This document shows positions 1 through 64,000 of a stretch of 64,000 nt of DNA, one piece after another. The notes beneath the pieces are model-generated. The model had not been told where the DNA came from, searched no databases, and saw only the letters and a program-made list of their open reading frames with translations. This DNA comes from Chloroflexota bacterium (GTDB lineage Bacteria; Chloroflexota; Anaerolineae; Anaerolineales; Anaerolineaceae), in the NCBI GenBank assembly GCA_012799995.1, contig JAAZKE010000025.1:6847-70846 (forward strand), written 5' to 3'. Numbering within the stretch: the first letter of the stretch is position 1; the number at the start of each line of letters is the position of its first letter. The position numbers were made by a program, and so were the translations under genes.

Positions 1-162
1 GTCATCAGGAGAGGCAATTGGAAAACCAGCTTCGATAATATCGACCTTTAAACGTCTTAAGGCACGGGCAACTTCGAGTTTCTCACTGGAAGTCATCGAC
101 GCACCTGGGCTTTGCTCACCATCCCGCAATGTTGTATCAAAAACTAATATCTTTTCGTTCAT
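1..162 (-). CDS. leuA: 2-isopropylmalate synthase, 5' end (runs off window)
   Basis: Manual translation of the minus strand from ATG at 162 gives [54 protein letters not shown], with the DTTLRDGEQ and EAGFP motifs of LeuA-family enzymes. Not in the ORF track. Confidence 0.9.
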
Positions 163-197
163 GGCAGTTCTCTTTCTTTAGCAATGATAGATTTAAT

Positions 198-224
198 AAA
201 AAAACCACCTTTTTGGGTGGTTTT
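198..224 (-). terminator. Attenuator terminator of the leuA leader
   Basis: Minus strand AAAACCACC-CAAAAA-GGTGGTTTTTTT: stem followed by U7, between the leader peptide and leuA. Confidence 0.85.
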
Positions 225-253
225 CATTTTGATTCAAAAAAACTGAATAGAAC

Positions 254-325
254 CTACCCAAATTGGTGTAAGTCGGTAAGGCTAAGCAACAACACATTCA
301 GATTTTTTTGGATAATTGTTTTCAT
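254..325 (-). CDS. Leu-rich attenuator leader peptide (23 aa, MKTIIQKNLNVLLLSLTDLHQFG)
   Basis: Short ORF with 6 Leu (including TTG TTG CTT), 2 Ile and 1 Val. The region around the stop codon can pair with the 5' arm of the downstream terminator. Confidence 0.8.
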   Translation of the reverse strand: MKTIIQKNLNVLLLSLTDLHQFG

Positions 326-420
326 AACTATGAAAGCATTTTAACTGGCTTTTTGAGAAAAATGTAATTTATTTTGTGAAATATGACTCGCAATATTTCT
401 TTTAGAATATATGTTCCAAC

Positions 421-449
421 TTGACACAAATCTTCTCCTGCACTAAAAT
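421..449 (+). promoter_or_regulatory. Sigma70-type promoter of the tRNA-Ala pair
   Basis: TTGACA (421-426), 17 bp, TAAAAT (444-449), about 20 nt upstream of the first tRNA. Confidence 0.85.
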
Positions 450-469
450 TGTGGAGCCTTCAGAATAAG

Positions 470-542
470 GGGCCTGTAGCGCAGTTGGGAGCGCGCTTCA
501 ATCGCACTGAAGAGGTCGGGGGTTCGAATCCCCCCAGGTCCA
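470..542 (+). tRNA. tRNA-Ala (CGC)
   Basis: Cloverleaf: acceptor GGGCCTG/CAGGTCC with G3:U70 Ala identity pair, anticodon arm CTTCA-ATCGCAC-TGAAG, T-loop TTCGAAT. CCA not encoded. Confidence 0.95.
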
Positions 543-586
543 CAGGAAATACCGCAGGCTCCTGAAAACACGAAGGACACTCATTT

Positions 587-659
587 GGGCCTATGGCGCA
601 GTTGGGAGCGCGTCTCAATGGCATTGAGAAGGTCGTGAGTTCGAATCTCACTAGGTCCA
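587..659 (+). tRNA. tRNA-Ala (GGC)
   Basis: Acceptor GGGCCTA/TAGGTCC (G3:U70), anticodon arm TCTCA-ATGGCAT-TGAGA, T-loop TTCGAAT. CCA not encoded. Confidence 0.95.
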
Positions 660-743
660 CAAACACTAATACGAAATCAGAACAGCTGCATTCAATATTA
701 AACCATTATGCTGTTTAGAATTTTTATTGTATATTTCTTAAAT

Positions 744-781
744 AAAAAACTCTCCCGATTATAAAATCGGGAGAGTTTTTT
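744..781. terminator. Bidirectional intrinsic terminator
   Basis: AAAAAACTCTCCCGATT-ATAA-AATCGGGAGAGTTTTTT between the tRNAs and a convergent CDS. Confidence 0.85.
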
Positions 782-797
782 ATTCTTTTTTACTTTT

Positions 798-1184
798 TTA
801 ATTCTCTTCTTCCTCATAATACGGTGAAATGCAAATTGCATACAAATCAACGTTCTCCGCGGGCATTAGGAATGAGTCATAATTATACCCATAGTTTGCA
901 TAACCATTCCGAGTATGTGACCAGCCATAGAAGATCAAGCCATCTCGATAGATAACAGGTTCGAAAAGTACTTTCACCTTATCGCCATATTGGTAACCTT
1001 TCTGATCAATCGGAACAGCACGCAGACAGTTGTTCTCATGATATGTTACGCAATAGGTGCCCAGTTCCTTGTAGCACGGATTATAGGTAGCCGCCTCAGA
1101 ACAGCTATTCTGCGCTGTAACCATTGACGTAATGCCCAGCAACAGCAATAATACTAACGTCAGGACAATAAGTTGTTTTTTCAT
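798..1184 (-). CDS. Small secreted protein with one InlB B-repeat / Listeria-Bacteroides repeat-like domain
   Basis: GGAGG then ATG at 1184. Signal peptide MKKQLIVLTLVLLLLLGITSMVTAQ. Pattern VTYHEN..P.D...Y..G..V......RDGL.FYGW......F.MP..NV.LYA. Confidence 0.6.
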   Translation of the reverse strand: MKKQLIVLTLVLLLLLGITSMVTAQNSCSEAATYNPCYKELGTYCVTYHENNCLRAVPIDQKGYQYGDKVKVLFEPVIYRDGLIFYGWSHTRNGYANYGYNYDSFLMPAENVDLYAICISPYYEEEEN

Positions 1185-1584
1185 AATACCTCCAAGTATT
1201 GAAAAAATTATATACAATCTATATTCAAAACTTCATTTTTTGTCAATAGAATCATTGGCTTATTTTACACCTTTTTCAGTCTAATATGCAAATTCAGGAA
1301 AATAATCACTATTTTTTCAGTTTGGCATGAATTTGGCACATTATTATACAAATCTATTCATTTTTTTTGATACCAGTATTTTAACGTGATTATAGAACTT
1401 TTTCAAGTACCTGTATGGGTCCAATATATTGAGAGACACTGGTTGCGGATTATTCAATAGACCATAAAATCCCACAAAAAAACATTCCAATCCGTCACAT
1501 CACCCGAATAATTCAATCAATCAAGAAAATAAGCTAAGTTGGACTATAATGGTCAGATATTTGAAAAAGCATTCCGGAGGAAAC

Positions 1585-4044
1585 ATGCAGCAAAAGATTG
1601 TTCCGATTTATGAACCAGTTAAAATCGAGAAAAAATGGCAGAAAACGTGGGAAGATCTTAATCAGCACAAGGCTGTTATAGATCCTGATAAACCCAAACA
1701 TTACGCGCTCACCATGCTCCCTTATCCATCCGGAAATCTTCATATCGGGCACTGGTATGCCATTACACCATCCGATGCCCATGCGCGCTTTATGCGTATG
1801 AACGGGTACAACGTGATGTTTCCAATGGGTTTCGATGCTTTCGGTCTTCCAGCTGAAAATGCAGCGATTAAGAACAACATCCACCCGAAGCAGTGGACGT
1901 TCCAGAACATTTCCCATATGCGCGAACAGCTGAAGACCATGGGATGTATGTTTGACTGGGATCGAGAGATAATCAGTTCGGAACCGGATTACTACCATTG
2001 GACACAATGGTTCTTCCTGAAACTGTACGAAAACGGATTGGCTTATCAAAAATTTTCGCCGGTGGATTGGTGCCCAACATGCAATACGACTCTCGCCCGC
2101 GAACAGGTTTGGGGAGATGATCGCCATTGTGAACGCTGCGAAACACCTGTTATTAAAAAAGATTTGAATCAGTGGTATTTCAGGATTACAAATTACGCTG
2201 ATGAGCTGAGGAGTTTTGATGGAATTGACTGGCCAGAGCGCGTTCAGACGCTGCAAAACAACTGGATTGGGAAATCATTCGGTGCGCTGGTTACGTATAA
2301 AACCGAATATGGCGATCCCCTGGAAGTATTTACCACCCGTCCGGACACATTATGGGGTGTAACATTTATGGTTCTCGCCCCTGAGCATCCGCTGGTTGCA
2401 AAATTAACCAGGAGCGAAAACAGCGAAGCGGTACAAAAATATATCGACCAGGCAAAATTCCACACTGATATTCAGCGGGAATCGCTTGACCGCGAGAAAA
2501 CCGGTGTCTTCACCGGCTCCTATGCTATCAATCCTGTGAACGAAGAGCGCATTCCGATCTGGATTGCCGATTATGTCCTGATGGGTTATGGGACAGGCGC
2601 GGTAATGGGCGTGCCGGCGCATGATCAGCGCGACTTCGAGTTTGCCAGAAAGTTCGGACTCAAAATAAGGGTAGTAATCCAACCTGAAGGCACCGAACTC
2701 CTTGATGCAGATACAATGACCGCTTCCGTACCTGCGATTGGGGCGATGGTAAATTCAGGTGATATGACTGGCACTCCGGGAGATGAAGCCATCGACAAGG
2801 TAATCGACTGGCTGGAAGAAAGACAGATCGGCAAACGCACCACTACCTATCGGCTGCGCGACTGGCTGATCTCACGCCAGCGGTACTGGGGCGCTCCAAT
2901 CCCGATCATCCACTGCCCAAAATGTGGAATTGTTCCTGTGCCGGAGAGTGAGTTGCCCGTCAGGCTTCCGGATGATGTAGAGTGGAAACCAACCGGAGAA
3001 AGCCCGCTCAGACTCCACCCAACCTGGAAACATGTGAATTGTCCAAAATGCGGAGAACCCGCAGAGCGTGAAACCGATACGATGGACACCTTTATGTGCT
3101 CCAGCTGGTATCACCTTGGATATCTAAGTCCGTATTATCCGAACTGGCCATTCAAACAGGAAGAATACGATTATTGGATGCCAGTCGATATTTACACCGG
3201 TGGTATTGAACACGCTACCATGCATTTGATTTACACGCGATTTTTCCACAAGGCTTTCCGTGATATCGGTATCCTGAAAGGGAACGAACCGATGCTGATG
3301 CTGCGCAATCAGGGCACGGTGTTGGGTGAGGACAACGAAAAAATGTCAAAGAGCCGTGGAAATGTGGTGGATCCTGACAAACTCGTTAATTCCTACGGCG
3401 CTGATACGGTTCGAGCCTACCTGATGTTCTTTGCGCGCTGGGAGTTGGGCGCGCCTTGGAATAGTTCAGGTATTGAAGGATCATCACGCTGGATCCGCAG
3501 GATTTGGTCAACTGTTCTCGAACCCGCCGAAACGAAAAAAAATATTGATCCGGAAGTTTTCAAGGTATTAAAAAGGAGAATTTACCAGACAGTCGCCTCA
3601 GTCACCCGCGATTTTCAACATTTTCAATTCAATACGATCGTTTCCAGTTTGATGGAAATGTTAAATGAAATGATCAAAGCAAAAAATGCCGGGGCTTACG
3701 GGACAACTGAGTGGAATGAGGCTGTTGATATCTACCTCAGGCTTGCTGCTCCGATTATTCCACATATCACCGAAGAACTATACGCTCTGTTAGGGAACAG
3801 TGGCTCAATCCATCTCGCTCAATGGCCAGAGATGGATGAAGAAGCAGCAAAAGAGGAATTGATCACATTAGTAGTGCAGATCAATGGCAAGCTGCGCGGC
3901 AGACTGGTTTTACCGGCTGGAAGCAGTGAAGAAGTTGTTAAAGAAGAAGCGATGAAACTGGAGTCTGTATCGGCAATGCTTGATGGAAAAGAACCGAAAA
4001 AATTAATCGTGGTTCCCAACAAATTGATCAATATCGTTGTCTGA
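1585..4044 (+). CDS. leuS: Leucine--tRNA ligase
   Basis: MLPYPSG, HIGH, GFDAFGLPAENAA and KMSKS motifs. Start moved to ATG 1585 behind GGAGG. Confidence 0.97.
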   Translation: MQQKIVPIYEPVKIEKKWQKTWEDLNQHKAVIDPDKPKHYALTMLPYPSGNLHIGHWYAITPSDAHARFMRMNGYNVMFPMGFDAFGLPAENAAIKNNIHPKQWTFQNISHMREQLKTMGCMFDWDREIISSEPDYYHWTQWFFLKLYENGLAYQKFSPVDWCPTCNTTLAREQVWGDDRHCERCETPVIKKDLNQWYFRITNYADELRSFDGIDWPERVQTLQNNWIGKSFGALVTYKTEYGDPLEVFTTRPDTLWGVTFMVLAPEHPLVAKLTRSENSEAVQKYIDQAKFHTDIQRESLDREKTGVFTGSYAINPVNEERIPIWIADYVLMGYGTGAVMGVPAHDQRDFEFARKFGLKIRVVIQPEGTELLDADTMTASVPAIGAMVNSGDMTGTPGDEAIDKVIDWLEERQIGKRTTTYRLRDWLISRQRYWGAPIPIIHCPKCGIVPVPESELPVRLPDDVEWKPTGESPLRLHPTWKHVNCPKCGEPAERETDTMDTFMCSSWYHLGYLSPYYPNWPFKQEEYDYWMPVDIYTGGIEHATMHLIYTRFFHKAFRDIGILKGNEPMLMLRNQGTVLGEDNEKMSKSRGNVVDPDKLVNSYGADTVRAYLMFFARWELGAPWNSSGIEGSSRWIRRIWSTVLEPAETKKNIDPEVFKVLKRRIYQTVASVTRDFQHFQFNTIVSSLMEMLNEMIKAKNAGAYGTTEWNEAVDIYLRLAAPIIPHITEELYALLGNSGSIHLAQWPEMDEEAAKEELITLVVQINGKLRGRLVLPAGSSEEVVKEEAMKLESVSAMLDGKEPKKLIVVPNKLINIVV

Positions 4045-4076
4045 AAAACTCTGTTACCCTTCTTCTCGATAGATAC

Positions 4077-4110
4077 AAGACCACCTGTCGAAAATCCGAC
4101 AGGTGGTCTT
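4077..4110. terminator. Probable terminator hairpin between convergent genes
   Basis: Perfect 14-bp stem AAGACCACCTGTCG/CGACAGGTGGTCTT with a weak U-tract. Confidence 0.7.
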
Positions 4111-4160
4111 AGTTCATTTAATATTGATAACTAAACCATGAGCACTTAAAATAACTCTTT

Positions 4161-4763
4161 TTATAATGGCGTCAGGCGTGTTAGTTCAGCTTCATAAGGA
4201 AGCAGAACGGACTGTAATTCCGCTGGAGTATGATCCTCCAGCCAGAAATCTCTGTCCTCTTTAGCCAGAATCACCGGCATACGATCATGGATTTTACCAA
4301 CAGCATCATTGGCTGGGCAGGTGATCATTGTGGCAGAAAAGATTTCGTTTCCTTCCTTATCCATCCAATGGTCCCAAAGCCCTGCAAAAGTAAAAACGGG
4401 TTGATTTTCGATGGTAATAAAAAAATGTCGTTTCAGCTCTGATTTTCGGTCAATCTCATAAAACCCGCTGGAGGGAATGAGACAGCGCCTGCGCCTGAAC
4501 GCATTCCGAAAAGAGGGCTTTTCATTCAGCGTTTCCGAACGGGCGTTAAAAGTTGAACGGGCAATCTTAATATCAGATGCCCATGAGGGAATCAACCCCC
4601 AATAAAAATAATCTAATTCCAGCTCATCTCTTTTTATGAGAACCGGAATCCCATTGCCTGGATAAAAACTGGCAGCAGGTAAAAACTCAGGAGGAACTGT
4701 TCCAATTCCCAGTTCCTCCTCCAGTTCATGCGGTTGTACTATCAGGGAAAAACAAACACACAT
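4161..4763 (-). CDS. SOS response-associated peptidase (SRAP/YedK/HMCES family)
   Basis: WGLIPSWA, FNARSET, RRCLIP..GFYE and IHDRMPVIL motifs. N-terminal Cys2 present. Confidence 0.9.
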   Translation of the reverse strand: MCVCFSLIVQPHELEEELGIGTVPPEFLPAASFYPGNGIPVLIKRDELELDYFYWGLIPSWASDIKIARSTFNARSETLNEKPSFRNAFRRRRCLIPSSGFYEIDRKSELKRHFFITIENQPVFTFAGLWDHWMDKEGNEIFSATMITCPANDAVGKIHDRMPVILAKEDRDFWLEDHTPAELQSVLLPYEAELTRLTPL

Positions 4764-4765
4764 CG

Positions 4766-5590
4766 CTAATAGCCAAGTGTCAGGCGGCGTAAATAACGCA
4801 GGATATCAATTCTCGAACGTTTAAAATCATCCTTGTGAATGTTATGACCGCAATTTTCGTAATAGGTTGCTTCCCAGTTAGGATGACGATCGACCAGTCT
4901 CTTTAAAATATCAGGGGTGACAATCGCACCATATTCATTATTACCAGTCATAATCAGGGCAGGCTGCGTTATTTGATCTGCAACTTCTTCCCAGTTTTCT
5001 GGAATCGTGGCGGTCACATCCAGAAAATCCGGATTCATCTGCTGGCTGGATTTCACCCAGGGGCGAATATCATCTTCACTCCAGGTGGGATGGATCCTGC
5101 GAGCCTCTTCCGCAAGTTCTTCATAACTCATATTCTTATAACGACGGAGATTTCCTCTAAAGTCTTCGGTTACCTTCTCCCCAAATTCTCTGGTCATCAA
5201 CTCGGGTGGATACCAGGGTGGGTCAATCAAGATCATTGCACTAACCATCTCCGGATTCTTTGCAGCCAGCCTTGCGACCATAGCGCCACCCATCGAATGT
5301 CCTATGGCAATCACCGGGGCTAAATTGAGCGTTTTGATAAATTCTGCAGCGTCCAGCGTCAAATCCTGAATGGTATGTCCACTGGTTGGACATTCAGAAA
5401 ATCCATGGCAACGTGCATCTGGCAGGTAGATATCGTACACATGGTTCAATGCCATTGCCAGGCGATTCCAGGACATTCCATTGCCTATCAGCCCATGAAA
5501 CATCACCACCGTAGGAAAACCCTGGCTGGTGTGGGTGTAATGGATTTTCACATTATTGCATTGGACATTTCCAAAAAATAATTTGTTCAT
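4766..5590 (-). CDS. Alpha/beta hydrolase
   Basis: FHG oxyanion loop, [14 protein letters not shown] nucleophile elbow, C-terminal GHNIH. Confidence 0.85.
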
Positions 5591-6456
5591 TTTTCCTTAG
5601 CATCGATAATCTTGATACTTGCGCTGGCACCGATTCGGGAAGCGCCTGCTTTTATCATCTTTTTTGCATCTTCGGATGTCCGGATGCCGCCAGATGCTTT
5701 TACTCCCATTTCATCACCCACCGTCTCCCGCATCAGTTTTACATCCGCCTCAGTCGCGCCTCCAGTTGAAAAACCGGTCGAAGTTTTGACAAAGTCGGCT
5801 CCCAATGCTTTAGCGATCAGACAGGCAATTTTCTTCTCTTCGTCAGTCAACAGGCAAGTCTCGATAATCACTTTCACCAACACGTTATGACTATGCGCAA
5901 TTTTGATAACCCCGGCAATATCTTTTGAAACCAGCCGATAGTCCTTACTTTTCAGAGCACCAATGTTCATAACCATATCAATCTCAGTTGCGCCATTTTC
6001 AATCGCCATCTCAGCTTCCATTGCTTTCGCTTCAGGGATCATAGCACCCAAGGGGAAACCAACTACGCTGCAGACTTCAACATCCGACCCTCGCAGCAAT
6101 TCAGCACACAGTCTTACCCAGGCGCTGTTGACGCAAACCGATTTGAAATGATGTTTTTTTGCCTCAAGGCAAAGGGAAGTGATCTGGTCAACTGTGCTGT
6201 CTGGTTTCAAGTTGGTATGATCAATCATTTGAGCAAGCTTTTCCGATTCCTGAACGGTTTCATCATCCAGGTCCCTACTCACTTCCGCATCCATCACTTC
6301 AAAATCATCGGACAGATCAATCGAAACACAGATTCCATCGCTTTCTGCAAAAGCTTCGTTATCGAAGAATCCCATTGCATCATCCTCATAAAAATCTTCA
6401 TCAAAGAAATCGTTTTCGGAATCCATATCCAAGTTGGAATTCAAATTTTGAGCCAT
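5587..6456 (-). CDS. deoC: Deoxyribose-phosphate aldolase with long acidic N-terminal extension
   Basis: [34 protein letters not shown] and VKASGGIR motifs. GAGGT precedes ATG at 6456. Confidence 0.92.
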
Positions 6457-6543
6457 ACGCACCTCTTTCTATACCCTGGTTATTATATCAAACGGGATGC
6501 CGGCAAAGGGAATAAAACCCTCCCCAAATCAAATGGTCGTCCC

Positions 6544-6572
6544 TTTACAGAGACCACTTGAAATGCTATTAT
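6544..6572 (+). promoter_or_regulatory. Sigma70-type promoter of yvcK(-gap-pgk)
   Basis: TTTACA, 17 bp, TATTAT with extended TG. ATG follows 9 nt later with no SD. Confidence 0.6.
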
Positions 6573-6581
6573 TTTTAACCT

Positions 6582-7568
6582 ATGGAAATTACTGAAGGTT
6601 CAATTCCCAAAACAGAAAATGTAAAGATCGTTGTAATCGGTGGAGGTCATGGGTTATCTTCTATTCTGCGCGGATTGAAGAAGCTCACCAACGATTTGAC
6701 GGCTGTTGTAACGGTATCTGATGACGGCGGTTCATCGGGAGCTCTGCGTCGTGATATCGGCATTCTCCCTCCCGGGGATATTCGAAACTGTCTGGCTGCC
6801 CTTTCTGATGACGAGGAATTCCTGACCCAGGTACTGCAATATCGTTTTTCGTCGGAAACCAGCGTTGGCGGACACAACCTTGGTAATCTGCTGCTGACTG
6901 CACTCGCCAATATCACCGGTAGCTTTGAACAGGGAATTCAGGAGCTAACCAGGATTTTGGCGGTCAACGGCAAAGTAACACCGTCAACCCTGGAGGATGT
7001 GAATCTGGTTGCAAACGTTGAATTTGAGCAGGATGGGCAGATCTTTTGCGAGCGAATTTTTGGCGAATCCAATATCACAAAGAAAAACGGCAGGATTATG
7101 AGCCTTGACATTGAGCCAAATTATGTCAGCGCAAACCCGGAAGCTCTCAAAGCGATCCTGGCTGCGGATATTGTTGCGCTCGGTCCAGGTAGTCTCTATA
7201 CCAGTATTTTGCCTAATCTAAAAGTACAGGGAATTGCAAAAGCATTGAATGCGTGCGTTGGAAAAATTTTCTTCTTCTGCAATGTCTCCAATCAGCCAGG
7301 CGAGACAATGGGGTACACCTGTTCTGACCATGTTCAGGCGATCCAGGAAGCAATTCCAGACGTCGTAATCGATGGAATTATTTGTAACAATAATCACGAA
7401 CCAGGAAGTTCAGATTCAGTCTACTGGGTTAAAATTAACGAGGAATTAATGGGACAATATCGGGTATTTACTGGCGATTTAGTCGATGAAAACTACCCGT
7501 GGCGCCATGATTCTCAGAAGGCAGCGCAGATGTTGCTGGATGCTTATTTCGGGCTGATCGCCCAATAA
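6582..7568 (+). CDS. YvcK/CofD-like gluconeogenesis factor
   Basis: GGGHGLS, VTVSDDGGSSG.LR, PPGDIRNC and GPGSLYTSILPNL motifs. Confidence 0.9.
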   Translation: MEITEGSIPKTENVKIVVIGGGHGLSSILRGLKKLTNDLTAVVTVSDDGGSSGALRRDIGILPPGDIRNCLAALSDDEEFLTQVLQYRFSSETSVGGHNLGNLLLTALANITGSFEQGIQELTRILAVNGKVTPSTLEDVNLVANVEFEQDGQIFCERIFGESNITKKNGRIMSLDIEPNYVSANPEALKAILAADIVALGPGSLYTSILPNLKVQGIAKALNACVGKIFFFCNVSNQPGETMGYTCSDHVQAIQEAIPDVVIDGIICNNNHEPGSSDSVYWVKINEELMGQYRVFTGDLVDENYPWRHDSQKAAQMLLDAYFGLIAQ

Positions 7569-8660
<1,092 letters not shown>

Positions 8661-8680
8661 TTTTAGCTGAATATAAAAGT

Positions 8681-8717
8681 TGATCGGATCAGTTTTACAG
8701 CGGGTCCGATCATTTTT
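8681..8717 (+). terminator. Possible intra-operon terminator or processing hairpin
   Basis: TGATCGGATC...GGTCCGATCA followed by TTTTT between gap and pgk. Confidence 0.55.
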
Positions 8718-8755
8718 ATTTGAAGTTATTTCTTTTAGAATTTATAGAGGTTCCT

Positions 8756-9931
8756 ATGTTCAACAAAAAAACCATTAATGATATTGATGTAAAAGGGAAA
8801 AAAGTTCTGGTCCGAGTCGATTTTAATGTTCCGTTGAAAGACGGCGTAATCAGTGACGATACACGTGTCACTGCTGCTTTGCCGACCATCAACTATTTGC
8901 TTTCTCAGGATGCAGCTGTTATTCTCTGCTCGCATCTCGGAAGGCCAAAAGCTGGTCCAGATCCGAAATTTTCCCTTCAACCTGTTGCCAATCACCTGCA
9001 AACTTTGATTCCCAATAAGGTGCATTTTGTCGATGACTCCGTTGGGGAAAAAGTTGAGAAAGCAGCAGGGGATCTGAAACCGGGCGAAGTACTGGTTTTG
9101 GAAAACACCCGATTTTATCCCGAAGAAGAGAAAAACGATCCTGTATATGCAAAGAAGTTATCAGACTTGGCTGATATCTATGTCAACGACGCATTCGGTT
9201 CCGCTCACCGCGCTCACGCCTCGACAGAGGGAGTTACACACTACAAGCCAGGTGTAGCCGGTTTCCTGTTGGAAAAAGAGATTAAATACCTTTCGGGAGC
9301 AATAGAAAATCCCCAACGTCCTTTTGTTGCAATCCTCGGTGGCGCAAAAATTTCCGACAAAATCGGCGTCATCAAGAATCTGCTTACAAAAGCGGATAAA
9401 GTTCTGATTGGTGGTGGAATGGCAAACACTTTCCTGAAAGCCAGGGGTTTCCAGATGGGAGATTCACTGGTTCAGGACGAAGCATTGGAGACAGCCAATG
9501 AAATCCTGAGCTCCGGCAGCGATAAGCTCGTTCTGCCCAAAGACCTGGTGATCGCAGATGCATTTGAAGATTCTGCTGCTAAAAAGACAATCGAAGTTGG
9601 TGATGTTCCAGAACATTGGCGAGCACTCGATATTGGTGAAGAGACAGTCAAAGAATTCAGCAAAATCATCAAGGATGCCGGAACGGTGGTATGGAACGGG
9701 CCGATGGGCGTTTTTGAAATGCCTAATTTCGCCATCGGAACATTCGAAGTTGCCAAAGCTGTCGCTGATAGTAAAGCTGTTTCGATCATCGGTGGCGGCG
9801 ATTCGGTCGCCGCAATTCAGAAATCTGGATTGGCTGACAAGGTTACTCACATCTCAACCGGTGGTGGCGCTTCACTCGAAATGCTCGAAGGAATCGCACT
9901 CCCGGGCGTGGCTGCGTTGCAGGATAAATAA
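8756..9931 (+). CDS. pgk: Phosphoglycerate kinase
   Basis: RVDFNVP, SHLGRP, LENTRF, NDAFG..HRAHAS and STGGGASLE motifs. Start at ATG 8756 behind AGAGG. Confidence 0.97.
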
Positions 9932-9965
9932 GAGAGATAGTTCAAATTCAGAGAAATGAAATGAA

Positions 9966-9993
9966 AAACAGGAGGGAAATTTCCCTCCTGTTT
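9966..9993. terminator. Bidirectional terminator (28-bp perfect palindrome)
   Basis: AAACAGGAGGGAAATTTCCCTCCTGTTT between convergent pgk and nfo. Confidence 0.8.
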
Positions 9994-9994
9994 G

Positions 9995-10834
9995 TTATTC
10001 ACGATAATGGCTTCGCAGAAGTTTGATTTCTTCTCCGTAACCTTCGACATCATTCGGTGTCTCCAGATAAAAGGGTAGATTCCTCAGAGCGGGATGATTG
10101 ATGAATGCCACGATTGCATCCAACCCGATCAAGCCTTTACCAATCAATTCATGTCGATCTTTTTTTGAATTAAAAGGCATCTTGCTGTCATTGAGGTGAA
10201 TCGCTTTCAATCGTTCCAACCCAATCACCTTGTCAAACTCCTGGATTACACCATCCAGATTATTGACAATGTCATAGCCAGCCGAGAAGATGTGGCAGGA
10301 ATCCATGCACACACCGAACTTTTCCGGATGGTCAACACGGTCAATGATTTCCCGAATTTCCTCAAAGCGGCTTCCTACTTCACTTCCTTTACCGGACATG
10401 GTTTCAATCAAGACCGGTGTCTGCGTTTCACTGGTTATCGTTTGATTCAGATGAGAAACAATCAGTTCAATTCCTTTTTCAATTCCCTGTCCCACGTGGC
10501 TGCCGGGATGGAAATTGTACTGGCTGTTTGTTACCGAAGAGAGGATTCTGAGATCATCTTTCATCACTATCTCAGCAAACTCGCGGACGCGTTCGTCCGC
10601 AGAGCAGGGGTTGAGCGTATACGGCGCATGGGCTAAAATCGGCGCGAAGTCATTTTCCGTCATCAGCACATTTAAAGCTTCGACATCGGACGGTATCAGT
10701 TCTTTTGCCTTGCTTCCGCGCGGGTTGCGGGTAAAGAACTGGAAGGTGTTGGCATTAATGCCAAGCGCTTCCTCGCCCATATGCAAATAGCCCTTCGCAG
10801 CGGATAGATGACAGCCAATTTTAAATGTACTCAT
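9995..10834 (-). CDS. nfo: Endonuclease IV
   Basis: [40 protein letters not shown]....KDRHE and LETP motifs. Start at 10834 behind GGAGG. Confidence 0.93.
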
Positions 10835-10845
10835 GTATTCCTCCA

Positions 10846-11691
10846 TCACTCTTCCTGAACTGGATCGGATTTGATTTCACTCAACTGATCCTTGGTGAAT
10901 TCGCGTCGCCCCACTTCTGGGATATCCACCAAAACAGAGTAACGCAACGGGAAGACTTCAAGCACTTTGCCTTCACCCTGTGGCGTCATGACGCGTTTCT
11001 TCTTCTTGGGGAGTAACTTACGCCTTTCAACATAGAGCTCATTTTCAAATTCCAGGCAGCAGCGCAATCTGCCGCAAAGACCGGTGATTTCTGCAGGAGT
11101 CAGGGAGATGCCCTGCTCCTTTGCCATTCGGATCGAAATACTCTTGAACTCGGTCATGTAAGCGGAGCAACAGCGGTTGCCAATTCCACAGGCGCCCATG
11201 CCGCCAATCGACTTGGCTACATCACGCGGTCCGAGCTGCCGTAACTCAACATTTTGAATTTCGAATTGTTTTTGAATATCGTAGCGCAGCGATTTCATTT
11301 CGATTTTTTCTTCCAACCCACTATAATAATTCACCAGCACATATGATCCATCAAAATTGATCTCCGGTTGGAGGAATTTCACGTCCTTAATGTGCAGTTC
11401 CTTAACGCGATTCCTACAATACTCCTGAATTTCAGCTTCTTTCAGCGACCAAGATTCCCTGGCAACCAGTTCACCAGCTGTAGCAATGTGCAGAATTTTT
11501 TTTGGAGGATCCCCTTCAATTTTAGCGTTTTCCAACTTCTTTTTGACCAATCCAATTTGCTGCCCTTTGCTGGTTTCTACAAGCACATAATCTGCTACGC
11601 CGATTTCTTCGAAACCAGAAGCATCAAAATGGTAAGATTTTCCTCCCCTGGAGAGACAAACCAAAACGATGGTTGAATAAGTATCAGTCAT
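10846..11691 (-). CDS. PSP1-domain protein (RicT/YaaT family)
   Basis: IELRQ.G.RD.AK..GG.G.CG...CC and SI.MAKEQ..SL.P..ITG.CGRL.CCL.FE motifs. Confidence 0.9.
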
Positions 11692-11706
11692 TTTTTCCTC
11701 AATTTT

Positions 11707-12324
11707 TTATCGCCGTTGTGAGATTGCAAACAAGCCGACGATTAAGCCCAACACTCCCGTGGCGATAATAATCAAGCCATAGGGTATCCCACCCTGTCTG
11801 GCAGATGCCGGATTTGACTGGAAAGTAGGAATTACCAACGGAGCGGGCTGCGTAAACGTTGCCAACCGGGTTGGTTCTACAGTGATAATAAACTGTGCCG
11901 CCAGGGTTGGATCAATCGTATTGGTAACTCGTGGTGTAGGTGTCGGCGGAATAATAACCATCGGCAAAGTACCCAAAAAATCTACATAAGCGGCATATAC
12001 CCAGGCATAGCCCCCCGGACCACCGGCATATTCTATCAATAGCCAGTTGCCTCCTTCCGTACGTCCTTTGGCAACCGCTTTTTGCCCGATCACCATTGTT
12101 CCCACCCGGTCGTATTCTGTTCCGGGACCTGATCGCAGATTAATCTGCGGATTGGCTGGATCATTCTTGACAGTGATAACAACGCCGGCGTCTGTACTGG
12201 TTACCGTTGGGATACTGACGGTTGGAATTTGCGCGAACGTTTGGGGTAGTGACGTAAAAAACAGGATAAAGATAAACCCGAGAATAAAAGTTATTATTAT
12301 TTTCCTCATTTTATAGATAAACAT
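11707..12324 (-). CDS. SH3b-domain membrane-anchored secreted protein
   Basis: Signal/TM N-terminus, INLRSGPGTEYD...W...Y....G.AWV, Pro/Thr linker, C-terminal TM followed by RR. Start may be 12309. Confidence 0.7.
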   Translation of the reverse strand: MFIYKMRKIIITFILGFIFILFFTSLPQTFAQIPTVSIPTVTSTDAGVVITVKNDPANPQINLRSGPGTEYDRVGTMVIGQKAVAKGRTEGGNWLLIEYAGGPGGYAWVYAAYVDFLGTLPMVIIPPTPTPRVTNTIDPTLAAQFIITVEPTRLATFTQPAPLVIPTFQSNPASARQGGIPYGLIIIATGVLGLIVGLFAISQRR

Positions 12325-12495
12325 AATTCCTGTTCACGCCATTATTCATTCAGTTATGCCGGTTAATTCTACTATAAGAACCTGAATCAGTTCTTAGCCC
12401 AAAAGACACCCCAGCCTTTCAAGCTCTTTTTAGACAAACTATAACGATATGACTAAAAATGGATTCCTAATGTATAATAACACCCACTGAAAACT

Positions 12496-13503
12496 ATGAA
12501 ATTTGATTCAATTGAGAAAGTTCCAGGATTTAAGATCGGTCATGCCCAGAACGAAGAGGCTTTGACCGGCTGCACCGTCATTTTATGCGATGACAATTCG
12601 ATTGGTGGCGTTGATCAACGCGGCGGTTCTCCCGGTACGCGGGAAACTGACCTGCTGCGTCCAATGCATATGGTTGAAACAGTTAACGCAATTCTATTGA
12701 CTGGTGGATCGGCATATGGGCTCGACGCTGCTGCGGGCGTTATGAAATATCTTGAGGAACGCAAAAAAGGGATCAATGTTGGTCCCACAGTTGTACCAAT
12801 CGTTCCTGCGGCAGTGCTGCTTGATCTTACCGTTGGTGATCCAAATATCCGTCCGGACAGCGCGATGGGATACCAGGCCTGTATGAATGCCTCCAATGAA
12901 GCTCCCCTACAGGGAAACTATGGTGCTGGCACTGGGGCAACTGTTGGGAAAATCCTGGGAAAAAGCCAGTCGATGAAGGGTGGAATAGGACATAGTGCGA
13001 TTGAGATAGGCAACGGAGTTTGGATAGGCGCGATAATTGCCGTCAACGCATTGGGAGACGTGGTTGATCCTGTTGGCCGGAATATTATTGCCGGAGCCAG
13101 AACAATTCGAAAATCGATTGTAAAAATTGGCGCCAGCGACCTTTTCGCCAACAGCCTGTCGATTATGGCAAGCTACTTCGGACAAAAATCATTGTCATTT
13201 GCATCTCGCCAAAATACTGTTATTGGTGCAGTATTGACGAACGCAAAATTGACAAAGGAAGAAACCAACAAACTGGCAGTAAGCGGGCAAAATGGTCTGG
13301 TTTTGAGCATTCAGCCGTCGCATACCATGTTCGATGGCGACACAATTTTTGCTGTCTCATCGCAGAAAAAAGCTTCCAACATCAACTCAGTGGCTGCCTT
13401 TGCACCTCTGGTTGTTGCACAGGCTATTGATAATGCAATTCGTTCAGCAAAAGGGATTCCCGGAATTCCTTCCTACCAGGATTTAGTAGAAAATAAAGGA
13501 TAG
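12496..13503 (+). CDS. Peptidase S58 (DmpA / P1 family)
   Basis: TGCTV, GGSPGTRETDLL, GGSAYGLDAA, G..GAGTGA, NT.IG and HT.FDGD motifs. Confidence 0.9.
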   Translation: MKFDSIEKVPGFKIGHAQNEEALTGCTVILCDDNSIGGVDQRGGSPGTRETDLLRPMHMVETVNAILLTGGSAYGLDAAAGVMKYLEERKKGINVGPTVVPIVPAAVLLDLTVGDPNIRPDSAMGYQACMNASNEAPLQGNYGAGTGATVGKILGKSQSMKGGIGHSAIEIGNGVWIGAIIAVNALGDVVDPVGRNIIAGARTIRKSIVKIGASDLFANSLSIMASYFGQKSLSFASRQNTVIGAVLTNAKLTKEETNKLAVSGQNGLVLSIQPSHTMFDGDTIFAVSSQKKASNINSVAAFAPLVVAQAIDNAIRSAKGIPGIPSYQDLVENKG

Positions 13504-13506
13504 CAC

Positions 13507-14355
13507 ATGACTAGAATTATCGGTGATACCTCCTCTGGAATTACTCTCGAATATGCGAAGGAGTACGGCATTGATTTGATTCCGCAATACGTTATATTTG
13601 GCGAGGAATCCTATCGCGATGATACCGAAATTACCGGAGATGAATTTGTAAAAAAACTTGAAGCAGCCACGCATTTACCAAAAACAAATGCCCCGCCACC
13701 AGCATTGTATTTCCCAATCTTTGATGAGATGCGAAAAACCAACGATGATGCCATTATCATTTGTCCCTCAATCCACCTGAGTGGTACATATCGCAGTGCA
13801 CTTAATGCAAAGGCTGAGTATCCCGACCTCGACATTCGTGTGATCGATACTGGTATTGTCGGATGCGGTGATGCCATGCTATTGCTGGAAGCACATCGCA
13901 TGACGAAAGCTGGAATTTCTTTAGATGAAATTGAGAAAATGGTGATGGGTTTACTGCCAAAAGTTAAATTCTATGCCGTAGTGGACACGCTGGAATATCT
14001 GTACAAAGGGGGCAGAATTGACCCAACATCCAAATTCTTCGGCGATATTCTGCAGATTAAACCTGTCCTGACCATTAAAGAGGGCAAAGCCGTTATTTTC
14101 GAGAAGCAACGCACCAAAAAGAAGGCGATTACCAGGTTGGTTGAGCTCATCGCAGAAGATTGTCCTAAAAGTGGCAATTATGGACTTTTGTCTTTATCCC
14201 TGCTGGAATCGATCAACGAGAAAGAGCTGGAGACGATCAAAAGCCAACTGAAAGAAAAAATCGGTATTCAGGATATTCCTTTTTTCAATGTTCCCCCAGC
14301 TTTCATGGTTCATGCCGGTCCAGGAGTCATCTTCGCGACATATTTTATCGATTAA
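13507..14355 (+). CDS. DegV family fatty-acid-binding protein
   Basis: DTSS, PKT..P, LSGTY, VIDT, L.YL.KGGRI, IKPVL and H.GPG motifs. Confidence 0.9.
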   Translation: MTRIIGDTSSGITLEYAKEYGIDLIPQYVIFGEESYRDDTEITGDEFVKKLEAATHLPKTNAPPPALYFPIFDEMRKTNDDAIIICPSIHLSGTYRSALNAKAEYPDLDIRVIDTGIVGCGDAMLLLEAHRMTKAGISLDEIEKMVMGLLPKVKFYAVVDTLEYLYKGGRIDPTSKFFGDILQIKPVLTIKEGKAVIFEKQRTKKKAITRLVELIAEDCPKSGNYGLLSLSLLESINEKELETIKSQLKEKIGIQDIPFFNVPPAFMVHAGPGVIFATYFID

Positions 14356-14522
14356 ATCCTTAATCAATCATATAATTCTTTGTCCACTGGATCGATAATT
14401 CCAGTCCGATGTGATAGAACTGTGCCTTTCCCCCTTTTTGCATACAAAGGGGGTTGAATTTTGATGAAAAAAAGTGTAATCTGTTTATTATATTGATAAC
14501 GTTAGGGATTATTTAGACAAAA

Positions 14523-15734
14523 ATGAAAGACGATGAACTATTAGAACTTTCGGTAGAAGACGAAGATAATTATCCGGCAATCGCAAAGCTTATCGAAATT
14601 GGAAGACAGAAATCTTATGTGACCATAGACGATATCCTGAAATTGTTTCCTGATGCCGAACAGGATGTTGAACAATTAGAAGAAGCGTTTTCAGCCCTGA
14701 TCAGCGCTGGTATTCCCTATTCAGAAGAATCCAGCACTGAGGATGAACCATCAGATGATGAGATCGACATTGATGAAGATGATACGTCTGTCAATGAACT
14801 TTTAATGGACGATCTGGCAAACATCGATACTGACGATACCATCGGACTCTATCTCAAAGAAGTAAGCCGGGTTCCGTTGCTGAATGCGGACGAAGAAGTT
14901 GAACTGGCTCAGCGGATCGAACGCGGCAGAATGTCCCGTGAGGAACTTGCCCGATTCAATGTCACCACTGCACGAAAGGGTGAATTACGAAAGAGCATCG
15001 AGGATGGCTGGGATGCAAGAGAGCATCTGATTACTGCCAACTCAAGGTTGGTGATCAGCGTTGCAAAAAAATATATGGGACGGGGTGTTCCCTTTCTTGA
15101 TCTGATTCAGGAAGGAAACATCGGATTAATTCGCGCGACCAAGAAATTTGACTATCGCCGCGGACATAAATTCAGCACCTATGCTACCTGGTGGATTCGT
15201 CAGGCAGTCACCCGCGCTATCGCGGATCAAGGACGAACGATCCGGGTTCCTGTCCATATGGGTGACCAGATCAACAAACTGCTGCGTATTCAGCATCAGT
15301 TAACACAGAAACTGGGGCGCGATCCAACTGTTGAAGAACTGGCCGAAGCGCTGGACGTTCCACCCAAGAAAGTGGAAAATATGATTCAGGTAGCCCGCAG
15401 ACCGCTTTCGCTTGAGACACCCACTGATGACGAAGAAGATTCAGTGCTGGGTGATTTCATCGAGGATGAGGATGCTCCACCACCAGATGATACCGCAACC
15501 TATAACCTGCTTAAAGAACACCTTGAAGAGGTTCTGAACGGATTGCCTCCCCGTGAAGTGAGAATACTTCAGCTAAGATATGGGCTTCTGGATGGTCAGG
15601 CTTACACATTGGAAGAAGTGGGACGAAAAATGGGCGTAACCCGCGAACGGGTACGTCAGATTGAAGCGCAGGCGCTGAGTCGGTTACGCCATCCAACTGT
15701 TCGCAAGATTCTGCGCGACTATCTGGGCGATTAG
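14523..15734 (+). CDS. rpoD: Primary RNA polymerase sigma factor (sigma70/SigA)
   Basis: Region 1.1, YLKEVSRVPLL, NSRLVISVAKKY, DLIQEGNIGL, KFSTYATWWIRQ and TRERVRQIE motifs. Confidence 0.96.
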   Translation: MKDDELLELSVEDEDNYPAIAKLIEIGRQKSYVTIDDILKLFPDAEQDVEQLEEAFSALISAGIPYSEESSTEDEPSDDEIDIDEDDTSVNELLMDDLANIDTDDTIGLYLKEVSRVPLLNADEEVELAQRIERGRMSREELARFNVTTARKGELRKSIEDGWDAREHLITANSRLVISVAKKYMGRGVPFLDLIQEGNIGLIRATKKFDYRRGHKFSTYATWWIRQAVTRAIADQGRTIRVPVHMGDQINKLLRIQHQLTQKLGRDPTVEELAEALDVPPKKVENMIQVARRPLSLETPTDDEEDSVLGDFIEDEDAPPPDDTATYNLLKEHLEEVLNGLPPREVRILQLRYGLLDGQAYTLEEVGRKMGVTRERVRQIEAQALSRLRHPTVRKILRDYLGD

Positions 15735-15751
15735 GAGATAATCCGTATACG

Positions 15752-15786
15752 AACATGCCGATTCTTCAATCGGCATGTTTTGGTTT
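15752..15786 (+). terminator. Terminator after rpoD
   Basis: AACATGCCGATT-CTTC-AATCGGCATGTT followed by a T-rich tail. Confidence 0.75.
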
Positions 15787-15825
15787 ATAATCCGAAAGCC
15801 AATATCCGACTACGAGGAAAGCGAA

Positions 15826-17235
15826 TTGCCCAGGATTTCTTTGAGGGATTATCTCAACAAAATCGATGCTCTTATCACTGAAAACAGTTACGAGCAGTCC
15901 CTTTACCATTCTTTTTACCTGCTCAGGCAATACCCAAAGTATGTTGAAGTGTATAAACGGATTGGCAGAGCCTATCTGGAACTGAACAATCTGGACAGTG
16001 CTGCCAATGTCTTCGCGCGTCTGATCACAGTTGAACCAGAGAACTTCCTCAATCATCTCACCATGGGGTTGATCATGGAGATGCAATCCGATGTTGAGAG
16101 GGCAATTTACCAAACCCGGCTGGCGCTTTTTTTACAACCTGAGAATAAAGATGTGATTCGGCTTTATCAACAGCTGAGTTCACAGCGGACTGACATGAGA
16201 GAGCCTGCGTCTTTCCGCCCAATTTTAACCGCTCTGCAGGCTTACCGGCAAAATGATTTCGCGAAATGCCATGAAATCCTGAGTACTTCTGATTTGGATA
16301 ATTATCGCTATTTCGGGCAGTTGTTTATCGCGCTTTCCGCTTATCGCCTCGAAGACTACGCGAATTTTATAATAATTAGTGAAGAATTATTAGGTAAAAA
16401 CCGATATCTTGAGTGCGTATTGAAGCTTATGGCACCGCTCTTGAAAACCAGAAAACCTCTTCGCGAGCGAGAATACATCAGTCGATTGCATGAACTGAAC
16501 CCTGAATTTAGCTCATTAGAAGATTCACAGGAGGCATCAACGCTAATTGAGCTGATCTATCACGATTGGACCGGGTTTCAGAACTCAAAACTGCGTACAA
16601 TCTGGCACCAGCCCGGCTCGAAAATCATCGATAACCAAATCGATACGCTGCCAGGCTGGCTTGAATGCCTGCCAATTTGCCAGGATTTGATCTATCCAAC
16701 CTCGTCCAGCAGGGAAACGGATTCGGTAAGTGTAAGCGGGTTTCGTTCACTTTCTGAACGTCACAGCAAACTGAGAGATGAAGACATCTTTTTCCAGAAA
16801 GATTATTTCCGTTCTCAGGTAGCGGACAAACCCGTAGAGCCTTTGACTACAAGAGATTCAAGGGTTGATCAACCGAAAAATCTGATTGAAATCGACAGCT
16901 CAACAGAATTGGAAGAAGCTTTCGGATTGCTCGAACAAATGATTATCGGCGAAGAGGGACTCGACGAAAGCCCGGATCAAATCGTAGTAATCGAACCTGA
17001 AGGAAAAGTCGTTGATGCCCGTCAGGAAGACCTTCCAAAAGTTGTTATTGATGAAGAAACAGAGGAGAGAATTCGTGCAGCCTGGAATTGCTTCAGCATT
17101 GGGCAACCAGCCGAAGGGATCACCCGTTACCGCGAACTGATCGCGGATGAAAGGATAGAAAAAAGGGTAAAAGAAGATATCCGGAAGCTGATGATCCTGT
17201 TTCCGGAACATGAAGAATTAAAAGGACTACTATAA
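15826..17235 (+). CDS. Tetratricopeptide-repeat protein
   Basis: TPR-like helices (YKRIGRAYLELNNLDSAANVFARLITVEPEN). Likely TTG start at 15826 behind GAGG, because the ORF-track ATG lies inside the rpoD terminator. Confidence 0.7.
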   Translation: MPRISLRDYLNKIDALITENSYEQSLYHSFYLLRQYPKYVEVYKRIGRAYLELNNLDSAANVFARLITVEPENFLNHLTMGLIMEMQSDVERAIYQTRLALFLQPENKDVIRLYQQLSSQRTDMREPASFRPILTALQAYRQNDFAKCHEILSTSDLDNYRYFGQLFIALSAYRLEDYANFIIISEELLGKNRYLECVLKLMAPLLKTRKPLREREYISRLHELNPEFSSLEDSQEASTLIELIYHDWTGFQNSKLRTIWHQPGSKIIDNQIDTLPGWLECLPICQDLIYPTSSSRETDSVSVSGFRSLSERHSKLRDEDIFFQKDYFRSQVADKPVEPLTTRDSRVDQPKNLIEIDSSTELEEAFGLLEQMIIGEEGLDESPDQIVVIEPEGKVVDARQEDLPKVVIDEETEERIRAAWNCFSIGQPAEGITRYRELIADERIEKRVKEDIRKLMILFPEHEELKGLL

Positions 17236-17245
17236 GGGGTTGAAA

Positions 17246-17704
17246 ATGGAAAAAACATTTGTTTGTATCAAGCCAGATGGCGTTCAACGCGGATTTATTG
17301 GGGAAATTATCAAGCGATTTGAAAATCGGGGATTATTGCTGGGGGCAGCTAAATTCCTGCAAGTTGATCATGCCTTTGCAGAAAAGCATTACGCAGAACA
17401 TGTAGGCAAACCTTTTTATAATGGGCTGGTAAACTACATCACCTCGGGACCGGTTTTTGCAATGGTTTGGGTCGGGGAGGATGCCGTCAAATTGGTACGA
17501 CAGACGGTCGGAGCTACCAAACCTGCGGAAGCAGCACCCGGCACAATCCGGCATGACTTTGCAGCCAAAATGGATCGTAATCTCATTCATGCTTCTGACT
17601 CGCCGGAAACAGCCGAGCGGGAGATTGCACTATGGTTCGCACCGGATGAGATTGTGGCATGGCACAACAGCAACTTCCTTTGGAGCTTTGGCAAAAATTC
17701 CTGA
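17246..17704 (+). CDS. ndk: Nucleoside-diphosphate kinase
   Basis: IKPDGVQRG, GATKP..A.PGTIR.D and NLIHASDS (catalytic His). Confidence 0.96.
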   Translation: MEKTFVCIKPDGVQRGFIGEIIKRFENRGLLLGAAKFLQVDHAFAEKHYAEHVGKPFYNGLVNYITSGPVFAMVWVGEDAVKLVRQTVGATKPAEAAPGTIRHDFAAKMDRNLIHASDSPETAEREIALWFAPDEIVAWHNSNFLWSFGKNS

Positions 17705-17708
17705 TCTT

Positions 17709-18128
17709 TCAGGCATGAATCCCGCCGGATTCGCCTCGTTCTGACTTTTGAGCGAATAAATTCGCCAGCGGTACCGTTTCAACCGCTGGCGTCTCTATTG
17801 GTACAACCAGCAGTTGGGCAATCCCACTCCCTGCCTCAATTGAAATCGGAAGCGCAGAAGGGTTGATGATTTTCACCTTGATTTCACCCTGGTATCCGGC
17901 ATCAACCACACCGCCGCCTAAAATGTAATTATTACGACTTTTAGGCAATATCAAACCAACATAACCATCAGGGATATCAAGGGCAATGCCCGTTCGAACG
18001 CTCACAGAGGATTGTTTTTCGATTGTCACCGCTTCCAGAGAATACAAATCCAACCCGGCATCGGAAGGATGTTTGCGCGTCGGAATAACAGCAGCAGCTT
18101 CAATTTTCGCAATCCGAATCTTTTTCAT
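17709..18128 (-). CDS. dut: dUTP diphosphatase
   Basis: DAGLDL, TGI, GGVVDAGYQGE, AQL and C-terminal RGE.GG motifs. Confidence 0.88.
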   Translation of the reverse strand: MKKIRIAKIEAAAVIPTRKHPSDAGLDLYSLEAVTIEKQSSVSVRTGIALDIPDGYVGLILPKSRNNYILGGGVVDAGYQGEIKVKIINPSALPISIEAGSGIAQLLVVPIETPAVETVPLANLFAQKSERGESGGIHA

Positions 18129-18245
18129 GAAAATACCTGCCTTATTTCTTGAATTTCATCTATTCTACTCCGGCTAAAAAATTCGATGTCACTATTTTTT
18201 CGGAATTCTTATATTTCTCTTGCATTTCAGGTAAAAATAAGAGGC

Positions 18246-18317
18246 ATGAGTAACGTATCAATTCGATTTATCCAAATTACCACTACTACCACTACTTTCG
18301 AGAAGCCCTTGAGATGA
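18246..18317 (+). CDS. thrL: Thr-rich attenuator leader peptide (23 aa, MSNVSIRFIQITTTTTTFEKPLR)
   Basis: AAGAGG SD, six consecutive Thr codons plus 3 Ile, directly upstream of a terminator and the ask-asd-hom operon. Confidence 0.88.
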   Translation: MSNVSIRFIQITTTTTTFEKPLR

Positions 18318-18345
18318 GGTAGATTTTAGCATTTGGTTTTACAGG

Positions 18346-18377
18346 AAACTGCCTCATCAAACAGAGGCAGTTTTTTT
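18346..18377 (+). terminator. Attenuator terminator of the ask-asd-hom leader
   Basis: AAACTGCCTC-ATCAAACA-GAGGCAGTTT then TTTT. The 5' arm can alternatively pair with GATGAGGTAG at 18313-18322. Confidence 0.9.
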
Positions 18378-18405
18378 ATTGAAAATATTATAGAAGGAAT
18401 CGCTT

Positions 18406-19836
18406 ATGGAAAATAATTTTGTTCCCCAGGACGTGTTGGTTATGAAGTTTGGAGGTACTTCTGTCGGTACGGTTCAGTCTATGAAATCGACCATTCAGAA
18501 TATCAAACGATGTAAAGCGGAACGACCGAATCTGGTAGTGGTTACATCAGCCATATCCGGCGCAACGAACGCACTGATTAAAAGTGCAACGGACGCTGCA
18601 GCCGGCAATCTGACAACGGCTGAGAAAACTACGCGTGAACTTACGGCTCGCCATCATGAGATGATTGACAAGCTGGTCAATGACCCCAACCAGTGGCTCC
18701 AGCTTAAGATGGACATCAACCGCATGCTTACAGATTTCTCCAATTTCTGCAATGCGATCAAAATTTTGGGGGAATTAAGTCCACGGGCGCTTGATATTGT
18801 TTCCAGCCTGGGTGAACGGATGGCAATTCGTGTCCTCGCTGCGGGCGTGAGTTCAGCTGGTGTTCCAGCCAAAGCAGTAGAAGCCTCTGAATTGATCCTG
18901 ACGGATGATGTTTTCCAAAGCGCGTCACCTGATATGGTGCGTACTGCCGAAAAATGTAAAAAACATTTGTACCCCTTACTTGAACAGGGAGTAGTCCCGA
19001 TCGTAACCGGTTTTATGGGTGCGACTGAAGATGGCATCATCACCACATTGGGTAGAGGCGGAAGCGATTATTCAGCTGCAATCATTGGTGTTGGATTGGG
19101 AGCAACCGACGTCTGGATCTGGACTGATGTAACCGGCGTGATGAGCGCTGATCCGCGGATCATCAAAGACGCCCACACCATCCCTTACCTGACCTTCAGT
19201 GAGATTTCCGAGATGGCTTTTTACGGTGCCAAAGTGCTGCACCCCAAGAGCGTCAAACCCTGCGTGGACAATGACATTCGTATGCGCATCTGTAACACCT
19301 TCTATCCCGATAAAATGGGCACCATTCTGGTAAAGGATTCCGAAGCCAGGGACATTGGCAAGATCAAGGCAGTCACTTCTGCCAGTGGTTTCAAACTGGT
19401 ACAGGTCGCCGGTGCCGGTATGGACTCCGGCATGGCAGTGTCCGCCAAAATTCTCAGTTCACTGGTAGATCAGGGGATTAACGTTCCCATGGTTATCGAA
19501 AGCTCATCCGAACAAGCAATTTGCTTCCCGGTAGAACTTAAAAAAATAGATAAAGTAAAAAAGACGCTGACCAGCGTTTTAGAGAAAGAAATTCAACATG
19601 AAGATATTGACCTGATCACCGTCAGCGATCAGGTTGACATTCTGACAGTGATCTGCTCCGGGCTGAAATCACATCCGGAAGTAATTGCACAAACCTTAAA
19701 TGGAATGGTTGAGAAAAAGTTTGATATCAAAGCGATGTCTTTTGGCCCTTCGGACGTATCGCTCAATTTAATCGTCAATTCAGCCGACACCAATGCGGCT
19801 TTGAATACAATCCACCAATTAATTCATAATGACTAA
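18406..19836 (+). CDS. Aspartate kinase with ACT domains
   Basis: MKFGGTSVG, VVTSA, GER, TTLGRGGSDYSAA, WTDV.G..SADPR and GAKVLHP motifs. Confidence 0.93.
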   Translation: MENNFVPQDVLVMKFGGTSVGTVQSMKSTIQNIKRCKAERPNLVVVTSAISGATNALIKSATDAAAGNLTTAEKTTRELTARHHEMIDKLVNDPNQWLQLKMDINRMLTDFSNFCNAIKILGELSPRALDIVSSLGERMAIRVLAAGVSSAGVPAKAVEASELILTDDVFQSASPDMVRTAEKCKKHLYPLLEQGVVPIVTGFMGATEDGIITTLGRGGSDYSAAIIGVGLGATDVWIWTDVTGVMSADPRIIKDAHTIPYLTFSEISEMAFYGAKVLHPKSVKPCVDNDIRMRICNTFYPDKMGTILVKDSEARDIGKIKAVTSASGFKLVQVAGAGMDSGMAVSAKILSSLVDQGINVPMVIESSSEQAICFPVELKKIDKVKKTLTSVLEKEIQHEDIDLITVSDQVDILTVICSGLKSHPEVIAQTLNGMVEKKFDIKAMSFGPSDVSLNLIVNSADTNAALNTIHQLIHND

Positions 19837-19847
19837 GGAGAAAGATC

Positions 19848-20909
19848 ATGAGTTCTAAAATTCCCGTTTCTGTATTAGCAGCCACAGGCAGCGTTGGCCA
19901 GCGATTTATCAGCCTTCTCGATAATCACCCCTGGTTTGAAGTAGTTGAGATCACCGCCTCTGACAAATCAGTCGGTAAACCTTATGAAGAAGTCTGTCAC
20001 TGGCTCCTTTCTGAATCGATGCCAGAATATGTAAAAAAGATGGAACTTCTGCCTACTGAAGCTGCATCGCTGAAGAATTCAAAGATTGCTTTCTCAGCAC
20101 TTCCGGCCGAAATCGCTGTTGAAGTTGAACCGACGATTGCAAAAAAAGGAATTTATGTCAGCTCTAACGCGTCTTCCTATCGTAAGAATCCGCTGGTTCC
20201 CATTCTCGTTCCTGAAGTGAACCCTGACCATATGATGATTCTGGAAGATCAACAGAAGAGTTATGGCTGGAGTGGCGGTATCTTCACCAATCCGAACTGT
20301 ACCACAGTTGGATTCGTCGTCCCATTGGCAACGATTGATCGGAAGTTTGGCGTGAAAAAAGCTTTCGCTTTCTCCATGCAGGCAGTCTCCGGCGCAGGTT
20401 ATCCAGGGGTCGCTTCAATGGACATTTTAGATAATGTTGTTCCGTATATTGGCGGGGAAGAGGAAAAGCTGGAATATGAACCGACTAAAATCATGGGCTG
20501 TTTTAAAGATCACAAGATTGAGAATCATCCAATCGTGATTTCTGCGCATACCAATCGGGTGCCTGTCATTGACGCACACACCATCTGCCTATCATTCTCT
20601 ACCAATGAGAAAACCGATGTTGATAGTATCATCAACGCGCTCGAATCCTATGAATTCCCAGATCTTTGTAAAGACTTGCCCAGCATTCCTTCAAAAGGTA
20701 TTGTTTATCACAGAGAACCAAACCGACCGCAACCACGGCTTGATCGCTCCACATATGGCGGAATGGCAACCCATGTTGGTCGGGTACGCCCGGACCATAT
20801 TCTGGATTTCCGCATGGTTTCTGTCTCTCATAACACAATTCGTGGCGCTGCTGGTGGCTCCATTGTCAATGGCGAATGCCTGGCAGCCTGGAAATTCGGT
20901 AAGCGTTGA
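19848..20909 (+). CDS. asd: Aspartate-semialdehyde dehydrogenase
   Basis: ATGSVGQRF, SNAS..R, NPNCTT, QAVSGAG.PG and HNTIRGAAGG motifs. Confidence 0.95.
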   Translation: MSSKIPVSVLAATGSVGQRFISLLDNHPWFEVVEITASDKSVGKPYEEVCHWLLSESMPEYVKKMELLPTEAASLKNSKIAFSALPAEIAVEVEPTIAKKGIYVSSNASSYRKNPLVPILVPEVNPDHMMILEDQQKSYGWSGGIFTNPNCTTVGFVVPLATIDRKFGVKKAFAFSMQAVSGAGYPGVASMDILDNVVPYIGGEEEKLEYEPTKIMGCFKDHKIENHPIVISAHTNRVPVIDAHTICLSFSTNEKTDVDSIINALESYEFPDLCKDLPSIPSKGIVYHREPNRPQPRLDRSTYGGMATHVGRVRPDHILDFRMVSVSHNTIRGAAGGSIVNGECLAAWKFGKR

Positions 20910-20920
20910 GGGGGCAGAAT

Positions 20921-21937
20921 ATGAAAACAGTAAAACTTGGAATGATTGGTTTTGGGAACGTGGCCAAGGGATTTCTGGAAGCGCTCCAGCAGATGGATTC
21001 CTTCTATAAGTCTGAATACGGGCTTGAATTTGTGGTTACAGCCGTAGTCAGTCAACGATTCGGCTGTGTCTACAACCCGCAGGGACTTTCGCTGGAAAAA
21101 TTAATAAAAGCTGAAAATCTGTCCCAAATTAAGGATGTCGAGCGCAAAGACTGGAATGCAATTTCGATGATTCATCAGTCAGAATCAGATGCAATCCTTG
21201 AACTAAGCTCGACCAATCTGGTCAACGGTAATCCCGCAACGCTGCACATCCAGGAAGCGCTGATGTCTGGCAAGAACGTCGTAACCAGCAACAAGGGACC
21301 GATTGCGTTGAATTTTGATGACCTGCAAAAAATTGCAGTACAAAATAATCTCAAAATCGGATATGAAGCGGCCGTCATGAGTGGTACCCCTGCGCTGATG
21401 TTGGGAACTGATCTGTTACGTCACAATGGGATTCTCTCTGCAAAAGGTATTTTTAACGGTACCTGCAACTATATTCTCACTGAAATGGAAAAAGGATTGG
21501 AGTTCGATGAAGCGCTCAAACTCGCCCAGGAATATGGATACGCAGAGACCGATCCTTCAGGTGACGTAGAAGGGCTGGACACAGCTGGCAAAGTGGCAAT
21601 CCTTTCGCAAATCATATTCAACCAAAATCTCACACCGGATAAATTCGAATTCAGCGGGATTACGAAAATTTCGAAGAAGGATATTGAGAACGGGTTGAAA
21701 GAACAAAAGCGGTGGAAACTGATTGGTGAAGTTAAAAAGGTCGATCAGGAAATCATCGCCAGCGTGAAAGCACAACTATTGCCAATGTCGGACCCGCTTG
21801 CAAATGTGATGGGGGCAACGAACGCAATCCAGTACGAGACAAAACTGCTTGGGAAAGTGACGCTGGTAGGTGCTGGCGCCGGTCGGCTGGAAACTGCAGC
21901 TGGTATTTTGCAGGATCTGATTAATATTTACAAATAA
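20921..21937 (+). CDS. hom: Homoserine dehydrogenase
   Basis: GFGNV, VVTSNKGP, E.AVMSGTP, NGTCNYIL, GYAETDP..DVEG.D.A.K and GAGAGR.ETA motifs. ATG at 20921. Confidence 0.93.
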   Translation: MKTVKLGMIGFGNVAKGFLEALQQMDSFYKSEYGLEFVVTAVVSQRFGCVYNPQGLSLEKLIKAENLSQIKDVERKDWNAISMIHQSESDAILELSSTNLVNGNPATLHIQEALMSGKNVVTSNKGPIALNFDDLQKIAVQNNLKIGYEAAVMSGTPALMLGTDLLRHNGILSAKGIFNGTCNYILTEMEKGLEFDEALKLAQEYGYAETDPSGDVEGLDTAGKVAILSQIIFNQNLTPDKFEFSGITKISKKDIENGLKEQKRWKLIGEVKKVDQEIIASVKAQLLPMSDPLANVMGATNAIQYETKLLGKVTLVGAGAGRLETAAGILQDLINIYK

Positions 21938-21944
21938 CCTCGTG

Positions 21945-21982
21945 AAAAAACCGTGGAGGTTGAGTCCGCTTAACCTCCACGG
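21945..21982. terminator. Terminator between convergent hom and PAP2 genes
   Basis: CCGTGGAGGTT...AACCTCCACGG stem with an A6 tract, which is a U-tract on the minus strand. Confidence 0.75.
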
Positions 21983-22539
21983 AACCATTGTGAACGATCA
22001 AACAACCAGGGAAAAACCTGATAAGTGAGTGGCTGAAGCACAACCACCAGGGTCCCAATTGCCAGGCCCAGCAAAATTCCCGCGACAATATCACTGAAAT
22101 AATGAACACCCATAACCACGCGAGAGAGCGTCATCACCACCCCCCAGAGAATGAAAACAAACAACCAGGGTGTTCCGAACGTTTGCCATGCCAGACAAAT
22201 AATCAACCCTGCACGCACGGCATGCCCAGAGGGAAAGGAGTGCGGATCCTGCTTCCTGTAAATTCCGCCCCATTCACCAGCAGGACGTTCTCTTTTGAAA
22301 CCCTTTTTTATAAGAAATACCAAAACAGCGGTACCTGCTATTGCCAGCCCCCAGAATGCTGTTACTCTTTGCGCTTCACCCTCTGAGAATATCCAAATGA
22401 CGAACAAACCAGCGCACCAGTACCAGGAATCACCACTGTGTGACAATATGCCAAATAATATTTTTCCAACCCTCAAATTGGAAAAGCTTTGCAGTTTTTC
22501 TGTGATTTGCTGGTCTATAGAACTTATTTTGTTGCGCAT
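21970..22539 (-). CDS. PAP2-family phosphatase (possible undecaprenyl-diphosphatase)
   Basis: K...KRERP, SFPSGH and SRV.MGVHY.SD motifs. Confidence 0.88.
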   Translation of the reverse strand: MRNKISSIDQQITEKLQSFSNLRVGKILFGILSHSGDSWYWCAGLFVIWIFSEGEAQRVTAFWGLAIAGTAVLVFLIKKGFKRERPAGEWGGIYRKQDPHSFPSGHAVRAGLIICLAWQTFGTPWLFVFILWGVVMTLSRVVMGVHYFSDIVAGILLGLAIGTLVVVLQPLTYQVFPWLFDRSQWFRGG

Positions 22540-22731
22540 CGCTCTTCATTGTATCAAACGATTAGTTCATTAGTAAAAAGATAAAAGATAGAAATTTCAC
22601 TTAATCTTTGTGATATTTTTCCCGAATAATGAATTTTGTTGGTTTTATGGAATATACTGTTTATTTTTGAGTTTTTTATCATATAATATATATGAACGAA
22701 TTATTCCCTAAACGATCCTCAGGAGGATCTT

Positions 22732-23229
22732 GTGACATTTTTATACTTATTGATCATGGCAGCCCTCCTCTTTGCAGCGCACAAAGCGACTCGCATAAAA
22801 GGACTATTGAAAGCCGCCCTTTGGTTGTCGGGGACAAGCGCCTTGACGTCTACCCTGATTTATCTGATGGGCTCGCCTGGAATTGCTGTAATCGAGTTGA
22901 GCGTTGGTGCCGGATTGGTGACAGTGCTGTTTGTCTTTTCCATCAGCATTATTGGTGACGAGAAAATTACCGGTGAGATTTTTATCCCCAAATGGCTGGC
23001 AATTTCCATCACTGTCGTTGCATTTGGAATACTTGGAATCATGACCGCTATCGACAGCATCCCTCAACTGAAAGCGGTACAGGCAGAGCTGATTGCAGAT
23101 ACCATTTGGGTCGATCGGAAACTGGACATCGATATCCAGGCAGGTCTGATTATTTCCGGAGTTTTGGGAATTCTAATGATCGTCGCTCCAACCACCGCCC
23201 GTTGGATGAAGGAGAAAAGGAATGATTAG
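22732..23229 (+). CDS. Membrane subunit of group-4 hydrogenase complex (NuoJ/DUF4040-like)
   Basis: GTG start behind AGGAGG, multiple TMs, AVIELSVGAGL.TVLF motif. First gene of the operon. Confidence 0.7.
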   Translation: MTFLYLLIMAALLFAAHKATRIKGLLKAALWLSGTSALTSTLIYLMGSPGIAVIELSVGAGLVTVLFVFSISIIGDEKITGEIFIPKWLAISITVVAFGILGIMTAIDSIPQLKAVQAELIADTIWVDRKLDIDIQAGLIISGVLGILMIVAPTTARWMKEKRND

Positions 23230-23524
23230 CAAGATCATTATCTTCGGCATTGTGGGGTTGATGGGCATTGGAATTTACTGCCTGATGATTACCCGTAACC
23301 TCCCTAAGGTTATTGTTGCACTGCAGGTTCTCATCAAGGGAGCGATGATTGCCATCATTTATGCAGGGGATATTTCAGGAAATATGGATCTGGCTCAAAG
23401 CATGGCACTTACCATTATCGTTGCCGATACCATCGTGGCTGTCATTGGGCTTGCACTCGCTATTCAGGCGCGTGAGAAAACCGGTTCCAGCAAGATCCAG
23501 TCGATTTCAAACTTGAAGAAATAA
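23222..23524 (+). CDS. Membrane subunit (NuoK/MnhC-like)
   Basis: Three TMs; GIYCLM..RNL.K..VAL and Q..A.T.IVAD..V.VIGLA motifs. Confidence 0.75.
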   Translation: MISKIIIFGIVGLMGIGIYCLMITRNLPKVIVALQVLIKGAMIAIIYAGDISGNMDLAQSMALTIIVADTIVAVIGLALAIQAREKTGSSKIQSISNLKK

Positions 23525-23525
23525 A

Positions 23526-25268
23526 ATGAGCCTCGAAACTCTTATTCCGTCATTGATTCTCTTTCCCTGGCTGGGTAGTATCCTGGTTTGGGCAATGCAT
23601 GATCGCAATGAAAAAAGGATTCACATGACAGCGTCAGTTGTTTCCATCATCTGTGCACTGGTCAGTATCCAGCTGACCTTTCAGATTGGAAACCAGAAAA
23701 TAGTCTATTATACATTTGGCGCGGCATTGGGTGAGCTCTCTTTTTCTGCTGACGCGATGGGCGTTATCCTGGTCTTGATAGCAAACGTCATCGGTTCATT
23801 GGCGGTTATTTTCTCAATGGATTACATGCAGGGAGAACGGAACCTGTCACGGTACTATGCGATGATTCTGCTGTTCATTGGAGCAATGTCCGGCCTTGTC
23901 CTCACTGCGAATATCTTTATCATGTTCTTTTTCTGGGAAGTTACTGCTCTCTGCTCCTATCAGTTGATTTCCTTTTACAACGATGATCCGAACGCAGTCC
24001 GCGGAGGTCTGAAAGCCTTATTGATGACACAATTTGGCGGAGTCGGGTTGCTGTTCGCCGCTTTAATGATTTTCAATCAGGTACATTCATTTGATCTGAA
24101 CGTTTTCGCTGAAGCTGCTGTGAATGTGGATATTGAACAGGGAGTGCTCGCATTGATTGGATTTTCTTTGATCATTGCCGCAGCAGCAAAGAGTTCGCAA
24201 TTCCCATTTTTCACCTGGCTTCCAGATGCGATGGAAGCACCAACTCCTGTCAGCGCTTTAATTCATGCGGCGACCATGGTGAATGCCGGTATATACCTGC
24301 TGTCACGCTTCTTCCCGGCTTTTGCAGCAGTCCCCGCTTGGAAAGAAACTATGATCTGGGTTGGTCTGATCGGTATTTTACTGACATCCATCCTGGCAAT
24401 TACCACCTATGATTTGAAACGTGTCCTTGCCTATTCAACCGTCAGCCAGCTCGGATATATGTTCGTGGCAATCGGCTCTGGTTCTGTCCTGGCGGGTCAG
24501 TTCCATCTGCTGTCCCATGCTATCTTCAAAGCGCTGTTGTTCCTTGCTGCTGGCGCCGTCATTCACGCTTGTGGAACACGTGACATGCGTTCAATGGGTG
24601 GTTTTTTCAAGAGAACGCCCTTTGTTTCTACCTCATTTCTGATTGGCGCACTGGCGTTGACCGGAATTCCCATCTTGAACGGTTTCTGGTCTAAAGAGTT
24701 AATTTTGGAATCAGTGCATAAGGAATCCTCCACGCTGGTTTTAATCCTGATGCTGATCTCGGTTGGCCTGACCGCAATTTATACGCTGCGCTGTTTCAAA
24801 ATGGTATTTATGGGAAAGAATGATTATGCCCATCTGCATCCTTCCCCTCCGGCGATGAAAACAGTGTTGGGGATCCTCTCAATTGGTGCATTGACGTCGT
24901 GGATAGCAATCAGCTGGTTCAGTGAAAGTCTCAAGCAAACATTGCCCTACCACGCCATCGAATCATTAAACGTTACTGAGATGGCTCATCATATCTTTTC
25001 TGATCCCATTACCTGTTTTGCGCTCGGAATTACAACAATCGGATTTCTCATCGCCTGGCTCCTGCCGAAGAAAGAGTTTCCTGAAAGTTTACTGAAACTC
25101 AGCGCCAACAGCTTTGGGTTTGACTCAATAACCAGTGGCGTAGTTCAAAGCATAATTGCCAGTGCTGAGCGCATTCGTTGTATACAGACCGGTATCCTTA
25201 ACTGGAATATATTCGGGCTGATGGTAGGACTTTTAGGAGTCCTGATTATCCTGTTTATGGGGAGATAG
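23526..25268 (+). CDS. Antiporter-like subunit (NuoL/MrpA-like)
   Basis: FSMDYM, FFWE...LCSY.LI.F, AKSSQFPF.TWLPDAMEAPTPVSALIHAATMV, AYSTVSQLG and H.LSHA.FKALLF motifs. Confidence 0.88.
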   Translation: MSLETLIPSLILFPWLGSILVWAMHDRNEKRIHMTASVVSIICALVSIQLTFQIGNQKIVYYTFGAALGELSFSADAMGVILVLIANVIGSLAVIFSMDYMQGERNLSRYYAMILLFIGAMSGLVLTANIFIMFFFWEVTALCSYQLISFYNDDPNAVRGGLKALLMTQFGGVGLLFAALMIFNQVHSFDLNVFAEAAVNVDIEQGVLALIGFSLIIAAAAKSSQFPFFTWLPDAMEAPTPVSALIHAATMVNAGIYLLSRFFPAFAAVPAWKETMIWVGLIGILLTSILAITTYDLKRVLAYSTVSQLGYMFVAIGSGSVLAGQFHLLSHAIFKALLFLAAGAVIHACGTRDMRSMGGFFKRTPFVSTSFLIGALALTGIPILNGFWSKELILESVHKESSTLVLILMLISVGLTAIYTLRCFKMVFMGKNDYAHLHPSPPAMKTVLGILSIGALTSWIAISWFSESLKQTLPYHAIESLNVTEMAHHIFSDPITCFALGITTIGFLIAWLLPKKEFPESLLKLSANSFGFDSITSGVVQSIIASAERIRCIQTGILNWNIFGLMVGLLGVLIILFMGR

Positions 25269-25271
25269 CTT

Positions 25272-26789
25272 GTGAAACCTTCAACCATACTCGCAATTCT
25301 CCTCATCCTTCCCATCTTCAGTTCGGCTCCGGTCTATTTCTTTGGGCGGATTGGCATGTTGCGTTCCAAAGGTAAACCAGGGGAAATTGCATTTTTCCTG
25401 GCATTAGCCTCAGTCTTGATTACTTTCATTTTCTTCGCACTGGCAGTCAACGAGTTTTTCAAGACTGGACCAATCGATATTTATTATGGCTCGATTAAAT
25501 TGTCTTTTGACGCCATCAGCCTTGTAATGTCAGGTACGTTGCTGTTGCTGACCTTCGTCGTGATCCTGTTTTCTCCAGTGTACCTCTCAGAAGAGCTCAA
25601 TCAGGAGAAATACTATGCGCAAGTGCTGGTATTAATGACCAGCATTCTCGGGTTGACCTGCGCAACCGATTTGTTCAATCTCTATGCCTGGTATGAACTC
25701 ATGGCAATCTCCAGCTACTCACTGGTCTCTTTCTACTGCAAAACGTTGGAACCACTGGAAGCTGGGATTAAATACCTGGTACAAAGTGCAGCCGGATCTT
25801 CATTCATTATTCTGGCTATTGCAATTCTGTTCGGCGGCACCGGAGAGGTCGCCATTCCAGACCTGCAAAACGCTGTCAGCGGCAATTCCACTGCAATTAT
25901 TGCATCGGTAGCTTTATTCGTAATTGGTTATGGTATCAAAGCGGCGCTGGTTCCGATGCATTTCTGGCTTCCGGATGCTCATTGTCAGGCACCAGCAAGC
26001 ATCAGCGCGCTGCTATCAGGAATTGTCATTGAAACCGGTCTGATTGCGCTTTTGAGATCACTTTCGGTCTTTAAGAACACCTCCTTGCCTATTGGTACCC
26101 TGTTCTTAATTTTCGGCGCTTTAAACATGCTGGTTGGTAACCTGAGTGCCCTCAGGCAAAAGGAGATCAAACGGATGTTAGCGTTCTCATCCATCACCCA
26201 TATGGGCTATATCGTTCTGGGAGTAGGGTTTGCATTGACATCCGCTACCAGCGCTCAGATGAGCGACGGTATATTCATACACATCTTCAATCACGCCATG
26301 ATGAAAGGACTGGCATTTCTCTGCATAGGGGCACTCTTTTATTACCTGAAAATAGCACACGGTTCTCGCGAACCCATATCCGTGGAAGATCTGAATGGGA
26401 TTTCGCAGCATTATCCACTGTTCGCATTTTGCCTGAGCGTGGCAGTACTGGCGCTGGGAGGTCTCCCGCTCTTCTCAGGATTCATTTCCAAGTGGAAGAT
26501 TATGGCAAGCGGTGCTGTAGCCAGTGGAGCATGGAATGCAATTCTGATTATATTTCTTGGTTTGAACAGCGTCTTATCACTGGGTTATTATGCGCCCTTA
26601 GTGAATCGCATGTATCGAATCAAGGGAGCTGGCGCCGATGTAATTGCGGAAAAGCAAACAGTATCAAAAATGATTATCTTTCCTCTGGTAATCCTGACGG
26701 TTGGAATCATCTTCTTCGGGCTTTTCCCAATGGTGCTTGACAGATTCTCAGAAGCAGCTAAAAACGCTTTTTACACAATGTTTTATTAG
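25272..26789 (+). CDS. Antiporter-like subunit (NuoM/N / MrpD-like)
   Basis: DLFNLY.WYE, EAGIKYL, KAALVP.HFWLPDAH..AP and LAFSSI.HMG motifs. Confidence 0.85.
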   Translation: MKPSTILAILLILPIFSSAPVYFFGRIGMLRSKGKPGEIAFFLALASVLITFIFFALAVNEFFKTGPIDIYYGSIKLSFDAISLVMSGTLLLLTFVVILFSPVYLSEELNQEKYYAQVLVLMTSILGLTCATDLFNLYAWYELMAISSYSLVSFYCKTLEPLEAGIKYLVQSAAGSSFIILAIAILFGGTGEVAIPDLQNAVSGNSTAIIASVALFVIGYGIKAALVPMHFWLPDAHCQAPASISALLSGIVIETGLIALLRSLSVFKNTSLPIGTLFLIFGALNMLVGNLSALRQKEIKRMLAFSSITHMGYIVLGVGFALTSATSAQMSDGIFIHIFNHAMMKGLAFLCIGALFYYLKIAHGSREPISVEDLNGISQHYPLFAFCLSVAVLALGGLPLFSGFISKWKIMASGAVASGAWNAILIIFLGLNSVLSLGYYAPLVNRMYRIKGAGADVIAEKQTVSKMIIFPLVILTVGIIFFGLFPMVLDRFSEAAKNAFYTMFY

Positions 26790-26795
26790 GAAGCT

Positions 26796-27116
26796 ATGGA
26801 TCTTAAAGTTTTATTATCTCCTCCTGTCGCCTTCCTGATCTACTCTGCTTTTAGTGCTTTAATTTATTTATATGGCAAAATGACCGCACCAATCGAGGAT
26901 AAATCAGATGAATTGAAACGGTCGCTTTATGGAAGCGGCGAAGCAGGTCCGGAAGAACGGGGGGTCCCCGGGTATAAACCGTTCCTGTTAATCTCACTGT
27001 TCTTCGCCTTAATGCACTTGGGTGTGTTGGTGATTGGTACAGGCAGTTTGAACATTGAAACTGGTGTTTTCACGTTCATTCTGATGATGAGCCTTGGTGC
27101 TTTGATTCTTGGATGA
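26796..27116 (+). CDS. Membrane subunit (NuoA-like)
   Basis: TM, loop LYGSGE, then two TMs; position before the NuoB-like gene. Confidence 0.65.
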   Translation: MDLKVLLSPPVAFLIYSAFSALIYLYGKMTAPIEDKSDELKRSLYGSGEAGPEERGVPGYKPFLLISLFFALMHLGVLVIGTGSLNIETGVFTFILMMSLGALILG

Positions 27117-27144
27117 GCGCGTATTAAATGTGGATTTTACGTAA

Positions 27145-27726
27145 ATGACAGAAAAAAACACTTTTGACCTTTCCAATATTGATCTCTCCAAGGGAAACCC
27201 TCGCAATGCGCTGGTTGATCGAATCCGTAGCTGGGCAAGGATCAACAGTCCCTGGGCAATTCATTACAACAGTGGCTCCTGTAATGGCTGTGACATCGAA
27301 TTGCTTACAATCATTACCCCGCGTTATGATGTCGAACGGCTTGGCGTCAAAATGGCGGGAACCCCACGACACGCTGATGTGTTGGTTGTGACCGGCTCTG
27401 TAACATTACAGTCTAGAGATCGTCTTCTGAGAATATATAACCAGATACCGGATCCGAAATTTGTTCTGGCGTTAGGATCGTGTGCGCTTAGTGGCGGTGT
27501 TTTCCACGATTGTTACTGCTGTATTCAAGGAGGGGTTGACAAGGTGATTCCGGTTGACGTATACGTTCCAGGCTGCCCTCCTCGCCCTGAAGCTGTGATT
27601 TATGGATTGGTCAAGTTGCTGGACGTTATCAAAAATGGGAAGACCAATCCTACAGAAAACAAACCGACGCTTATTCCTTCTGAGAGCGAATTAATCGATC
27701 TTGAGCGCCCGGCTGAATCAGCATGA
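27145..27726 (+). CDS. [NiFe]-hydrogenase small subunit (NuoB-like)
   Basis: GSCNGCDIE, PRHAD.L.VTG, GSCA.SGG and PGCPPRP motifs, giving four Fe-S Cys with CxxC spacing. Confidence 0.92.
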   Translation: MTEKNTFDLSNIDLSKGNPRNALVDRIRSWARINSPWAIHYNSGSCNGCDIELLTIITPRYDVERLGVKMAGTPRHADVLVVTGSVTLQSRDRLLRIYNQIPDPKFVLALGSCALSGGVFHDCYCCIQGGVDKVIPVDVYVPGCPPRPEAVIYGLVKLLDVIKNGKTNPTENKPTLIPSESELIDLERPAESA

Positions 27727-27736
27727 AAGGCAACAC

Positions 27737-28234
27737 ATGGAAACAGTCGAATTAATTGAAAAGGTCAAAACAATTTACAAAGGAATCGCAAAATCGATCG
27801 AAACTCCGGAAAATCAATCGAATCGCGTGGATGTCTTTATCGAGCCGGACAATCTATTAGAGGCTGTATCAGCTTTGAAGAAAAATGAGCGGTGGTATCT
27901 GATTGCGATCTCCGCCTATGACACAATTGGGGACGCTGGCGAACCACTGATAGGTATGATCTACCATTTCGCTGAAGAACAGGTCATCTGCAGTCTTCGT
28001 TTCTTTCTGCCGCATAACCACCGCGTTGTTCAGTCTATCTGCCCGATTATCCCTTCGGCAACGATCTATGAGCGCGAATGTATGGAGATGTATGGTATTG
28101 ACATTCAAAATACACCGGATCGCTCGAAACTCCTGCTACCGGATGACTGGCCGGATGGCATCTATCCCATGTTCAAATCCTTCACCGGGTTACCGGACTC
28201 AAATGTCGTAGGAAAGGCAGCCGACAATGAGTGA
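27737..28234 (+). CDS. NuoC-like hydrogenase subunit
   Basis: SI..I.PSA.IYERE..EMYG and L.LPDDWP.G.YP motifs. ATG at 27737. Confidence 0.85.
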   Translation: METVELIEKVKTIYKGIAKSIETPENQSNRVDVFIEPDNLLEAVSALKKNERWYLIAISAYDTIGDAGEPLIGMIYHFAEEQVICSLRFFLPHNHRVVQSICPIIPSATIYERECMEMYGIDIQNTPDRSKLLLPDDWPDGIYPMFKSFTGLPDSNVVGKAADNE

Positions 28235-29435
28235 TATTAATCAGACAACAGGAGCTGCTCTCCAAAAAAAGAAGTACATCGTACCCATCGGGCCGCAGCA
28301 TCCTGCCCTCAAGGAACCAGGGCATTTCGAATTCACTGTCGAAGGTGAAATTGTCGTCGATGCATCCATCCGCTTGGGATATGTCCATCGCGGTGTTGAG
28401 AAAGCAGCCGAAAGCCGAAACTGGACACAGGTTCTCTATCTGGTAGAGCGCGTCTGCGGAATCTGCTCCCACAGTCATGGGACAGCATTTATTCAGTGTG
28501 CTGAAAAACTGGCTGGAGTAGAACTGCCCCCACGGGCAAAGGCAGTACGCTGTATCGCTGGCGAAATCGAAAGGCTGCACAGCCATCTGCTCTGGCTGGG
28601 TGTTGCTGCTCATGAAGGCGGTTTCGATGCCCTCTTCATGTATTCCTGGCGTGATCGGGAAATCGTAATGGATATCCTGGAGAACTTCTTCGGAAATCGT
28701 GTCAATTATTCTGTCAATATTCCCGGTGGCGTAAAAGAAGATATCACGCAGGAATTCATTGATGGAATTTCTCCTGACCTCGACTATCTTGAGGAACGAA
28801 TGAAGTTTTATCTTGACCTTATCAACACTGACGTCACATTTCGCATGCGGACTGTCAATATCGGCAAAATCAGCTATGACGAGAGCGCCAGTTTAGGCGC
28901 TACCGGACCTACTGCCCGCGCTTCCGGGATCCAGCGAGACATTCGTGTCGATCGACCTTATGATGGATATGATCTGTTCCCGATTACACTGGTGACTGAT
29001 GACCGCGGCGACTTGAACGCTCGATTTATCGTCCGCATCAAAGAATGCCTCAAATCCATCGAATACATCCGTCATGTGATGGCACATATTCCTGAAGGGG
29101 AACTGACTACAAAAATGCCGCGGAAAATTCCAGCAGGCGAATATATGGCATCGGTAGAAGCACCACGCGGCGAATTGTTTTATTTCGTTCGTTCCAACGG
29201 TACTGAAATGCCTGATCGTGTGAAAATCCGAACTGCCAGTCTATGCAACTGGGGCACAATTGTTTCCTCTGTAGCAAAAGGACATCGCCTTGCAGACATG
29301 CCAATGATCCTGGCAGGCATTGACCCCTGTTTCTCTTGTAATGACCGCATGGTCAAGATCAACTTTGGTAACCGGAATCCGGAAATATGGACCTGGGATC
29401 AACTTAGAAAATACGGGAATAACTTCTACAAATGA
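28227..29435 (+). CDS. Group-4 [NiFe]-hydrogenase large subunit
   Basis: GPQHP..KEP, GYVHRG, L1 ERVCGICSHSH, EAPRGE, and L2 DPCFSCNDR followed by a cleavable C-terminal extension. Confidence 0.93.
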   Translation: MSDINQTTGAALQKKKYIVPIGPQHPALKEPGHFEFTVEGEIVVDASIRLGYVHRGVEKAAESRNWTQVLYLVERVCGICSHSHGTAFIQCAEKLAGVELPPRAKAVRCIAGEIERLHSHLLWLGVAAHEGGFDALFMYSWRDREIVMDILENFFGNRVNYSVNIPGGVKEDITQEFIDGISPDLDYLEERMKFYLDLINTDVTFRMRTVNIGKISYDESASLGATGPTARASGIQRDIRVDRPYDGYDLFPITLVTDDRGDLNARFIVRIKECLKSIEYIRHVMAHIPEGELTTKMPRKIPAGEYMASVEAPRGELFYFVRSNGTEMPDRVKIRTASLCNWGTIVSSVAKGHRLADMPMILAGIDPCFSCNDRMVKINFGNRNPEIWTWDQLRKYGNNFYK

Positions 29436-30352
29436 CCGCAATTCTTTCCGTTCTTCAATTGCTGATTTTTCCAGCGGGGATCTTTCTCATCCTGATCTCC
29501 TGCATTTACGAGTGGCTGGATCGCAGATTGGTCGCTCAATTCCAGAACCGGGTTGGCCCACGCTGGTTCCAACCGCTGGCAGACATACTGAAACTCCTTT
29601 CAAAAGAGGAGATTGTACCAATATCAGTCAATCGAACGCTGTTCATTCTTCTGCCCATCTTTGCCTTTGCATGCGTTATGACAGCCGCACTCTATGTCCC
29701 GATGTTTGGTATGGAATCAGTTATCGGTTATCCCGGTGATCTGATTATCACTATGTACCTGTTGTCTGCAATGACCGTGTCACTGGGAATGGCGGGTGCG
29801 AACTCCATGAACCGCTTTGCAGTTGTGGGTGCGACCCGAACGCTGACGCAACTATTCGCATATGAAGGGCCATTCATGCTGGCACTTTTGATCCCAGCCC
29901 TGGTTGCTCACTCCTGGGAAATTGATGATGTTGCCATCTATGCAAGCAATCACACCTGGATGATCCTGACCTATCCGATCGGGTTTGCGATCGCTTTGAT
30001 CGGACTGATTGGCAAGCTTGAGCTTTCTCCATTTGACGCGCCAGAAGCAGAGTCTGAAATTGTATCCGGTGTTCTGTCAGAATACTCCGGTAGAGGGCTG
30101 GCATTGTTCCACATCGCAAAGAACGTTGAGTTGGTGGTCGGACTTGCTTTGATCTCTGCTTTCTATCTCGGCGGTATCGGAAATCTGTTGTTCTTTACAA
30201 TAAAAACACTGGCACTGCTGATGCTGATTTCATTACTTCAATCCACACTCACCAGGCTGCGCATTGACCAGACAGTCGGGCTATGGTGGCAGATTGGTGC
30301 ATTGCTGTCGCTTGGACAATTGTTAATCATTATTCTGGCGAGGATTTTATGA
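29432..30352 (+). CDS. Membrane subunit (NuoH-like)
   Basis: R..A..QNRVGP...QP.AD..KL..KE and PFD..EAE.E.V.G...EYSG motifs. Confidence 0.9.
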   Translation: MTAILSVLQLLIFPAGIFLILISCIYEWLDRRLVAQFQNRVGPRWFQPLADILKLLSKEEIVPISVNRTLFILLPIFAFACVMTAALYVPMFGMESVIGYPGDLIITMYLLSAMTVSLGMAGANSMNRFAVVGATRTLTQLFAYEGPFMLALLIPALVAHSWEIDDVAIYASNHTWMILTYPIGFAIALIGLIGKLELSPFDAPEAESEIVSGVLSEYSGRGLALFHIAKNVELVVGLALISAFYLGGIGNLLFFTIKTLALLMLISLLQSTLTRLRIDQTVGLWWQIGALLSLGQLLIIILARIL

Positions 30353-30771
30353 AACTGATTGGAATCATCAATGACGCGGTCACCTCATTGTTCAGGAAAC
30401 CAGCTACGATCGCCTATCCTGTCAAAAATAAACCTGTACCCGAACGATACCGCGCACGTTTGGACTTTAACGCATCTAAGTGCACTGGTTGTATGCTCTG
30501 TATGCGAGACTGTCCCACGAACACCATTAAAATCAACGTCATAGACCGAAAAGCGAAACAGTTCGTGATGACTTATAACATCGGCGAATGTGTGTACTGC
30601 ATGCAATGTGTCTTTAACTGCCGCTTCGATGCGCTCCAAATGACCAATAAATGCTGGGAATCTGCATCCGACGCTAAAAAGACCTTTCAAATTTATTATG
30701 GAAAAAAAGAACATATCGACTTCCTGCTGGCAAATAAAGATCAGCCAGCAGTTGACCAGTCTGAAGTCTGA
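30349..30771 (+). CDS. 2[4Fe-4S] ferredoxin-like subunit (NuoI-like)
   Basis: CTGCMLCMRDCP and CVYCMQCVFNC motifs. ATG 30349 behind GAGGA. Confidence 0.9.
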   Translation: MKLIGIINDAVTSLFRKPATIAYPVKNKPVPERYRARLDFNASKCTGCMLCMRDCPTNTIKINVIDRKAKQFVMTYNIGECVYCMQCVFNCRFDALQMTNKCWESASDAKKTFQIYYGKKEHIDFLLANKDQPAVDQSEV

Positions 30772-31228
30772 TAAAGAGATACCACATCTGCTGTTGCTCG
30801 GAATCGGCAACGAGTTGAATGGCGATGACGGCGCCGGGTGTATAATCGCCGATGCAATTAATTTGATCCCCCCAGATAAACTTAAACCGGACTTCGTTAT
30901 GACAACTTATAATGCTGGAACGGTCCCGGAAAATTTTGTCAGCGCTATCCGCAAGGCAAATCCGGATTTAATCCTGATTATTGATGCGGGTGACTTTTAT
31001 GAAATGTCCGGATCAATTGAACTGTTTTCACCCGCAGATGTTACCGGTTTCTCTTTTGCAACGCATGCGCTGCCTCTCAATGTGCTGGCTGAATATATCA
31101 GCAGCGAATTGAATGTTCAAGTTGAAATCCTTTTAATTCAACCGGAATCAAATGATTACCTGTCGCCGCTTTCCCCAAATGTAGAAATTGCAATTCAGGA
31201 AGTAATCAGTTTTTTCAGAAATTCTTAA
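30698..31228 (+). CDS. Hydrogenase maturation protease (HycI-type)
   Basis: GIGNELNGDDGAG, AG.VPEN, IIDA and THALPL motifs. Start uncertain. Confidence 0.88.
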   Translation: MEKKNISTSCWQIKISQQLTSLKSDKEIPHLLLLGIGNELNGDDGAGCIIADAINLIPPDKLKPDFVMTTYNAGTVPENFVSAIRKANPDLILIIDAGDFYEMSGSIELFSPADVTGFSFATHALPLNVLAEYISSELNVQVEILLIQPESNDYLSPLSPNVEIAIQEVISFFRNS

Positions 31229-31396
31229 ACTTTTTTTCAGTTAGAAAAGAATCTTAAACTTGATTATTCCTATGACTAATCAAGCCAAATGTCATACTCA
31301 TTTCGTTTTTTAAAAGAAGCTTAGCTGGTTCTTGATTTATAATGACGACAAAAGTTGAGAAAGCCTTAGATTGAGTTTACTGCTTTTGGAGGAACA

Positions 31397-32254
31397 ATGT
31401 CTTTTCACATCCTAACTGACTCCTGTTGTGAATTACCTGATGAAATACACAGCCAATATAAAAACTTCAGCATGATCGAGCTAACATACACGATTGATGG
31501 GCAGGAAGCTTCCCTGGCAATGCCGGAAAAAGAATTTTATGACAGATTGCGCAACGGCGCCTATGCTAAAACCAGCCAGGTTGTTCCTTCCACCTTCGAA
31601 GAGAAATATCGCGAAATTTTCAACAGCGGAGAGAATGAAATTCTTTATCTTGGTTTTTCAAAAGCCCTGAGCGGCACCTTCGCGAACGGAAAAATCGCAG
31701 CAGAAACGGTTACAAAGAAAGACAACCAGCGCATTATCACCATCGATACTTATTCCGCCTCGTTGGGCATGGGTGCGCTGGTCGATTATGCCATCGAATT
31801 ACGGGATTCAGGCAAATCGATGGATGAAGTCGCTGAATGGGTCGAACAAAATAAATTGAAAATGAATCATTGGTTCACTGTAGATGACTTAAAATATCTG
31901 CAACGGGGTGGAAGAGTGACCACCAGCGCTGCATTCATCGGTGGAATCCTGAATATCAAGCCTGTCATGCACGTCAACAACGAAGGGCGCTTGATCCCGC
32001 TGGAAAAAATGATGGGCAGGAAAAAAGCGATCAAGCGCCTTTTCCAGAAGATGGAAGAGATGGTTGTCAATCCTGAAGAGCAGAAAATCTATATCAGCCA
32101 CGGAGATTGCCTTGAAGAAGCCGAAATGCTCGCGGAAATGGTGCGCGAAAAGTACAAAGTCCGCGATCTGATCATCGGCTATAACCGCAAGGTAATCGGT
32201 TCACATACCGGCCAGGGTGTGCTGGCACTGTTTTTCCTGGGCGATCATCGTTGA
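31397..32254 (+). CDS. DegV family protein (second paralogue)
   Basis: TDSCCE, KTSQ, FSKALSGTF, L.YL.RGGR, IKP and H.GQG.LA motifs. Confidence 0.9.
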   Translation: MSFHILTDSCCELPDEIHSQYKNFSMIELTYTIDGQEASLAMPEKEFYDRLRNGAYAKTSQVVPSTFEEKYREIFNSGENEILYLGFSKALSGTFANGKIAAETVTKKDNQRIITIDTYSASLGMGALVDYAIELRDSGKSMDEVAEWVEQNKLKMNHWFTVDDLKYLQRGGRVTTSAAFIGGILNIKPVMHVNNEGRLIPLEKMMGRKKAIKRLFQKMEEMVVNPEEQKIYISHGDCLEEAEMLAEMVREKYKVRDLIIGYNRKVIGSHTGQGVLALFFLGDHR

Positions 32255-32272
32255 GTTTTTTTCTTGATAAGA

Positions 32273-32301
32273 AAAGAACTGTCTTGTTTAGACAGTTCTT
32301 T
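32273..32301. terminator. Bidirectional terminator
   Basis: AAAGAACTGTCT-TGTTT-AGACAGTTCTTT between convergent degV and alaS. Confidence 0.75.
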
Positions 32302-32306
32302 GTTTT

Positions 32307-35042
32307 TCAGCTGATTGACTCCAGATAGGGGATAACTGAGTCGATTGCCATTTGGGCTTTTCCAACATCCTTCCCACCCCCTTGTGCCATATTCGGTCGA
32401 CCGCCGCCTTTTCCGCCAACAATTTCCGATACCCGTTTGATTATATTTCCAGCATGGATTCCCCGCTTCACAACCGAGTCAGACACCGCGGCGATGAAGA
32501 TAACCTGTTCATTTTCAATTGTTCCCAGAACGATTACAGCGTTTTCAAAAGATTCTTTAAATTTATCTGTCATTGCCCGCAGAATGTCTGGCGATGTATC
32601 AGGCACCATGCTGACCAGTACGTTGAGGTCATTTACTTTCACAGTCGACTTAAGTGTCTTATTGAATTCGCTCAAAGCCATTCGCCTCTTGAGTTGTTGA
32701 ATTTCCTGTTCTGAAAGATGAAGCTGACTCAACAGCTCTTCCACCTTCTGAACAATACCTGATTCTCTGGCATTCAGAATTGAGGTAATCTGCTTCATAT
32801 TCTGCACAGCCTTAAGCGCATATTCAGACGCAGCATGACCTGTAATCGCCTCAATACGGCGCACGCCGGTTGCGATGCTGCTTTCAGAGAGGATAAAGAA
32901 GGAGCCAATTTCATTGGTATTTGAGACATGCGTACCACCGCACAGTTCAGCTGAAAAGATTCCATCGCCATCCTTCACTCTGACTACACGAACAACCTCA
33001 CCATACTTTTCATCGAAAATGGCAGTAACCCCTTCATCCATCGCCTGATCGAGGCTCTCGATATCTGTTGTCACAGCTTTAGCCGCGAGGATCTGATCGT
33101 TGACAATCTTTTCAATCTTGCTGAGTTCTTCCGTTGTCAAAGCGCGCGACGAATTGAAGTCAAACCGTAAGCGATCATAAGAAACCAGCGAGCCTGCCTG
33201 ACGCGCATCTTCACCAAGCACCTGACGAAGCGCAGCGTGCAACAGATGGGTTGCAGTATGGTTTCGCATGATATCCTTACGGCGATTACGATCGACGTCA
33301 ACGGTGATTTCCTGCCCGATGTGAATTTCACCGGAAACCAGCTTGCCTTTATGCAGAATCATCCCGGCAATTGGTCTGCGTACTGACTCCACCTGGAAAC
33401 AGGTTGTGCCATCATCCGAGGTGATCTGTCCGATGTCACCAATTTGACCACCCATTTCAATATAAAAATTGCTGTGATCGGTGACAACTTCGCCACTTTC
33501 TCCCTCTTTCAGGTTGGTAACCGTTTCACCATCTTTCATTATCAGCACTACGTGGGTTTGAACAGCATCGTGTCGGTAAGGATCATTTCGAACACCATCC
33601 TCATCTAACGCCCCACCAGTTTTTAATTCCTGCAGCAGCTGCGATAAATGTTCCGATTCCTCTCCTCCCATGCTGCCTATCGCTTTTCCAGCTCCGGATG
33701 CGATACGATGGCGCTCATTTGAGGCTTTGAAACCCTCGCGATCCACGTCAAAACCATGCTCGCGAACAATATCATAAGTGATTTCCAATGGCAAACCATG
33801 GGTGGAATACAAGTCAAAACTGACTTCACCATCCACCACTGTTTCGCCTTTTTCTTTCATCGAATGTATGACCTGATTGAGAACTTCAATGCCATGTTCC
33901 AGCGTCTTATTGAAACGTGCTTCTTCCATCTGAATTGAACGCAGGATCGAGTTCCGCATGCGCTTCAATTCCGGAAAAGCTTCGCCATAATTCTCAATAA
34001 CCACCTCGGCGATTTTATCCATAAAACCATCGCGCAAACCGATCTGCTGACCAAAACGAACCGCTCTGCGAATAATCATCCGACATACATAATTCCGCCC
34101 GATGTTTCCAGGGATGACACCGTCTGCGATCAGGAATGAAGCGGCACGGCTGTGATCCGCAATCACACGATAAGGGGTAAAGTCCTTCTTCATTTCTTCA
34201 ACCGATGTTCCCGCCAGACTACGAATTTTTTCGATCATCGGGATAAACAGATCGGTTGTGTAGTTTGAGTCGGCATTTTGCAGTATGGAGACAATGCGTT
34301 CGAATCCCATACCGGTATCAACGTAATGCTTCTTCAGAGGAATAAGTGTATTTTCATCTTGTCGATTGTACTGAATAAAAACCAGGTTCCAGATTTCAAG
34401 GAACCGGCTGCAGTCTCCATTTACATGGCACACATGCCCGGGCACATGCTGCTTATCACAGCGTTCTGGCCCCAAGTCTACATGAATTTCACTGCAGGGA
34501 CCGCAGGGGCCGGTTTCTGCCATTTCCCAGAAATTCTCTTTCCGCCCGAAATAGAGGATTTGATCCGGGTTGATTCCCGGCTGTTGTTTCCAGATAGAAT
34601 AAGCTTCTTCATCGGTGGAGACTTCATTCTTGTCATCTTTGAAACAAGTCGTCCATAATCGCGATTTGTCGAAGCCCCACACTTCCGTCAGTAATTCCCA
34701 CGCCCATTCGATCGCTTCTTTTTTGTAATAATCCCCGAATGACCAGTTTCCAAGCATTTCAAAAAAGGTATGATGTGAGTCATCACGACCGACTTCATCA
34801 AGATCGTTGTGTTTTCCAGCCACCCGCATACATTTTTGCGTATCACAGGCACGGGTATAGGGTCTGACGTCGGTTCCCAAGAATACATCCTTGAACTGAA
34901 CCATACCAGCATTAGTGAAAAGAAGCGTCTGATCACCGGCAGGTACCAGAGAAGCTGAGCGCACCTCTGTATGACCTTTTCCGACAAAAAAATCGATAAA
35001 CTGCTGACGAATCGTTTCTCCTGATAACTTTTTGTTCCCCAT
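32307..35042 (-). CDS. alaS: Alanine--tRNA ligase
   Basis: TLLFTNAGM.QFK, H.TFFEMLGNWSFGDY.K, DTGMG.ER, NHTATHLLH, ELCGGTHV and GGGR..MAQGGG motifs. Confidence 0.97.
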   Translation of the reverse strand: MGNKKLSGETIRQQFIDFFVGKGHTEVRSASLVPAGDQTLLFTNAGMVQFKDVFLGTDVRPYTRACDTQKCMRVAGKHNDLDEVGRDDSHHTFFEMLGNWSFGDYYKKEAIEWAWELLTEVWGFDKSRLWTTCFKDDKNEVSTDEEAYSIWKQQPGINPDQILYFGRKENFWEMAETGPCGPCSEIHVDLGPERCDKQHVPGHVCHVNGDCSRFLEIWNLVFIQYNRQDENTLIPLKKHYVDTGMGFERIVSILQNADSNYTTDLFIPMIEKIRSLAGTSVEEMKKDFTPYRVIADHSRAASFLIADGVIPGNIGRNYVCRMIIRRAVRFGQQIGLRDGFMDKIAEVVIENYGEAFPELKRMRNSILRSIQMEEARFNKTLEHGIEVLNQVIHSMKEKGETVVDGEVSFDLYSTHGLPLEITYDIVREHGFDVDREGFKASNERHRIASGAGKAIGSMGGEESEHLSQLLQELKTGGALDEDGVRNDPYRHDAVQTHVVLIMKDGETVTNLKEGESGEVVTDHSNFYIEMGGQIGDIGQITSDDGTTCFQVESVRRPIAGMILHKGKLVSGEIHIGQEITVDVDRNRRKDIMRNHTATHLLHAALRQVLGEDARQAGSLVSYDRLRFDFNSSRALTTEELSKIEKIVNDQILAAKAVTTDIESLDQAMDEGVTAIFDEKYGEVVRVVRVKDGDGIFSAELCGGTHVSNTNEIGSFFILSESSIATGVRRIEAITGHAASEYALKAVQNMKQITSILNARESGIVQKVEELLSQLHLSEQEIQQLKRRMALSEFNKTLKSTVKVNDLNVLVSMVPDTSPDILRAMTDKFKESFENAVIVLGTIENEQVIFIAAVSDSVVKRGIHAGNIIKRVSEIVGGKGGGRPNMAQGGGKDVGKAQMAIDSVIPYLESIS

Positions 35043-35183
35043 AATCCCTCCATTCCATGCTGTTTACAAAAACAAGTGAACGACAATTATAAACTATTGA
35101 GCCGCAATTCTTCGGCAGACAACGCAATTAATGACTAGTGAGAGGGCAATAAAAACAAGAGGAAACCCACTATAATTTCCGGT

Positions 35184-35753
35184 ATGAGCAGGATATTCAT
35201 AGCAGCAAAGATTGACATGGAAACGCAGAATGCGCTTTACAGCATTCTGGCAAAAAGAAGAATCGACCAGCGCTTGTTCCGATTGACACCGCCTGCCAAT
35301 TTGCACATTACGCTCAAATTCCTTGGTGAAATTTCACAGGATCAAATTCAACAACTGATTGGTGTCGTCAGAGATGCGGGGAGTGAGTTTATCCCACCCA
35401 TGATGCATTTCTCAGGTGGCGGTGTTTTTCCAGCAGTTTCACGCGCGCGAATTCTGTGGATCGGATTATCACCCAAAACGGCTCTCAACACTTTGGTTAA
35501 ATCTATTGAAACAGGATGTGAAGAACTGGGGTTTCAACGTGAAAAGAAACTTTTTCATCCACATGTGACACTCGCACGAATAAAACGCCCGGTCAGTCAG
35601 GAAGATCAGCCCGCTGTACGCGATTGGATTGATTCCCTCAATCAAGCTGGTGATTTTCCTTATCGGATGAAAAATATATCGATTTATGATAGTGATTTAT
35701 CACAAAAATCACCTATATACAGAGAATTGTTCACTATAAAATGTAAATTATGA
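35184..35753 (+). CDS. thpR: RNA 2',3'-cyclic phosphodiesterase (2H family)
   Basis: Two HxT motifs (LHITLKFLG, PHVTLAR), RIFIA start and S.L....PIY end. Confidence 0.9.
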   Translation: MSRIFIAAKIDMETQNALYSILAKRRIDQRLFRLTPPANLHITLKFLGEISQDQIQQLIGVVRDAGSEFIPPMMHFSGGGVFPAVSRARILWIGLSPKTALNTLVKSIETGCEELGFQREKKLFHPHVTLARIKRPVSQEDQPAVRDWIDSLNQAGDFPYRMKNISIYDSDLSQKSPIYRELFTIKCKL

Positions 35754-35795
35754 TAGTATCTTATGTATATTTAGTAAACATTTAATCATTTCATT

Positions 35796-36158
35796 TTGAG
35801 AAAGGAGTGGGCGCTGGATACAATTTCAACTGCCAGAAAAATTGTTGAGATGCTCGAGGAGCATAAGGCTGAAAATATCATCCTGATGGATATCAGCGAT
35901 CAGGTTGATTTTACAGACTACTTTATTATTTGTACCGGGACAAGTGAACGAATGATAGGAGCAATAGCTGATGTGGTTGTCCGTGAAATGCGGTCCGAGC
36001 ATCAGATTCATGCCAGGACTCAGGGCATTGCGGAAGGTGGTTGGCTCTTGATCGATTTCAGTGACATAATCGTTCATATTTTTTCGCAGGAAAAACGTGA
36101 CTATTACAGTCTTGAAGATCTGTACCATGAAGCGAAAGTCCTTCTGCGTCTGGAATGA
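35796..36158 (+). CDS. rsfS: Ribosome silencing factor (true start possibly CTG at 35814)
   Basis: K..NI..MD, DYFIICTG.S.R, W.LID..D.IVH.F and R.YY.LE.LY motifs. Confidence 0.92.
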   Translation: MRKEWALDTISTARKIVEMLEEHKAENIILMDISDQVDFTDYFIICTGTSERMIGAIADVVVREMRSEHQIHARTQGIAEGGWLLIDFSDIIVHIFSQEKRDYYSLEDLYHEAKVLLRLE

Positions 36159-36362
36159 GCTGTTTTCATTCGCTCATATAACTTATCAAAATATGTTTCA
36201 AAAGTTACATGATTCTTTTTTATATAATCATTTTTTTATTAATTTTTTGTTATAAATCGTGAAAATCTATATTTAGCTGGAAATATATAACAATAGTTTT
36301 CAAAAAATAAGAAAGGGATAAAGATTAAAGACACCAGCCTTTCCCTGAATAGAGGAGAAAAA

Positions 36363-36761
36363 ATGTTGAAAGTAAGTCGACGACTTAACTATGGGTTACA
36401 GTTGATGCTCGCTTTGGCATCAGAAGTTGATGGTGGCTCAAAATCCACTGCTCTCATTGCTGAAAAACTGAACATTCCGTTACCATTTCTGCATCAGATT
36501 GCTCATACATTACAGCAAAATGGTCTGATTAAAGCCACTCCCGGACCACGGGGCGGTTTACGATTAGGGCAAAAAGGGACAAATATCACCCTCTATGACA
36601 TTTTCAATGCACTTGAAGGTCAATTTTCCGTGCCGACAATCGAATCGGACAAAGAAACTACCGAAAATGAAATCGCATTTGAACTCTGGAAAGAAGTTGG
36701 AAGCAAGTTCAGTAATATCTTAAAAGAGTACAAACTGGCTGATCTGATTCAAAATGAATAA
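36363..36761 (+). CDS. Rrf2-family transcriptional regulator (no Cys)
   Basis: wHTH pattern IAEKLNIP..FL.QI...L...GLI....G..GG..L......ITL.DI..ALEG. Confidence 0.85.
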   Translation: MLKVSRRLNYGLQLMLALASEVDGGSKSTALIAEKLNIPLPFLHQIAHTLQQNGLIKATPGPRGGLRLGQKGTNITLYDIFNALEGQFSVPTIESDKETTENEIAFELWKEVGSKFSNILKEYKLADLIQNE

Positions 36762-37062
36762 TAATTCGTTTCAGCAAAAGGTGAATGAATTTGACGCTGC
36801 CATTCAGAAAGTTCCTAATATGAATGGAGCCTATGTTGAATTTCCATATGACTTCAAACAGAAATTTGGAAAAAGACGCATTAATGTCTCAGCCACTTTT
36901 GATGGTTACCCTTACGAAGGGTCTCTGGTACGAACAGGAACGCTCAGCCAAATTATTTGTATCCGAAAAGAAATCAATACAGAAATCAAGAAACAACGCG
37001 ATGATTTGGCACAAGTCACAATCCGCGAAAATCCGCATAAGAACTCGCGGGCAATTCCTTAA
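36754..37062 (+). CDS. DUF1905-domain protein (possibly eroded)
   Basis: FDA.IQKVP...GAYVEFPYD....FG...V.ATFDG.PY.GSLV and IRK.I motifs. Confidence 0.65.
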   Translation: MNNNSFQQKVNEFDAAIQKVPNMNGAYVEFPYDFKQKFGKRRINVSATFDGYPYEGSLVRTGTLSQIICIRKEINTEIKKQRDDLAQVTIRENPHKNSRAIP

Positions 37063-37102
37063 TAACCTCCCGAAAAATAAGCTTCATCCATAATAGTAAA
37101 AC

Positions 37103-37132
37103 AAAGCACCCTAAGCCAGATAGGGTGCTTTT
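37103..37132. terminator. Bidirectional terminator
   Basis: AAAGCACCCTA-AGCCAGA-TAGGGTGCTTT. Confidence 0.75.
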
Positions 37133-37157
37133 GATTAGAAAAACGTTTCGCGCTGCT

Positions 37158-38192
37158 TTAGGGAGCCGGAGGTGTAAGCTGAACTTCTATAGTCGGCGAT
37201 GGCTTCGGCAGTGTCCAGTCCATCGTTTCTTGAGAAACACTCCCTTCCCGCCAGGGCAGCATCTCAAAGAAATCAGCATACGACATTCCTTTGATGATTT
37301 CATATCTTCCCAGATAGTAAATGATATCCCGTGATTGCTTAATGGTGTGCTGCTTCCCCATGGCAGCTTTGTAAAGCGCTTCACTGACCTTTTGAACCAT
37401 GACGCTGCCTGCATCAATGATCCCACCCGGGTAGGCATATACCAGAATCGGGACGCCAAATTTTTCTTCCAGGGTAGTTTTTGACCGCCCGATTTCCTGT
37501 CCGTAGTAGGCTGGGTCATTGTTTCGATTGAATCCTGAACTGCCAATCTCCCAACCCACATTCATCATCTCACGTACCTGTTCAGAGGAGAGACAATTCT
37601 GTGTATCAACCTGATTCGCAACCAACATCAGGTTTCCAACCATCCCATATTTGGTCAAAATGGGGAAGGCGTTCCGATATTGCCCAAGTTTGGAGGAGTC
37701 AAAGGTAAACATCACCGGCCGCGGAGGCAGCTCCCCGCCCTCAAGTAATACTTTAACCAGTTGAGAGAGCGTAATGCTGTTGTAGCCCAGCTCGGAAAGT
37801 ACTCGTACCTGCTGTTCAAATTCAGCCGAGGTGACATTAAGTGGACTCTCCCATTGGTAGAAGGGATCATCGGATGCCGAATTGGCAACATCGTTGTAAT
37901 ACAGGATTAAGACTTCAGCCGCACCGGCAGGATAATTTATCCAGGTGGCTGTTGGTTCGGGCGTTGGCGGCAGGGTTTCTGTTGCTGTGGGTGTGATTGT
38001 CGCAGTTTCTGTGGGAGTAAAGGTCGGAGTCGGTGGTGTCAGCGATGCAATGCGGTTATTCTCTGCCTGAATTGTTGAAGCGGCAATTGTATAAAGCACA
38101 TTTGGATCAGTATTGTTATCGGGCATATTGCATGCAGAAAAAAGCATGATTATCATCAAAACGAGGGATAAATATTTATTATTTCGTGTCAT
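37158..38192 (-). CDS. Lipoprotein with polysaccharide-deacetylase (CE4/NodB) fold, catalytic residues missing
   Basis: GGAGG then ATG 38192. Lipobox FSAC, P/T linker, then LPPRPV.FTFD, AFPIL.KYG, GWEIGS and YAYP.G. TFDD is TFDS and HxxxH is absent. Confidence 0.8.
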   Translation of the reverse strand: MTRNNKYLSLVLMIIMLFSACNMPDNNTDPNVLYTIAASTIQAENNRIASLTPPTPTFTPTETATITPTATETLPPTPEPTATWINYPAGAAEVLILYYNDVANSASDDPFYQWESPLNVTSAEFEQQVRVLSELGYNSITLSQLVKVLLEGGELPPRPVMFTFDSSKLGQYRNAFPILTKYGMVGNLMLVANQVDTQNCLSSEQVREMMNVGWEIGSSGFNRNNDPAYYGQEIGRSKTTLEEKFGVPILVYAYPGGIIDAGSVMVQKVSEALYKAAMGKQHTIKQSRDIIYYLGRYEIIKGMSYADFFEMLPWREGSVSQETMDWTLPKPSPTIEVQLTPPAP

Positions 38193-38260
38193 AGGAACGT
38201 TTCCTCCCAAGCTGCTATTGAATAACTAAATTAATTCTACCTGATCTGCTCTTTTCAGTT

Positions 38261-39199
38261 TCATATAGGTGCAATCCACAAAGGAACTGCCTGAAAGTAC
38301 ATCAGCAGCAAGATGTTGCCAATCGCCAGAACGCCATCCATTTTCCAGTTGATCCTGGATCCCTGCATGATTTTCTCAAGCCGGATTATTTGAATTGAAG
38401 CTGTAATAATACAGAACAGTTGTGGAGAAAGCACTCGCCAATGTACACCCATCAAATTCGATAAAACAATCGCCAAAAACCCAAAGGCCAAAAACAAATG
38501 ATGAACAATGATTCGGCTGTGACGGATTGCCCGTGGAAAAGACCCAACATCCGGTTGGATCATCTTATCAACTGCAGCCATTTGTCCAACAAAACGAAAT
38601 GCGAGGTAAAAGAGAAATTCGGGGATAAAAAACCCAGCAAAGTAAGCGCTTTCTTTATGAAAGTCGTGATTCAACAGCACTAATAGCGCCGGGAATAGAA
38701 TCACAAAAAAACCATCCATAAAATCAAGAATCCAATGATCCAGTTTTTTCTGCTGAATTTTCCAACTCAGAATGAGCAGGACAATTGCTCCAAATATAAG
38801 GAAGTTTAGTGTAAGCGGGTTTTTACTGAGACGCATCCCGATCAGGCTCAACGCAGCAATCAAAGTACCTGCTATTAACAAGCTGCGTTCGATGGAATTG
38901 TTCAAATCCATCCATTGAATGGGAACCGGTTCTTTCCAGGGAATTGTAAGGAGAGTCGCATCGTTTATTTCTTTTGCCTTAATGTTTTCCAGCATTGTCT
39001 TCAACAGCAACAGATAGCTGAACAGCAAAAAAAAGATCGCTATTAAGAATATTACCAGCACCAGCCCCCAATGGATTTCACCTCCCCAGAAATGGATAAT
39101 CCCTAAAGCAACCATCATCGCTCCAGCGATCAGGGCAACTTTAATCCATGAGAATCCCGCAAAGGTATTTCTAATACTGGTGAGAATTGAGTGGATCAT
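38261..39199 (-). CDS. Integral membrane protein, possibly a diverged UbiA/MenA-family member
   Basis: About 9 hydrophobic segments with UbiA-like spacing and no Asp-rich motifs. Family assignment is from recalled similarity only. Confidence 0.45.
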   Translation of the reverse strand: MIHSILTSIRNTFAGFSWIKVALIAGAMMVALGIIHFWGGEIHWGLVLVIFLIAIFFLLFSYLLLLKTMLENIKAKEINDATLLTIPWKEPVPIQWMDLNNSIERSLLIAGTLIAALSLIGMRLSKNPLTLNFLIFGAIVLLILSWKIQQKKLDHWILDFMDGFFVILFPALLVLLNHDFHKESAYFAGFFIPEFLFYLAFRFVGQMAAVDKMIQPDVGSFPRAIRHSRIIVHHLFLAFGFLAIVLSNLMGVHWRVLSPQLFCIITASIQIIRLEKIMQGSRINWKMDGVLAIGNILLLMYFQAVPLWIAPI

Positions 39200-39921
39200 T
39201 TTTTCCAGCGATAACCACCGTCGACAGGAATGTCAACGCCGGTAATAAAAGGATTGTCCCAAAGGTAGTCAATTGCGCCAATAATATCATTGGGTGATCC
39301 GGGCGATTGCAACAGTGTTTTCTGGATCAGCGTATCCCAGCTTGCAACGCTGGTGTTTTCATCTTTCAAGATTAGCCCTGGAGAGACTGAATTGACTCTG
39401 ATTTTTGGTGCAAAGGTTTTTGCCAGGAGGACTGTCAATTCCAACAACGCACTTTTGCTCAGCCCATAAATTCCGTACTCCGTCCAGTGCTGATAGGCAG
39501 CAGAATCGGCAATATTGACAATCAGCGATCTATCCTCGCGAGATTGCATCACAATTGCAGCTTCCTTTGCACATAACCAGGCAGCGCGCAAATTAACGTT
39601 CATCAGAGTATCCCAAGTATCCACATCAGCCTGATCCAGTCGGCTCTTCTGAAAGATGGCAGCGTTGTTCACCAGCAGTGCAAGATTTCCTTCGGCTTTC
39701 ACTTTCACGAATGCCTGCATTATTTGCCCCGGTTGGAGCAGGTCCGCTTCCAGAATTTCAACGAAATTGTCACCCGCCTGCAGTTGTTGCTGCAAATGGA
39801 TAATTTCATCGTTTCGATCATGACAGTGCAGCCAAATATTGAATCCACGATCAGCCAAGTGAGTGGCAATCGCTCTTCCCAGTCTGTTAGTTGCTCCGGT
39901 GACAAACGCAGAAGGTCTCAT
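39196..39921 (-). CDS. Short-chain dehydrogenase/reductase, pteridine reductase (FolM/PTR1)-like
   Basis: TGATNRLG (Arg-type Gly motif), LH, NNAAIF, NIAD, YGLSK and RVNSVSPG motifs. ATG 39921 overlaps the upstream TGA. Confidence 0.8.
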   Translation of the reverse strand: MRPSAFVTGATNRLGRAIATHLADRGFNIWLHCHDRNDEIIHLQQQLQAGDNFVEILEADLLQPGQIMQAFVKVKAEGNLALLVNNAAIFQKSRLDQADVDTWDTLMNVNLRAAWLCAKEAAIVMQSREDRSLIVNIADSAAYQHWTEYGIYGLSKSALLELTVLLAKTFAPKIRVNSVSPGLILKDENTSVASWDTLIQKTLLQSPGSPNDIIGAIDYLWDNPFITGVDIPVDGGYRWKK

Positions 39922-40178
39922 GCAAATAAATCCTGCAAAACTGCTTTCAGGTCTTGGCGACTGGTTATCGCGAAACGATCCCATTTCAGCGCCTCTCCTG
40001 CAATTGTAAACTTGCTGGAAATAACATGATTCGTTTCCAGGCAGCCGAGGCAAATGTTCGAAGTTCCACCGGTATTAACTAATGCAGTCTTACACGGGAG
40101 CTTGATTCCGCCAAGGTTGGACAGCTCACCAATCCCATAAACAATATTTGCGGGAATTGAGAAACGATAGCCTGTCAT
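39918..40178 (-). pseudogene. 86-aa ORF resembling the N-terminus of an iron-containing alcohol dehydrogenase
   Basis: GGAGG SD. RFSIPANIVYGIGELSNLG...LP.K.ALV.TGG matches the family start (F..PT.I.FG.G....L....K.ALIVTG), but it ends after 86 aa instead of about 380. Confidence 0.5.
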
Positions 40179-40210
40179 GCCTGCCTCCGAAAAGTGCTGA
40201 ACAGGGCAGG

Positions 40211-41701
40211 TTAAGCCGCCTTCAGCATCTTTTCCGCGTTCTTTATGCGTTCAAGAACAACATCCTGTCCGATGATTTCCATACTTTCAAACAGCGGCGG
40301 GCTGATCTTTTGTCCCGTTACTGCTACACGCAATACACCAAACACCTGAGCCGGTTTTAATGCCAGTTCTTCAACTAAAGCTCGCATTTCCGGTTCGCCA
40401 TGATCTTTGTCAATAACCGGCAGCGCAGACAAGATTTGATAGCTTTTCGTAGCGATATCAGCGCATTGTGCTGCGTCTAATCCCTTCTGAACCAGGTCTT
40501 CTAATTTTGGATGAACTTCCTTTTCGAAGAAGAAACCGGCAATCTTGGGTGCCTCGTCCAATCCTGCAATCCGCTCCTGGATGATGGGGGTGATTTTTTT
40601 CAACGTATCCAGATCAGCCGTGTATCCATCAGCTTCAAAGTAAGGTTGAATCCTCTGTGCCAGATCATCAATCTCAAGCATTCGGATGTGAACACCATTG
40701 AAATAGTCCAGTTTGGTGAAATTAATCGCAGCTGGCGAAGGATTGAGATGTTCCAGTGAAAAGGCATCGATCAGCTGACTCATATTGAAAATTTCGGTAC
40801 GGTCGTCATAACTCCAGCCCATCAAGGCAATCCAATTCGTAACGGCTTCATCGACGTACCCGAGATCCTTTAGATCGGTCAGGAAAATAGAATATCCGTC
40901 TTTAATCAAATCTGCCGACTCACGTTTGGACATTTTCCCTTTCCCACTCGGTTTAAGGAAAACCGATAAATGGATCCAAACTGGTTCATCCCAACCGAAT
41001 GCCTTTAGAATCAGGTGATGTAAGGGCAGAGTTGGGATCCATTCAGATCCGCGGATCACATGGCTGATTTTCATCAGATGATCATCCACCATTGCTGCCA
41101 GATGATAAAGCGCCCAGCCATCTGACTTTACGATAATGTAGTCGTCGATAGTCTTGTTCTCAACTGTGATCTCCCCTCTCAGCAAATCACGGACGGTTGT
41201 AGTTCCCTCTTTTGGAGTCTTGAACCGAATCACATAACTTTCTCCGGCAGCAATGCGTTTGCGTGCCTCTTCAACCGGAATATCGCGGCAAAGACCGTCA
41301 TAATGAGGAAATTCTTTCCGTTGCTGCTGGAGACGCTTCATCTCACTTAAACGGTCTGTGCTGCAAAAACAATAGAAAGCATCGCCCTGGTCAATCAGTT
41401 GCTCTGCGTAGCGCTGATAAATCTCTTTTCTTTGTGACTGCCGATAAGGACCATAAGGTCCCCCTTTGTCAGGCCCCTCATCCCAGTCGATCCCCAGCCA
41501 GTGAAGCCCATCGATAATTTCCTGTTCTGCAGTTTCCACATAACGTTTCTGGTCGGTATCTTCTATCCGCAGGATAAATTTCCCGCCCATTTTTTTCACC
41601 AGCAGGTAATTGTATAAAGCCGTCCTGCCGCCGCCCAGGTGCAAACGACCGGTCGGGGAAGGGGCAAAGCGAACGCGAACTTCTTTTTGATTTTCAGACA
41701 T
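40211..41701 (-). CDS. gltX: Glutamate--tRNA ligase
   Basis: RVRFAPSPTG.LHLGG, LRIEDTD, PYRQS.R, H.IRG.EW and KMSKR motifs. Start at ATG 41701. Confidence 0.96.
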   Translation of the reverse strand: MSENQKEVRVRFAPSPTGRLHLGGGRTALYNYLLVKKMGGKFILRIEDTDQKRYVETAEQEIIDGLHWLGIDWDEGPDKGGPYGPYRQSQRKEIYQRYAEQLIDQGDAFYCFCSTDRLSEMKRLQQQRKEFPHYDGLCRDIPVEEARKRIAAGESYVIRFKTPKEGTTTVRDLLRGEITVENKTIDDYIIVKSDGWALYHLAAMVDDHLMKISHVIRGSEWIPTLPLHHLILKAFGWDEPVWIHLSVFLKPSGKGKMSKRESADLIKDGYSIFLTDLKDLGYVDEAVTNWIALMGWSYDDRTEIFNMSQLIDAFSLEHLNPSPAAINFTKLDYFNGVHIRMLEIDDLAQRIQPYFEADGYTADLDTLKKITPIIQERIAGLDEAPKIAGFFFEKEVHPKLEDLVQKGLDAAQCADIATKSYQILSALPVIDKDHGEPEMRALVEELALKPAQVFGVLRVAVTGQKISPPLFESMEIIGQDVVLERIKNAEKMLKAA

Positions 41702-41741
41702 GTTTTTCAACTTTCTATCGTTAAATTTTTGATAATCTGTT

Positions 41742-42869
41742 TTACAGGTTATCTTCCTTTTGTTCCTGACGCGATACAATGCTCTCTACCAGTCCAATTG
41801 CGGTTGACAAAGCCAGTGTTGAAGAACCGCCATAGCTGATGAATGGCAACGTCAAACCGGTTACTGGGAGAACTTGCAGGTTTACTCCAATATTAACCGC
41901 CATTTGGAAGGAAATCAATGTTGCTACCCCATAACAAATGAGTGCGCCAAAATAATCCGGTGCGACGCGTGCAGCACGCAGACAGCGAAACACCACGAAC
42001 AGCAGCAACAGCGTAACAGTAACTGTTCCGACCAGCCCAAATTCCTGACCAAGCGCTGAAAAAATAAAATCGGTATGACGCACCTTGAGGAATCGCAGCT
42101 GAACCTGGGTTCCGTTCATATATCCCTGACCAAACCAGCCTCCAGACCCCAACGAGATGACTGCCTGGTCAACGTTATATTTATCACCGTATCGCGCTGT
42201 TTCATCCGGTGCAAAGAAAGTTCGCAGCCGGTTTAACTGGTATTCCTGGATGAATGGAATGGTATCAGGAGAGACAAACAGCCAGATTACGATTCCAATC
42301 AGGATCAAAAAGCCAACGATTCCCAAAATGAGCAGATGTTTTCCTTTCACATTGCTCACCCACAACATCGAGAACCAGATGACCATCATCACGATGGAAG
42401 TACTCATGTTCGGTTGAAGCAAAATGAAAGTTGTAATTACCATTGCAATCAGGAAGCTGTTCAGAATCCAGCGGAAATCATGGTTCGAATCCTGTCGGTC
42501 GGAAAAATACTTCGCCAGCCGTATAATCAAAATAATTTTGGCAAACTCAGAGGGTTGTAGACGAATCGGACCGATACTGAGCCATCGAGCAGAGCCAAAA
42601 GTAGCAGTACCAAAAATCCGCAATGCAAACAACAGCACAATGATCCCGATATACAACAAATTCGCAATGGAATCGAGATAGTGATAGTCAATCAGAGTCA
42701 GAACAATAATGCCGACAATCCCAATCCCAACATAGAGGATCTGGCTGTCAATGCTGACTTCCAGGTTGCCTGCAAGCGCTGACTGGATCATGATGATCCC
42801 GAAAATAGCTAGAATCACCACCACGCCAAACAGCCAATAGTCAAAATTTCGTAGAATACCTTTTCTCAT
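41742..42869 (-). CDS. rodA: Rod shape-determining SEDS protein
   Basis: ARW...G...LQPSEFAKI, QP..ST, GSGG..GQG....TQ, HTDFIF..LG.EFG and TG.TLPFISYGGSS motifs; follows the PBP2 gene. Confidence 0.92.
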   Translation of the reverse strand: MRKGILRNFDYWLFGVVVILAIFGIIMIQSALAGNLEVSIDSQILYVGIGIVGIIVLTLIDYHYLDSIANLLYIGIIVLLFALRIFGTATFGSARWLSIGPIRLQPSEFAKIILIIRLAKYFSDRQDSNHDFRWILNSFLIAMVITTFILLQPNMSTSIVMMVIWFSMLWVSNVKGKHLLILGIVGFLILIGIVIWLFVSPDTIPFIQEYQLNRLRTFFAPDETARYGDKYNVDQAVISLGSGGWFGQGYMNGTQVQLRFLKVRHTDFIFSALGQEFGLVGTVTVTLLLLFVVFRCLRAARVAPDYFGALICYGVATLISFQMAVNIGVNLQVLPVTGLTLPFISYGGSSTLALSTAIGLVESIVSRQEQKEDNL

Positions 42870-42915
42870 GAATTTATCTTCAGCTCAGGAATTCTTGAAT
42901 AACAGAGAATCTCCA

Positions 42916-45003
42916 TTAACCACCGTTCTTTTCGAGGTCGTATTCTTTCAAAAGGAAAAAGTTGTCGATAATCCGACGCACCGTAAACCCGGCTGACTGA
43001 GACCCCTCTTTTCCGTTATACAGGAATACGACTACAGCCACCTCAGGATTATCGTACGGCGCATATCCCACTGTCCAGGCATGTGAAGGCCATCTGCCAA
43101 ACTGGCACAACCCTTTGCTGTTTGCAATATCGTCACAGTATTCCGCTGTTCCGGTTTTGGCAGATGAATCATGGGTATCCCCTTCAAATGCCATTTCGGC
43201 GGTACCGCCTGGTTGGGTAACCAGGCGCAACCCCTGCCTCGTCAGCTCAACCACATGAGGATCGACCGTCTTAAACTCTCCCGTTTCCTGATCATCCTGA
43301 TCGTAAACCATGATTTTAGGATCTTTGGTGATATCCCAAAGCATTTGCGGCGTAAAAGGCAGAATCACGTTCCCCCGGGGATCCAACACTTCCCTGATGA
43401 TAGTAGGTTTCACATGAATTCCCTGATTTGCAACTGTGACAAATGATCCAAGCACCTGAAGAGGAGACGCGTTGATATATCCCTGCCCCATCGATGCAAG
43501 GTAGGTATCACCTGTCGCCCAGGACTCTCCACGATTTACCCGTTTCCAGGTACGGGTTGGAATCATTCCGGTTTCCTCACCGGTCAGTTCGATGCCGGAT
43601 ATTTCACCATACCCCAGCGCATGAGCGTACTGTCCGAGCAGGTCAATGCCCAGTCCTTTCGGGACTTCATCCTGAAAGCCGCCGCCGACCTTGTTGAAAT
43701 ACAGGTTGCAGGACCAGGCAAGCGCATGAATATAATCCACCTGCCCATGGCCAGTTCGCACGTGACAGACGTATTCCTGCTGCGACCCAGGATCGTTAGG
43801 CGAGAAACTGTTCTGAACAAAAATGTGTCCCGGGCAGTTGATGAACTGGTCAGGGGAAACAATATTTTCATTAATTGCACCAATCCCTGTAACAATCTTA
43901 AATACGGATCCCGGAGGCTGTGCCACCTGAGTAACGTGGTTGAGCAACGGTTTTGACTGATCCAATGATAATTGTTGATAATAATAAGAAGGAATATAGC
44001 GGGTCATGCGGTTGTTTTCGAAGGTGGGTTCAGAAACTAACGCCAGCACCTCACCGGTCTGCGGATTCATCACCATAGCCGCGCCATCATAGGTCAAAGG
44101 GCCAGTCAGATTACGCTGATTCCAGTATTCCATCGTATCGAGCAAAGCTGCTCTTGCGACCTGTTGTAAGCGAACATCAATCGTAAGTTTTATGTTGTAA
44201 CCGGCTACCGGATCCAAGGGTGGTTCCAAATCACGTTTTTCCAGCCCCGCCACATCTACTTCTACAACGCGGTGTCCGTTCTTTCCCGACAGCAAATCCT
44301 GCAAAGAAGATTCAACGCCTGCATAACCATATTTGTCTTTGTCCAACAGGAACCCGCGATTCTCCATGTCATCGGCAACGATGTTGGGAATTGGCCCCAG
44401 AAAGCCGACCACCTCAGAGGTGTCATATCCGGTTGGATATTCACGAATCGAATTGACACGTACGCCAACCCCTGGCATATTCTCGGACATTTCCAAAACC
44501 CGCCGTGCAATTTCTTCAGTTACGTCGCACTTGATCCCTGTTTCCTGGTACGGGCTCAATGAACCCGAAATATAGACAATCTGTGTGATTCCGAAATCAG
44601 TTCCACATTCGCTGTACAAACGCACGGTTTCTTCATTGATTTCGCCGTTATTAACCGGCACTTCGATGATTTCAGAGAGAACCCGATAAATCCGCTGTGT
44701 ATCCCCTTCATCTGCCGGGAGGTTTGCAGGCGTGATGACAATATCGTAAGTCGGCACATTGCGCGCCAGGACTACATTATTGCGATCATAAATAATTCCG
44801 CGCGTGGTTTGCTCACGAATTATGGTGATCCTATTTTCATCGGCGAGTGCTTTGTAATACTCTCCTTCCACAATTTGAATCATAAACAACCGATAAAAAT
44901 AAAACAGGAATACCAACGCCAGTACGATGTAAAAAGCTACAAATCTTGAATTCTTAAAATCGAGTTTGTTCGAATCCCTGTTGAAGTTCAAACTATTCCA
45001 CAT
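42916..45003 (-). CDS. mrdA: Penicillin-binding protein 2
   Basis: RG.IYDRN, PGSVFK (SxxK), SCN, KTGTAE and HAW motifs. Confidence 0.92.
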   Translation of the reverse strand: MWNSLNFNRDSNKLDFKNSRFVAFYIVLALVFLFYFYRLFMIQIVEGEYYKALADENRITIIREQTTRGIIYDRNNVVLARNVPTYDIVITPANLPADEGDTQRIYRVLSEIIEVPVNNGEINEETVRLYSECGTDFGITQIVYISGSLSPYQETGIKCDVTEEIARRVLEMSENMPGVGVRVNSIREYPTGYDTSEVVGFLGPIPNIVADDMENRGFLLDKDKYGYAGVESSLQDLLSGKNGHRVVEVDVAGLEKRDLEPPLDPVAGYNIKLTIDVRLQQVARAALLDTMEYWNQRNLTGPLTYDGAAMVMNPQTGEVLALVSEPTFENNRMTRYIPSYYYQQLSLDQSKPLLNHVTQVAQPPGSVFKIVTGIGAINENIVSPDQFINCPGHIFVQNSFSPNDPGSQQEYVCHVRTGHGQVDYIHALAWSCNLYFNKVGGGFQDEVPKGLGIDLLGQYAHALGYGEISGIELTGEETGMIPTRTWKRVNRGESWATGDTYLASMGQGYINASPLQVLGSFVTVANQGIHVKPTIIREVLDPRGNVILPFTPQMLWDITKDPKIMVYDQDDQETGEFKTVDPHVVELTRQGLRLVTQPGGTAEMAFEGDTHDSSAKTGTAEYCDDIANSKGLCQFGRWPSHAWTVGYAPYDNPEVAVVVFLYNGKEGSQSAGFTVRRIIDNFFLLKEYDLEKNGG

Positions 45004-45496
45004 CCTTTCGCCGGCATATTGCCGATGCCAGGTCGTTTAACAAACCGTAGACCGGAATCGCCAGCAATAAGTTCAATGTCAATGAGGGAATTATAATTTG
45101 TGTCAACGCTAGGTTAAAATCGATCGTATTTACGCTGAAATTTAAGATTCCATAAGATATCCCTGCGCTGATCAGCGATCCGAAGATTGTAACCAGCAGC
45201 ATCAGGATCAGTGGCATTTGCCAGAAAAAAGTCTTCAAAAAAAGAATAAATAACCAGACTATTCCATAAATTAAAAAATATCCATAAAAGGGAATTGCCG
45301 ACAGATAGGTCATAATGATGGCGCCTGAGACTGCCCATGACCATGAGAAAGAAGTGTTTGGATTGAGAGACCAGGCGATAATTATCAGTAGAATCAGGTC
45401 AGCGGAACCATTCAAAATATGAATTCGGCTGAAGACGGTCGCCTGGAAGATTCCTGCTATAACCATGACAGGGAAAGCAGAGAGTACTTCTAACAT
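44993..45496 (-). CDS. mreD: Rod shape-determining protein MreD
   Basis: Hydrophobic, with AD..L..I.AW motif; lies between mreC and mrdA. Confidence 0.8.
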   Translation of the reverse strand: MLEVLSAFPVMVIAGIFQATVFSRIHILNGSADLILLIIIAWSLNPNTSFSWSWAVSGAIIMTYLSAIPFYGYFLIYGIVWLFILFLKTFFWQMPLILMLLVTIFGSLISAGISYGILNFSVNTIDFNLALTQIIIPSLTLNLLLAIPVYGLLNDLASAICRRKDVE

Positions 45497-45506
45497 TTAC
45501 GCTCGA

Positions 45507-46337
45507 TCATGGCATCAATGGCGCGATATTGGATGGGCGGAAATTCGCAACCACCAACACAGCTGTCAGGTTCATAAAGTCTTCGGATGGCTGCAGGGAG
45601 GCTGACTGGAACAGTTCATTTTCCAGTTTATTCACATTCAGGATTGTTCCAATGGTAATATCCGCCGGATAGTTTCCACCCAGGCCTGAAGTTTGAACGG
45701 TCTGTCCCGGCTCAATGGTGTATTCCTGACTGACCATCTCAATCGTGATATCCGAAGTTACCGACCCACGAACGACGCCATCAATGTCTTCTCCAACAAT
45801 TTTTGAATTTACCAAGGCAGCATTATCGGTAATTAACTGAACACGCGCCGCAGAAGCAGTCACAGCATCGACTCTGCCAACCAGCCCTTTTTCGGTAACA
45901 ACCGGCATATTATAGGCAATCCCATCATCTGAGCCCTTATCAATCAGAATATATTGCAGGAACGGGCTTGGATCCCGGCCAATTACCTTGGCAGCAATGT
46001 ACGTTTCTTCAGGACGTCCACGCGCAAACCCGAGCAACGAATAAAGAATGTCAGCTTCGCGCAGATCCTGTTCCAGCTGAATGATCTGTGTCTGCAACAG
46101 CGATACCTGGTTTTGCAGCGACTGATTTTCCGATCTCAAGCTGACCACATCACGCGGAATGGTAAAGAATTCATAGATAATTTGAACCCGTTCTGACACC
46201 CAGGTTTGAAGCTGGATGACAGGGTCAATCAAGCTTTCCATTGTCGATGTCAGGTAGCCGCTCAAAGCCAGCATCACCATCCCAATTGCAATCAGAAACA
46301 GCACGATTCTTCGCCAGTTATTTCTAAGCATGTTCAT
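45507..46337 (-). CDS. mreC: Rod shape-determining protein MreC
   Basis: TM plus coiled coil, A.VIGRDPS, IDKGS.DG, GLVGRV and TSGLGG.YP motifs. Confidence 0.93.
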   Translation of the reverse strand: MNMLRNNWRRIVLFLIAIGMVMLALSGYLTSTMESLIDPVIQLQTWVSERVQIIYEFFTIPRDVVSLRSENQSLQNQVSLLQTQIIQLEQDLREADILYSLLGFARGRPEETYIAAKVIGRDPSPFLQYILIDKGSDDGIAYNMPVVTEKGLVGRVDAVTASAARVQLITDNAALVNSKIVGEDIDGVVRGSVTSDITIEMVSQEYTIEPGQTVQTSGLGGNYPADITIGTILNVNKLENELFQSASLQPSEDFMNLTAVLVVANFRPSNIAPLMP

Positions 46338-46405
46338 ATTTATGTTCTATTATACTGATTGAGCCAGGAATTGTTTTATCGTCAAACCTTAAGGAAATTT
46401 GTTTT

Positions 46406-47470
46406 TTATCGTTGACTCGAAAAGCGATCAAGGCTGGCAGCGAATTGATCGATGGTAGTGGCATTTTCCAAAACCATCCCGGCACCGCGTGCAACGCACG
46501 TCATCGGATCTTCCGCTACCCATACGCGAATGCTGAGCTCATCGTTAAGCCGCTCAGCCATTCCCAGAATCTGCGAACCACCTCCGGAGAGACAAATGCC
46601 AGTTTCGATCAGGTCAGCGACCAGTTCCGGCGGCGCTTCATCAATTGCATCTTTGATAGTGTCCACTATGACCTGAATGGAACTTGAAATGGCATCACGA
46701 ATCTCAACGCTGGATACTTCAATCGCTTCAGGTAATCCTGTCACCAGGTTACGACCACGGATCACCATGGTCCGTTCCATTTGCAACGGGTGGGCAGAGG
46801 CAATCGAGATTTTAGTTTGTTCAGCCATGCGCTCGCCGATGAACAGGTTGTAGCGGTTACGGATGTAATTCAATATATCCTGGTCGATTTCATCACCGGC
46901 TACGCGCAATGATCGCGAAACGACAATCTCATTCATGGAAAGGATCGCAACTTCAGTTGTACCACCGCCAATGTCAACAACCATAGTGCCGCGAATTTCA
47001 TTAATCGGCAAACCAATCCCGATCGCTGTCGCCTTTGGCTCTTCGATCAGGAACACTTCACGTGCGCCGGCAGCCATGGCAGCATCGAAAACCGCCCGGC
47101 GTTCAACATCGGTTGCCCCGCTGGGGATGCCAATCACAACCCGTGGCCGCGGGAAAGGCGCGATCGTCTGTTGATGAGCTCGACCAATAAAATAACCCAA
47201 CATTGCCTGTGTGATTTCAAATTCAGAAATAACGCCATCGCGCATTGGTCTGACGACCATCAAGCTGGCTGGCGTCCGCCCCAGCATTTCCTTAGCTTGT
47301 GCGCCGATGGCAACTGGATGTCGAGATCGTTTTTCAACCGCAACCCAGGTTGGTTCGTTGATCACAATGCCCTTGCCGCGCACATACACCAGCGTATTGG
47401 CCGTACCGAGATCGATACCAATATCCAGTGAAAATAAGCCCATTAACCAATTTAATGGATTAAACGCCAA
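46406..47470 (-). CDS. mreB: Actin-like rod shape-determining protein
   Basis: IDLGTANT, RPMRDGVI, VDIGGGTTEVA, AGD..D and LSGGG motifs. TTG start behind GGAG. Confidence 0.96.
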   Translation of the reverse strand: MAFNPLNWLMGLFSLDIGIDLGTANTLVYVRGKGIVINEPTWVAVEKRSRHPVAIGAQAKEMLGRTPASLMVVRPMRDGVISEFEITQAMLGYFIGRAHQQTIAPFPRPRVVIGIPSGATDVERRAVFDAAMAAGAREVFLIEEPKATAIGIGLPINEIRGTMVVDIGGGTTEVAILSMNEIVVSRSLRVAGDEIDQDILNYIRNRYNLFIGERMAEQTKISIASAHPLQMERTMVIRGRNLVTGLPEAIEVSSVEIRDAISSSIQVIVDTIKDAIDEAPPELVADLIETGICLSGGGSQILGMAERLNDELSIRVWVAEDPMTCVARGAGMVLENATTIDQFAASLDRFSSQR

Positions 47471-47649
47471 GCGACTTCTCCAAATGTGTCTGGATTCTTA
47501 AATAAATTGAATGATCGAAATTCAAATGAATTCTCAGGGGCAAAATCTCGAAAAAGATTTGATCCATCATAACATGCTGATTATACCAAATTGATCTGAA
47601 CAAACATTGCATCCTGTGGTTTTTCGCTGAGAACTGTATAATTCATTTT

Positions 47650-48150
47650 ATGCTGGGAAAAAGATTAATTCAGATTTGGGTAAATTATCTTAAGAGTCAA
47701 CTGGTTTTGATGGTTTTCATTGGCGTTTTGACCTATCTTTTTGCCAGGGTGGTCGGCTTACCGTATGCATTGCTGATGGCAACGCTGGCGATTATTGGCG
47801 AGGGTATTTCACAAATCGGGCCAATTTTCGCTACTATCACAGCCGTAATAGTAGCTCTATTAAAGGGATCCACCGTGCTGAATGTCGAAAACTGGATTTT
47901 CGCGCTCATCATTTTAGCCGGTTATATACTGATTCAACTATTGGAGAACTGGATCATCAAGCCAAAAGTTGTTGGCTCCATGCTGAATTTAAATCCCTGG
48001 CTTGCACTGATCGGATTGATTATCGCAGGCGCAATCTTTGGAATTCCCGGAGTACTGCTCGTCACCCCGGTGATGGTCAGCATTCGCGAGATTGTCCATT
48101 ATTTCTTCTACGAAAATCGAAATCCTCCACAATCACCAGCAATGCCATGA
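47650..48150 (+). CDS. AI-2E/PerM family transporter, C-terminal half only (166 aa)
   Basis: YLKSQL, GLPYA, IGP, Q.LEN.II.PK.VG..L.LNP and G...FG..G.LL..P motifs. Confidence 0.75.
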   Translation: MLGKRLIQIWVNYLKSQLVLMVFIGVLTYLFARVVGLPYALLMATLAIIGEGISQIGPIFATITAVIVALLKGSTVLNVENWIFALIILAGYILIQLLENWIIKPKVVGSMLNLNPWLALIGLIIAGAIFGIPGVLLVTPVMVSIREIVHYFFYENRNPPQSPAMP

Positions 48151-49061
48151 GTCAGACCCCACTACTTGAATGCGTTCCAAATTTTTCTGAAGGCCGAAAT
48201 GAACGGGTACTCCTGGCGATCCGCACCGCGATTGAAAATGTTCAGGAAGTCAAACTGATCAACGTTCATGCAGATGGCGATCACAACCGCTCGGTATTCA
48301 CAATGCTTGGCAGTCCTGCTCCCCTTAAGGAAGCGGCTTTTCAGGCAACCCGTACGGCAGCTTCCCTGATCGATTTGCCAAATCACGAAGGATGTCATCC
48401 GCGCATCGGAGCGACTGACGTCATCCCTTTCATACCTGTCCGGAACGCAAGCATGCAGGATGCGGTCAATCTCGCCATCGATACTGGTTTTAGAATTGCC
48501 ACTGAGCTTTCGATCCCGGTTTATCTTTATGGGCAAGCTACGCGCAACCCTTTCCATCGCAAACTCGTCAACCTAAGGCGCGGTGGTTACGAAAACCTGC
48601 AATATCGAATCGATACCGAGCCGGATATGTTGCCTGATTTTGGTCCGGTTCAGGTTGGAACAGCTGGTGCAACGGTTGTTGGTGCACGTGACTATTTGAT
48701 CGCGTTCAATGTCTTTTTGAAAAGCGACGATCTGGCATTATCGAAACAAATTGCAAAACAGGTGCGCGAATCATCGGGCGGATTACCGGGAGTACAGGCG
48801 CTCGGGATGATAGTGAAGAACATGGCACAGGTTTCCATGAATCTGACTGATTTCAAGAAAACCTCCCTGATGACCCTTTTTGAAGCTGTTAAAACCGCTG
48901 CCGAACAACACAATACTGCGGTGAACTACAGCGAACTGGTTGGTTGTCTTCCCCAGGCTGCGATTGAGAATATCGATGTCGAAACGCTTCAACTGATCGA
49001 TTTTTCGCCTGATCGGATTCTGGAAACGCATTTTCCCACCTTTGACTGTGTTAATGGATAA
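48147..49061 (+). CDS. ftcD: Glutamate formimidoyltransferase (stand-alone formiminotransferase domain)
   Basis: LLECVPNFSEGR, D.DHNRSV, H.G.HPRIGA.DV.PF.P, GAR..LIAFN and QVSMNL motifs. Confidence 0.92.
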   Translation: MSQTPLLECVPNFSEGRNERVLLAIRTAIENVQEVKLINVHADGDHNRSVFTMLGSPAPLKEAAFQATRTAASLIDLPNHEGCHPRIGATDVIPFIPVRNASMQDAVNLAIDTGFRIATELSIPVYLYGQATRNPFHRKLVNLRRGGYENLQYRIDTEPDMLPDFGPVQVGTAGATVVGARDYLIAFNVFLKSDDLALSKQIAKQVRESSGGLPGVQALGMIVKNMAQVSMNLTDFKKTSLMTLFEAVKTAAEQHNTAVNYSELVGCLPQAAIENIDVETLQLIDFSPDRILETHFPTFDCVNG

Positions 49062-49192
49062 AGCAACTATACAAAATCCTTTTTTACCGTACCTGTAATC
49101 AACAGCCTTCTCTGCATATCAAGACCACTCCTGTCGTGTCTCAACTGTCTGCGCTTACTTTTAGTATATAATCGATAAAATGGGAAAGATAT

Positions 49193-50146
49193 ATGAGTGA
49201 ACAACGTTTACCGTCATATGGCGGACAGGCTTTAATCGAAGGTGTGTTGATGCGCGGAAGCAAATATGTGGTTGCTTCGATGCGTCGTCCAGATGGGGAA
49301 ATTGAGCGTGTTGAAGAAGCGCTGGGTGGCATTTATAAGACCAAAATCCGCGACATTCCAGTCATGCGTGGCTTGGTAATTCTCTGGGATTCATTAGGGT
49401 TAGGGTTGAAATATCTGACAGTCTCAGCGAATGTGCAAACTGGTGAAGAGGAAAAGATTGAGAAGTCAGAGATGGTCATCACGTTGATCATCTCGCTGGC
49501 AATCTCCGTTTTGTTGTTCTTTGTTGCTCCCGCCTGGCTCGGCCAATTGATGAAAACAAAACTGGGAATTTCGCAGGCGCTCAGTAATATCTTTGAAGGG
49601 TTAATCCGTCTGCTGATTGTGATCGGTTACATGGTTTTGGTATCAAGGATGGAAGAAATCAAGCGTGTATTCCGTTACCATGGTGCCGAGCATAAAACGA
49701 TCAACGCCTTTGATAACGGCTGCCAAATCACCATCGAGAATGTACGCGCGCAGTCCCGGCTCCACCCTCGCTGTGGCACCGCATTCATGGTTACCGTCGT
49801 TTTGATTTCAATCATCCTTTTTATCATTATCGGGCCGTTGACACCCACAATGACTTCCAGGCTTATCAGCCGCATTATTCTGATTCCGGTCATTTCCGGG
49901 ATAGCTTATGAATATATTCGCTGGAACGCAAAACACCTCTCCAACCCGATTGTCAAGCTCCTTTATTACCCGAATCTTGCCGTCCAGAAAATTACAACGG
50001 CGGAACCGGATGACAGCATGTTGGAATGTGCCATCTCTTCTTTTCTGCGTGTGTTGGAGCTGGAGAATGTGAAGAATGAAACGCTTACTGAGGCAAACGG
50101 TGAGAAAAAAGCCTGTGTTCCTGTTGAGAAGAATACTTCTCTTTAG
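49193..50146 (+). CDS. DUF1385-domain membrane protein
   Basis: YGGQA.IEGV.MR, F.YHGAEHK.IN, HPRCGT.F and Q..TT.EP motifs. Confidence 0.9.
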   Translation: MSEQRLPSYGGQALIEGVLMRGSKYVVASMRRPDGEIERVEEALGGIYKTKIRDIPVMRGLVILWDSLGLGLKYLTVSANVQTGEEEKIEKSEMVITLIISLAISVLLFFVAPAWLGQLMKTKLGISQALSNIFEGLIRLLIVIGYMVLVSRMEEIKRVFRYHGAEHKTINAFDNGCQITIENVRAQSRLHPRCGTAFMVTVVLISIILFIIIGPLTPTMTSRLISRIILIPVISGIAYEYIRWNAKHLSNPIVKLLYYPNLAVQKITTAEPDDSMLECAISSFLRVLELENVKNETLTEANGEKKACVPVEKNTSL

Positions 50147-50152
50147 AATCTG

Positions 50153-50698
50153 ATGAGCAGGTGGCAGGTAATTCTTACTTCTGTATTGTGTACCTTCTTA
50201 GTTGGTGGATTAATCCTGCTTCTGAGCAGCCGTCCACGAGGAGAACCGCTCATTTTAAGCACAGTCAACCATGACAATCGAATCGTATACGAAATATATG
50301 GAGCAGTAGCCTCACCGGGCGTTTATCATTCCACACAGGGTTTGCGCGTAATGGATGCAGTTGAAAATGCCGGCGGTACGCTTGATTCAGCGGACAGCGA
50401 GAACAGCGGACTTGCCCGACGAATCAACGACGGAGATATCATAATCATCCCAACCATAGCACCTTATCAGGCAACAATCACCTTAAGTATCAAAACTGGA
50501 ACAGCCAGGTTGAACCTGAATTTAGCTACGCTTGAGGAAATGATGACCTTACCCGGGATTGGCGAAAAAAAAGCGCAAGATATAATTGACTATAGAGAGA
50601 AATTGGGTGGTTTCAAAGAGGTTGCCGATTTACTGGATATTCCCGGATTCGGAGAAAAAACTATTGAACAGTTTTATGACCTCGTTTTGGTAGAATAG
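50153..50698 (+). CDS. comEA: ComEA-family DNA-binding protein
   Basis: N-terminal TM, SLBB (GAV.SPGVY), NLN.A..EE..TLPGIG..KA..II.YR helix-hairpin-helix. Confidence 0.85.
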   Translation: MSRWQVILTSVLCTFLVGGLILLLSSRPRGEPLILSTVNHDNRIVYEIYGAVASPGVYHSTQGLRVMDAVENAGGTLDSADSENSGLARRINDGDIIIIPTIAPYQATITLSIKTGTARLNLNLATLEEMMTLPGIGEKKAQDIIDYREKLGGFKEVADLLDIPGFGEKTIEQFYDLVLVE

Positions 50699-50710
50699 GA
50701 GCTGATTATT

Positions 50711-51154
50711 ATGACAATCAAGCAACAACTGGAAGAGAACTTGAAAGAAGCGATGAAGTCTCAGGACGAAGATCGGAAACGTGTATATCGCGTCGTCCTC
50801 GCATCGATAAGATATCTGGAAAAAGAACAGGGGAAACCGCTGGATGACCCCGCAACGGTCGAAGTCCTGCAAAAAGAAATCAAAATTCGCCGTGAAATGA
50901 TCGCAGACGCACTGAAAGCAGATCGTCCGGAATCGATTGAGGAAAAAGAGCTCGAAATAAATCTGATCGAAACCTTTCTGCCAAAACAGCTCAGCGAAGA
51001 TGAAATTAAAGAAATCGTACAAAAGACAATTGCAGAAGTTGGCGCTGTCAGCCCTGCTGATATGGGGAAAGTAATGAAAGCGGTTTTACCTCAAGTAAAA
51101 GGACTTGCACCGAATGATCAGGTGAGCAGAACAGTTCGGGAGCTGCTTCAATAA
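50711..51154 (+). CDS. GatB/YqeY domain protein
   Basis: K.AMK..D, FLPKQLSE.EI and DMGKVM motifs. Confidence 0.9.
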   Translation: MTIKQQLEENLKEAMKSQDEDRKRVYRVVLASIRYLEKEQGKPLDDPATVEVLQKEIKIRREMIADALKADRPESIEEKELEINLIETFLPKQLSEDEIKEIVQKTIAEVGAVSPADMGKVMKAVLPQVKGLAPNDQVSRTVRELLQ

Positions 51155-51156
51155 TC

Positions 51157-53349
51157 ATGGAACAATCAGTGATTGAGAGTAAAGGACAACCCAAGGATTC
51201 CTCATTTGTTCGAATCCTGATCTTCAGCACTGTCGTGATTGCCTCATTCGCTCTTTTATCGCTGCAAATTTCCATCCGCAAAACCAGCTACAGCCTCCAG
51301 ATTGGTGATGTAGCCACACAGGAAATTCTTGCCCCCCGCACAATAACGTATCAGAGCAAGATTCTTACAGACCAGGCAAAAAACGATGCCGAAAGCATGG
51401 TCAGCGCCGTCTACCTCCCCGCCGACCCCACCATTTCCCGCAATCAGGTTCTATACATGCGGTCATCCTATCAATTCATGTCCGTCGTCAGGGGAGATGC
51501 TTACGCTACCCGTGAGCAAAAAATCGATGACATCCAGAAATTGAACCTGGTCAGATTGGATGAACTGACTATCGGGGAAGTATTGGATCTGAGTGATGAA
51601 GACTGGTTGTTGGTCCAATCTGAAAGCCAGCGGATTCTTGAACAGATCATGCAGAATTCGATTCGCGAGGATCGCGTCAACCAGGAACTTGAGTCGATCC
51701 CAACCATGATCGATTATCAGATTGATCCTAAACTTACCGATCTGATCGAGAATTTGACCAGAAGGTTCGTTGTCCCCAACAGCATATATAGTGCCGAGCT
51801 CACAGAAGAGCGCAAGATTGAAGCACGTGACAGTATTCTTCCGCGCGAACGTACCTTCGTAACCAATCAGATTGTGGTTTCCAGAGGCCAGATTATCACC
51901 GAACTGATTTTTGAGGCGCTGGATGAAATGGGTCTGGTTTACTCGAAAAACGACGACCGCAAGATCATTTCTGCCGGGTTGCTGGTAATCGGTTTATCCC
52001 TTTTTGCGCTGCTGTTTTTTACCAGTGGAAAGCGTCATAGAGAACTGAACCTCCGGGCTTGCCTGTTGATGGGGGGATTATATCTCGCTTATCTTTTCAG
52101 CGCCCGGCTTTTCATCCCCAACCGGGCAGTGGTCCCGTTTATTTTCCCAATGGCATCGTTGGGATTTACGATTGCCTCGCTCAATGGCAGTCTATACGGC
52201 ATGATGATTTCCATCATAATCGGATTGCTCGTTCCTTATGATTTCCAATACGCAATTACCTATGCAACCTATTACATCATCACTTCGCTGGTGGGGATCA
52301 TCGTATTGAAAAAAGCACGCCAAACCTCAAGTTTCTTCTGGGCAGGTTTGGCTTCAGGAATCATCGGGATTCCAATCGTGATTGGCTATCATCTGACAAC
52401 CAAGGGAACCGATATGGTCGGCGCATTGACACTTTCGGCAGCGTCCCTCAGCAGCGGTCTGCTCTCAACAGGGATGACTATCATTTTCCAATACTTATTT
52501 TCAAAATTTGTCGGCGTTGCCACCTCTCTGCAACTGATGGAGATCATCCGTCCGGATTCACCGCTTCTACAGATGATCCTGAACACAGCCCCTGGAACCT
52601 ATCAGCATTCGTTGATGGTTGCCAATTTGGCAGAACAGGGGGCAAAAGCGATCAACGCCGATCCGCTGCTTGTTCGGGCTGGAGCGATGTATCACGATGT
52701 TGGAAAAGCATTAAATCCATCGTTTTTCGTCGAAAATCAGATTTCAGAGAATTTGAATTTGCATGAGGACATTACCCCCAAAGACAGCGCGAAAATGATC
52801 ATCCAACACGTGTATGATGGAGTATCACTGGTCAAAAAATATCAGCTTCCGGAAGTGATTGTGAATTTCGTTCTTGAGCATCACGGCACGAACGTTACCC
52901 GATATCAACTAAACCGGGCTGAAATGGAAAACGATGAAGACGAAGAGCTTGACCTCAGTGATTTTACTTACCCGGGGCCAAAGCCCCGCTCAAAAGAAAC
53001 CGCGCTCGTGATGCTCGCTGACACCTGCGAAGCGCGTGCACGCGCTGATCGACCACGCAATGATGATGAGATTGAACACCTGATTAAAGATGTGATCGAT
53101 TACTACAGTACCAACGGTCAATTGGATCTGACCCCATTAACATTATTTGACCTCACAAAAATTCGCGAATCTTTTACCCGGGTTTTGCGCAACACCTATC
53201 ATCCCAGGATGAAATATCCAGAAGATAACCGAAAAAAATCGGTTTCGAAAAAAAATGATCCAGTAGTACAAGATACTGGTCAGATTGTCACGAAAACCGA
53301 AACAGGTGCGCAAGCCACAGCCTCCGAAAAACAGCAGGAAATTTTATGA
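51157..53349 (+). CDS. 7TM-HD phosphohydrolase (PgpH-like cyclic-di-AMP phosphodiesterase family)
   Basis: 7TMR-HDED ectodomain, TM bundle, APGTY.HS, YHDVGK...P.FF.ENQ, HH, YPGP.P and MLAD..EA motifs. Confidence 0.88.
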   Translation: MEQSVIESKGQPKDSSFVRILIFSTVVIASFALLSLQISIRKTSYSLQIGDVATQEILAPRTITYQSKILTDQAKNDAESMVSAVYLPADPTISRNQVLYMRSSYQFMSVVRGDAYATREQKIDDIQKLNLVRLDELTIGEVLDLSDEDWLLVQSESQRILEQIMQNSIREDRVNQELESIPTMIDYQIDPKLTDLIENLTRRFVVPNSIYSAELTEERKIEARDSILPRERTFVTNQIVVSRGQIITELIFEALDEMGLVYSKNDDRKIISAGLLVIGLSLFALLFFTSGKRHRELNLRACLLMGGLYLAYLFSARLFIPNRAVVPFIFPMASLGFTIASLNGSLYGMMISIIIGLLVPYDFQYAITYATYYIITSLVGIIVLKKARQTSSFFWAGLASGIIGIPIVIGYHLTTKGTDMVGALTLSAASLSSGLLSTGMTIIFQYLFSKFVGVATSLQLMEIIRPDSPLLQMILNTAPGTYQHSLMVANLAEQGAKAINADPLLVRAGAMYHDVGKALNPSFFVENQISENLNLHEDITPKDSAKMIIQHVYDGVSLVKKYQLPEVIVNFVLEHHGTNVTRYQLNRAEMENDEDEELDLSDFTYPGPKPRSKETALVMLADTCEARARADRPRNDDEIEHLIKDVIDYYSTNGQLDLTPLTLFDLTKIRESFTRVLRNTYHPRMKYPEDNRKKSVSKKNDPVVQDTGQIVTKTETGAQATASEKQQEIL

Positions 53350-53834
53350 TTCATATCTACAACCGCACCGGTACAACCGGACTGCCCTTAAATCGAAAAC
53401 GCTACATTGAAATAACTACAACAATTTTAGGGGATTCAAAACAAAGCCTTTCCGATCTCACGCTGATTTTCGTCGATGCATCTGAAATTAAACAACTCAA
53501 TCATGAATTTCTGGACAATGATGACATCACCGATGTCCTGTCCTTTCCAGCAGATGGGGAAATTGATCCTGAAAGCGGAAGAGCATATCTCGGGGACATC
53601 TTGATATGCTACCCTCGTGCGCTTGAGCAGGCTGATCGCGCCGGTCACACTGTCGGAAATGAGATAGAACTGCTCCTTATTCATGGACTCTTACACTTGT
53701 TAGGCTACGATCACATAGAGGCAGAAGAAAAAGAGGAAATGTGGGCTTTACAGCGACATTATCTTGATCATTTTAATATCGAGCTCAATCATGAACCGGG
53801 TGAGGTTGATGAAGATCCCGCAGAAGAAATTTAA
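53346..53834 (+). CDS. ybeY: rRNA maturation endoribonuclease YbeY
   Basis: TDVLSF, LGDI.I and HGLLHLLGYDH motifs. Confidence 0.95.
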   Translation: MIHIYNRTGTTGLPLNRKRYIEITTTILGDSKQSLSDLTLIFVDASEIKQLNHEFLDNDDITDVLSFPADGEIDPESGRAYLGDILICYPRALEQADRAGHTVGNEIELLLIHGLLHLLGYDHIEAEEKEEMWALQRHYLDHFNIELNHEPGEVDEDPAEEI

Positions 53835-54189
53835 TCTGCGCGCTTTTTCCCACGCCTGGGATGGAATTAAAGCCGTTGTTACAGAGGAACCAAATTGTAA
53901 AGTCCATGCTTTTTTCACAGTAGTGGCTATCCTGGCTGGTTTCTTTTTCAAGTTAAGTCTGATTGAATGGGCTGTGATTTTAATGGCCATTGGATTTGTT
54001 TGGGCAATGGAGGCAATTAATACTGCAATCGAACACACAGTGGATCTCTGCGCCAGCGAATACAAGCCAGCAGCAAAGGCAGCTAAAGATGCTGCGGCAG
54101 CAGCAGTTCTGTTTGCGGCTGTTACCAGTATGGTTTTAGGTATAGTGATCTTTCTGCCAAAATTTCTCGCTTTGATTCGAAGTAACTAA
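53809..54189 (+). CDS. dgkA: Diacylglycerol/undecaprenol kinase
   Basis: F.HA..GI, E.N..VH, E..NTAIE..VD and AK.AKD.AA.AV motifs. ATG 53809 behind GAGG. Confidence 0.9.
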   Translation: MKIPQKKFNLRAFSHAWDGIKAVVTEEPNCKVHAFFTVVAILAGFFFKLSLIEWAVILMAIGFVWAMEAINTAIEHTVDLCASEYKPAAKAAKDAAAAAVLFAAVTSMVLGIVIFLPKFLALIRSN

Positions 54190-54273
54190 AGATTGATTTC
54201 GCAAACATAAAAAGTCCTCTGCACCAATTCAATTTCTATGTTAGAATGGTAAAGTTTGATTTGCTGAAAAGCA

Positions 54274-54321
54274 TTTCTTTCCATTTCCGGCCTGACCGGA
54301 AATAATCCCACGGAAAGGAGG
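54274..54321 (+). ncRNA. S6:S18-binding ribosomal protein leader (cis-regulatory RNA)
   Basis: Outer stem TTCTTTCC/GGAAAGGA sequesters the SD, inner hairpin ATTTCCGG-CCTGA-CCGGAAAT, unpaired AATCCCAC with CCC, directly before rpsF. Confidence 0.75.
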
Positions 54322-54329
54322 ATACTGCA

Positions 54330-54653
54330 ATGCGCACATACGAAATCGTTATCATTGCGAATCCTGAACTTGATGAAGAATCCCTGAACGGAATCATTGA
54401 AAAAGTCAGTTCCTGGATTACCGACGGTGGCGGCGAAATTGAAAAAGTCGATCACTGGGGTAAACGCAAGCTGGCTTACCAGATTCAAAAGCAGCGTGAA
54501 GGTGACTATTACCTGATTACTGCAAAGATGGAGCCAAGCGCTGTTAAAGAATTCAATTCGAATATTAAGTATGTTGAAAACATCATTCGTTCGATGGTTT
54601 CATTAGTGGAAGAGAAAAAGATTGAGAATCGTCAGGAACCGATTCAGGAGTAA
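54330..54653 (+). CDS. rpsF: 30S ribosomal protein S6
   Basis: MR.YE...I..P, WG.R.LAY.I and G.YYL motifs. Confidence 0.96.
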
Positions 54654-54655
54654 AA

Positions 54656-54937
54656 ATGAGTGAAGAAACGAACATGGAGCACGAATACAGAGGGGGACGA
54701 AAGTTTATTGCCCGTCCGAAAATCTGTCAATTTTGCTCAGAAAAAGATTTGGAAATCGATTATAAAAATGTCGATCTACTGAGACGCTATGTCACTGAAG
54801 ACGGAAAAATCCGCCCAAGAAGACAGACAGGGACCTGTGCCAAGCACCAACGTGCTGTTGCCGCTGCTGTCAAAAAATCACGCTTTATTGCACTGATCCC
54901 GTACACGTCAGAACCTTACCAGGATGTTGTACGCTGA
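54656..54937 (+). CDS. rpsR: 30S ribosomal protein S18 (Zn-binding C+ form)
   Basis: K.CQFC, IDYK.VD.L, GKI.PRR.TG.C.KHQR and ALIPY motifs. Confidence 0.96.
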
Positions 54938-54957
54938 TTCTTGCGTTTTGATTTGAG

Positions 54958-54992
54958 AAAATAGGGCATGGAAAACCTCTGTGCCCTATTTT
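54958..54992 (+). terminator. Terminator after rpsR
   Basis: AAAATAGGGCAT...GTGCCCTATTTT. Confidence 0.65.
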
Positions 54993-55006
54993 ACTAAGGA
55001 GTGTAT

Positions 55007-56371
55007 ATGTCAAAAAATGTGAAAAATCAAACACAACCCATGCGGAGAATGAACAAAGAAACACGCTCCAGGCATGAGAAGGATCAGAAGAAATTAAAAT
55101 GGTTGAAGATTGGCGCTGGTATTATCGGTGCGTTGATCATCCTGCTGATCCTGGCAGGAATCTTTTATGAGTATCAGTACAAGCCGAACAAAGTTCTGGG
55201 CAGGGTTGAAAACGACAAGATAACTGTTACAAACTTTCAGGAATACGTCCGCTATCAACGTGTCAACATTATCAGCAACTACAATTACATGTCGCAGCTT
55301 TATCAAATGATGGGTATGCCGATGGATGAAAACACCAAAGCAGAATATGAGTCCCAGTTGTCACCAGCTTATGCAGTAATCCTGGGACGACAGGCTTACA
55401 CTACCATGATCAACAATCTGGTGATGAAACACGCAGCGAAAGCAATGGATATATCCGTCAGTGATGATGAAATTGAAGCTGAGATGAAGAACATGTGGGG
55501 GTATTTCCCCAATGGAACTCCCACTCCACAGCCCACTGCTGTGCCGTATGTCAACACTCCGACAGTCTCCGCAGAACAGATTGCACTGTTAAATTACACT
55601 CCGACCCCAGTTGCAACCGCAACCGGTAGCGCACTGACTTCCCTGACCGAGGAGTCCGGTCCAGAAGCTCTCTTATCAACAGAAACCCCAGTTGCTACGC
55701 AAACTCTTGTGCCAACGGAGACTCCCGAGCCAACTCCGCAGGGAGAACCGACTGAAACGCTTCAACCAACCCCCAGTTTGACACCCACGTCTTATACGGA
55801 AGAAATGTATAAGGAAAATGTGGCAAATCAGTTCAAGAATAATCAATATTATTCTGAAGCCTTCTTCAAACAACAGGTTTCCTATCAGTTGCTTGAAGAT
55901 AAGGTGAAGAAGTCGCTGGAAGCGGGAATTACCCGCGAAGCGGACATGGTTTGGGCACGGCATATTCTGGTTGAAACTGAAGAAGAGGCCAAAGCGGTAA
56001 TTGAGCGACTCGACAATGGCGAGGATTGGAACGTGGTTGCTGCTGAAGTATCTCTGGATGAAGCAAACAAAAACAATGGTGGAGATTTGGGCTGGTTTAC
56101 AAAAGGATCGATGGTTGCTCCTTTCGAAACCGCCGCATATGAACAGAAAATTGGAACATACAGCCAGGAACCTGTGAAAAGCGACTTCGGCTACCACATC
56201 ATTCAGATTATTGGACATGAGGTACGCCCGCTGACATCAACACAATATCAGACCGCGATCACCACTGCATATTACAAGTGGCTTGAGGAAGAGAAAGCCA
56301 AACTGAATGTCACAGAATCGAATGACTGGATGGAATTCGTTCCTACCGAACCTGCATTCTCACCTTTCTAA
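55007..56371 (+). CDS. Membrane-anchored parvulin-type peptidyl-prolyl isomerase (PrsA/SurA-like)
   Basis: N-terminal TM, SurA-like N-domain, P/T-rich insert, ARHILV, S.D..N..NGGDLGWF..G.MV.PFE.AA and S.FGYHII motifs. Confidence 0.88.
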   Translation: MSKNVKNQTQPMRRMNKETRSRHEKDQKKLKWLKIGAGIIGALIILLILAGIFYEYQYKPNKVLGRVENDKITVTNFQEYVRYQRVNIISNYNYMSQLYQMMGMPMDENTKAEYESQLSPAYAVILGRQAYTTMINNLVMKHAAKAMDISVSDDEIEAEMKNMWGYFPNGTPTPQPTAVPYVNTPTVSAEQIALLNYTPTPVATATGSALTSLTEESGPEALLSTETPVATQTLVPTETPEPTPQGEPTETLQPTPSLTPTSYTEEMYKENVANQFKNNQYYSEAFFKQQVSYQLLEDKVKKSLEAGITREADMVWARHILVETEEEAKAVIERLDNGEDWNVVAAEVSLDEANKNNGGDLGWFTKGSMVAPFETAAYEQKIGTYSQEPVKSDFGYHIIQIIGHEVRPLTSTQYQTAITTAYYKWLEEEKAKLNVTESNDWMEFVPTEPAFSPF

Positions 56372-56384
56372 CTGGAGCTTACAT

Positions 56385-56423
56385 AAAAAGAAGCGTTCGG
56401 AAAAGATTCGAACGCTTCTTTTT
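56385..56423. terminator. Bidirectional terminator
   Basis: AAAAAGAAGCGTTCG-9 nt-CGAACGCTTCTTTTT between convergent genes. Confidence 0.85.
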
Positions 56424-56440
56424 ATTTCAATAGTGCAAGG

Positions 56441-58942
56441 TTACTTCACTTCATTTCCAGGCTTCTCAGCTTTTTTCCGCGGTGTTTTTTCATTTTTCGT
56501 TACGGTCATCACCGGCTTCACACCGCCAAATACGATTTCAATAACCTGGCTCATGTGATTGACGGGATGGATTTCCAGTTCTTTCAGTTCCGCCTGTGGT
56601 AATTCACTTAAATCTTTCATATTTTTCTCAGGCAGAACAATTGTGTTAATGCCGACACGATGGGCTGCCAGCATTTTTTCCTTAATCCCGCCAACTGGCA
56701 GAACATTCCCCCGTAAGGTTATCTCCCCAGTCATCGCAACATCTTTTTTCACCGGAAAATTTGTCATCGCAGAAAGAACTGCTATTGCCAAGGTAATTCC
56801 GGCACTGGGCCCATCCTTGGGAACAGCACCTTCAGGAAGATGAATATGAACATCGGTCTTCTCAAAATAATCTTTCGGAATCTGATATTCTTTCGATTTT
56901 GACTTAATGTAGGAAAGAGCAGCCTGCGCAGATTCCTGCATTACCTCACCAATCTGTCCGGTAATTGTCAGGTTCCCTTTCCCTTCATAAATCAACGCCT
57001 CAACGGTTGTGATGTCACCACGATTGTTTGTCCATGCCATCCCGGTGGCAACGCCAATTTCATCTTGTTTCTCTTTTTCCGATTGAAAAAATACCGGAGG
57101 CCCCATATATTTTTCCAGATCCTCAGGTTTCACAATCCTGTCATACGATTTTTGAGTCGCCTTCAGCCGTGCAATTTTTCGGCAGATTTTCCCAATTTCG
57201 CGTTCAAGGTTGCGAACGCCTGCTTCACAGGTGTATTCGCGAATCAGGCATTTGATCGTTTGATCCTCAAATTGCACATCCTCCGGATCCAGACCATTCT
57301 CTTCGATCTGCCTGGTTATCAAGTACTCCTTGGCAATTGTCACTTTTTCTTCTTCGATGTACCCTGGGAATTCAATGATTTCCATGCGGTCGAGCAGCGC
57401 GTCAGGGATGTTATCGGCATTGTTTGCCGTGGTAACAAACATTACCTTCGAGAGATCATAATCCACCTCAAGATAGTGGTCCGAAAATTTATCATTCTGT
57501 TCCGGATCAAGGACTTCAAGTAGAGCAGAAGCCGGGTCGCCGCGGTAATCGTTACCCAGTTTGTCAATCTCATCCAGCATAAACAGCGGATTGGTCGTTC
57601 CCGCTTTTTTCATCGTTTGCAAAATTCTGCCCGGCAGTGAACCGATGTAGGTGCGGCGATGTCCTCTGATTTCCGCTTCATCACGCACACCGCCCAGCGA
57701 AATACGAACAAAGACCTTCTCCAGTGCCTCAGCAATGGACTTGCCAATTGAGGTTTTACCGGTTCCTGGCGGCCCCACAAAACAAAGAATGGGTTGCTTT
57801 TCTTTCTTCGGTTTCAGGCTTTTTACCGCGATATATTCAAGGATGCGGTCTTTAGCTTTCTCCAGTCCGTAGTGATTGCGGTTCAACACCTCCTCCGCAT
57901 GTTTTACATCCAGATTGTCAGCAGTCTTGACCTCCCATGGCAGGTCAAGCAACCAGTCAAGATAGGTGCGCGAAACGCTCGTTTCCGGTGACATCGGGGG
58001 AATTTGTGACAGTCGCTCAAATTCTTTAAGTGCCACCGCTCGTGCTTCATCACTCAATTTTGTCTGATCGATCCGCTCGCGCAATTCGTTCATTTCGCGC
58101 GTGTAAACATCCTCTTCATTTAATTCCTGCTGAATTGCTTTCAGTTGTTCGCGCAGATAATACTCACGTTGGTTTTTGTCCATCTCATTTTGTACCTGCG
58201 AGCTTATTTTGTTCCCCAGTTCCAGCACTTCCAGTTCTTCCGCCAGGAACTGATTCAGCAATACCAGGCGATTCAAAGGATCAATCTCCACAAGAATCTG
58301 TCTCCGTTTTTCCACTGGAAAGGATATTGTGGTCGTGATCATATCAGCCAGCCAAGACGGTTCTTTGATCGTTGCGGCATACATGCTTGCTTCATCCGGG
58401 ATTTTGCGATCCAATGCCACACATTTTTCGAACAGGTCCAACGTAGTCCGAATTAAAGCTTCTAACTGTTTTGTTCTTCTGACTTTTTCATCCACAACTT
58501 GTGCCCGAACCATGAGGAACGGTGTTTTTCGCACCACTTCCCTGATGATCACACGTCGTCTCCCCTGCACCAGCGAAGAAAAGTGCTCATCAGGCAAATT
58601 AACAAGTCGCCCAACTGCGATTTCAAGTCCTACCGGCTGAAAATCTGCTTTGGACATAGGATTCTGCTTTGCAGGATTCTTGGCAATCAATGTAACAATT
58701 GTTTGATCACAGTCTATTCCGTATTGGATCGCTGCCAGGCTCTTTTTTTTATTGATGAACACCGGTGTAATCATCTTGGGGAATAAAATGTTTTCATACA
58801 GCGGAATCGCTGCAGCAATAAATTCATCATGCTCATCCAAGTCTGCATCCGGAATACGGAATAATTCTTCTGTTCTCTGACTTAAGTTTGTAGTGAATTC
58901 CGAAGCGATGTCTTTATCGTCTAACCAGTTTTTTGAACTCAT
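56441..58942 (-). CDS. lon: Endopeptidase La
   Basis: QREYYLREQ, GPPGTGKTS, HRRTYIG, DEIDK, PKDGPSAG and GG.KEK motifs. Confidence 0.97.
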   Translation of the reverse strand: MSSKNWLDDKDIASEFTTNLSQRTEELFRIPDADLDEHDEFIAAAIPLYENILFPKMITPVFINKKKSLAAIQYGIDCDQTIVTLIAKNPAKQNPMSKADFQPVGLEIAVGRLVNLPDEHFSSLVQGRRRVIIREVVRKTPFLMVRAQVVDEKVRRTKQLEALIRTTLDLFEKCVALDRKIPDEASMYAATIKEPSWLADMITTTISFPVEKRRQILVEIDPLNRLVLLNQFLAEELEVLELGNKISSQVQNEMDKNQREYYLREQLKAIQQELNEEDVYTREMNELRERIDQTKLSDEARAVALKEFERLSQIPPMSPETSVSRTYLDWLLDLPWEVKTADNLDVKHAEEVLNRNHYGLEKAKDRILEYIAVKSLKPKKEKQPILCFVGPPGTGKTSIGKSIAEALEKVFVRISLGGVRDEAEIRGHRRTYIGSLPGRILQTMKKAGTTNPLFMLDEIDKLGNDYRGDPASALLEVLDPEQNDKFSDHYLEVDYDLSKVMFVTTANNADNIPDALLDRMEIIEFPGYIEEEKVTIAKEYLITRQIEENGLDPEDVQFEDQTIKCLIREYTCEAGVRNLEREIGKICRKIARLKATQKSYDRIVKPEDLEKYMGPPVFFQSEKEKQDEIGVATGMAWTNNRGDITTVEALIYEGKGNLTITGQIGEVMQESAQAALSYIKSKSKEYQIPKDYFEKTDVHIHLPEGAVPKDGPSAGITLAIAVLSAMTNFPVKKDVAMTGEITLRGNVLPVGGIKEKMLAAHRVGINTIVLPEKNMKDLSELPQAELKELEIHPVNHMSQVIEIVFGGVKPVMTVTKNEKTPRKKAEKPGNEVK

Positions 58943-58944
58943 TT

Positions 58945-60339
58945 TTACTCCAAACCTTTATCCTCTTTGAAATACGCTAAAGAGGGATGTTTTTTCATCC
59001 AAATTGAGCGAAAGCCACCAGCAATAAACAGGCTTCCAGTTACAACGATGATTTCTTTCGCATCGCAGCTCTCGACCATTTCTACCGCCATTTCCAGCTT
59101 TTCTGCAATAATAACCTCTGGATGGTCTGTTTTGGACAAAGCAGCCATCTTTTGGGAAGACAGAGAGCGTGGATGTTCTGAACGGGTCAAAATTATTTTT
59201 TCAGTCAGCGATGAGATTTTCTCAAGCATCGCCTGATACGGTTTGTCTTCAGATACACCAAAAACAAGGTTGATTCTTTCTCCCGGATAAACTTTTCGAA
59301 TAGTGTCAATAAGAGATGTGATCGAATCCAGATTGTGCGCCCCATCCAATACAATCCGTGGATTCTCATTGATCAGCTCAAAGCGACACGGCCAGAACAC
59401 CTGTGAAAATCCGTTATGAATTGCTTCTATTGGAATATCAAAACCCATTTCCGCCATTTTTTCCAACGTTGCAAATGCAATTCCGGCGTTGGTAATCTGA
59501 TGATCTCCCACCATCCCCAATTGGAGGTCTATCGCTTTTTCAGAATCATCAGAATCAGCGTTACTCTCAATCTGATCCTCTTTTCTCGCGATCATTATTC
59601 TTTGGCTATACGCATCATTGATGTTTCCGTGAAGAATATAATGCCTGGTAACATCAGTTAACGCTGCTTCCCTATCTTCAGCCACACGCTTAAGAACAGT
59701 TAATGCTTCCCCGGATTTTTGCATTGTTATCACAGGGACTCCCCGCTTTATAATTCCAGCTTTTTCTCCTGCAATCTCGGCGATGGTATTTCCGAGAAAT
59801 GCTGTGTGATCAAGCGATATCGGGGTGATAACAGAAATAATCGGAGTCAAAACGTTGGTAGAATCCAACCTGCCGCCCAGTCCAGTTTCTATAACCGCTA
59901 TTTCAATCCCTTTTTTCTTAAAGTACAGAAACGCCATGGCAGTCATAATATCGAAGGAACTGGCAGGGTTGTGCGGATCAATCGCGTCCATCACGAAATT
60001 GCCATTTTCAACGACATCCTCGTCAGAAATCATAAGCCCATTTTGCTGGAACCGTTCGTTGAAACGGATCAGATGCGGGGAGGTATACATTCCAGTACGA
60101 TAGCCCGCTGAGAGCAACACCTGATAGATCAATGCGCAGACGGACCCTTTCCCTTTTGTTCCTGCGACATGGATGGACTGAAACGAATTCTGTGGGTTTC
60201 CCAGACGCTCCAGTAACTCAGTAATTCTCGCTAAAGAAAAAACAGCGGAGGTCGTCTCCCCCGCGTGAACCAGGCTGTAATCAACGTAAGAATAAAGTCG
60301 ATCCAGCGTAGCATTATAAGCCGTTTGTCCTACTGCCAT
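58945..60339 (-). CDS. folC: Folylpolyglutamate synthase / dihydrofolate synthase
   Basis: HVAGTKGKGS, YTSPHL..FNER, ETGLGGRLDSTN, IA.EKAGI and LDGAHN motifs. Confidence 0.95.
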   Translation of the reverse strand: MAVGQTAYNATLDRLYSYVDYSLVHAGETTSAVFSLARITELLERLGNPQNSFQSIHVAGTKGKGSVCALIYQVLLSAGYRTGMYTSPHLIRFNERFQQNGLMISDEDVVENGNFVMDAIDPHNPASSFDIMTAMAFLYFKKKGIEIAVIETGLGGRLDSTNVLTPIISVITPISLDHTAFLGNTIAEIAGEKAGIIKRGVPVITMQKSGEALTVLKRVAEDREAALTDVTRHYILHGNINDAYSQRIMIARKEDQIESNADSDDSEKAIDLQLGMVGDHQITNAGIAFATLEKMAEMGFDIPIEAIHNGFSQVFWPCRFELINENPRIVLDGAHNLDSITSLIDTIRKVYPGERINLVFGVSEDKPYQAMLEKISSLTEKIILTRSEHPRSLSSQKMAALSKTDHPEVIIAEKLEMAVEMVESCDAKEIIVVTGSLFIAGGFRSIWMKKHPSLAYFKEDKGLE

Positions 60340-60453
60340 AGAGGGAATTTTACCTTACAAACACGCTTGCTACATCATAGATATCTGAATCATGAGTTCT
60401 GTTTTGAATCGTTTTCAACGTATTTCCGTTCTATTGGGTTCCTTTCGGTTATT

Positions 60454-60488
60454 ATTGAATTCTATTTTTACGAATTGAATTCTATTTT
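60454..60488. repeat. 15-bp perfect direct repeat, 20-bp period
   Basis: ATTGAATTCTATTTT at 60454-60468 and 60474-60488. Confidence 0.8.
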
Positions 60489-60506
60489 ATGGAGAGAGAA
60501 CGTTTG

Positions 60507-62441
60507 ATGATTTCCAGGGAATTATCAGAATCGGATGAACGAGAATACGAACGGCGAATGGCACCGATCGAAAAACTGCTTTTGAAGGTGCAACGACCCG
60601 GCAGATACGTGGGCGGTGAATTCAACTCCATCATAAAAAAGCCGGATAGTTCAACAACTCGGGTCGCGCTGGCATTTCCGGATATTTACGATCTTGGAGT
60701 TCCTAATCTGGGGCTGGCCATTTTTTACGACCTGCTCAATCGGGATCCCTCTATTTGGGCTGAACGCACCTTCTCCCCATGGGAAGATATGGAAGCTGAA
60801 ATGCGGGCTGCGAACATCTCCCTCTTTACGTTGGAGAGCAAAACCCCAGTTTCTCAAATGGATATTCTGGCAATTACCATCCCATATGAATCTCTCTATA
60901 CCAATGTTTTGAACCTGATTGATTTGGCAGGACTGCCCATTTATGCTGCAGAACGTTCCAGCGATCACCCTCTGATCATTGCCGGCGGGCATGCCACCTT
61001 TAATCCTGAGCCAATGTCGCCATTTATTGATGCATTTGTGATCGGTGAAGGAGAGGAAATTTTTCCGAAAATGATTAGGGTATATCAGGAATGGAAAAAA
61101 TCCCGGCAGAGTCGGCAAGAGCTCCTGGTTGCGCTCTCAAAGCTCAAAGGGGTTTATCTCCCGTCATTCTATGAAGTCTTCTATAAATCGGACGGGACAA
61201 TTGACCGCATCCAGCCAAAAGATCCTTCATATCCCGCAAAAGTACAAAAAGTCATTGTGCCAATCCTGCCGCCTCCACCCAAGACGTACATTGTTCCGTC
61301 GATTGATGTGATCCAAAACCGTGTCGCATTGGAGATCATGCGCGGATGCACGCGCGGATGTCGTTTTTGTCAAGCTGGTTACGTCACCCGTCCGGTGCGT
61401 GAACGGTCGGTCGATGAAATTATGCAGGCAATTCAATCAGCGCTGGATAGCACAGGGTACGAGGAAATTGCCCTGTTGTCCCTTTCTTCCTCTGATTACA
61501 GCCAGATACAGGAGCTTGTCAATCGATTAAGTGAGGAATATCGCCAGCGAAAACTGAATGTGTCATTGCCATCACTGCGCATTGAGTCGGTATCAGTAGA
61601 CATTCTCGAAAAACTGCAGGGGTCGCGTTTCAGCGGCTTTACCCTGGCCCCAGAAGCCGCTACTGAGAAGATCAAAGCAACTATCAACAAACCCATTTCC
61701 GAAGATCAGCTGATGGAAACGGTTGAAACGATTTACAGCCATGGCTGGCACAGCATCAAACTGTATTTTATGATCGGTCTGCCGGGCGAAACCATGGAGG
61801 ACGTCGAAGCCATCTGTGACCTGTGCCTGAAAGTGATCAAGGTTGGGCGCAGGCTGATCGGAAAGCGCTCGCAGTTAAACGTCGGCATCGCCACTTTCGT
61901 CCCCAAACCGCATACTGCTTTCCAGTGGTGCAAAGTTGATAATGAGCAGGACATTCGTGAAAAACAAAGCCTGCTTCGAAAACGGTTGTTCATACCGGGC
62001 GTCAAAGTCAATTGGAACAATGCCGATGTCACCATGTTTGAAGCATGGTCATCGCGTGGTGACCGGCGTATGGCTGCTGTAATTCATCGTGCCTGGCAGT
62101 TGGGAGCAAAATTTGACGCCTGGCAGGATCATTTTGACTGGCAAAAGTGGATGCAGGCATTCGAAGAAAACGGTCTGACACCCGATTTTTACATCACCCG
62201 TAAACGCGGGAAAGATGAAATTTTCCCCTGGGATCATATTGATATTGGAGTCAGGAAAAGTACCTTGAGAGCCGAATTTGAACGCAGTGAGTCCGGCATT
62301 TTGCGGGAAGATTGTCGCAGAAAATGTTATGGTTGTGGAATCAATCATGCCTTTACAGCAATACAGCCCAAAGATGGTGAAAAAAAATGGTATTGTCCGG
62401 TCATCGAAGTCAATACAGATCCAGGCAAGGCAGACTTATGA
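60507..62441 (+). CDS. TIGR03960-type radical SAM protein
   Basis: P.RY.GGE.N, AFPD.Y.LG..NLG, GGHAT.NPEP, RGCTRGCRFCQAG (CxxxCxxC) and SLPSLR motifs. Likely start ATG 60507 behind GGAG. Confidence 0.88.
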   Translation: MISRELSESDEREYERRMAPIEKLLLKVQRPGRYVGGEFNSIIKKPDSSTTRVALAFPDIYDLGVPNLGLAIFYDLLNRDPSIWAERTFSPWEDMEAEMRAANISLFTLESKTPVSQMDILAITIPYESLYTNVLNLIDLAGLPIYAAERSSDHPLIIAGGHATFNPEPMSPFIDAFVIGEGEEIFPKMIRVYQEWKKSRQSRQELLVALSKLKGVYLPSFYEVFYKSDGTIDRIQPKDPSYPAKVQKVIVPILPPPPKTYIVPSIDVIQNRVALEIMRGCTRGCRFCQAGYVTRPVRERSVDEIMQAIQSALDSTGYEEIALLSLSSSDYSQIQELVNRLSEEYRQRKLNVSLPSLRIESVSVDILEKLQGSRFSGFTLAPEAATEKIKATINKPISEDQLMETVETIYSHGWHSIKLYFMIGLPGETMEDVEAICDLCLKVIKVGRRLIGKRSQLNVGIATFVPKPHTAFQWCKVDNEQDIREKQSLLRKRLFIPGVKVNWNNADVTMFEAWSSRGDRRMAAVIHRAWQLGAKFDAWQDHFDWQKWMQAFEENGLTPDFYITRKRGKDEIFPWDHIDIGVRKSTLRAEFERSESGILREDCRRKCYGCGINHAFTAIQPKDGEKKWYCPVIEVNTDPGKADL

Positions 62442-63121
62442 TTCGACTGCGAATAAACTATGCGAAAGTGGATGCGCTGCGTTATATTGGTCATCTTGAC
62501 TTGCAGAAAGTCTGGATTCGCGTTCTGCTGCGTTCAAAGATTCCAATCGCCTACACGCAGGGCTTCCATCCTTCCCCCAAATTGGCGACAGGATGGCCGT
62601 TGCCACTTGGTTGGGAAGGACAGAATGAGCTCATCGACGTCTGGTTGGATTTACCCGAAGAACAGTTTATTGACAGGAACCCCACATGGTTAATAAACAC
62701 GTTGAAAAACAATTCCCCTACCGGGCTCCATGTGAAAGATGGCGAGATCGTGCCACTCTACTCACCCTCACTGACAATTTTAATCCAGAGCGCCAGATAC
62801 CTGATAAGAAAGCCGGAATCAGTTTCTATGGAGCTCTTGGATGAAAGAAGGAAACTATTTGAATCCAGTTCCGAGGTTTTGGTCACGCGCAGAGACAAAA
62901 CCTTTGATATCAAATCCATGGTAAAGAACTGGAGATATTTGTTTCTTGAAGATTTGGGATCTTTCATAGAAGTTGATATGCCTGCCAGAGATTCAGCAAT
63001 GGGCCGACCAGACGAATTGATCAGCGCGTTGGGTTTCGATCCGCTCGAATGGAAGATCATTCGAGAGCGATTTTTATTCGACGGAAACACTGAGGAACCG
63101 GCTGATTCAGTGGTAAAATAG
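62438..63121 (+). CDS. Radical SAM-linked protein (TIGR03936/DUF2344)
   Basis: R.R..Y.K...RYIGHLD...W.R.L.RS.IP.AY.QGFHP.PK and PLPLG motifs. ATGA overlap with the upstream gene. Confidence 0.85.
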   Translation: MIRLRINYAKVDALRYIGHLDLQKVWIRVLLRSKIPIAYTQGFHPSPKLATGWPLPLGWEGQNELIDVWLDLPEEQFIDRNPTWLINTLKNNSPTGLHVKDGEIVPLYSPSLTILIQSARYLIRKPESVSMELLDERRKLFESSSEVLVTRRDKTFDIKSMVKNWRYLFLEDLGSFIEVDMPARDSAMGRPDELISALGFDPLEWKIIRERFLFDGNTEEPADSVVK

Positions 63122-63130
63122 TCACGATAC

Positions 63131-63202
63131 GCGCCTATAGTGAAGTGGATATCACGTTACCCTCCGGAGGTAGAAGCCTGAGTTCGAGTCTCAGTAGGCG
63201 TG
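63131..63202 (+). tRNA. tRNA-Arg (CCG)
   Basis: Acceptor GCGCCTA/TAGGCGT, D-loop with GGA (A20), anticodon arm TTACC-CTCCGGA-GGTAG, T-arm CTGAG-TTCGAGT-CTCAG. Confidence 0.92.
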
Positions 63203-63209
63203 CTGATAA

Positions 63210-63291
63210 GGGGGAGTGCTGGAATTGGCAGACAGGCATGACTTAGGATCATGTGCCGAAAGGCATGAGGGTTCGAGCCCCTCCTTCCCTA
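63210..63291 (+). tRNA. tRNA-Leu (TAG)
   Basis: Acceptor GGGGGAG/CTTCCCT, anticodon arm CATGA-CTTAGGA-TCATG, long variable arm TGCC-GAAA-GGCA, discriminator A. Confidence 0.93.
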
Positions 63292-63470
63292 TCACACCTC
63301 ATTTTTAATTCATATAAACTGTCAATTTTCAAAAGTTGAAAAACAACTAATTGCTCAATTCTCATGTATAATTGTTTGGGCTAAAAAATGACCGAGTATT
63401 TTGCACGGATGTGCAATTCAAATCGGTTCGTTTTATTAAAAAGATCGCGAAACGAAGGTAGGAAAGTATC

Positions 63471-64000
63471 TTGAACATCGAAAAACACCCTGTTGAAAAC
63501 CACGAATTGAAAATCACTGTCACCATGGATGCGGACGAATTTGAACCAATGAAACTGGCTGCGGCAAGAAAAATTGCCAAGCAGGTAAAGATTCCCGGTT
63601 TCCGCCCGGGAAAAGCACCATATGAAATCATCAGGCGCAATTATGGTGATGCCGCACTGGCACAGGAAGCGCTCGATACCTTCCTTGAGAAAGAGTACAG
63701 TAAACTCCTTTCGGACAACGACATCAGACCAGGTGGAATGGGACGACTTGACAAGATCGACCAAATAGACCCTCCGATCTTCAGCTTGACTATCCCGCTG
63801 GAACCCACTGTTGACTTGAAAGATTACCGTGAAATTCGCGAAGAATTCGAAGAAGTCACATTAAGCGATGAAGAAAAAGAAGAGACCCTCACGCAACTGA
63901 AAACGCAATTTGCCACTGAAGAACCCACTGAAGGTCCGGCAAAAGAAGGCCAAATCGCTTATGTCCTCATTCAGGGCGAGTTGGAGGACGAGGAAGCTGA
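63471..64000 (+). CDS. tig: Trigger factor, 5' part (runs off window)
   Basis: Manual translation from TTG 63471 gives (M)NIEKHPVENHELKITV...VKIPGFRPGKAPY, the ribosome-binding GFRPGK signature. Not in the ORF track. Confidence 0.93.
   Translation, partial: MNIEKHPVENHELKITVTMDADEFEPMKLAAARKIAKQVKIPGFRPGKAPYEIIRRNYGDAALAQEALDTFLEKEYSKLLSDNDIRPGGMGRLDKIDQIDPPIFSLTIPLEPTVDLKDYREIREEFEEVTLSDEEKEETLTQLKTQFATEEPTEGPAKEGQIAYVLIQGELEDEEA

Follow-up and report, generated by a model that had tools for sequence, protein, structure and literature searches.

A predicted leucine-responsive, ribosome-mediated attenuator upstream of the leuACDB operon in a small clade of Anaerolineaceae

In Staphylococcus aureus, the combined ilv-leu operon is controlled by an attenuator with a Leu-rich peptide, which acts together with CodY (PMC5794164). 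[quoted passage not shown] 2005, PMC1262725), while the leuS genes of Streptomyces have classical attenuators with both a terminator and an antiterminator (PMC1262725). T-box leaders precede leuA in Geobacter and Pelobacter, and T-boxes were also reported in Chloroflexi (PMC2494555). For Chloroflexota as a whole, the RNA-level control described in the literature that we surveyed consists only of T-boxes and riboswitches.

Here we analyze the leader of a leucine operon on the minus strand of a 64-kb stretch of Anaerolineaceae DNA, the whole of which is called the window. A first-pass annotation had proposed a leucine-sensing, ribosome-mediated attenuator before leuA, and this proposal is supported by the uORF, its trio of consecutive Leu codons, the conservation of the stop codon position and the joint changes in the helices. 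The leader is predicted to be a ribosome-mediated transcription attenuator which sets leuACDB expression according to the charging of tRNA-Leu, and we assign a probability of about 0.85 to this reading. Judged from the sequence features, it very probably switches the leucine operon on when leucine is scarce. The translation of the uORF, the transcription start, the coupling of translation and transcription and the response to leucine are what we infer from these features. Their coordinates are summarized in Table 1.

Table 1. Positions of the leader features in the window.
Feature	Position	Strand	Remarks
Promoter -10 box TAAAAT (predicted)	338..343	-	12 nt upstream of the uORF ATG
Leader peptide uORF, 23 codons + TAG	254..325	-	ATG 325-323, stop TAG 256-254; encodes MKTIIQKNLNVLLLSLTDLHQFG; orthologues in other lineages
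Long hairpin, CAAAAAAA.CUGAAUG (310-295) with UAUUCAGUUUUUUUG (249-235)	235..310	-	Encloses regions 1 and 2
Invariant core UUGUUGCUUAGCC	280..292	-	Leu trio (codons 12-14, 292-284) and start of region 1
Region 1, protector (anti-antiterminator) 5' arm GCCUUAC	276..282	-	Directly 3' of the Leu trio
Region 2, G-rich antiterminator 5' arm UUUGGGUAGGUU	251..262	-	Contains UAG 256-254; also serves as the protector's 3' arm
Intrinsic terminator, regions 3 and 4	198..225	-	GAAAACCACC, loop CAAAAA, GGUGGUUUUU, then U tract
leuA start (2-isopropylmalate synthase)	1..162	-	First gene of the operon; runs off the window

The leader stands before a compact leuA-leuC-leuD-leuB operon with overlapping reading frames, which is the regulated unit and was read completely from two identical contigs (L161 and L162). 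The start codon of leuA is the ATG at 162-160, preceded on the same strand by the uORF and the terminator, and the 533-aa LeuA product carries the HMGL-like, HCS_D2 and LeuA_dimer domains of Pfam. As in a Leu-class attenuator, the intrinsic terminator stands between the uORF and the first structural gene, with 37 nt from the terminator to the leuA ATG.

Relatives were found through the full-length LeuA recovered from the identical contigs. The 54-aa N-terminus of LeuA was rejected as a query, because so conserved a fragment matched many phyla and could not rank relatives; among these matches, the Chloroflexi have leuA directly after ilvC, without a leader. LeuS was of no use for the comparison of leaders either, because leuA was almost never nearby in the 80 LeuS relatives (51-77% identity) obtained by a synteny search of metagenome contigs. 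In the window itself, leuS has no leader, and the called LeuS start is an internal Met at 1585. The final comparison set consists of the window and six other lineages of one small Anaerolineaceae clade, with LeuA 74-95% identical. The element is present in every lineage of this LeuA clade with readable upstream DNA, one of them being the cluster to which Anaerolineaceae bacterium oral taxon 439 belongs. Since the same feature set recurs in six other lineages, the attenuator is more than a chance arrangement.

The 23-aa uORF described in the first-pass annotation was verified in its coordinates and in its six Leu codons (CUG-9, UUG-12, UUG-13, CUU-14, CUU-16 and UUA-19), so that the leader is rich in codons for the amino acid made by the operon, as in other Leu-class attenuators. 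A run of three Leu together with at least five Leu in total was found in only 3 of the 238 ATG-initiated ORFs of 18-30 aa in the six frames of the window (1.3%). An alignment of the leuA upstream regions, which had been suggested as a check of Leu-codon retention, showed that a Leu-rich uORF is kept in frame in all seven lineages. The orthologous uORFs (L164, L165, L166, L167, L171 and L180-L185) have 22-26 codons with 5-8 Leu, and those of the six relatives read MNIFIQRNLNGLLLSLPYLHQVG, MSKTFSKLLLIGLLLSLSIIHRGG, MRITSIISLAELLLTLLSDRKRAGDF, MKNSNNLLLNSLLLSLLKIDQTGG, MNQLTHASNLFGLLLTRPYTVV and MDRLIAVNLFFGLLLSRLYTDV. UUG-UUG-CUU is invariant and is located at codons 12-14 or 13-15 in all lineages. 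The core TTGTTGCTTA(G/C)CC is the same in 7/7 lineages while the remaining uORF has diverged, and among all loci compared, it is restricted to these leaders. UUG and CUU are mid-frequency codons here, with 21% and 16% of the Leu codons, respectively. Because the synonymous positions of the trio are invariant and the peptide diverges elsewhere, the conservation points to regulatory codons or RNA pairing and not to a functional peptide. Leu codons are also enriched beyond the core, at positions which shift between lineages.

The terminator arms were found where they had been placed previously (AAAACCACC at 224-216 and GGTGGTTTTTTT at 209-198), and they are conserved by pairing across lineages. 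The hairpin has an energy of -12.7 kcal/mol and its U tract contains seven U in all (204-198). Folding of 163-345, the check proposed with the annotation, gave a structure of -40.3 kcal/mol, more stable than dinucleotide shuffles (z = -2.9), and the minimum free energy (MFE) structure includes the terminator hairpin. In the alignment of six lineages every position of the terminator stem is paired (100%), and the five C/G pairs of its core are kept in 7/7. Three lineages have A-U as the central pair and four have G-C, both sides having changed. The covariation score of the observed joint changes was reached by 21 of 500 shuffles, and the changes carry little statistical weight because they represent about one evolutionary event, separating two sub-clades. 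Strain variants in the DNA runs show few changes at this locus; the terminator indels of run X4 appear to be the L164-type allele, where the 5' arm and the loop each have one A fewer, and not a disruption.

In the unconstrained leader folds, the terminator form is always the MFE structure of the whole free transcript. Therefore, the unconstrained MFE cannot test the switch by itself, and constrained and truncated folds were used; for the same reason, read-through would have to depend on kinetics. The constrained folds had a ribosome on the Leu trio and the terminator 3' arm not yet made. In these folds 262-251 (TTTGGGTAGGTT) pairs with 222-212 (AACCACCCAAA), and the antiterminator was the MFE structure in 6/6 lineages tested. 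The segment 222-212 is doubly used, as a 5' part of the terminator and as the 3' arm of the antiterminator, and the antiterminator helix is mutually exclusive with the terminator, as is typical of the Leu class. Across the six lineages, the antiterminator folds range from -11.2 to -19.1 kcal/mol and the terminators from -11.5 to -14.4 kcal/mol. The antiterminator duplex of the window has an energy of -15.1 kcal/mol, compared with -4.7 +/- 2.1 kcal/mol for shuffled upstream sequence. It was found that the duplex is better than the shuffled controls in 5 of 7 lineages (p<=0.01), but no better than shuffled sequence in the lineage of oral taxon 439 (p = 0.18-0.34), and marginally so in L166 (p = 0.06-0.07). 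Counting by MAFFT alignment columns was rejected because the antiterminator arm shifts by a few nt relative to the stop codon between lineages, and per-sequence duplexes were used instead. The arm follows the terminator in its change: GGGU(A)GG or GGGGUGG is replaced by GGCGG, G(U)CGG or GGGC(A)GG. The antiterminator arms are located where they had been placed earlier.

For the protector, RNAalifold on the seven-lineage alignment paired 282-276 with 259-252. In this helix 89.8% of the cells are paired, compared with 37-61% when the partner is slid, and 90 of 500 column shuffles do as well; the per-sequence duplexes have p = 0.04-0.63. The protector is thus plausible as a conserved pairing potential which is statistically inseparable from chance, and several registers are possible. 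Of the earlier description, the CUUACC segment was located (CTTACC at 280-275), but the MFE structure lacks its CUUACC/GGUAGG register and the pairing does not exceed the shuffle control. The unconstrained MFE register is GACUUAC.ACC/UGGGUAGGUU, inside the longer hairpin listed in Table 1. The 5' arm of this long hairpin corresponds to codons 6-11. It is seen in the MFE structures of the window and L164, where the pair U296-A248 becomes C-G in L164, and is absent from the other lineages; it is therefore specific to a sub-lineage.

From these elements, the attenuator would operate as follows. Transcription would start a few nt upstream of the uORF ATG, from the predicted -10 box at 343-338, and a ribosome would translate the 23-codon leader while RNA polymerase proceeds. 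When leucine is low, the ribosome would stall at UUG-UUG-CUU (codons 12-14) or at Leu codons 16 and 19. A stalled ribosome would mask region 1 (282-276) and leave region 2 (262-251), 21 nt past the trio, free to pair with 222-212 once this segment has emerged, so that no terminator is formed and transcription reads through into leuA. When leucine is ample, the ribosome would reach the UAG inside region 2 and mask region 2, whereupon the terminator hairpin (225-200) and the U tract would end transcription near 198-204. Without translation, pairing of region 1 with region 2 would be possible, likewise favouring termination. The geometry was judged with ribosome footprint sizes, and that of a Leu-class attenuator was found in 7/7 lineages: the distance from the Leu trio to the antiterminator arm is 15-23 nt, and, relative to the first nucleotide of the arm, the stop codon is at -2 to +13 nt.

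How the ribosome would load is suggested by the promoter region. A TAnAAT box is located 7-12 nt before the uORF ATG in 7/7 lineages, the distance being 7 nt in the oral taxon 439 lineage and 12 nt in the window. A TGn extension of the box occurs in 3 of the 6 lineages read, and the -35 region is weak and variable among lineages. Transcription would thus start near 331, leaving no more than about 6 nt of 5' UTR, and the uORF start is probably at or near the 5' end of the transcript. No Shine-Dalgarno sequence was found before the uORF in the window and the lineages read, so that uORF translation depends on a presumed leaderless or near-leaderless start. The conserved spacing of the -10 box suggests such an initiation, and a TANNNT promoter signature has been tied to leaderless initiation (PMC3160421). 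At a box-to-ATG distance of only 7-12 nt, the start codon would make up the very first nucleotides of the transcript. Contigs from two metatranscriptomes span 105-308 and 167-319, with upstream ends at 308 and 319, and none of the contigs in these two datasets extends upstream of 325; they have a depth of only about 2.5-2.8, are unstranded and could include DNA. One of them runs across the terminator. The lack of contigs upstream of 325 was counted for the attenuator reading, and the shallow, unstranded coverage and the crossing of the terminator against it. A more specific proposal is that promoter, leader ORF and switch are fused into a minimal attenuator, the uORF being translated on a leaderless or almost leaderless RNA; this is tentative, and we consider its chance to be somewhat below even. 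If true, it would imply a tight coupling of translation and transcription in Anaerolineaceae. Upstream of the promoter there is a conserved GTCAT block; its interpretation as resembling a CodY box was unsupported and was dropped.

At the gathering score, Rfam returned no T-box (RF00230) or other cis-regulator in the 64-kb window and none in the loci of the six relatives, in agreement with the earlier observation that no T-box is seen before leuA, leuS or alaS. Leu_leader (RF00512) did not match positions 1-1600 even at E<=10. The only sub-threshold match of leader type on the element was Phe_leader, which lay on the terminator region and scored 30.6 bits where the cut-off is 55.

Other readings of the same features have to be weighed. 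The switch might work independently of translation, with a protein, a tRNA or a small molecule binding UUGUUGCUUA(G/C)CC and the G-rich segment, and with the ORF being incidental. The missing Shine-Dalgarno sequence would fit this, as would a core conserved as nucleotides and not as amino acids, and attenuation by proteins or tRNAs is well established for amino-acid operons of other phyla (T-box: PMC2494555). [quoted passage not shown] Neither an Rfam match nor an extended conserved structure upstream of the core provides a ligand-binding domain, and a threonine leader elsewhere in the window follows the same codon logic with another amino acid. We regard a translation-independent switch as unlikely.

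It is still less likely that the uORF encodes a functional small hydrophobic peptide and that the hairpin is a constitutive leaky terminator or an RNA-stability element without any sensing. Small hydrophobic peptides are common, and the 1.3% of random small ORFs in the window which equal the Leu content of the uORF would allow for it. Against it, the peptides are unconserved except for xLLL(S/T), the conservation sits at synonymous sites, and the stop-codon segment and the terminator arm have stayed complementary while their sequences changed. Since the tRNA-Ala genes next to the leader are divergently oriented, the terminator also has no upstream gene on the same strand to serve, and it lies between the promoter and the operon to be silenced. 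A control mainly of leuA translation, with the hairpin and U tract being secondary, appears just as improbable. This would follow the actinobacterial LEU element, where uORFs with Leu runs pair with the leuA Shine-Dalgarno box (PMC1262725), and in L171 the pairing of the Leu run with the leuA ribosome-binding region (-15.8 kcal/mol) is indeed better than shuffles (p = 0.04). But the pairing is not conserved among the four lineages compared, with p = 0.81 in the window, 0.09 in L165 and 0.48 in L167, and all lineages retain a canonical hairpin with U tract whose position 32-57 nt before the leuA ATG keeps it off the ribosome-binding site. The ribosome-mediated attenuator remains the preferred reading.

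Anaerolineae with 65-67% identical LeuA have ilvB-ilvN-ilvC-leuA operons and no leader at leuA, and the element appears to have been acquired in the clade as leuACDB separated from an ancestral ilvBNC-leu operon. The first-pass annotation had proposed that the lineage controls branched-chain amino acid synthesis by leader-peptide attenuation. This is supported for the leucine operon of the clade but is too broad for the lineage, because the more distant Anaerolineae have ilvBNC-leuA operons without a leuA leader. Among 80 unrelated genomes, 6 also have a uORF with three consecutive Leu and a terminator before leuA; these belong to Verrucomicrobia, Planctomycetota and Betaproteobacteria.

The window contains a second attenuator built in the same way at 18247-18380, where a leader with six Thr and three Ile precedes ask-asd-hom. 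Its stop codon lies inside the antiterminator arm and its terminator is 35 nt before the operon. Leader-peptide attenuation works only with ribosomes close behind RNA polymerase, and two attenuators (Leu and Thr/Ile) in a single 64-kb window are therefore a genomic indication of transcription-translation coupling in this uncultivated lineage of Anaerolineaceae. A human oral taxon and abundant organisms of biogas reactors are members of the clade. The attenuation principle is well known and is newly catalogued here for this Anaerolineaceae group; the advance is incremental, since the mechanism is a textbook one and similar leaders with three Leu precede leuA in several other phyla. The element is absent from Rfam and is defined by seven lineages, and could therefore seed a new family model and improve annotation. 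Attenuation through a uORF that lacks a Shine-Dalgarno sequence can also be studied here in a natural case. Most relatives in Anaerolineae keep leuA in an ilvBNC-leu operon without this leader, which is an instance of turnover in regulation.

When compared with known systems, the element shares its architecture with the enterobacterial leuL (RF00512), the type to which it had been assigned. Both combine a leader ORF with a Leu run and alternative hairpins for antitermination and termination; in both, the intrinsic terminator stands right in front of leuA, leuA heads a leucine operon, and the regulatory codons are of a fixed, non-major choice. The regulatory codons of enterobacterial leuL are CUA/CUC rather than UUG/CUU, while the element has three consecutive and further scattered Leu codons of the UUG/CUU type. 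The assignment thus stands for the architecture and fails for the remainder: there is no sequence or covariance-model similarity, no Shine-Dalgarno sequence is present, the -10 box abuts the uORF at 7-12 nt from the ATG, the stop codon is inside or beside the antiterminator arm, and the gene order is leuA-C-D-B. As no Rfam family matches at the gathering score, we consider the element an independent analogue of leuL and not a homologue. The Thr/Ile element at 18247-18380 resembles thrL of E. coli (RF00506) in a similar way, with a Thr/Ile-rich leader, a terminator and genes for aspartokinase and homoserine dehydrogenase, but has no Rfam match at the gathering score and an ask-asd-hom operon in place of thrABC. 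The Leu-rich leaders of Firmicutes (S. aureus, and the Lactococcus leu leader RF01743) are likewise cases of independent Leu or branched-chain attenuation outside Proteobacteria with a uORF and a terminator; they control a combined ilv-leu operon, whereas the present element controls a stand-alone leuACDB operon and matches no model. With the actinobacterial LEU element it shares a Leu-run uORF upstream of leuA, and that phylum is of Gram-positive type and has leaderless transcripts; it differs in its canonical terminator in all lineages, in the unconserved pairing with the ribosome-binding site, and in a leuS without a leader. The T-box is alike in logic, as uncharged tRNA-Leu leads to antitermination before leuA, but there the tRNA itself is recognized, by a specifier loop and the T-box sequence, and no translation is involved, whereas the element described here would read tRNA-Leu charging through a translating ribosome.

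A leucine attenuator upstream of leuA, the main claim of the first-pass annotation, is supported by conservation, spacing and helices in the sequences compared. The uORF and the named motifs all lie where that annotation had placed them, and the MFE structure of 163-345, at -40.3 kcal/mol (z = -2.9), includes the terminator hairpin. The Leu content of the peptide is by itself only moderately unusual; of the 238 ATG-ORFs that are 18-30 aa long, counted over all six frames of the window, 3 have LLL together with at least five Leu.

Features of the two candidate attenuators (window coordinates) and leader peptides of the relatives
Feature	Position	Strand	Remark
uORF, 23 codons, ATG start, product MKTIIQKNLNVLLLSLTDLHQFG	325 to 254	minus	upstream of truncated leuA
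uORF Leu codons	codons 9 (CUG), 12-14 (UUG UUG CUU), 16 (CUU), 19 (UUA)		
leuA start ATG	162-160	minus	gene truncated in window
-10 box TAnAAT	343-338	minus	7-12 nt before uORF ATG in all lineages
CTTACC motif	280-275	minus	
TTTGGGTAGGTT motif	262-251	minus	
AACCACCCAAA motif	222-212	minus	
Terminator hairpin AAAACCACC / GGTGGTTTTTTT	224-198	minus	
Two tRNA-Ala genes	470-543, 587-660	plus	divergent from leuA
Candidate second attenuator	18247-18405	plus	operon 18406-21937
Thr/Ile uORF, product MSNVSIRFIQITTTTTTFEKPLR	18247-18318	plus	six consecutive Thr and three Ile
Thr/Ile terminator AAACUGCCUC...GAGGCAGUUUUUUU	U tract from 18371	plus	35 nt before operon
L164 leader peptide			MNIFIQRNLNGLLLSLPYLHQVG
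L165 leader peptide			MSKTFSKLLLIGLLLSLSIIHRGG
L166 leader peptide			MRITSIISLAELLLTLLSDRKRAGDF
L167 leader peptide			MKNSNNLLLNSLLLSLLKIDQTGG
L171 leader peptide			MNQLTHASNLFGLLLTRPYTVV
L180-185 leader peptide			M(D/N)RLI(A/D/T)VN(L/F)FFGLLLSRLYTDV

Searches by LeuS synteny and with a 54-residue LeuA fragment reached no useful relatives. The full-length LeuA search gave a small clade (P0121 to P0126, which are 95, 87, 75, 74, 76 and 74% identical, respectively), with a gap below it to the next matches at 67% or less. The taxonomic placement is supported by the P0126 cluster, whose members include AOH43244.1 of Anaerolineaceae bacterium oral taxon 439. Wherever the upstream DNA of a clade member could be read, leuACDB stands alone as an operon, and a Leu-rich uORF and a terminator come before it; locus L167 also retains the neighbourhood of leuS, the Flg_new ORF, two tRNAs and leuA. 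Anaerolineae with 65-67% identical LeuA carry ilvB-ilvN-ilvC-leuA-leuC-leuD operons in which leuA directly follows ilvC, and leuA is likewise placed directly after ilvC in the Chloroflexi from the fragment search. The leader is therefore confined to a narrow clade, whose leuACDB genes have become a transcription unit of their own. In a Flexilinea sp. MAG (GCA_054814565.1, L179:2008-2504), five tandem units of about 98 nt lie between ilvC and leuA. They repeat the leuA 5' end, each encodes MNNTVRIFDTTLRDNRI(L/F)RL(P/S)RRGM(L/P)HEEELLL, and the stop codon of each overlaps the next ATG; either an error of assembly or an unusual structure, regulatory or duplicated, could explain them.

The controlled unit is a dedicated leucine operon. 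Two contigs that are identical to the window and reach past its left edge (L161 and L162) have the order leuA, leuC, leuD, leuB with overlapping reading frames, and the leuA product is a protein of 533 aa with HMGL-like, HCS_D2 and LeuA_dimer domains. Metagenomes of biogas fermenters and bioreactors are the source of the sequence. Because the two tRNA-Ala genes are on the opposite strand and divergent, no upstream gene could use the hairpin before leuA as its terminator. Beyond them, between tRNA-Ala(GGC) and a convergent 139-aa Flg_new-repeat ORF (798-1217, minus), a strong hairpin (741-784, both strands; stem of 20 bp) resembles a bidirectional terminator, and the many sub-threshold Rfam matches there were rejected as mere terminator look-alikes. 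The longest leuS ORF (plus) starts at 1549, the start called in public assemblies is the Met at 1585, and the homologues align from about residue 9-21 on.

Across the seven lineages (the window and six relatives), the uORF has 22-26 codons. A 13-nt core, UUGUUGCUUA(G/C)CC, is invariant even at synonymous positions while the remaining peptide has diverged, and it puts UUG-UUG-CUU (the trio) at codons 12-14 or 13-15. UUG (21%) and CUU (16%) are mid-frequency Leu codons in the genome, compared with 37% for CUG. The tRNA-Leu isoacceptors that read these two regulatory codons are absent from the 64-kb window; adjacent tRNA-Arg(CCG) and tRNA-Leu(UAG) genes are located at 63131-63291 (plus). No Shine-Dalgarno sequence precedes the uORF ATG in the lineages compared. 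The -10 box has a TGn extension in three of the six lineages read for the promoter, and the -35 region is poor. Leaderless genes have a published signature, a TANNNT signal some 12 nt ahead of the start codon, which was reported for a minority of genes in some Chloroflexi (PMC3160421). With the -10 box so near the ATG, translation of the leader peptide probably starts on a leaderless or near-leaderless RNA. A GTCAT block, conserved about 28-34 nt upstream of the -10 box in 6/6 lineages read (about 375-385, minus, in the window, with equivalents in L164-L167 and L171), may be a transcription-factor site or promoter element.

The hairpin and U tract have stabilities of -11.5 to -14.4 kcal/mol, with the leuA ATG 32-57 nt after them. 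All terminator cells are paired in the six aligned lineages, the five core C/G pairs form in 7/7, and none of the slid registers comes near the true one. The central pair of the terminator is changed on both sides (A-U in 3 lineages, G-C in 4), and the antiterminator arm follows. The G-rich arm is GGGU(A)GG or GGGGUGG against CCACCC, and GGCGG, G(U)CGG or GGGC(A)GG against CCGCC; this three-way change is supportive but not conclusive, because it is probably a single evolutionary event. The G-rich segment starts 15-23 nt after the trio, and the distance from its start to the uORF stop codon is -2 to +13 nt, the window having its UAG inside the segment (UUUGGG-UAG-GUU). When the ribosome was placed on the trio and the terminator 3' arm was omitted, as before its transcription, the constrained MFE paired the G-rich segment with the terminator 5' arm in 6/6 lineages tested, at -11.2 to -19.1 kcal/mol, as stable as the terminators or more so. 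The duplex beats shuffled upstream sequence in 5/7 lineages (p<=0.01), is marginal in L166 (p ~0.06), and is indistinguishable from shuffles in the GC-rich oral-taxon lineage.

The protector helix is plausible but unproven. RNAalifold pairs GCCUUAC (282-276, the core 3' end and the next codon) with GGGUAGGU (259-252), and 89.8% of its cells are paired versus 37-61% in slid registers. Column shuffles reach this level in 90 of 500 cases, since the columns rich in pyrimidines stand opposite G-rich ones, and the per-sequence duplexes give p = 0.04-0.63. Alternative registers in the window are CUUACC/GGUAGG, proposed by the first-pass annotation, and GACUUAC.ACC/UGGGUAGGUU in the MFE structure. The window and L164 also share a long outer hairpin, formed by 310-295 and 249-235, in which one pair, U296-A248, is altered at both positions to C-G.

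The geometry of the element, seen directly together with its conservation and spacing, fits the classical attenuation model. A ribosome stalled on the trio would cover region 1 (282-276, the protector 5' arm) and leave region 2 (262-251, the G-rich arm) free to capture the terminator 5' arm, giving polymerase read-through. A ribosome at the stop codon would occupy region 2, and the terminator would form and end transcription at about 198-204; without translation, region 1 could hold region 2. We infer uORF translation, the transcription start, the coupling and the leucine response. The leader is present in two metatranscriptomes, with 91% of the sampled words for 190-335. The contigs, which are shallow, unstranded and blind to 3' ends, span 105-308 and 167-319, and none covers the stretch from 325 to the tRNA genes; this agrees with transcription starting near the uORF and shows that read-through occurs at least to some degree.

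A scan of the window for terminators just upstream of long ORFs gave a second candidate, before an operon for aspartokinase, aspartate-semialdehyde dehydrogenase and homoserine dehydrogenase, with no Rfam match at gathering score. As read from the sequence, the uORF stop UGA is embedded in GAUGAGGUAG, a complement of the terminator 5' arm CUGCCUCAUC, and the Thr codons pair with GGUAG in the MFE fold. This putative Thr/Ile element has the leucine element's design with a different amino acid, an argument that leader-peptide attenuation is in general use in this organism.

No Rfam family matched the element at gathering score in the window or the six relatives, and the sole leader-type match at E<=10 was Phe_leader (30.6 bits against a cut-off of 55) in the terminator region. 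T-box gave no match on the element at E<=10, consistent with the earlier view that none precedes leuA. T-boxes and riboswitches have been described in Chloroflexi (PMC2494555, PMC3766115). The literature searched does not describe leader-peptide attenuation for Chloroflexi or Anaerolineae, although subscription journals were outside the search and earlier predictions may exist. The element is an uncatalogued regulator of a well-known type, and its distinguishing features are modest: no Shine-Dalgarno, a promoter-adjacent leader ORF, an antiterminator arm that contains the stop codon, and confinement to the clade with a stand-alone leuACDB operon. Of the leuL-type assignment, the working principle stands, as the element works like enterobacterial leuL, yet it is outside that family, with no Leu_leader match even at E<=10. 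Leader-peptide attenuators have had repeated origins, and are described in Actinobacteria (PMC1262725), for ilv-leu in S. aureus (PMC5794164) and for his in several Firmicutes (PMC9413887). In our own scan, an LLL uORF with a terminator was found at 6 of 80 unrelated leuA loci, from Verrucomicrobia, three Planctomycetota and two Betaproteobacteria (L012, L030, L037, L042, L052, L055), with uORFs such as MSSPLLLLSLLLLPL (Fuerstiella MAG) and MIRSGLLRRLLLLLLLEG (Verrucomicrobia UBA6053), each having a Leu run. Leu leader attenuation appears to be widespread outside the groups covered by Rfam.

What the first reader, a model, noticed from the sequence alone, without database searches (positions are those of the whole stretch)
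18240..18380. Complete threonine attenuator (Thr6 leader peptide) before ask-asd-hom
Seen: SD AAGAGG and ORF MSNVSIRFIQITTTTTTFEKPLR (ACC ACT ACT ACC ACT ACT, plus 3 Ile). The protector helix is CUAC-UUUCGAG/CUUGAGA-GUAG. The antiterminator is GAUGAGGUAG (18313-18322) with CUGCCUCAUC (18349-18358), 10 bp with one G-U. The terminator is AAACUGCCUC/GAGGCAGUUU followed by U. Established: equivalent to E. coli thrL. Inference: the common aspartate-pathway genes are Thr/Ile-controlled here, not by a lysine or SAM riboswitch or T-box. With the leu leader, this points to genome-wide leader-peptide regulation in this lineage.
Basis: partly seen in the sequence, partly recalled or inferred. Interest (0 to 1): 0.72.

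Follow-up and report, generated by a model that had tools for sequence, protein, structure and literature searches.

The report
Threonine leader-peptide attenuator before ask-asd-hom
A short upstream reading frame with six threonine codons, followed by two mutually exclusive RNA hairpins, very probably switches transcription of three aspartate-pathway genes on when threonine runs low; this is the textbook E. coli thr mechanism, found here as an independent, uncatalogued version in a Flexilinea-like member of the Chloroflexota.

Summary
The uORF at 18246-18317 encodes MSNVSIRFIQITTTTTTFEKPLR. An intrinsic terminator (18346-18377) lies 28 nt before aspartate kinase, followed by asd and hom. A 10-14 bp antiterminator pairs 18313-18327 with 18345-18358, and the stop codon sits inside its 5' arm.

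Comparative evidence supports the attenuator reading. All 16 of 16 Flexilinea-like relatives examined (aspartate kinase 63-87% identical) keep four features:
- a Thr-rich uORF (26% Thr against 5.4% in the window's proteins) whose other residues are not conserved;
- a stop codon within 4 nt of a conserved GAGGYRG;
- a CUGCCUC terminator arm;
- a U-run.

The terminator stem shows compensatory changes. More distant aspartate kinase loci carry Thr/Met-rich leaders whose antiterminator and terminator arms have entirely different sequences but remain complementary.

- The "SD" lies 1 nt from the ATG, is lost in a strain variant and is absent in relatives.
- Isoleucine enrichment is weak.
- The element works like E. 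coli thrL but is not a member of that family (RF00506 scores 20.8 bits; cut-off 55).
- "Genome-wide" rests on two leaders in 64 kb.

No experimental or usable RNA-seq evidence was available. I rate it a new member of a known kind, of moderate interest.

The parts
18186..18215 (+). Candidate sigma-70-type promoter (ATGTCA, 18-nt spacer, TATATT). The inferred transcription start is near 18222, giving a 5' UTR of about 24 nt.
   Evidence: Consensus scan only, 9 of 12 matches. Relatives have clearer TTGACA-17-TAnAAT promoters at the corresponding place. Weak evidence.
18246..18317 (+). Leader-peptide uORF, 23 codons plus UGA: MSNVSIRFIQITTTTTTFEKPLR.
   Evidence: An ATG-initiated Thr-rich uORF is present at the same place in 16 of 16 relatives, with the frame open in all. 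Strain variants change codons 5-8 non-synonymously but leave everything from 18270 on unchanged.
18279..18296 (+). Regulatory codons: six consecutive Thr codons (ACC ACT ACT ACC ACT ACT).
   Evidence: This is the only Thr run of 6 or more in six frames of the window. Thr makes up 26% of residues in the 16 leaders.
18286..18302 (+). Segment 1: 5' arm of the protector (1:2) helix, overlapping the last Thr codons (CUACC ... UUUCGAG).
   Evidence: -11.0 kcal/mol. In all 16 relatives, 4-7 of the 7 segment-2 bases are predicted to pair with an upstream stretch in the uORF region, in several of them a stretch that includes Thr codons. These are predictions only.
18313..18327 (+). Segment 2: 5' arm of the antiterminator (GAUGAGGUAG-A-UUUU). 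It contains the uORF stop codon UGA at 18315-18317.
   Evidence: The GAGGYRG core is conserved within 4 nt of the stop codon in 16 of 16 relatives. It is 92% paired with segment 3, against 27-48% when the partner is slid.
18345..18358 (+). Segment 3: shared arm (GAAACUGCCUCAUC). It pairs either with segment 2 (antiterminator) or with segment 4 (terminator).
   Evidence: CUGCC is invariant and CUGCCUC is present in 15 of the 16 sequences, L092 having CUGCCCC.
18364..18377 (+). Segment 4 (GAGGCAGUUU) and the U7 tract. With 18346-18355 it forms the intrinsic terminator.
   Evidence: -17.4 kcal/mol. Covariation in 16 sequences: 9 cells with changes on both sides, and 0 of 500 shuffles reach the observed score.
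18406..19836 (+). Aspartate kinase (ask), first regulated gene.
   Evidence: NCBIfam TIGR00657, 352 bits, above its cut-off.
19848..20909 (+). Aspartate-semialdehyde dehydrogenase (asd, archaeal/EA type).
   Evidence: NCBIfam TIGR00978, 404 bits, above its cut-off.
20906..21937 (+). Homoserine dehydrogenase (hom), last gene of the operon. The next gene is convergent.
   Evidence: NCBIfam NF004976, 253 bits, above its cut-off. ORF map.

Best explanation
This is a ribosome-mediated (leader-peptide) transcription attenuator that senses charged tRNA-Thr and controls read-through into ask-asd-hom.

Proposed sequence of events:
1. Transcription starts about 25 nt upstream of the uORF, and a ribosome translates the 23-codon leader.
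2. When Thr-tRNA is plentiful, the ribosome runs to the UGA at 18315-18317. That codon lies inside segment 2 (18313-18327), so the ribosome physically covers this segment. Segment 3 (18345-18358) is then free to pair with segment 4, the terminator forms, and RNA polymerase stops at the U7 tract near 18377.
3. When Thr-tRNA is scarce, the ribosome stalls on the six Thr codons (18279-18296), 19-34 nt upstream of segment 2. Stalling there melts the weak 1:2 helix and leaves segment 2 exposed. Segment 2 pairs with segment 3 as soon as segment 3 is transcribed, which pre-empts the terminator, and polymerase reads into ask.

Shown: all sequence parts, their alternative pairings, and their conservation and covariation in relatives.

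Inferred: that the uORF is translated, that termination occurs, and that threonine is the signal.
For: Anatomy in the window is given. No + strand gene ends upstream of the terminator, because dut is divergent, so this terminator can only act on the leader transcript.

Conservation: 16 of 16 Flexilinea-like loci (aspartate kinase 63-87% identical) have a Thr-rich uORF, a GAGGYRG motif at or beside the stop codon, a CUGCCUC arm and a U-run.

Evidence that the uORF is read as codons:
- The frame is open in 16 of 16, against 0 of 16 and 7 of 16 in the other frames.
- The peptide sequence is not conserved apart from the Thr richness.
- Strain variants concentrate in the N-terminal codons and the UTR, with 0-1 changes between 18270 and 18385.

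Structure:
- The terminator stem has both-sided changes, A-U to G-C in 6 of 16 at one pair, and 0 of 500 shuffles reach the observed score.
- The antiterminator is 92% paired against 27-48% for slid controls. Its only variation is pair-preserving (U-G/C-G and A-U/G-U), with one both-sided change in L091.

Geometry: with the transcript cut before segment 4 and a 30-nt ribosome mask, segment 2 pairs with segment 3 when the mask is on Thr codons, in the window and in most relatives. Segment 2 is masked when the ribosome sits on the stop codon in 16 of 16.

Independent support comes from about 16 more distant aspartate kinase loci (40-46% identical). They carry Thr/Met-rich uORFs, and their antiterminator and terminator arms are quite different in sequence yet still complementary, for example CCGUGAGG/CCUCACGG, CCUGUGGGG/CUCCACAGG and GCCGGGGCG/CGCUCCGGC.

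Rfam finds no riboswitch or T-box here.
Against: - There is no experimental evidence. The only RNA data were assembled contigs. One RNA-library contig spans 18339-18547, which shows at most that some read-through exists, or DNA carry-over.
- There is no credible Shine-Dalgarno sequence for the uORF, so translation initiation is assumed.
- The antiterminator core is conserved rather than covarying, so statistical covariation for it is absent within the close clade.
- In full-length equilibrium folds the terminator wins in nearly all masked states. The model therefore depends on co-transcriptional kinetics, as it does in E. coli.
- Without any ribosome, the truncated transcript prefers the antiterminator over the protector helix in this sequence. 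The default state without translation is therefore unclear.
Confidence: 0.85

Rival explanations
1. The terminator/antiterminator switch is real but is set by something other than a Thr-stalled ribosome, such as an RNA-binding protein or a small-molecule-binding RNA. The Thr-rich uORF would then be incidental.
For: The conserved GAGGYRG and CUGCCUC motifs could in principle be protein-binding sites. The uORF has no SD.
Against: - Thr enrichment (26%) and an open frame are kept in 16 of 16 relatives while the rest of the peptide drifts.
- The stop codon tracks the GAGG motif to within 4 nt.
- Distant loci keep Thr-rich uORFs while changing every arm sequence, which argues against a sequence-specific ligand or protein site.
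- There is no Rfam riboswitch hit.
- The spacer between segments 2 and 3 is short (22-40 nt) and not conserved, leaving no room for an aptamer.
Confidence: 0.04
2. The uORF acts as a general sensor of translation capacity, such as ribosome availability or antibiotic or stress stalling, rather than a threonine-specific sensor. Alternatively, it is multivalent, responding equally to Ile (here) or Met/Gly (in relatives).
For: Ile is present at 3 codons here and at up to 7 in L090. Met is interspersed with Thr in many relatives, and T-G-T-G-T-G motifs occur. E. coli thrL is known to respond to both Thr and Ile (general knowledge).
Against: Across the 16 leaders only Thr is strongly enriched (26% against 5.4%), while Ile is 11% against 8.3%. 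The regulated genes make the Thr/Met precursor homoserine, which fits a specific signal. The Gly codons in relatives also create ACCGGU palindromes, so they may be structural.
Confidence: 0.07
3. The short transcript or its peptide is itself the product, that is a small RNA or micro-protein gene ending at its own terminator. The downstream ask would then have its own promoter, so there is no attenuation.
For: Terminated attenuator RNAs and leader peptides can act in trans in other bacteria (rnTrpL/peTrpL of Sinorhizobium, PMC6614838 and PMC7298713). Only 28 nt separate the U-tract from the ask ATG.
Against: - The peptide sequence is not conserved.
- The 28-nt gap has no room for a promoter, and none was found by the scan.
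- The conserved antiterminator, which shares the terminator arm, has no purpose in a plain sRNA gene.
- The element is always found directly upstream of ask.
Confidence: 0.03

Closest known systems
E. coli / enterobacterial thr operon leader (thrL; Rfam RF00506 Thr_leader)
   Same: A short uORF rich in Thr (plus some Ile) sits upstream of aspartate-pathway genes. An intrinsic terminator has a 5' arm that can alternatively pair with an upstream segment. The logic, stall on Thr codons to form the antiterminator and read through, is the same.
   Different: - It is not detectably homologous: 20.8 bits against a gathering score of 55, and the match rests on Thr codons plus a generic terminator.
- It regulates separate ask, asd and hom genes rather than thrA-thrB-thrC.
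- The stop codon lies inside the antiterminator arm.
- There is no usable SD.
- The host is a Chloroflexota (Anaerolineaceae) bacterium.
Classical leader-peptide attenuators outside Proteobacteria: Actinobacteria trp/leu/ilv (PMC1262725), Firmicutes his and leu leaders (PMC2965389, PMC9413887, PMC5794164)
   Same: These are independent inventions of the same four-segment design in other phyla, recognised by comparative genomics in the same way as here.
   Different: They use other amino acids and other operons. That Actinobacteria survey reported no conserved RNA element upstream of threonine operons (PMC1262725). I found no report for Chloroflexota in the searchable library. One non-open survey (Lopatovskaya et al. 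2010, PMID 20198868) could not be read.
Thr/Met-rich leaders upstream of aspartate kinase in more distant metagenome loci (L013-L039, L052 and others)
   Same: The gene regulated is the same, and so is the layout of uORF, antiterminator, terminator and U-run.
   Different: - The regulatory codons are Thr plus Met (for example MTMTTTT) rather than Thr with or without Ile.
- The antiterminator arm lies 12-30 nt inside the uORF instead of on the stop codon.
- The arm sequences are unrelated.
- The ATG lies only about 10 nt after the -10 box, so the mRNA is nearly leaderless.
- Their taxonomy was not determined.
T-box leader (RF00230) upstream of hom-ask in L037
   Same: It controls the same pathway genes by premature termination and senses tRNA charging.
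   Different: It senses uncharged tRNA directly, without a uORF. No T-box is present in the window's leader.

Membership tests
Classical ribosome-mediated (leader-peptide) transcription attenuator | A short uORF with clustered codons for the end-product amino acid, located in the 5' leader of a biosynthetic operon. | tested here: met
   23-codon uORF with six consecutive Thr codons, 88 nt upstream of ask. The run is unique in the window. Thr-rich uORFs occur in 16 of 16 relatives.
Classical ribosome-mediated (leader-peptide) transcription attenuator | An intrinsic terminator (GC-rich hairpin plus U-tract) between the uORF and the first structural gene. | tested here: met
   Hairpin 18346-18373 plus U7, -17.4 kcal/mol. 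Present in 16 of 16 relatives, with compensatory changes.
Classical ribosome-mediated (leader-peptide) transcription attenuator | An antiterminator helix mutually exclusive with the terminator because it shares the terminator's 5' arm. | tested here: met
   18313-18327 pairs with 18345-18358, -16.8 kcal/mol. The core is 92% paired in 16 sequences, against 27-48% for slid controls. Within the close clade it is conserved rather than covarying. Covariation is evident in distant loci.
Classical ribosome-mediated (leader-peptide) transcription attenuator | Geometry: a ribosome at the stop codon covers segment 2, and a ribosome stalled on the regulatory codons leaves segment 2 free. | tested here: met
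   The stop codon lies inside segment 2. The last Thr codon is 19 nt upstream of it. Masked folding gives the expected states. The GAGG-to-stop offset is +1, +4 or -4 in all 16.
Classical ribosome-mediated (leader-peptide) transcription attenuator | A 1:2 (pause/protector) hairpin overlapping the regulatory codons. | tested here: inconclusive
   Upstream pairing of 4-7 of the 7 segment-2 bases is predicted in all 16. In the window this helix is weaker (-11.0 kcal/mol) than the antiterminator and loses at equilibrium. Pausing cannot be tested.
Classical ribosome-mediated (leader-peptide) transcription attenuator | The uORF is translated, and termination responds to charged tRNA levels. | not testable with these tools
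   Only assembled RNA contigs were available, with no 3'-end or ribosome data. There is no credible SD.
Rfam RF00506 Thr_leader (enterobacterial thrL) | Covariance-model score at or above the gathering cut-off of 55 bits. | tested here: not met
   20.8 bits, E = 0.06-0.11, over the full model length. Not reported at the gathering threshold.
T-box, lysine riboswitch or SAM riboswitch control of ask | An Rfam model hit in the ask 5' leader. | tested here: not met
   No such hit at the gathering threshold in the window, nor at E up to 10 in 18100-18450.

The most novel reading that the evidence does not exclude
The window's element may be one representative of a large, uncatalogued family of leader-peptide attenuators on aspartate kinase operons in Anaerolineae-like bacteria. 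Three features would make the family interesting:
- The regulatory codon set has shifted between lineages: Thr with or without Ile here, Thr/Gly in sister lineages, Thr/Met in more distant ones.
- The antiterminator arm has migrated from inside the uORF onto the stop codon.
- The leader peptide is often translated from a leaderless or nearly leaderless mRNA.

Together with the leu leader 18 kb away, this would make classical attenuation a principal amino-acid-sensing route in a phylum where it has not been described.
Probability: 0.5. Interest if true: 0.6.

Novelty: new member of a known kind. Interest (0 to 1): 0.45.

Why it matters
The mechanism is textbook, so the value here is in distribution and evolution.

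- **Reach of classical attenuation.** This gives well-supported comparative evidence for it in Chloroflexota (Anaerolineaceae). These are abundant but poorly studied anaerobic-digester bacteria with almost no known regulation.
- **Annotation.** It supplies a clean new RNA family for annotation: 16 close members plus about 16 distant ones.
- **Predicted physiology.** Flux into the common aspartate pathway (ask-asd-hom) would be set by threonine charging, not by lysine or SAM.
- **Evolution of the switch.** The set of homologous operons with different regulatory codons (Thr/Ile, Thr/Gly, Thr/Met), different arm positions and even a T-box replacement is a natural series for studying how attenuator specificity and architecture evolve.
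- **Translation initiation.** The lack of an SD, and the near-leaderless leaders in relatives, bear on how ribosome loading is coupled to transcription in these organisms.

Tried and rejected
- **Rfam at gathering threshold** on the window gave only tRNAs. In E-value mode the Thr_leader hit is sub-threshold, so it was rejected as evidence of membership.
- **The promoter/terminator scanner** did not list the attenuator terminator, probably because the stem extends into the U-run. I relied on RNAfold instead.
- **RNA-seq.** Five RNA runs hold parts of ask, but only as assembled contigs. Nothing covers 18246-18338, so they carry no information on 3' ends.
- **MAFFT on the natural leader sequences** misaligned the GAGG motif because the spacers vary. 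I used anchored fixed-length constructs instead, so the pair counts depend on my anchoring.
- **Full-length equilibrium folding with ribosome masks** almost always gives the terminator. I rejected it as a test because the decision is co-transcriptional, and used truncated transcripts.
- **A longer in-frame ORF from ATG 18186** (43 aa) was rejected. That ATG lies in the putative -35 box and is followed by a stop codon, or is absent, in relatives.
- **Taxonomy of the Thr/Met group** could not be established. BLAST against named hits and cluster look-ups gave only Flexilinea and Levilinea names for other clusters.
- **A Leu leader upstream of leuS** (1549-4044) was looked for and none was seen.
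- **Literature.** No Chloroflexota Thr attenuator was found in the library. The one survey that might cover it is not held.

Full report
**1. What is in the sequence**

Region 18130-18405 is the divergent intergenic space between dut (minus strand, 17709-18128) and aspartate kinase (18406-19836). Aspartate kinase is followed by asd (19848-20909) and hom (20906-21937), and the next gene is convergent.

On the + strand an ATG at 18246 opens a 23-codon frame, MSNVSIRFIQITTTTTTFEKPLR, ending at UGA 18315-18317. The six Thr codons (ACC ACT ACT ACC ACT ACT) lie at 18279-18296.

Downstream there are three helices:
- **Terminator:** AAACUGCCUC (18346-18355), an 8-nt loop, GAGGCAGUUU (18364-18373) and a U7 tract (18371-18377); -17.4 kcal/mol.
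- **Antiterminator:** 18313-18327 can pair with 18345-18358 (core GAUGAGGUAG/CUGCCUCAUC); -16.8 kcal/mol.
- **Protector:** 18286-18302 can pair with 18308-18322; -11.0 kcal/mol.

Evidence that this is more than chance:
- The Thr6 run is the only Thr run of 6 or more in any of the six frames of the window, and 1.5% of shuffles produce one.
- The terminator motif occurs once in the window and never in 100 shuffles.
- The 156-nt region folds better than its shuffles, z = -2.6.

No + strand gene ends upstream of the terminator, so it can only act on the leader transcript.

**2. The Shine-Dalgarno claim does not hold**

AAGAGG ends one nucleotide before the ATG, whereas SD-like motifs of other genes in the window sit 4-9 nt away. 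Contigs of closely related strains in public metagenomes carry 18241 G>T (AATAGG). Most relatives have nothing SD-like before their leader ATG. Translation of the uORF is therefore inferred from comparative evidence, not from an SD.

**3. Who carries it**

The nearest genomes by aspartate kinase are Flexilinea and Anaerolineaceae MAGs (68-75% identity). Protein clusters at 63-95% identity include sequences named Flexilinea sp.. The window's DNA occurs in biogas-fermenter and wastewater metagenomes.

**4. Conservation in close relatives**

I collected 15 loci with aspartate kinase 63-87% identical to the window's (3 from the genome scan, and 12 through).

Every one has, directly upstream of ask:
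- an ATG-initiated uORF of 23-38 codons rich in Thr;
- a GAGG(C/U)(A/G)G-type motif that overlaps or abuts the stop codon (offset +1, +4 or -4 nt), with the last position varying in four sequences;
- a CUGCCUC-containing hairpin of -11 to -18 kcal/mol, followed by a U-run.

The peptides share no residues apart from the Thr cluster. Examples are MSFKTVFKVHIGTTGTTTIIRNLLN, MKSIFSFSRVKTATTTTGTICIYHP, MRTINRIQSTSITMKTTGTGTGFIHID and MFIRNLTTTLTTTTTATYGLFALS.

Composition and frame:
- Thr is 26% of all leader residues, against 5.4% in the window's proteins. Ile is 11% against 8.3%.
- The uORF frame is free of stops in 16 of 16 sequences. The +1 frame is open in 0 of 16 and the +2 frame in 7 of 16.

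Strain-level variants in the window's own species point the same way. Thirteen differences fall between 18161 and 18269, including four amino-acid changes in codons 5-8. Only 0-1 fall between 18270 and 18385. So the Thr run and the RNA arms are constrained, and the rest of the peptide is not.

**5. Structure tests**

MAFFT misplaced the GAGG motif in natural sequences, so I anchored fixed-length constructs on GAGG and CUGCC.

- **Terminator:** 87.5% of cells are paired. Four pairs show changes on both sides, including A-U to G-C in 6 of 16 sequences at one position. None of 500 shuffles reach the observed pairing, both-sided cell count or covariation score. Slid controls pair at 36-62%.
- **Antiterminator core:** 92% paired, against 27-48% when slid. 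Its columns are almost invariant. The only variation is pair-preserving (U-G/C-G, A-U/G-U), plus one both-sided change in L091, so covariation statistics are not significant.

Within the close clade the evidence for the antiterminator is therefore conservation plus its fixed relation to the stop codon, not covariation.

**6. Independent support from distant loci**

A metagenome scan with an aspartate kinase alignment returned 80 loci (33-49% identity). About 16 of them (40-46% identity) carry Thr-rich uORFs upstream of ask, most of them also rich in Met. Examples are MKSAHFAMTMTTTTSRLSVRNLCLG, MQPATMTTTTMTTTPARAAVASS and MRKNQYTTTQTTTSSRISCGVLVFG. Each is followed by a strong terminator.

In these loci the antiterminator 5' arm lies inside the uORF, and its sequence differs completely from locus to locus while staying complementary to the terminator 5' arm. 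Examples are CCGUGAGG/CCUCACGG, ACCGCGAGGCGUU/AGCGCCUCGCGG, UUCCUGUGGGG/CUCCACAGGA, GCCGGGGCGUU/AACGCUCCGGC and GCAGGCGGC/GCUGCCUGC. This is the covariation that the close clade lacks.

In many of these loci the ATG lies about 10 nt after a TAGAAT -10 box, implying nearly leaderless leader mRNAs (inference).

Loci with aspartate kinase at 33-37% identity lack such leaders. One locus, L037, has a T-box (112.7 bits) upstream of hom-ask instead.

**7. Mechanism**

The geometry fits the classical model.
- A ribosome with a Thr codon in its A site (18279-18296) protects roughly to 18293-18310. It disrupts the 1:2 helix and leaves segment 2 (from 18313) free.
- A ribosome on the stop codon (18315-18317) sits on segment 2 itself.

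Folding transcripts truncated before segment 4, with a 30-nt mask, gives segment 2 paired to segment 3 when the mask is on Thr codons, in the window and in most relatives. The stop-codon mask covers segment 2 by construction, so no antiterminator is possible there in any of the 16.

In full-length equilibrium folds the terminator usually wins. As in E. coli, the outcome must therefore be decided co-transcriptionally.

One weakness remains. Without any ribosome, the truncated window transcript prefers the antiterminator to the protector helix. Whether an untranslated leader terminates depends on kinetic trapping by the 1:2 helix, and that is untested.

**8. Comparison with known systems**

Functionally this is the thrL design. 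It is not a member of Rfam Thr_leader: 20.8 bits against 55, with the alignment resting on Thr codons and a generic terminator. It regulates ask-asd-hom rather than thrABC.

Leader-peptide attenuators outside Proteobacteria are documented for Actinobacteria and Firmicutes (PMC1262725, PMC2965389, PMC9413887). The Actinobacteria survey found no conserved RNA element upstream of threonine operons in that phylum. I found nothing on Chloroflexota in the searchable library. One potentially relevant survey (PMID 20198868) could not be read.

I therefore class the element as a new member of a known kind.

**9. The wider inference**

The leu leader exists. On the minus strand, 325-254 encodes MKTIIQKNLNVLLLSLTDLHQFG (6 Leu in 23 residues). 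It is followed by a terminator (225-200 plus a U-run) and by the start of 2-isopropylmalate synthase at 162.

These are the only two amino-acid biosynthetic operon starts that I recognised in the window, and both have leaders. leuS, alaS and gltX in the window show no T-box at Rfam's gathering threshold and no obvious leader.

This is suggestive. 'Genome-wide' remains an extrapolation that needs the whole genome.

Noticed in passing
window 325-194 (minus strand), with the gene start at 162: Second leader-peptide attenuator candidate. The uORF MKTIIQKNLNVLLLSLTDLHQFG (6 Leu) is followed by the terminator AAAACCACCC-loop-GGUGGUUUU plus U's (225-200), then the N-terminus of 2-isopropylmalate synthase, which runs off the window. 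UUUGGGU at the uORF end, overlapping the stop UAG, could pair with ACCCAAA of the terminator arm and loop. Fold z-score -3.4.
   Followed up: partly
window 18161-18269 compared with 18270-18385: Strain variants in public metagenome contigs (runs X4, X5, X18) cluster in the UTR and in uORF codons 5-8 (S5T, I6L, R7Q, F8S; 18241 G>T destroys the putative SD). The Thr run and all RNA arms are unchanged, apart from 18313 G>A, a change in the terminator loop and one extra T in the U-run.
   Followed up: yes
L013, L014, L015, L017, L018, L020, L022, L024, L026, L028, L029, L036, L039, L052 (upstream of aspartate kinase): Thr/Met-rich leader peptides (for example MTMTTTTS) with unrelated but complementary antiterminator and terminator arms. 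The ATG lies only about 10 nt after a TAGAAT -10 box, suggesting nearly leaderless leader mRNAs. Taxonomy of these contigs is unknown.
   Followed up: partly
L037 85-313: A T-box leader (112.7 bits) precedes a 387-aa ORF (inferred to be hom) that is followed by aspartate kinase, in a more distant relative (aspartate kinase 41% identical). The same pathway genes are thus under a different tRNA-sensing RNA. The specifier codon was not read.
   Followed up: partly
uORFs of L002, L003, L088, L089, L092 (for example L002 1005-1088): A recurrent T-G-T-G-T-G peptide motif is encoded by ACC GGY ACU GGU ACC GGU. This creates ACCGG/CCGGU palindromes predicted to form a small hairpin inside the uORF. The Gly codons may be structural or may be a second signal.
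   Followed up: no
the 16 leader uORFs (window 18279-18296 and relatives): ACU makes up 48% of leader Thr codons, against 21% in the window's genes. ACU-ACC gives CUACC, which is complementary to the GGUAG of segment 2, so codon choice may serve the 1:2 helix.
   Followed up: partly
window 18186-18191 and the corresponding sites in relatives: A TGTCA(Y)A motif is conserved about 55-65 nt upstream of the leader ATG in nearly all relatives that have dut upstream. Read on the minus strand it is GTGACA, followed after 19 nt by TAGAAT, which may be the divergent dut promoter. This was judged by eye only.
   Followed up: no
window 18186-18317: An in-frame ATG at 18186 would extend the uORF to 43 codons (MSLFFRNSYISLAFQVKIRG...). 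It is not conserved in relatives and lies in the putative -35 box.
   Followed up: yes
window 18406-21937: For all three enzymes the top-scoring NCBIfam models are PRK06291 (ask), TIGR00978 asd_EA / PRK08664 (asd) and PRK06270 (hom). From my own knowledge these are archaeal-type models. ask and hom score below the equivalog cut-offs.
   Followed up: no
window 1549-4044 (+), 32307-35042 (-), 40211-41779 (-): leuS, alaS and a Glu/Gln-type tRNA synthetase gene are in the window. None has a T-box at Rfam's gathering threshold. For leuS, the only one whose upstream region I read, no obvious amino-acid-biased uORF was seen.
   Followed up: partly
window 18339-18547: One contig from an RNA-labelled metagenomic library (X26) spans the terminator into ask. 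This is compatible with read-through transcripts, but DNA carry-over cannot be excluded.
   Followed up: partly
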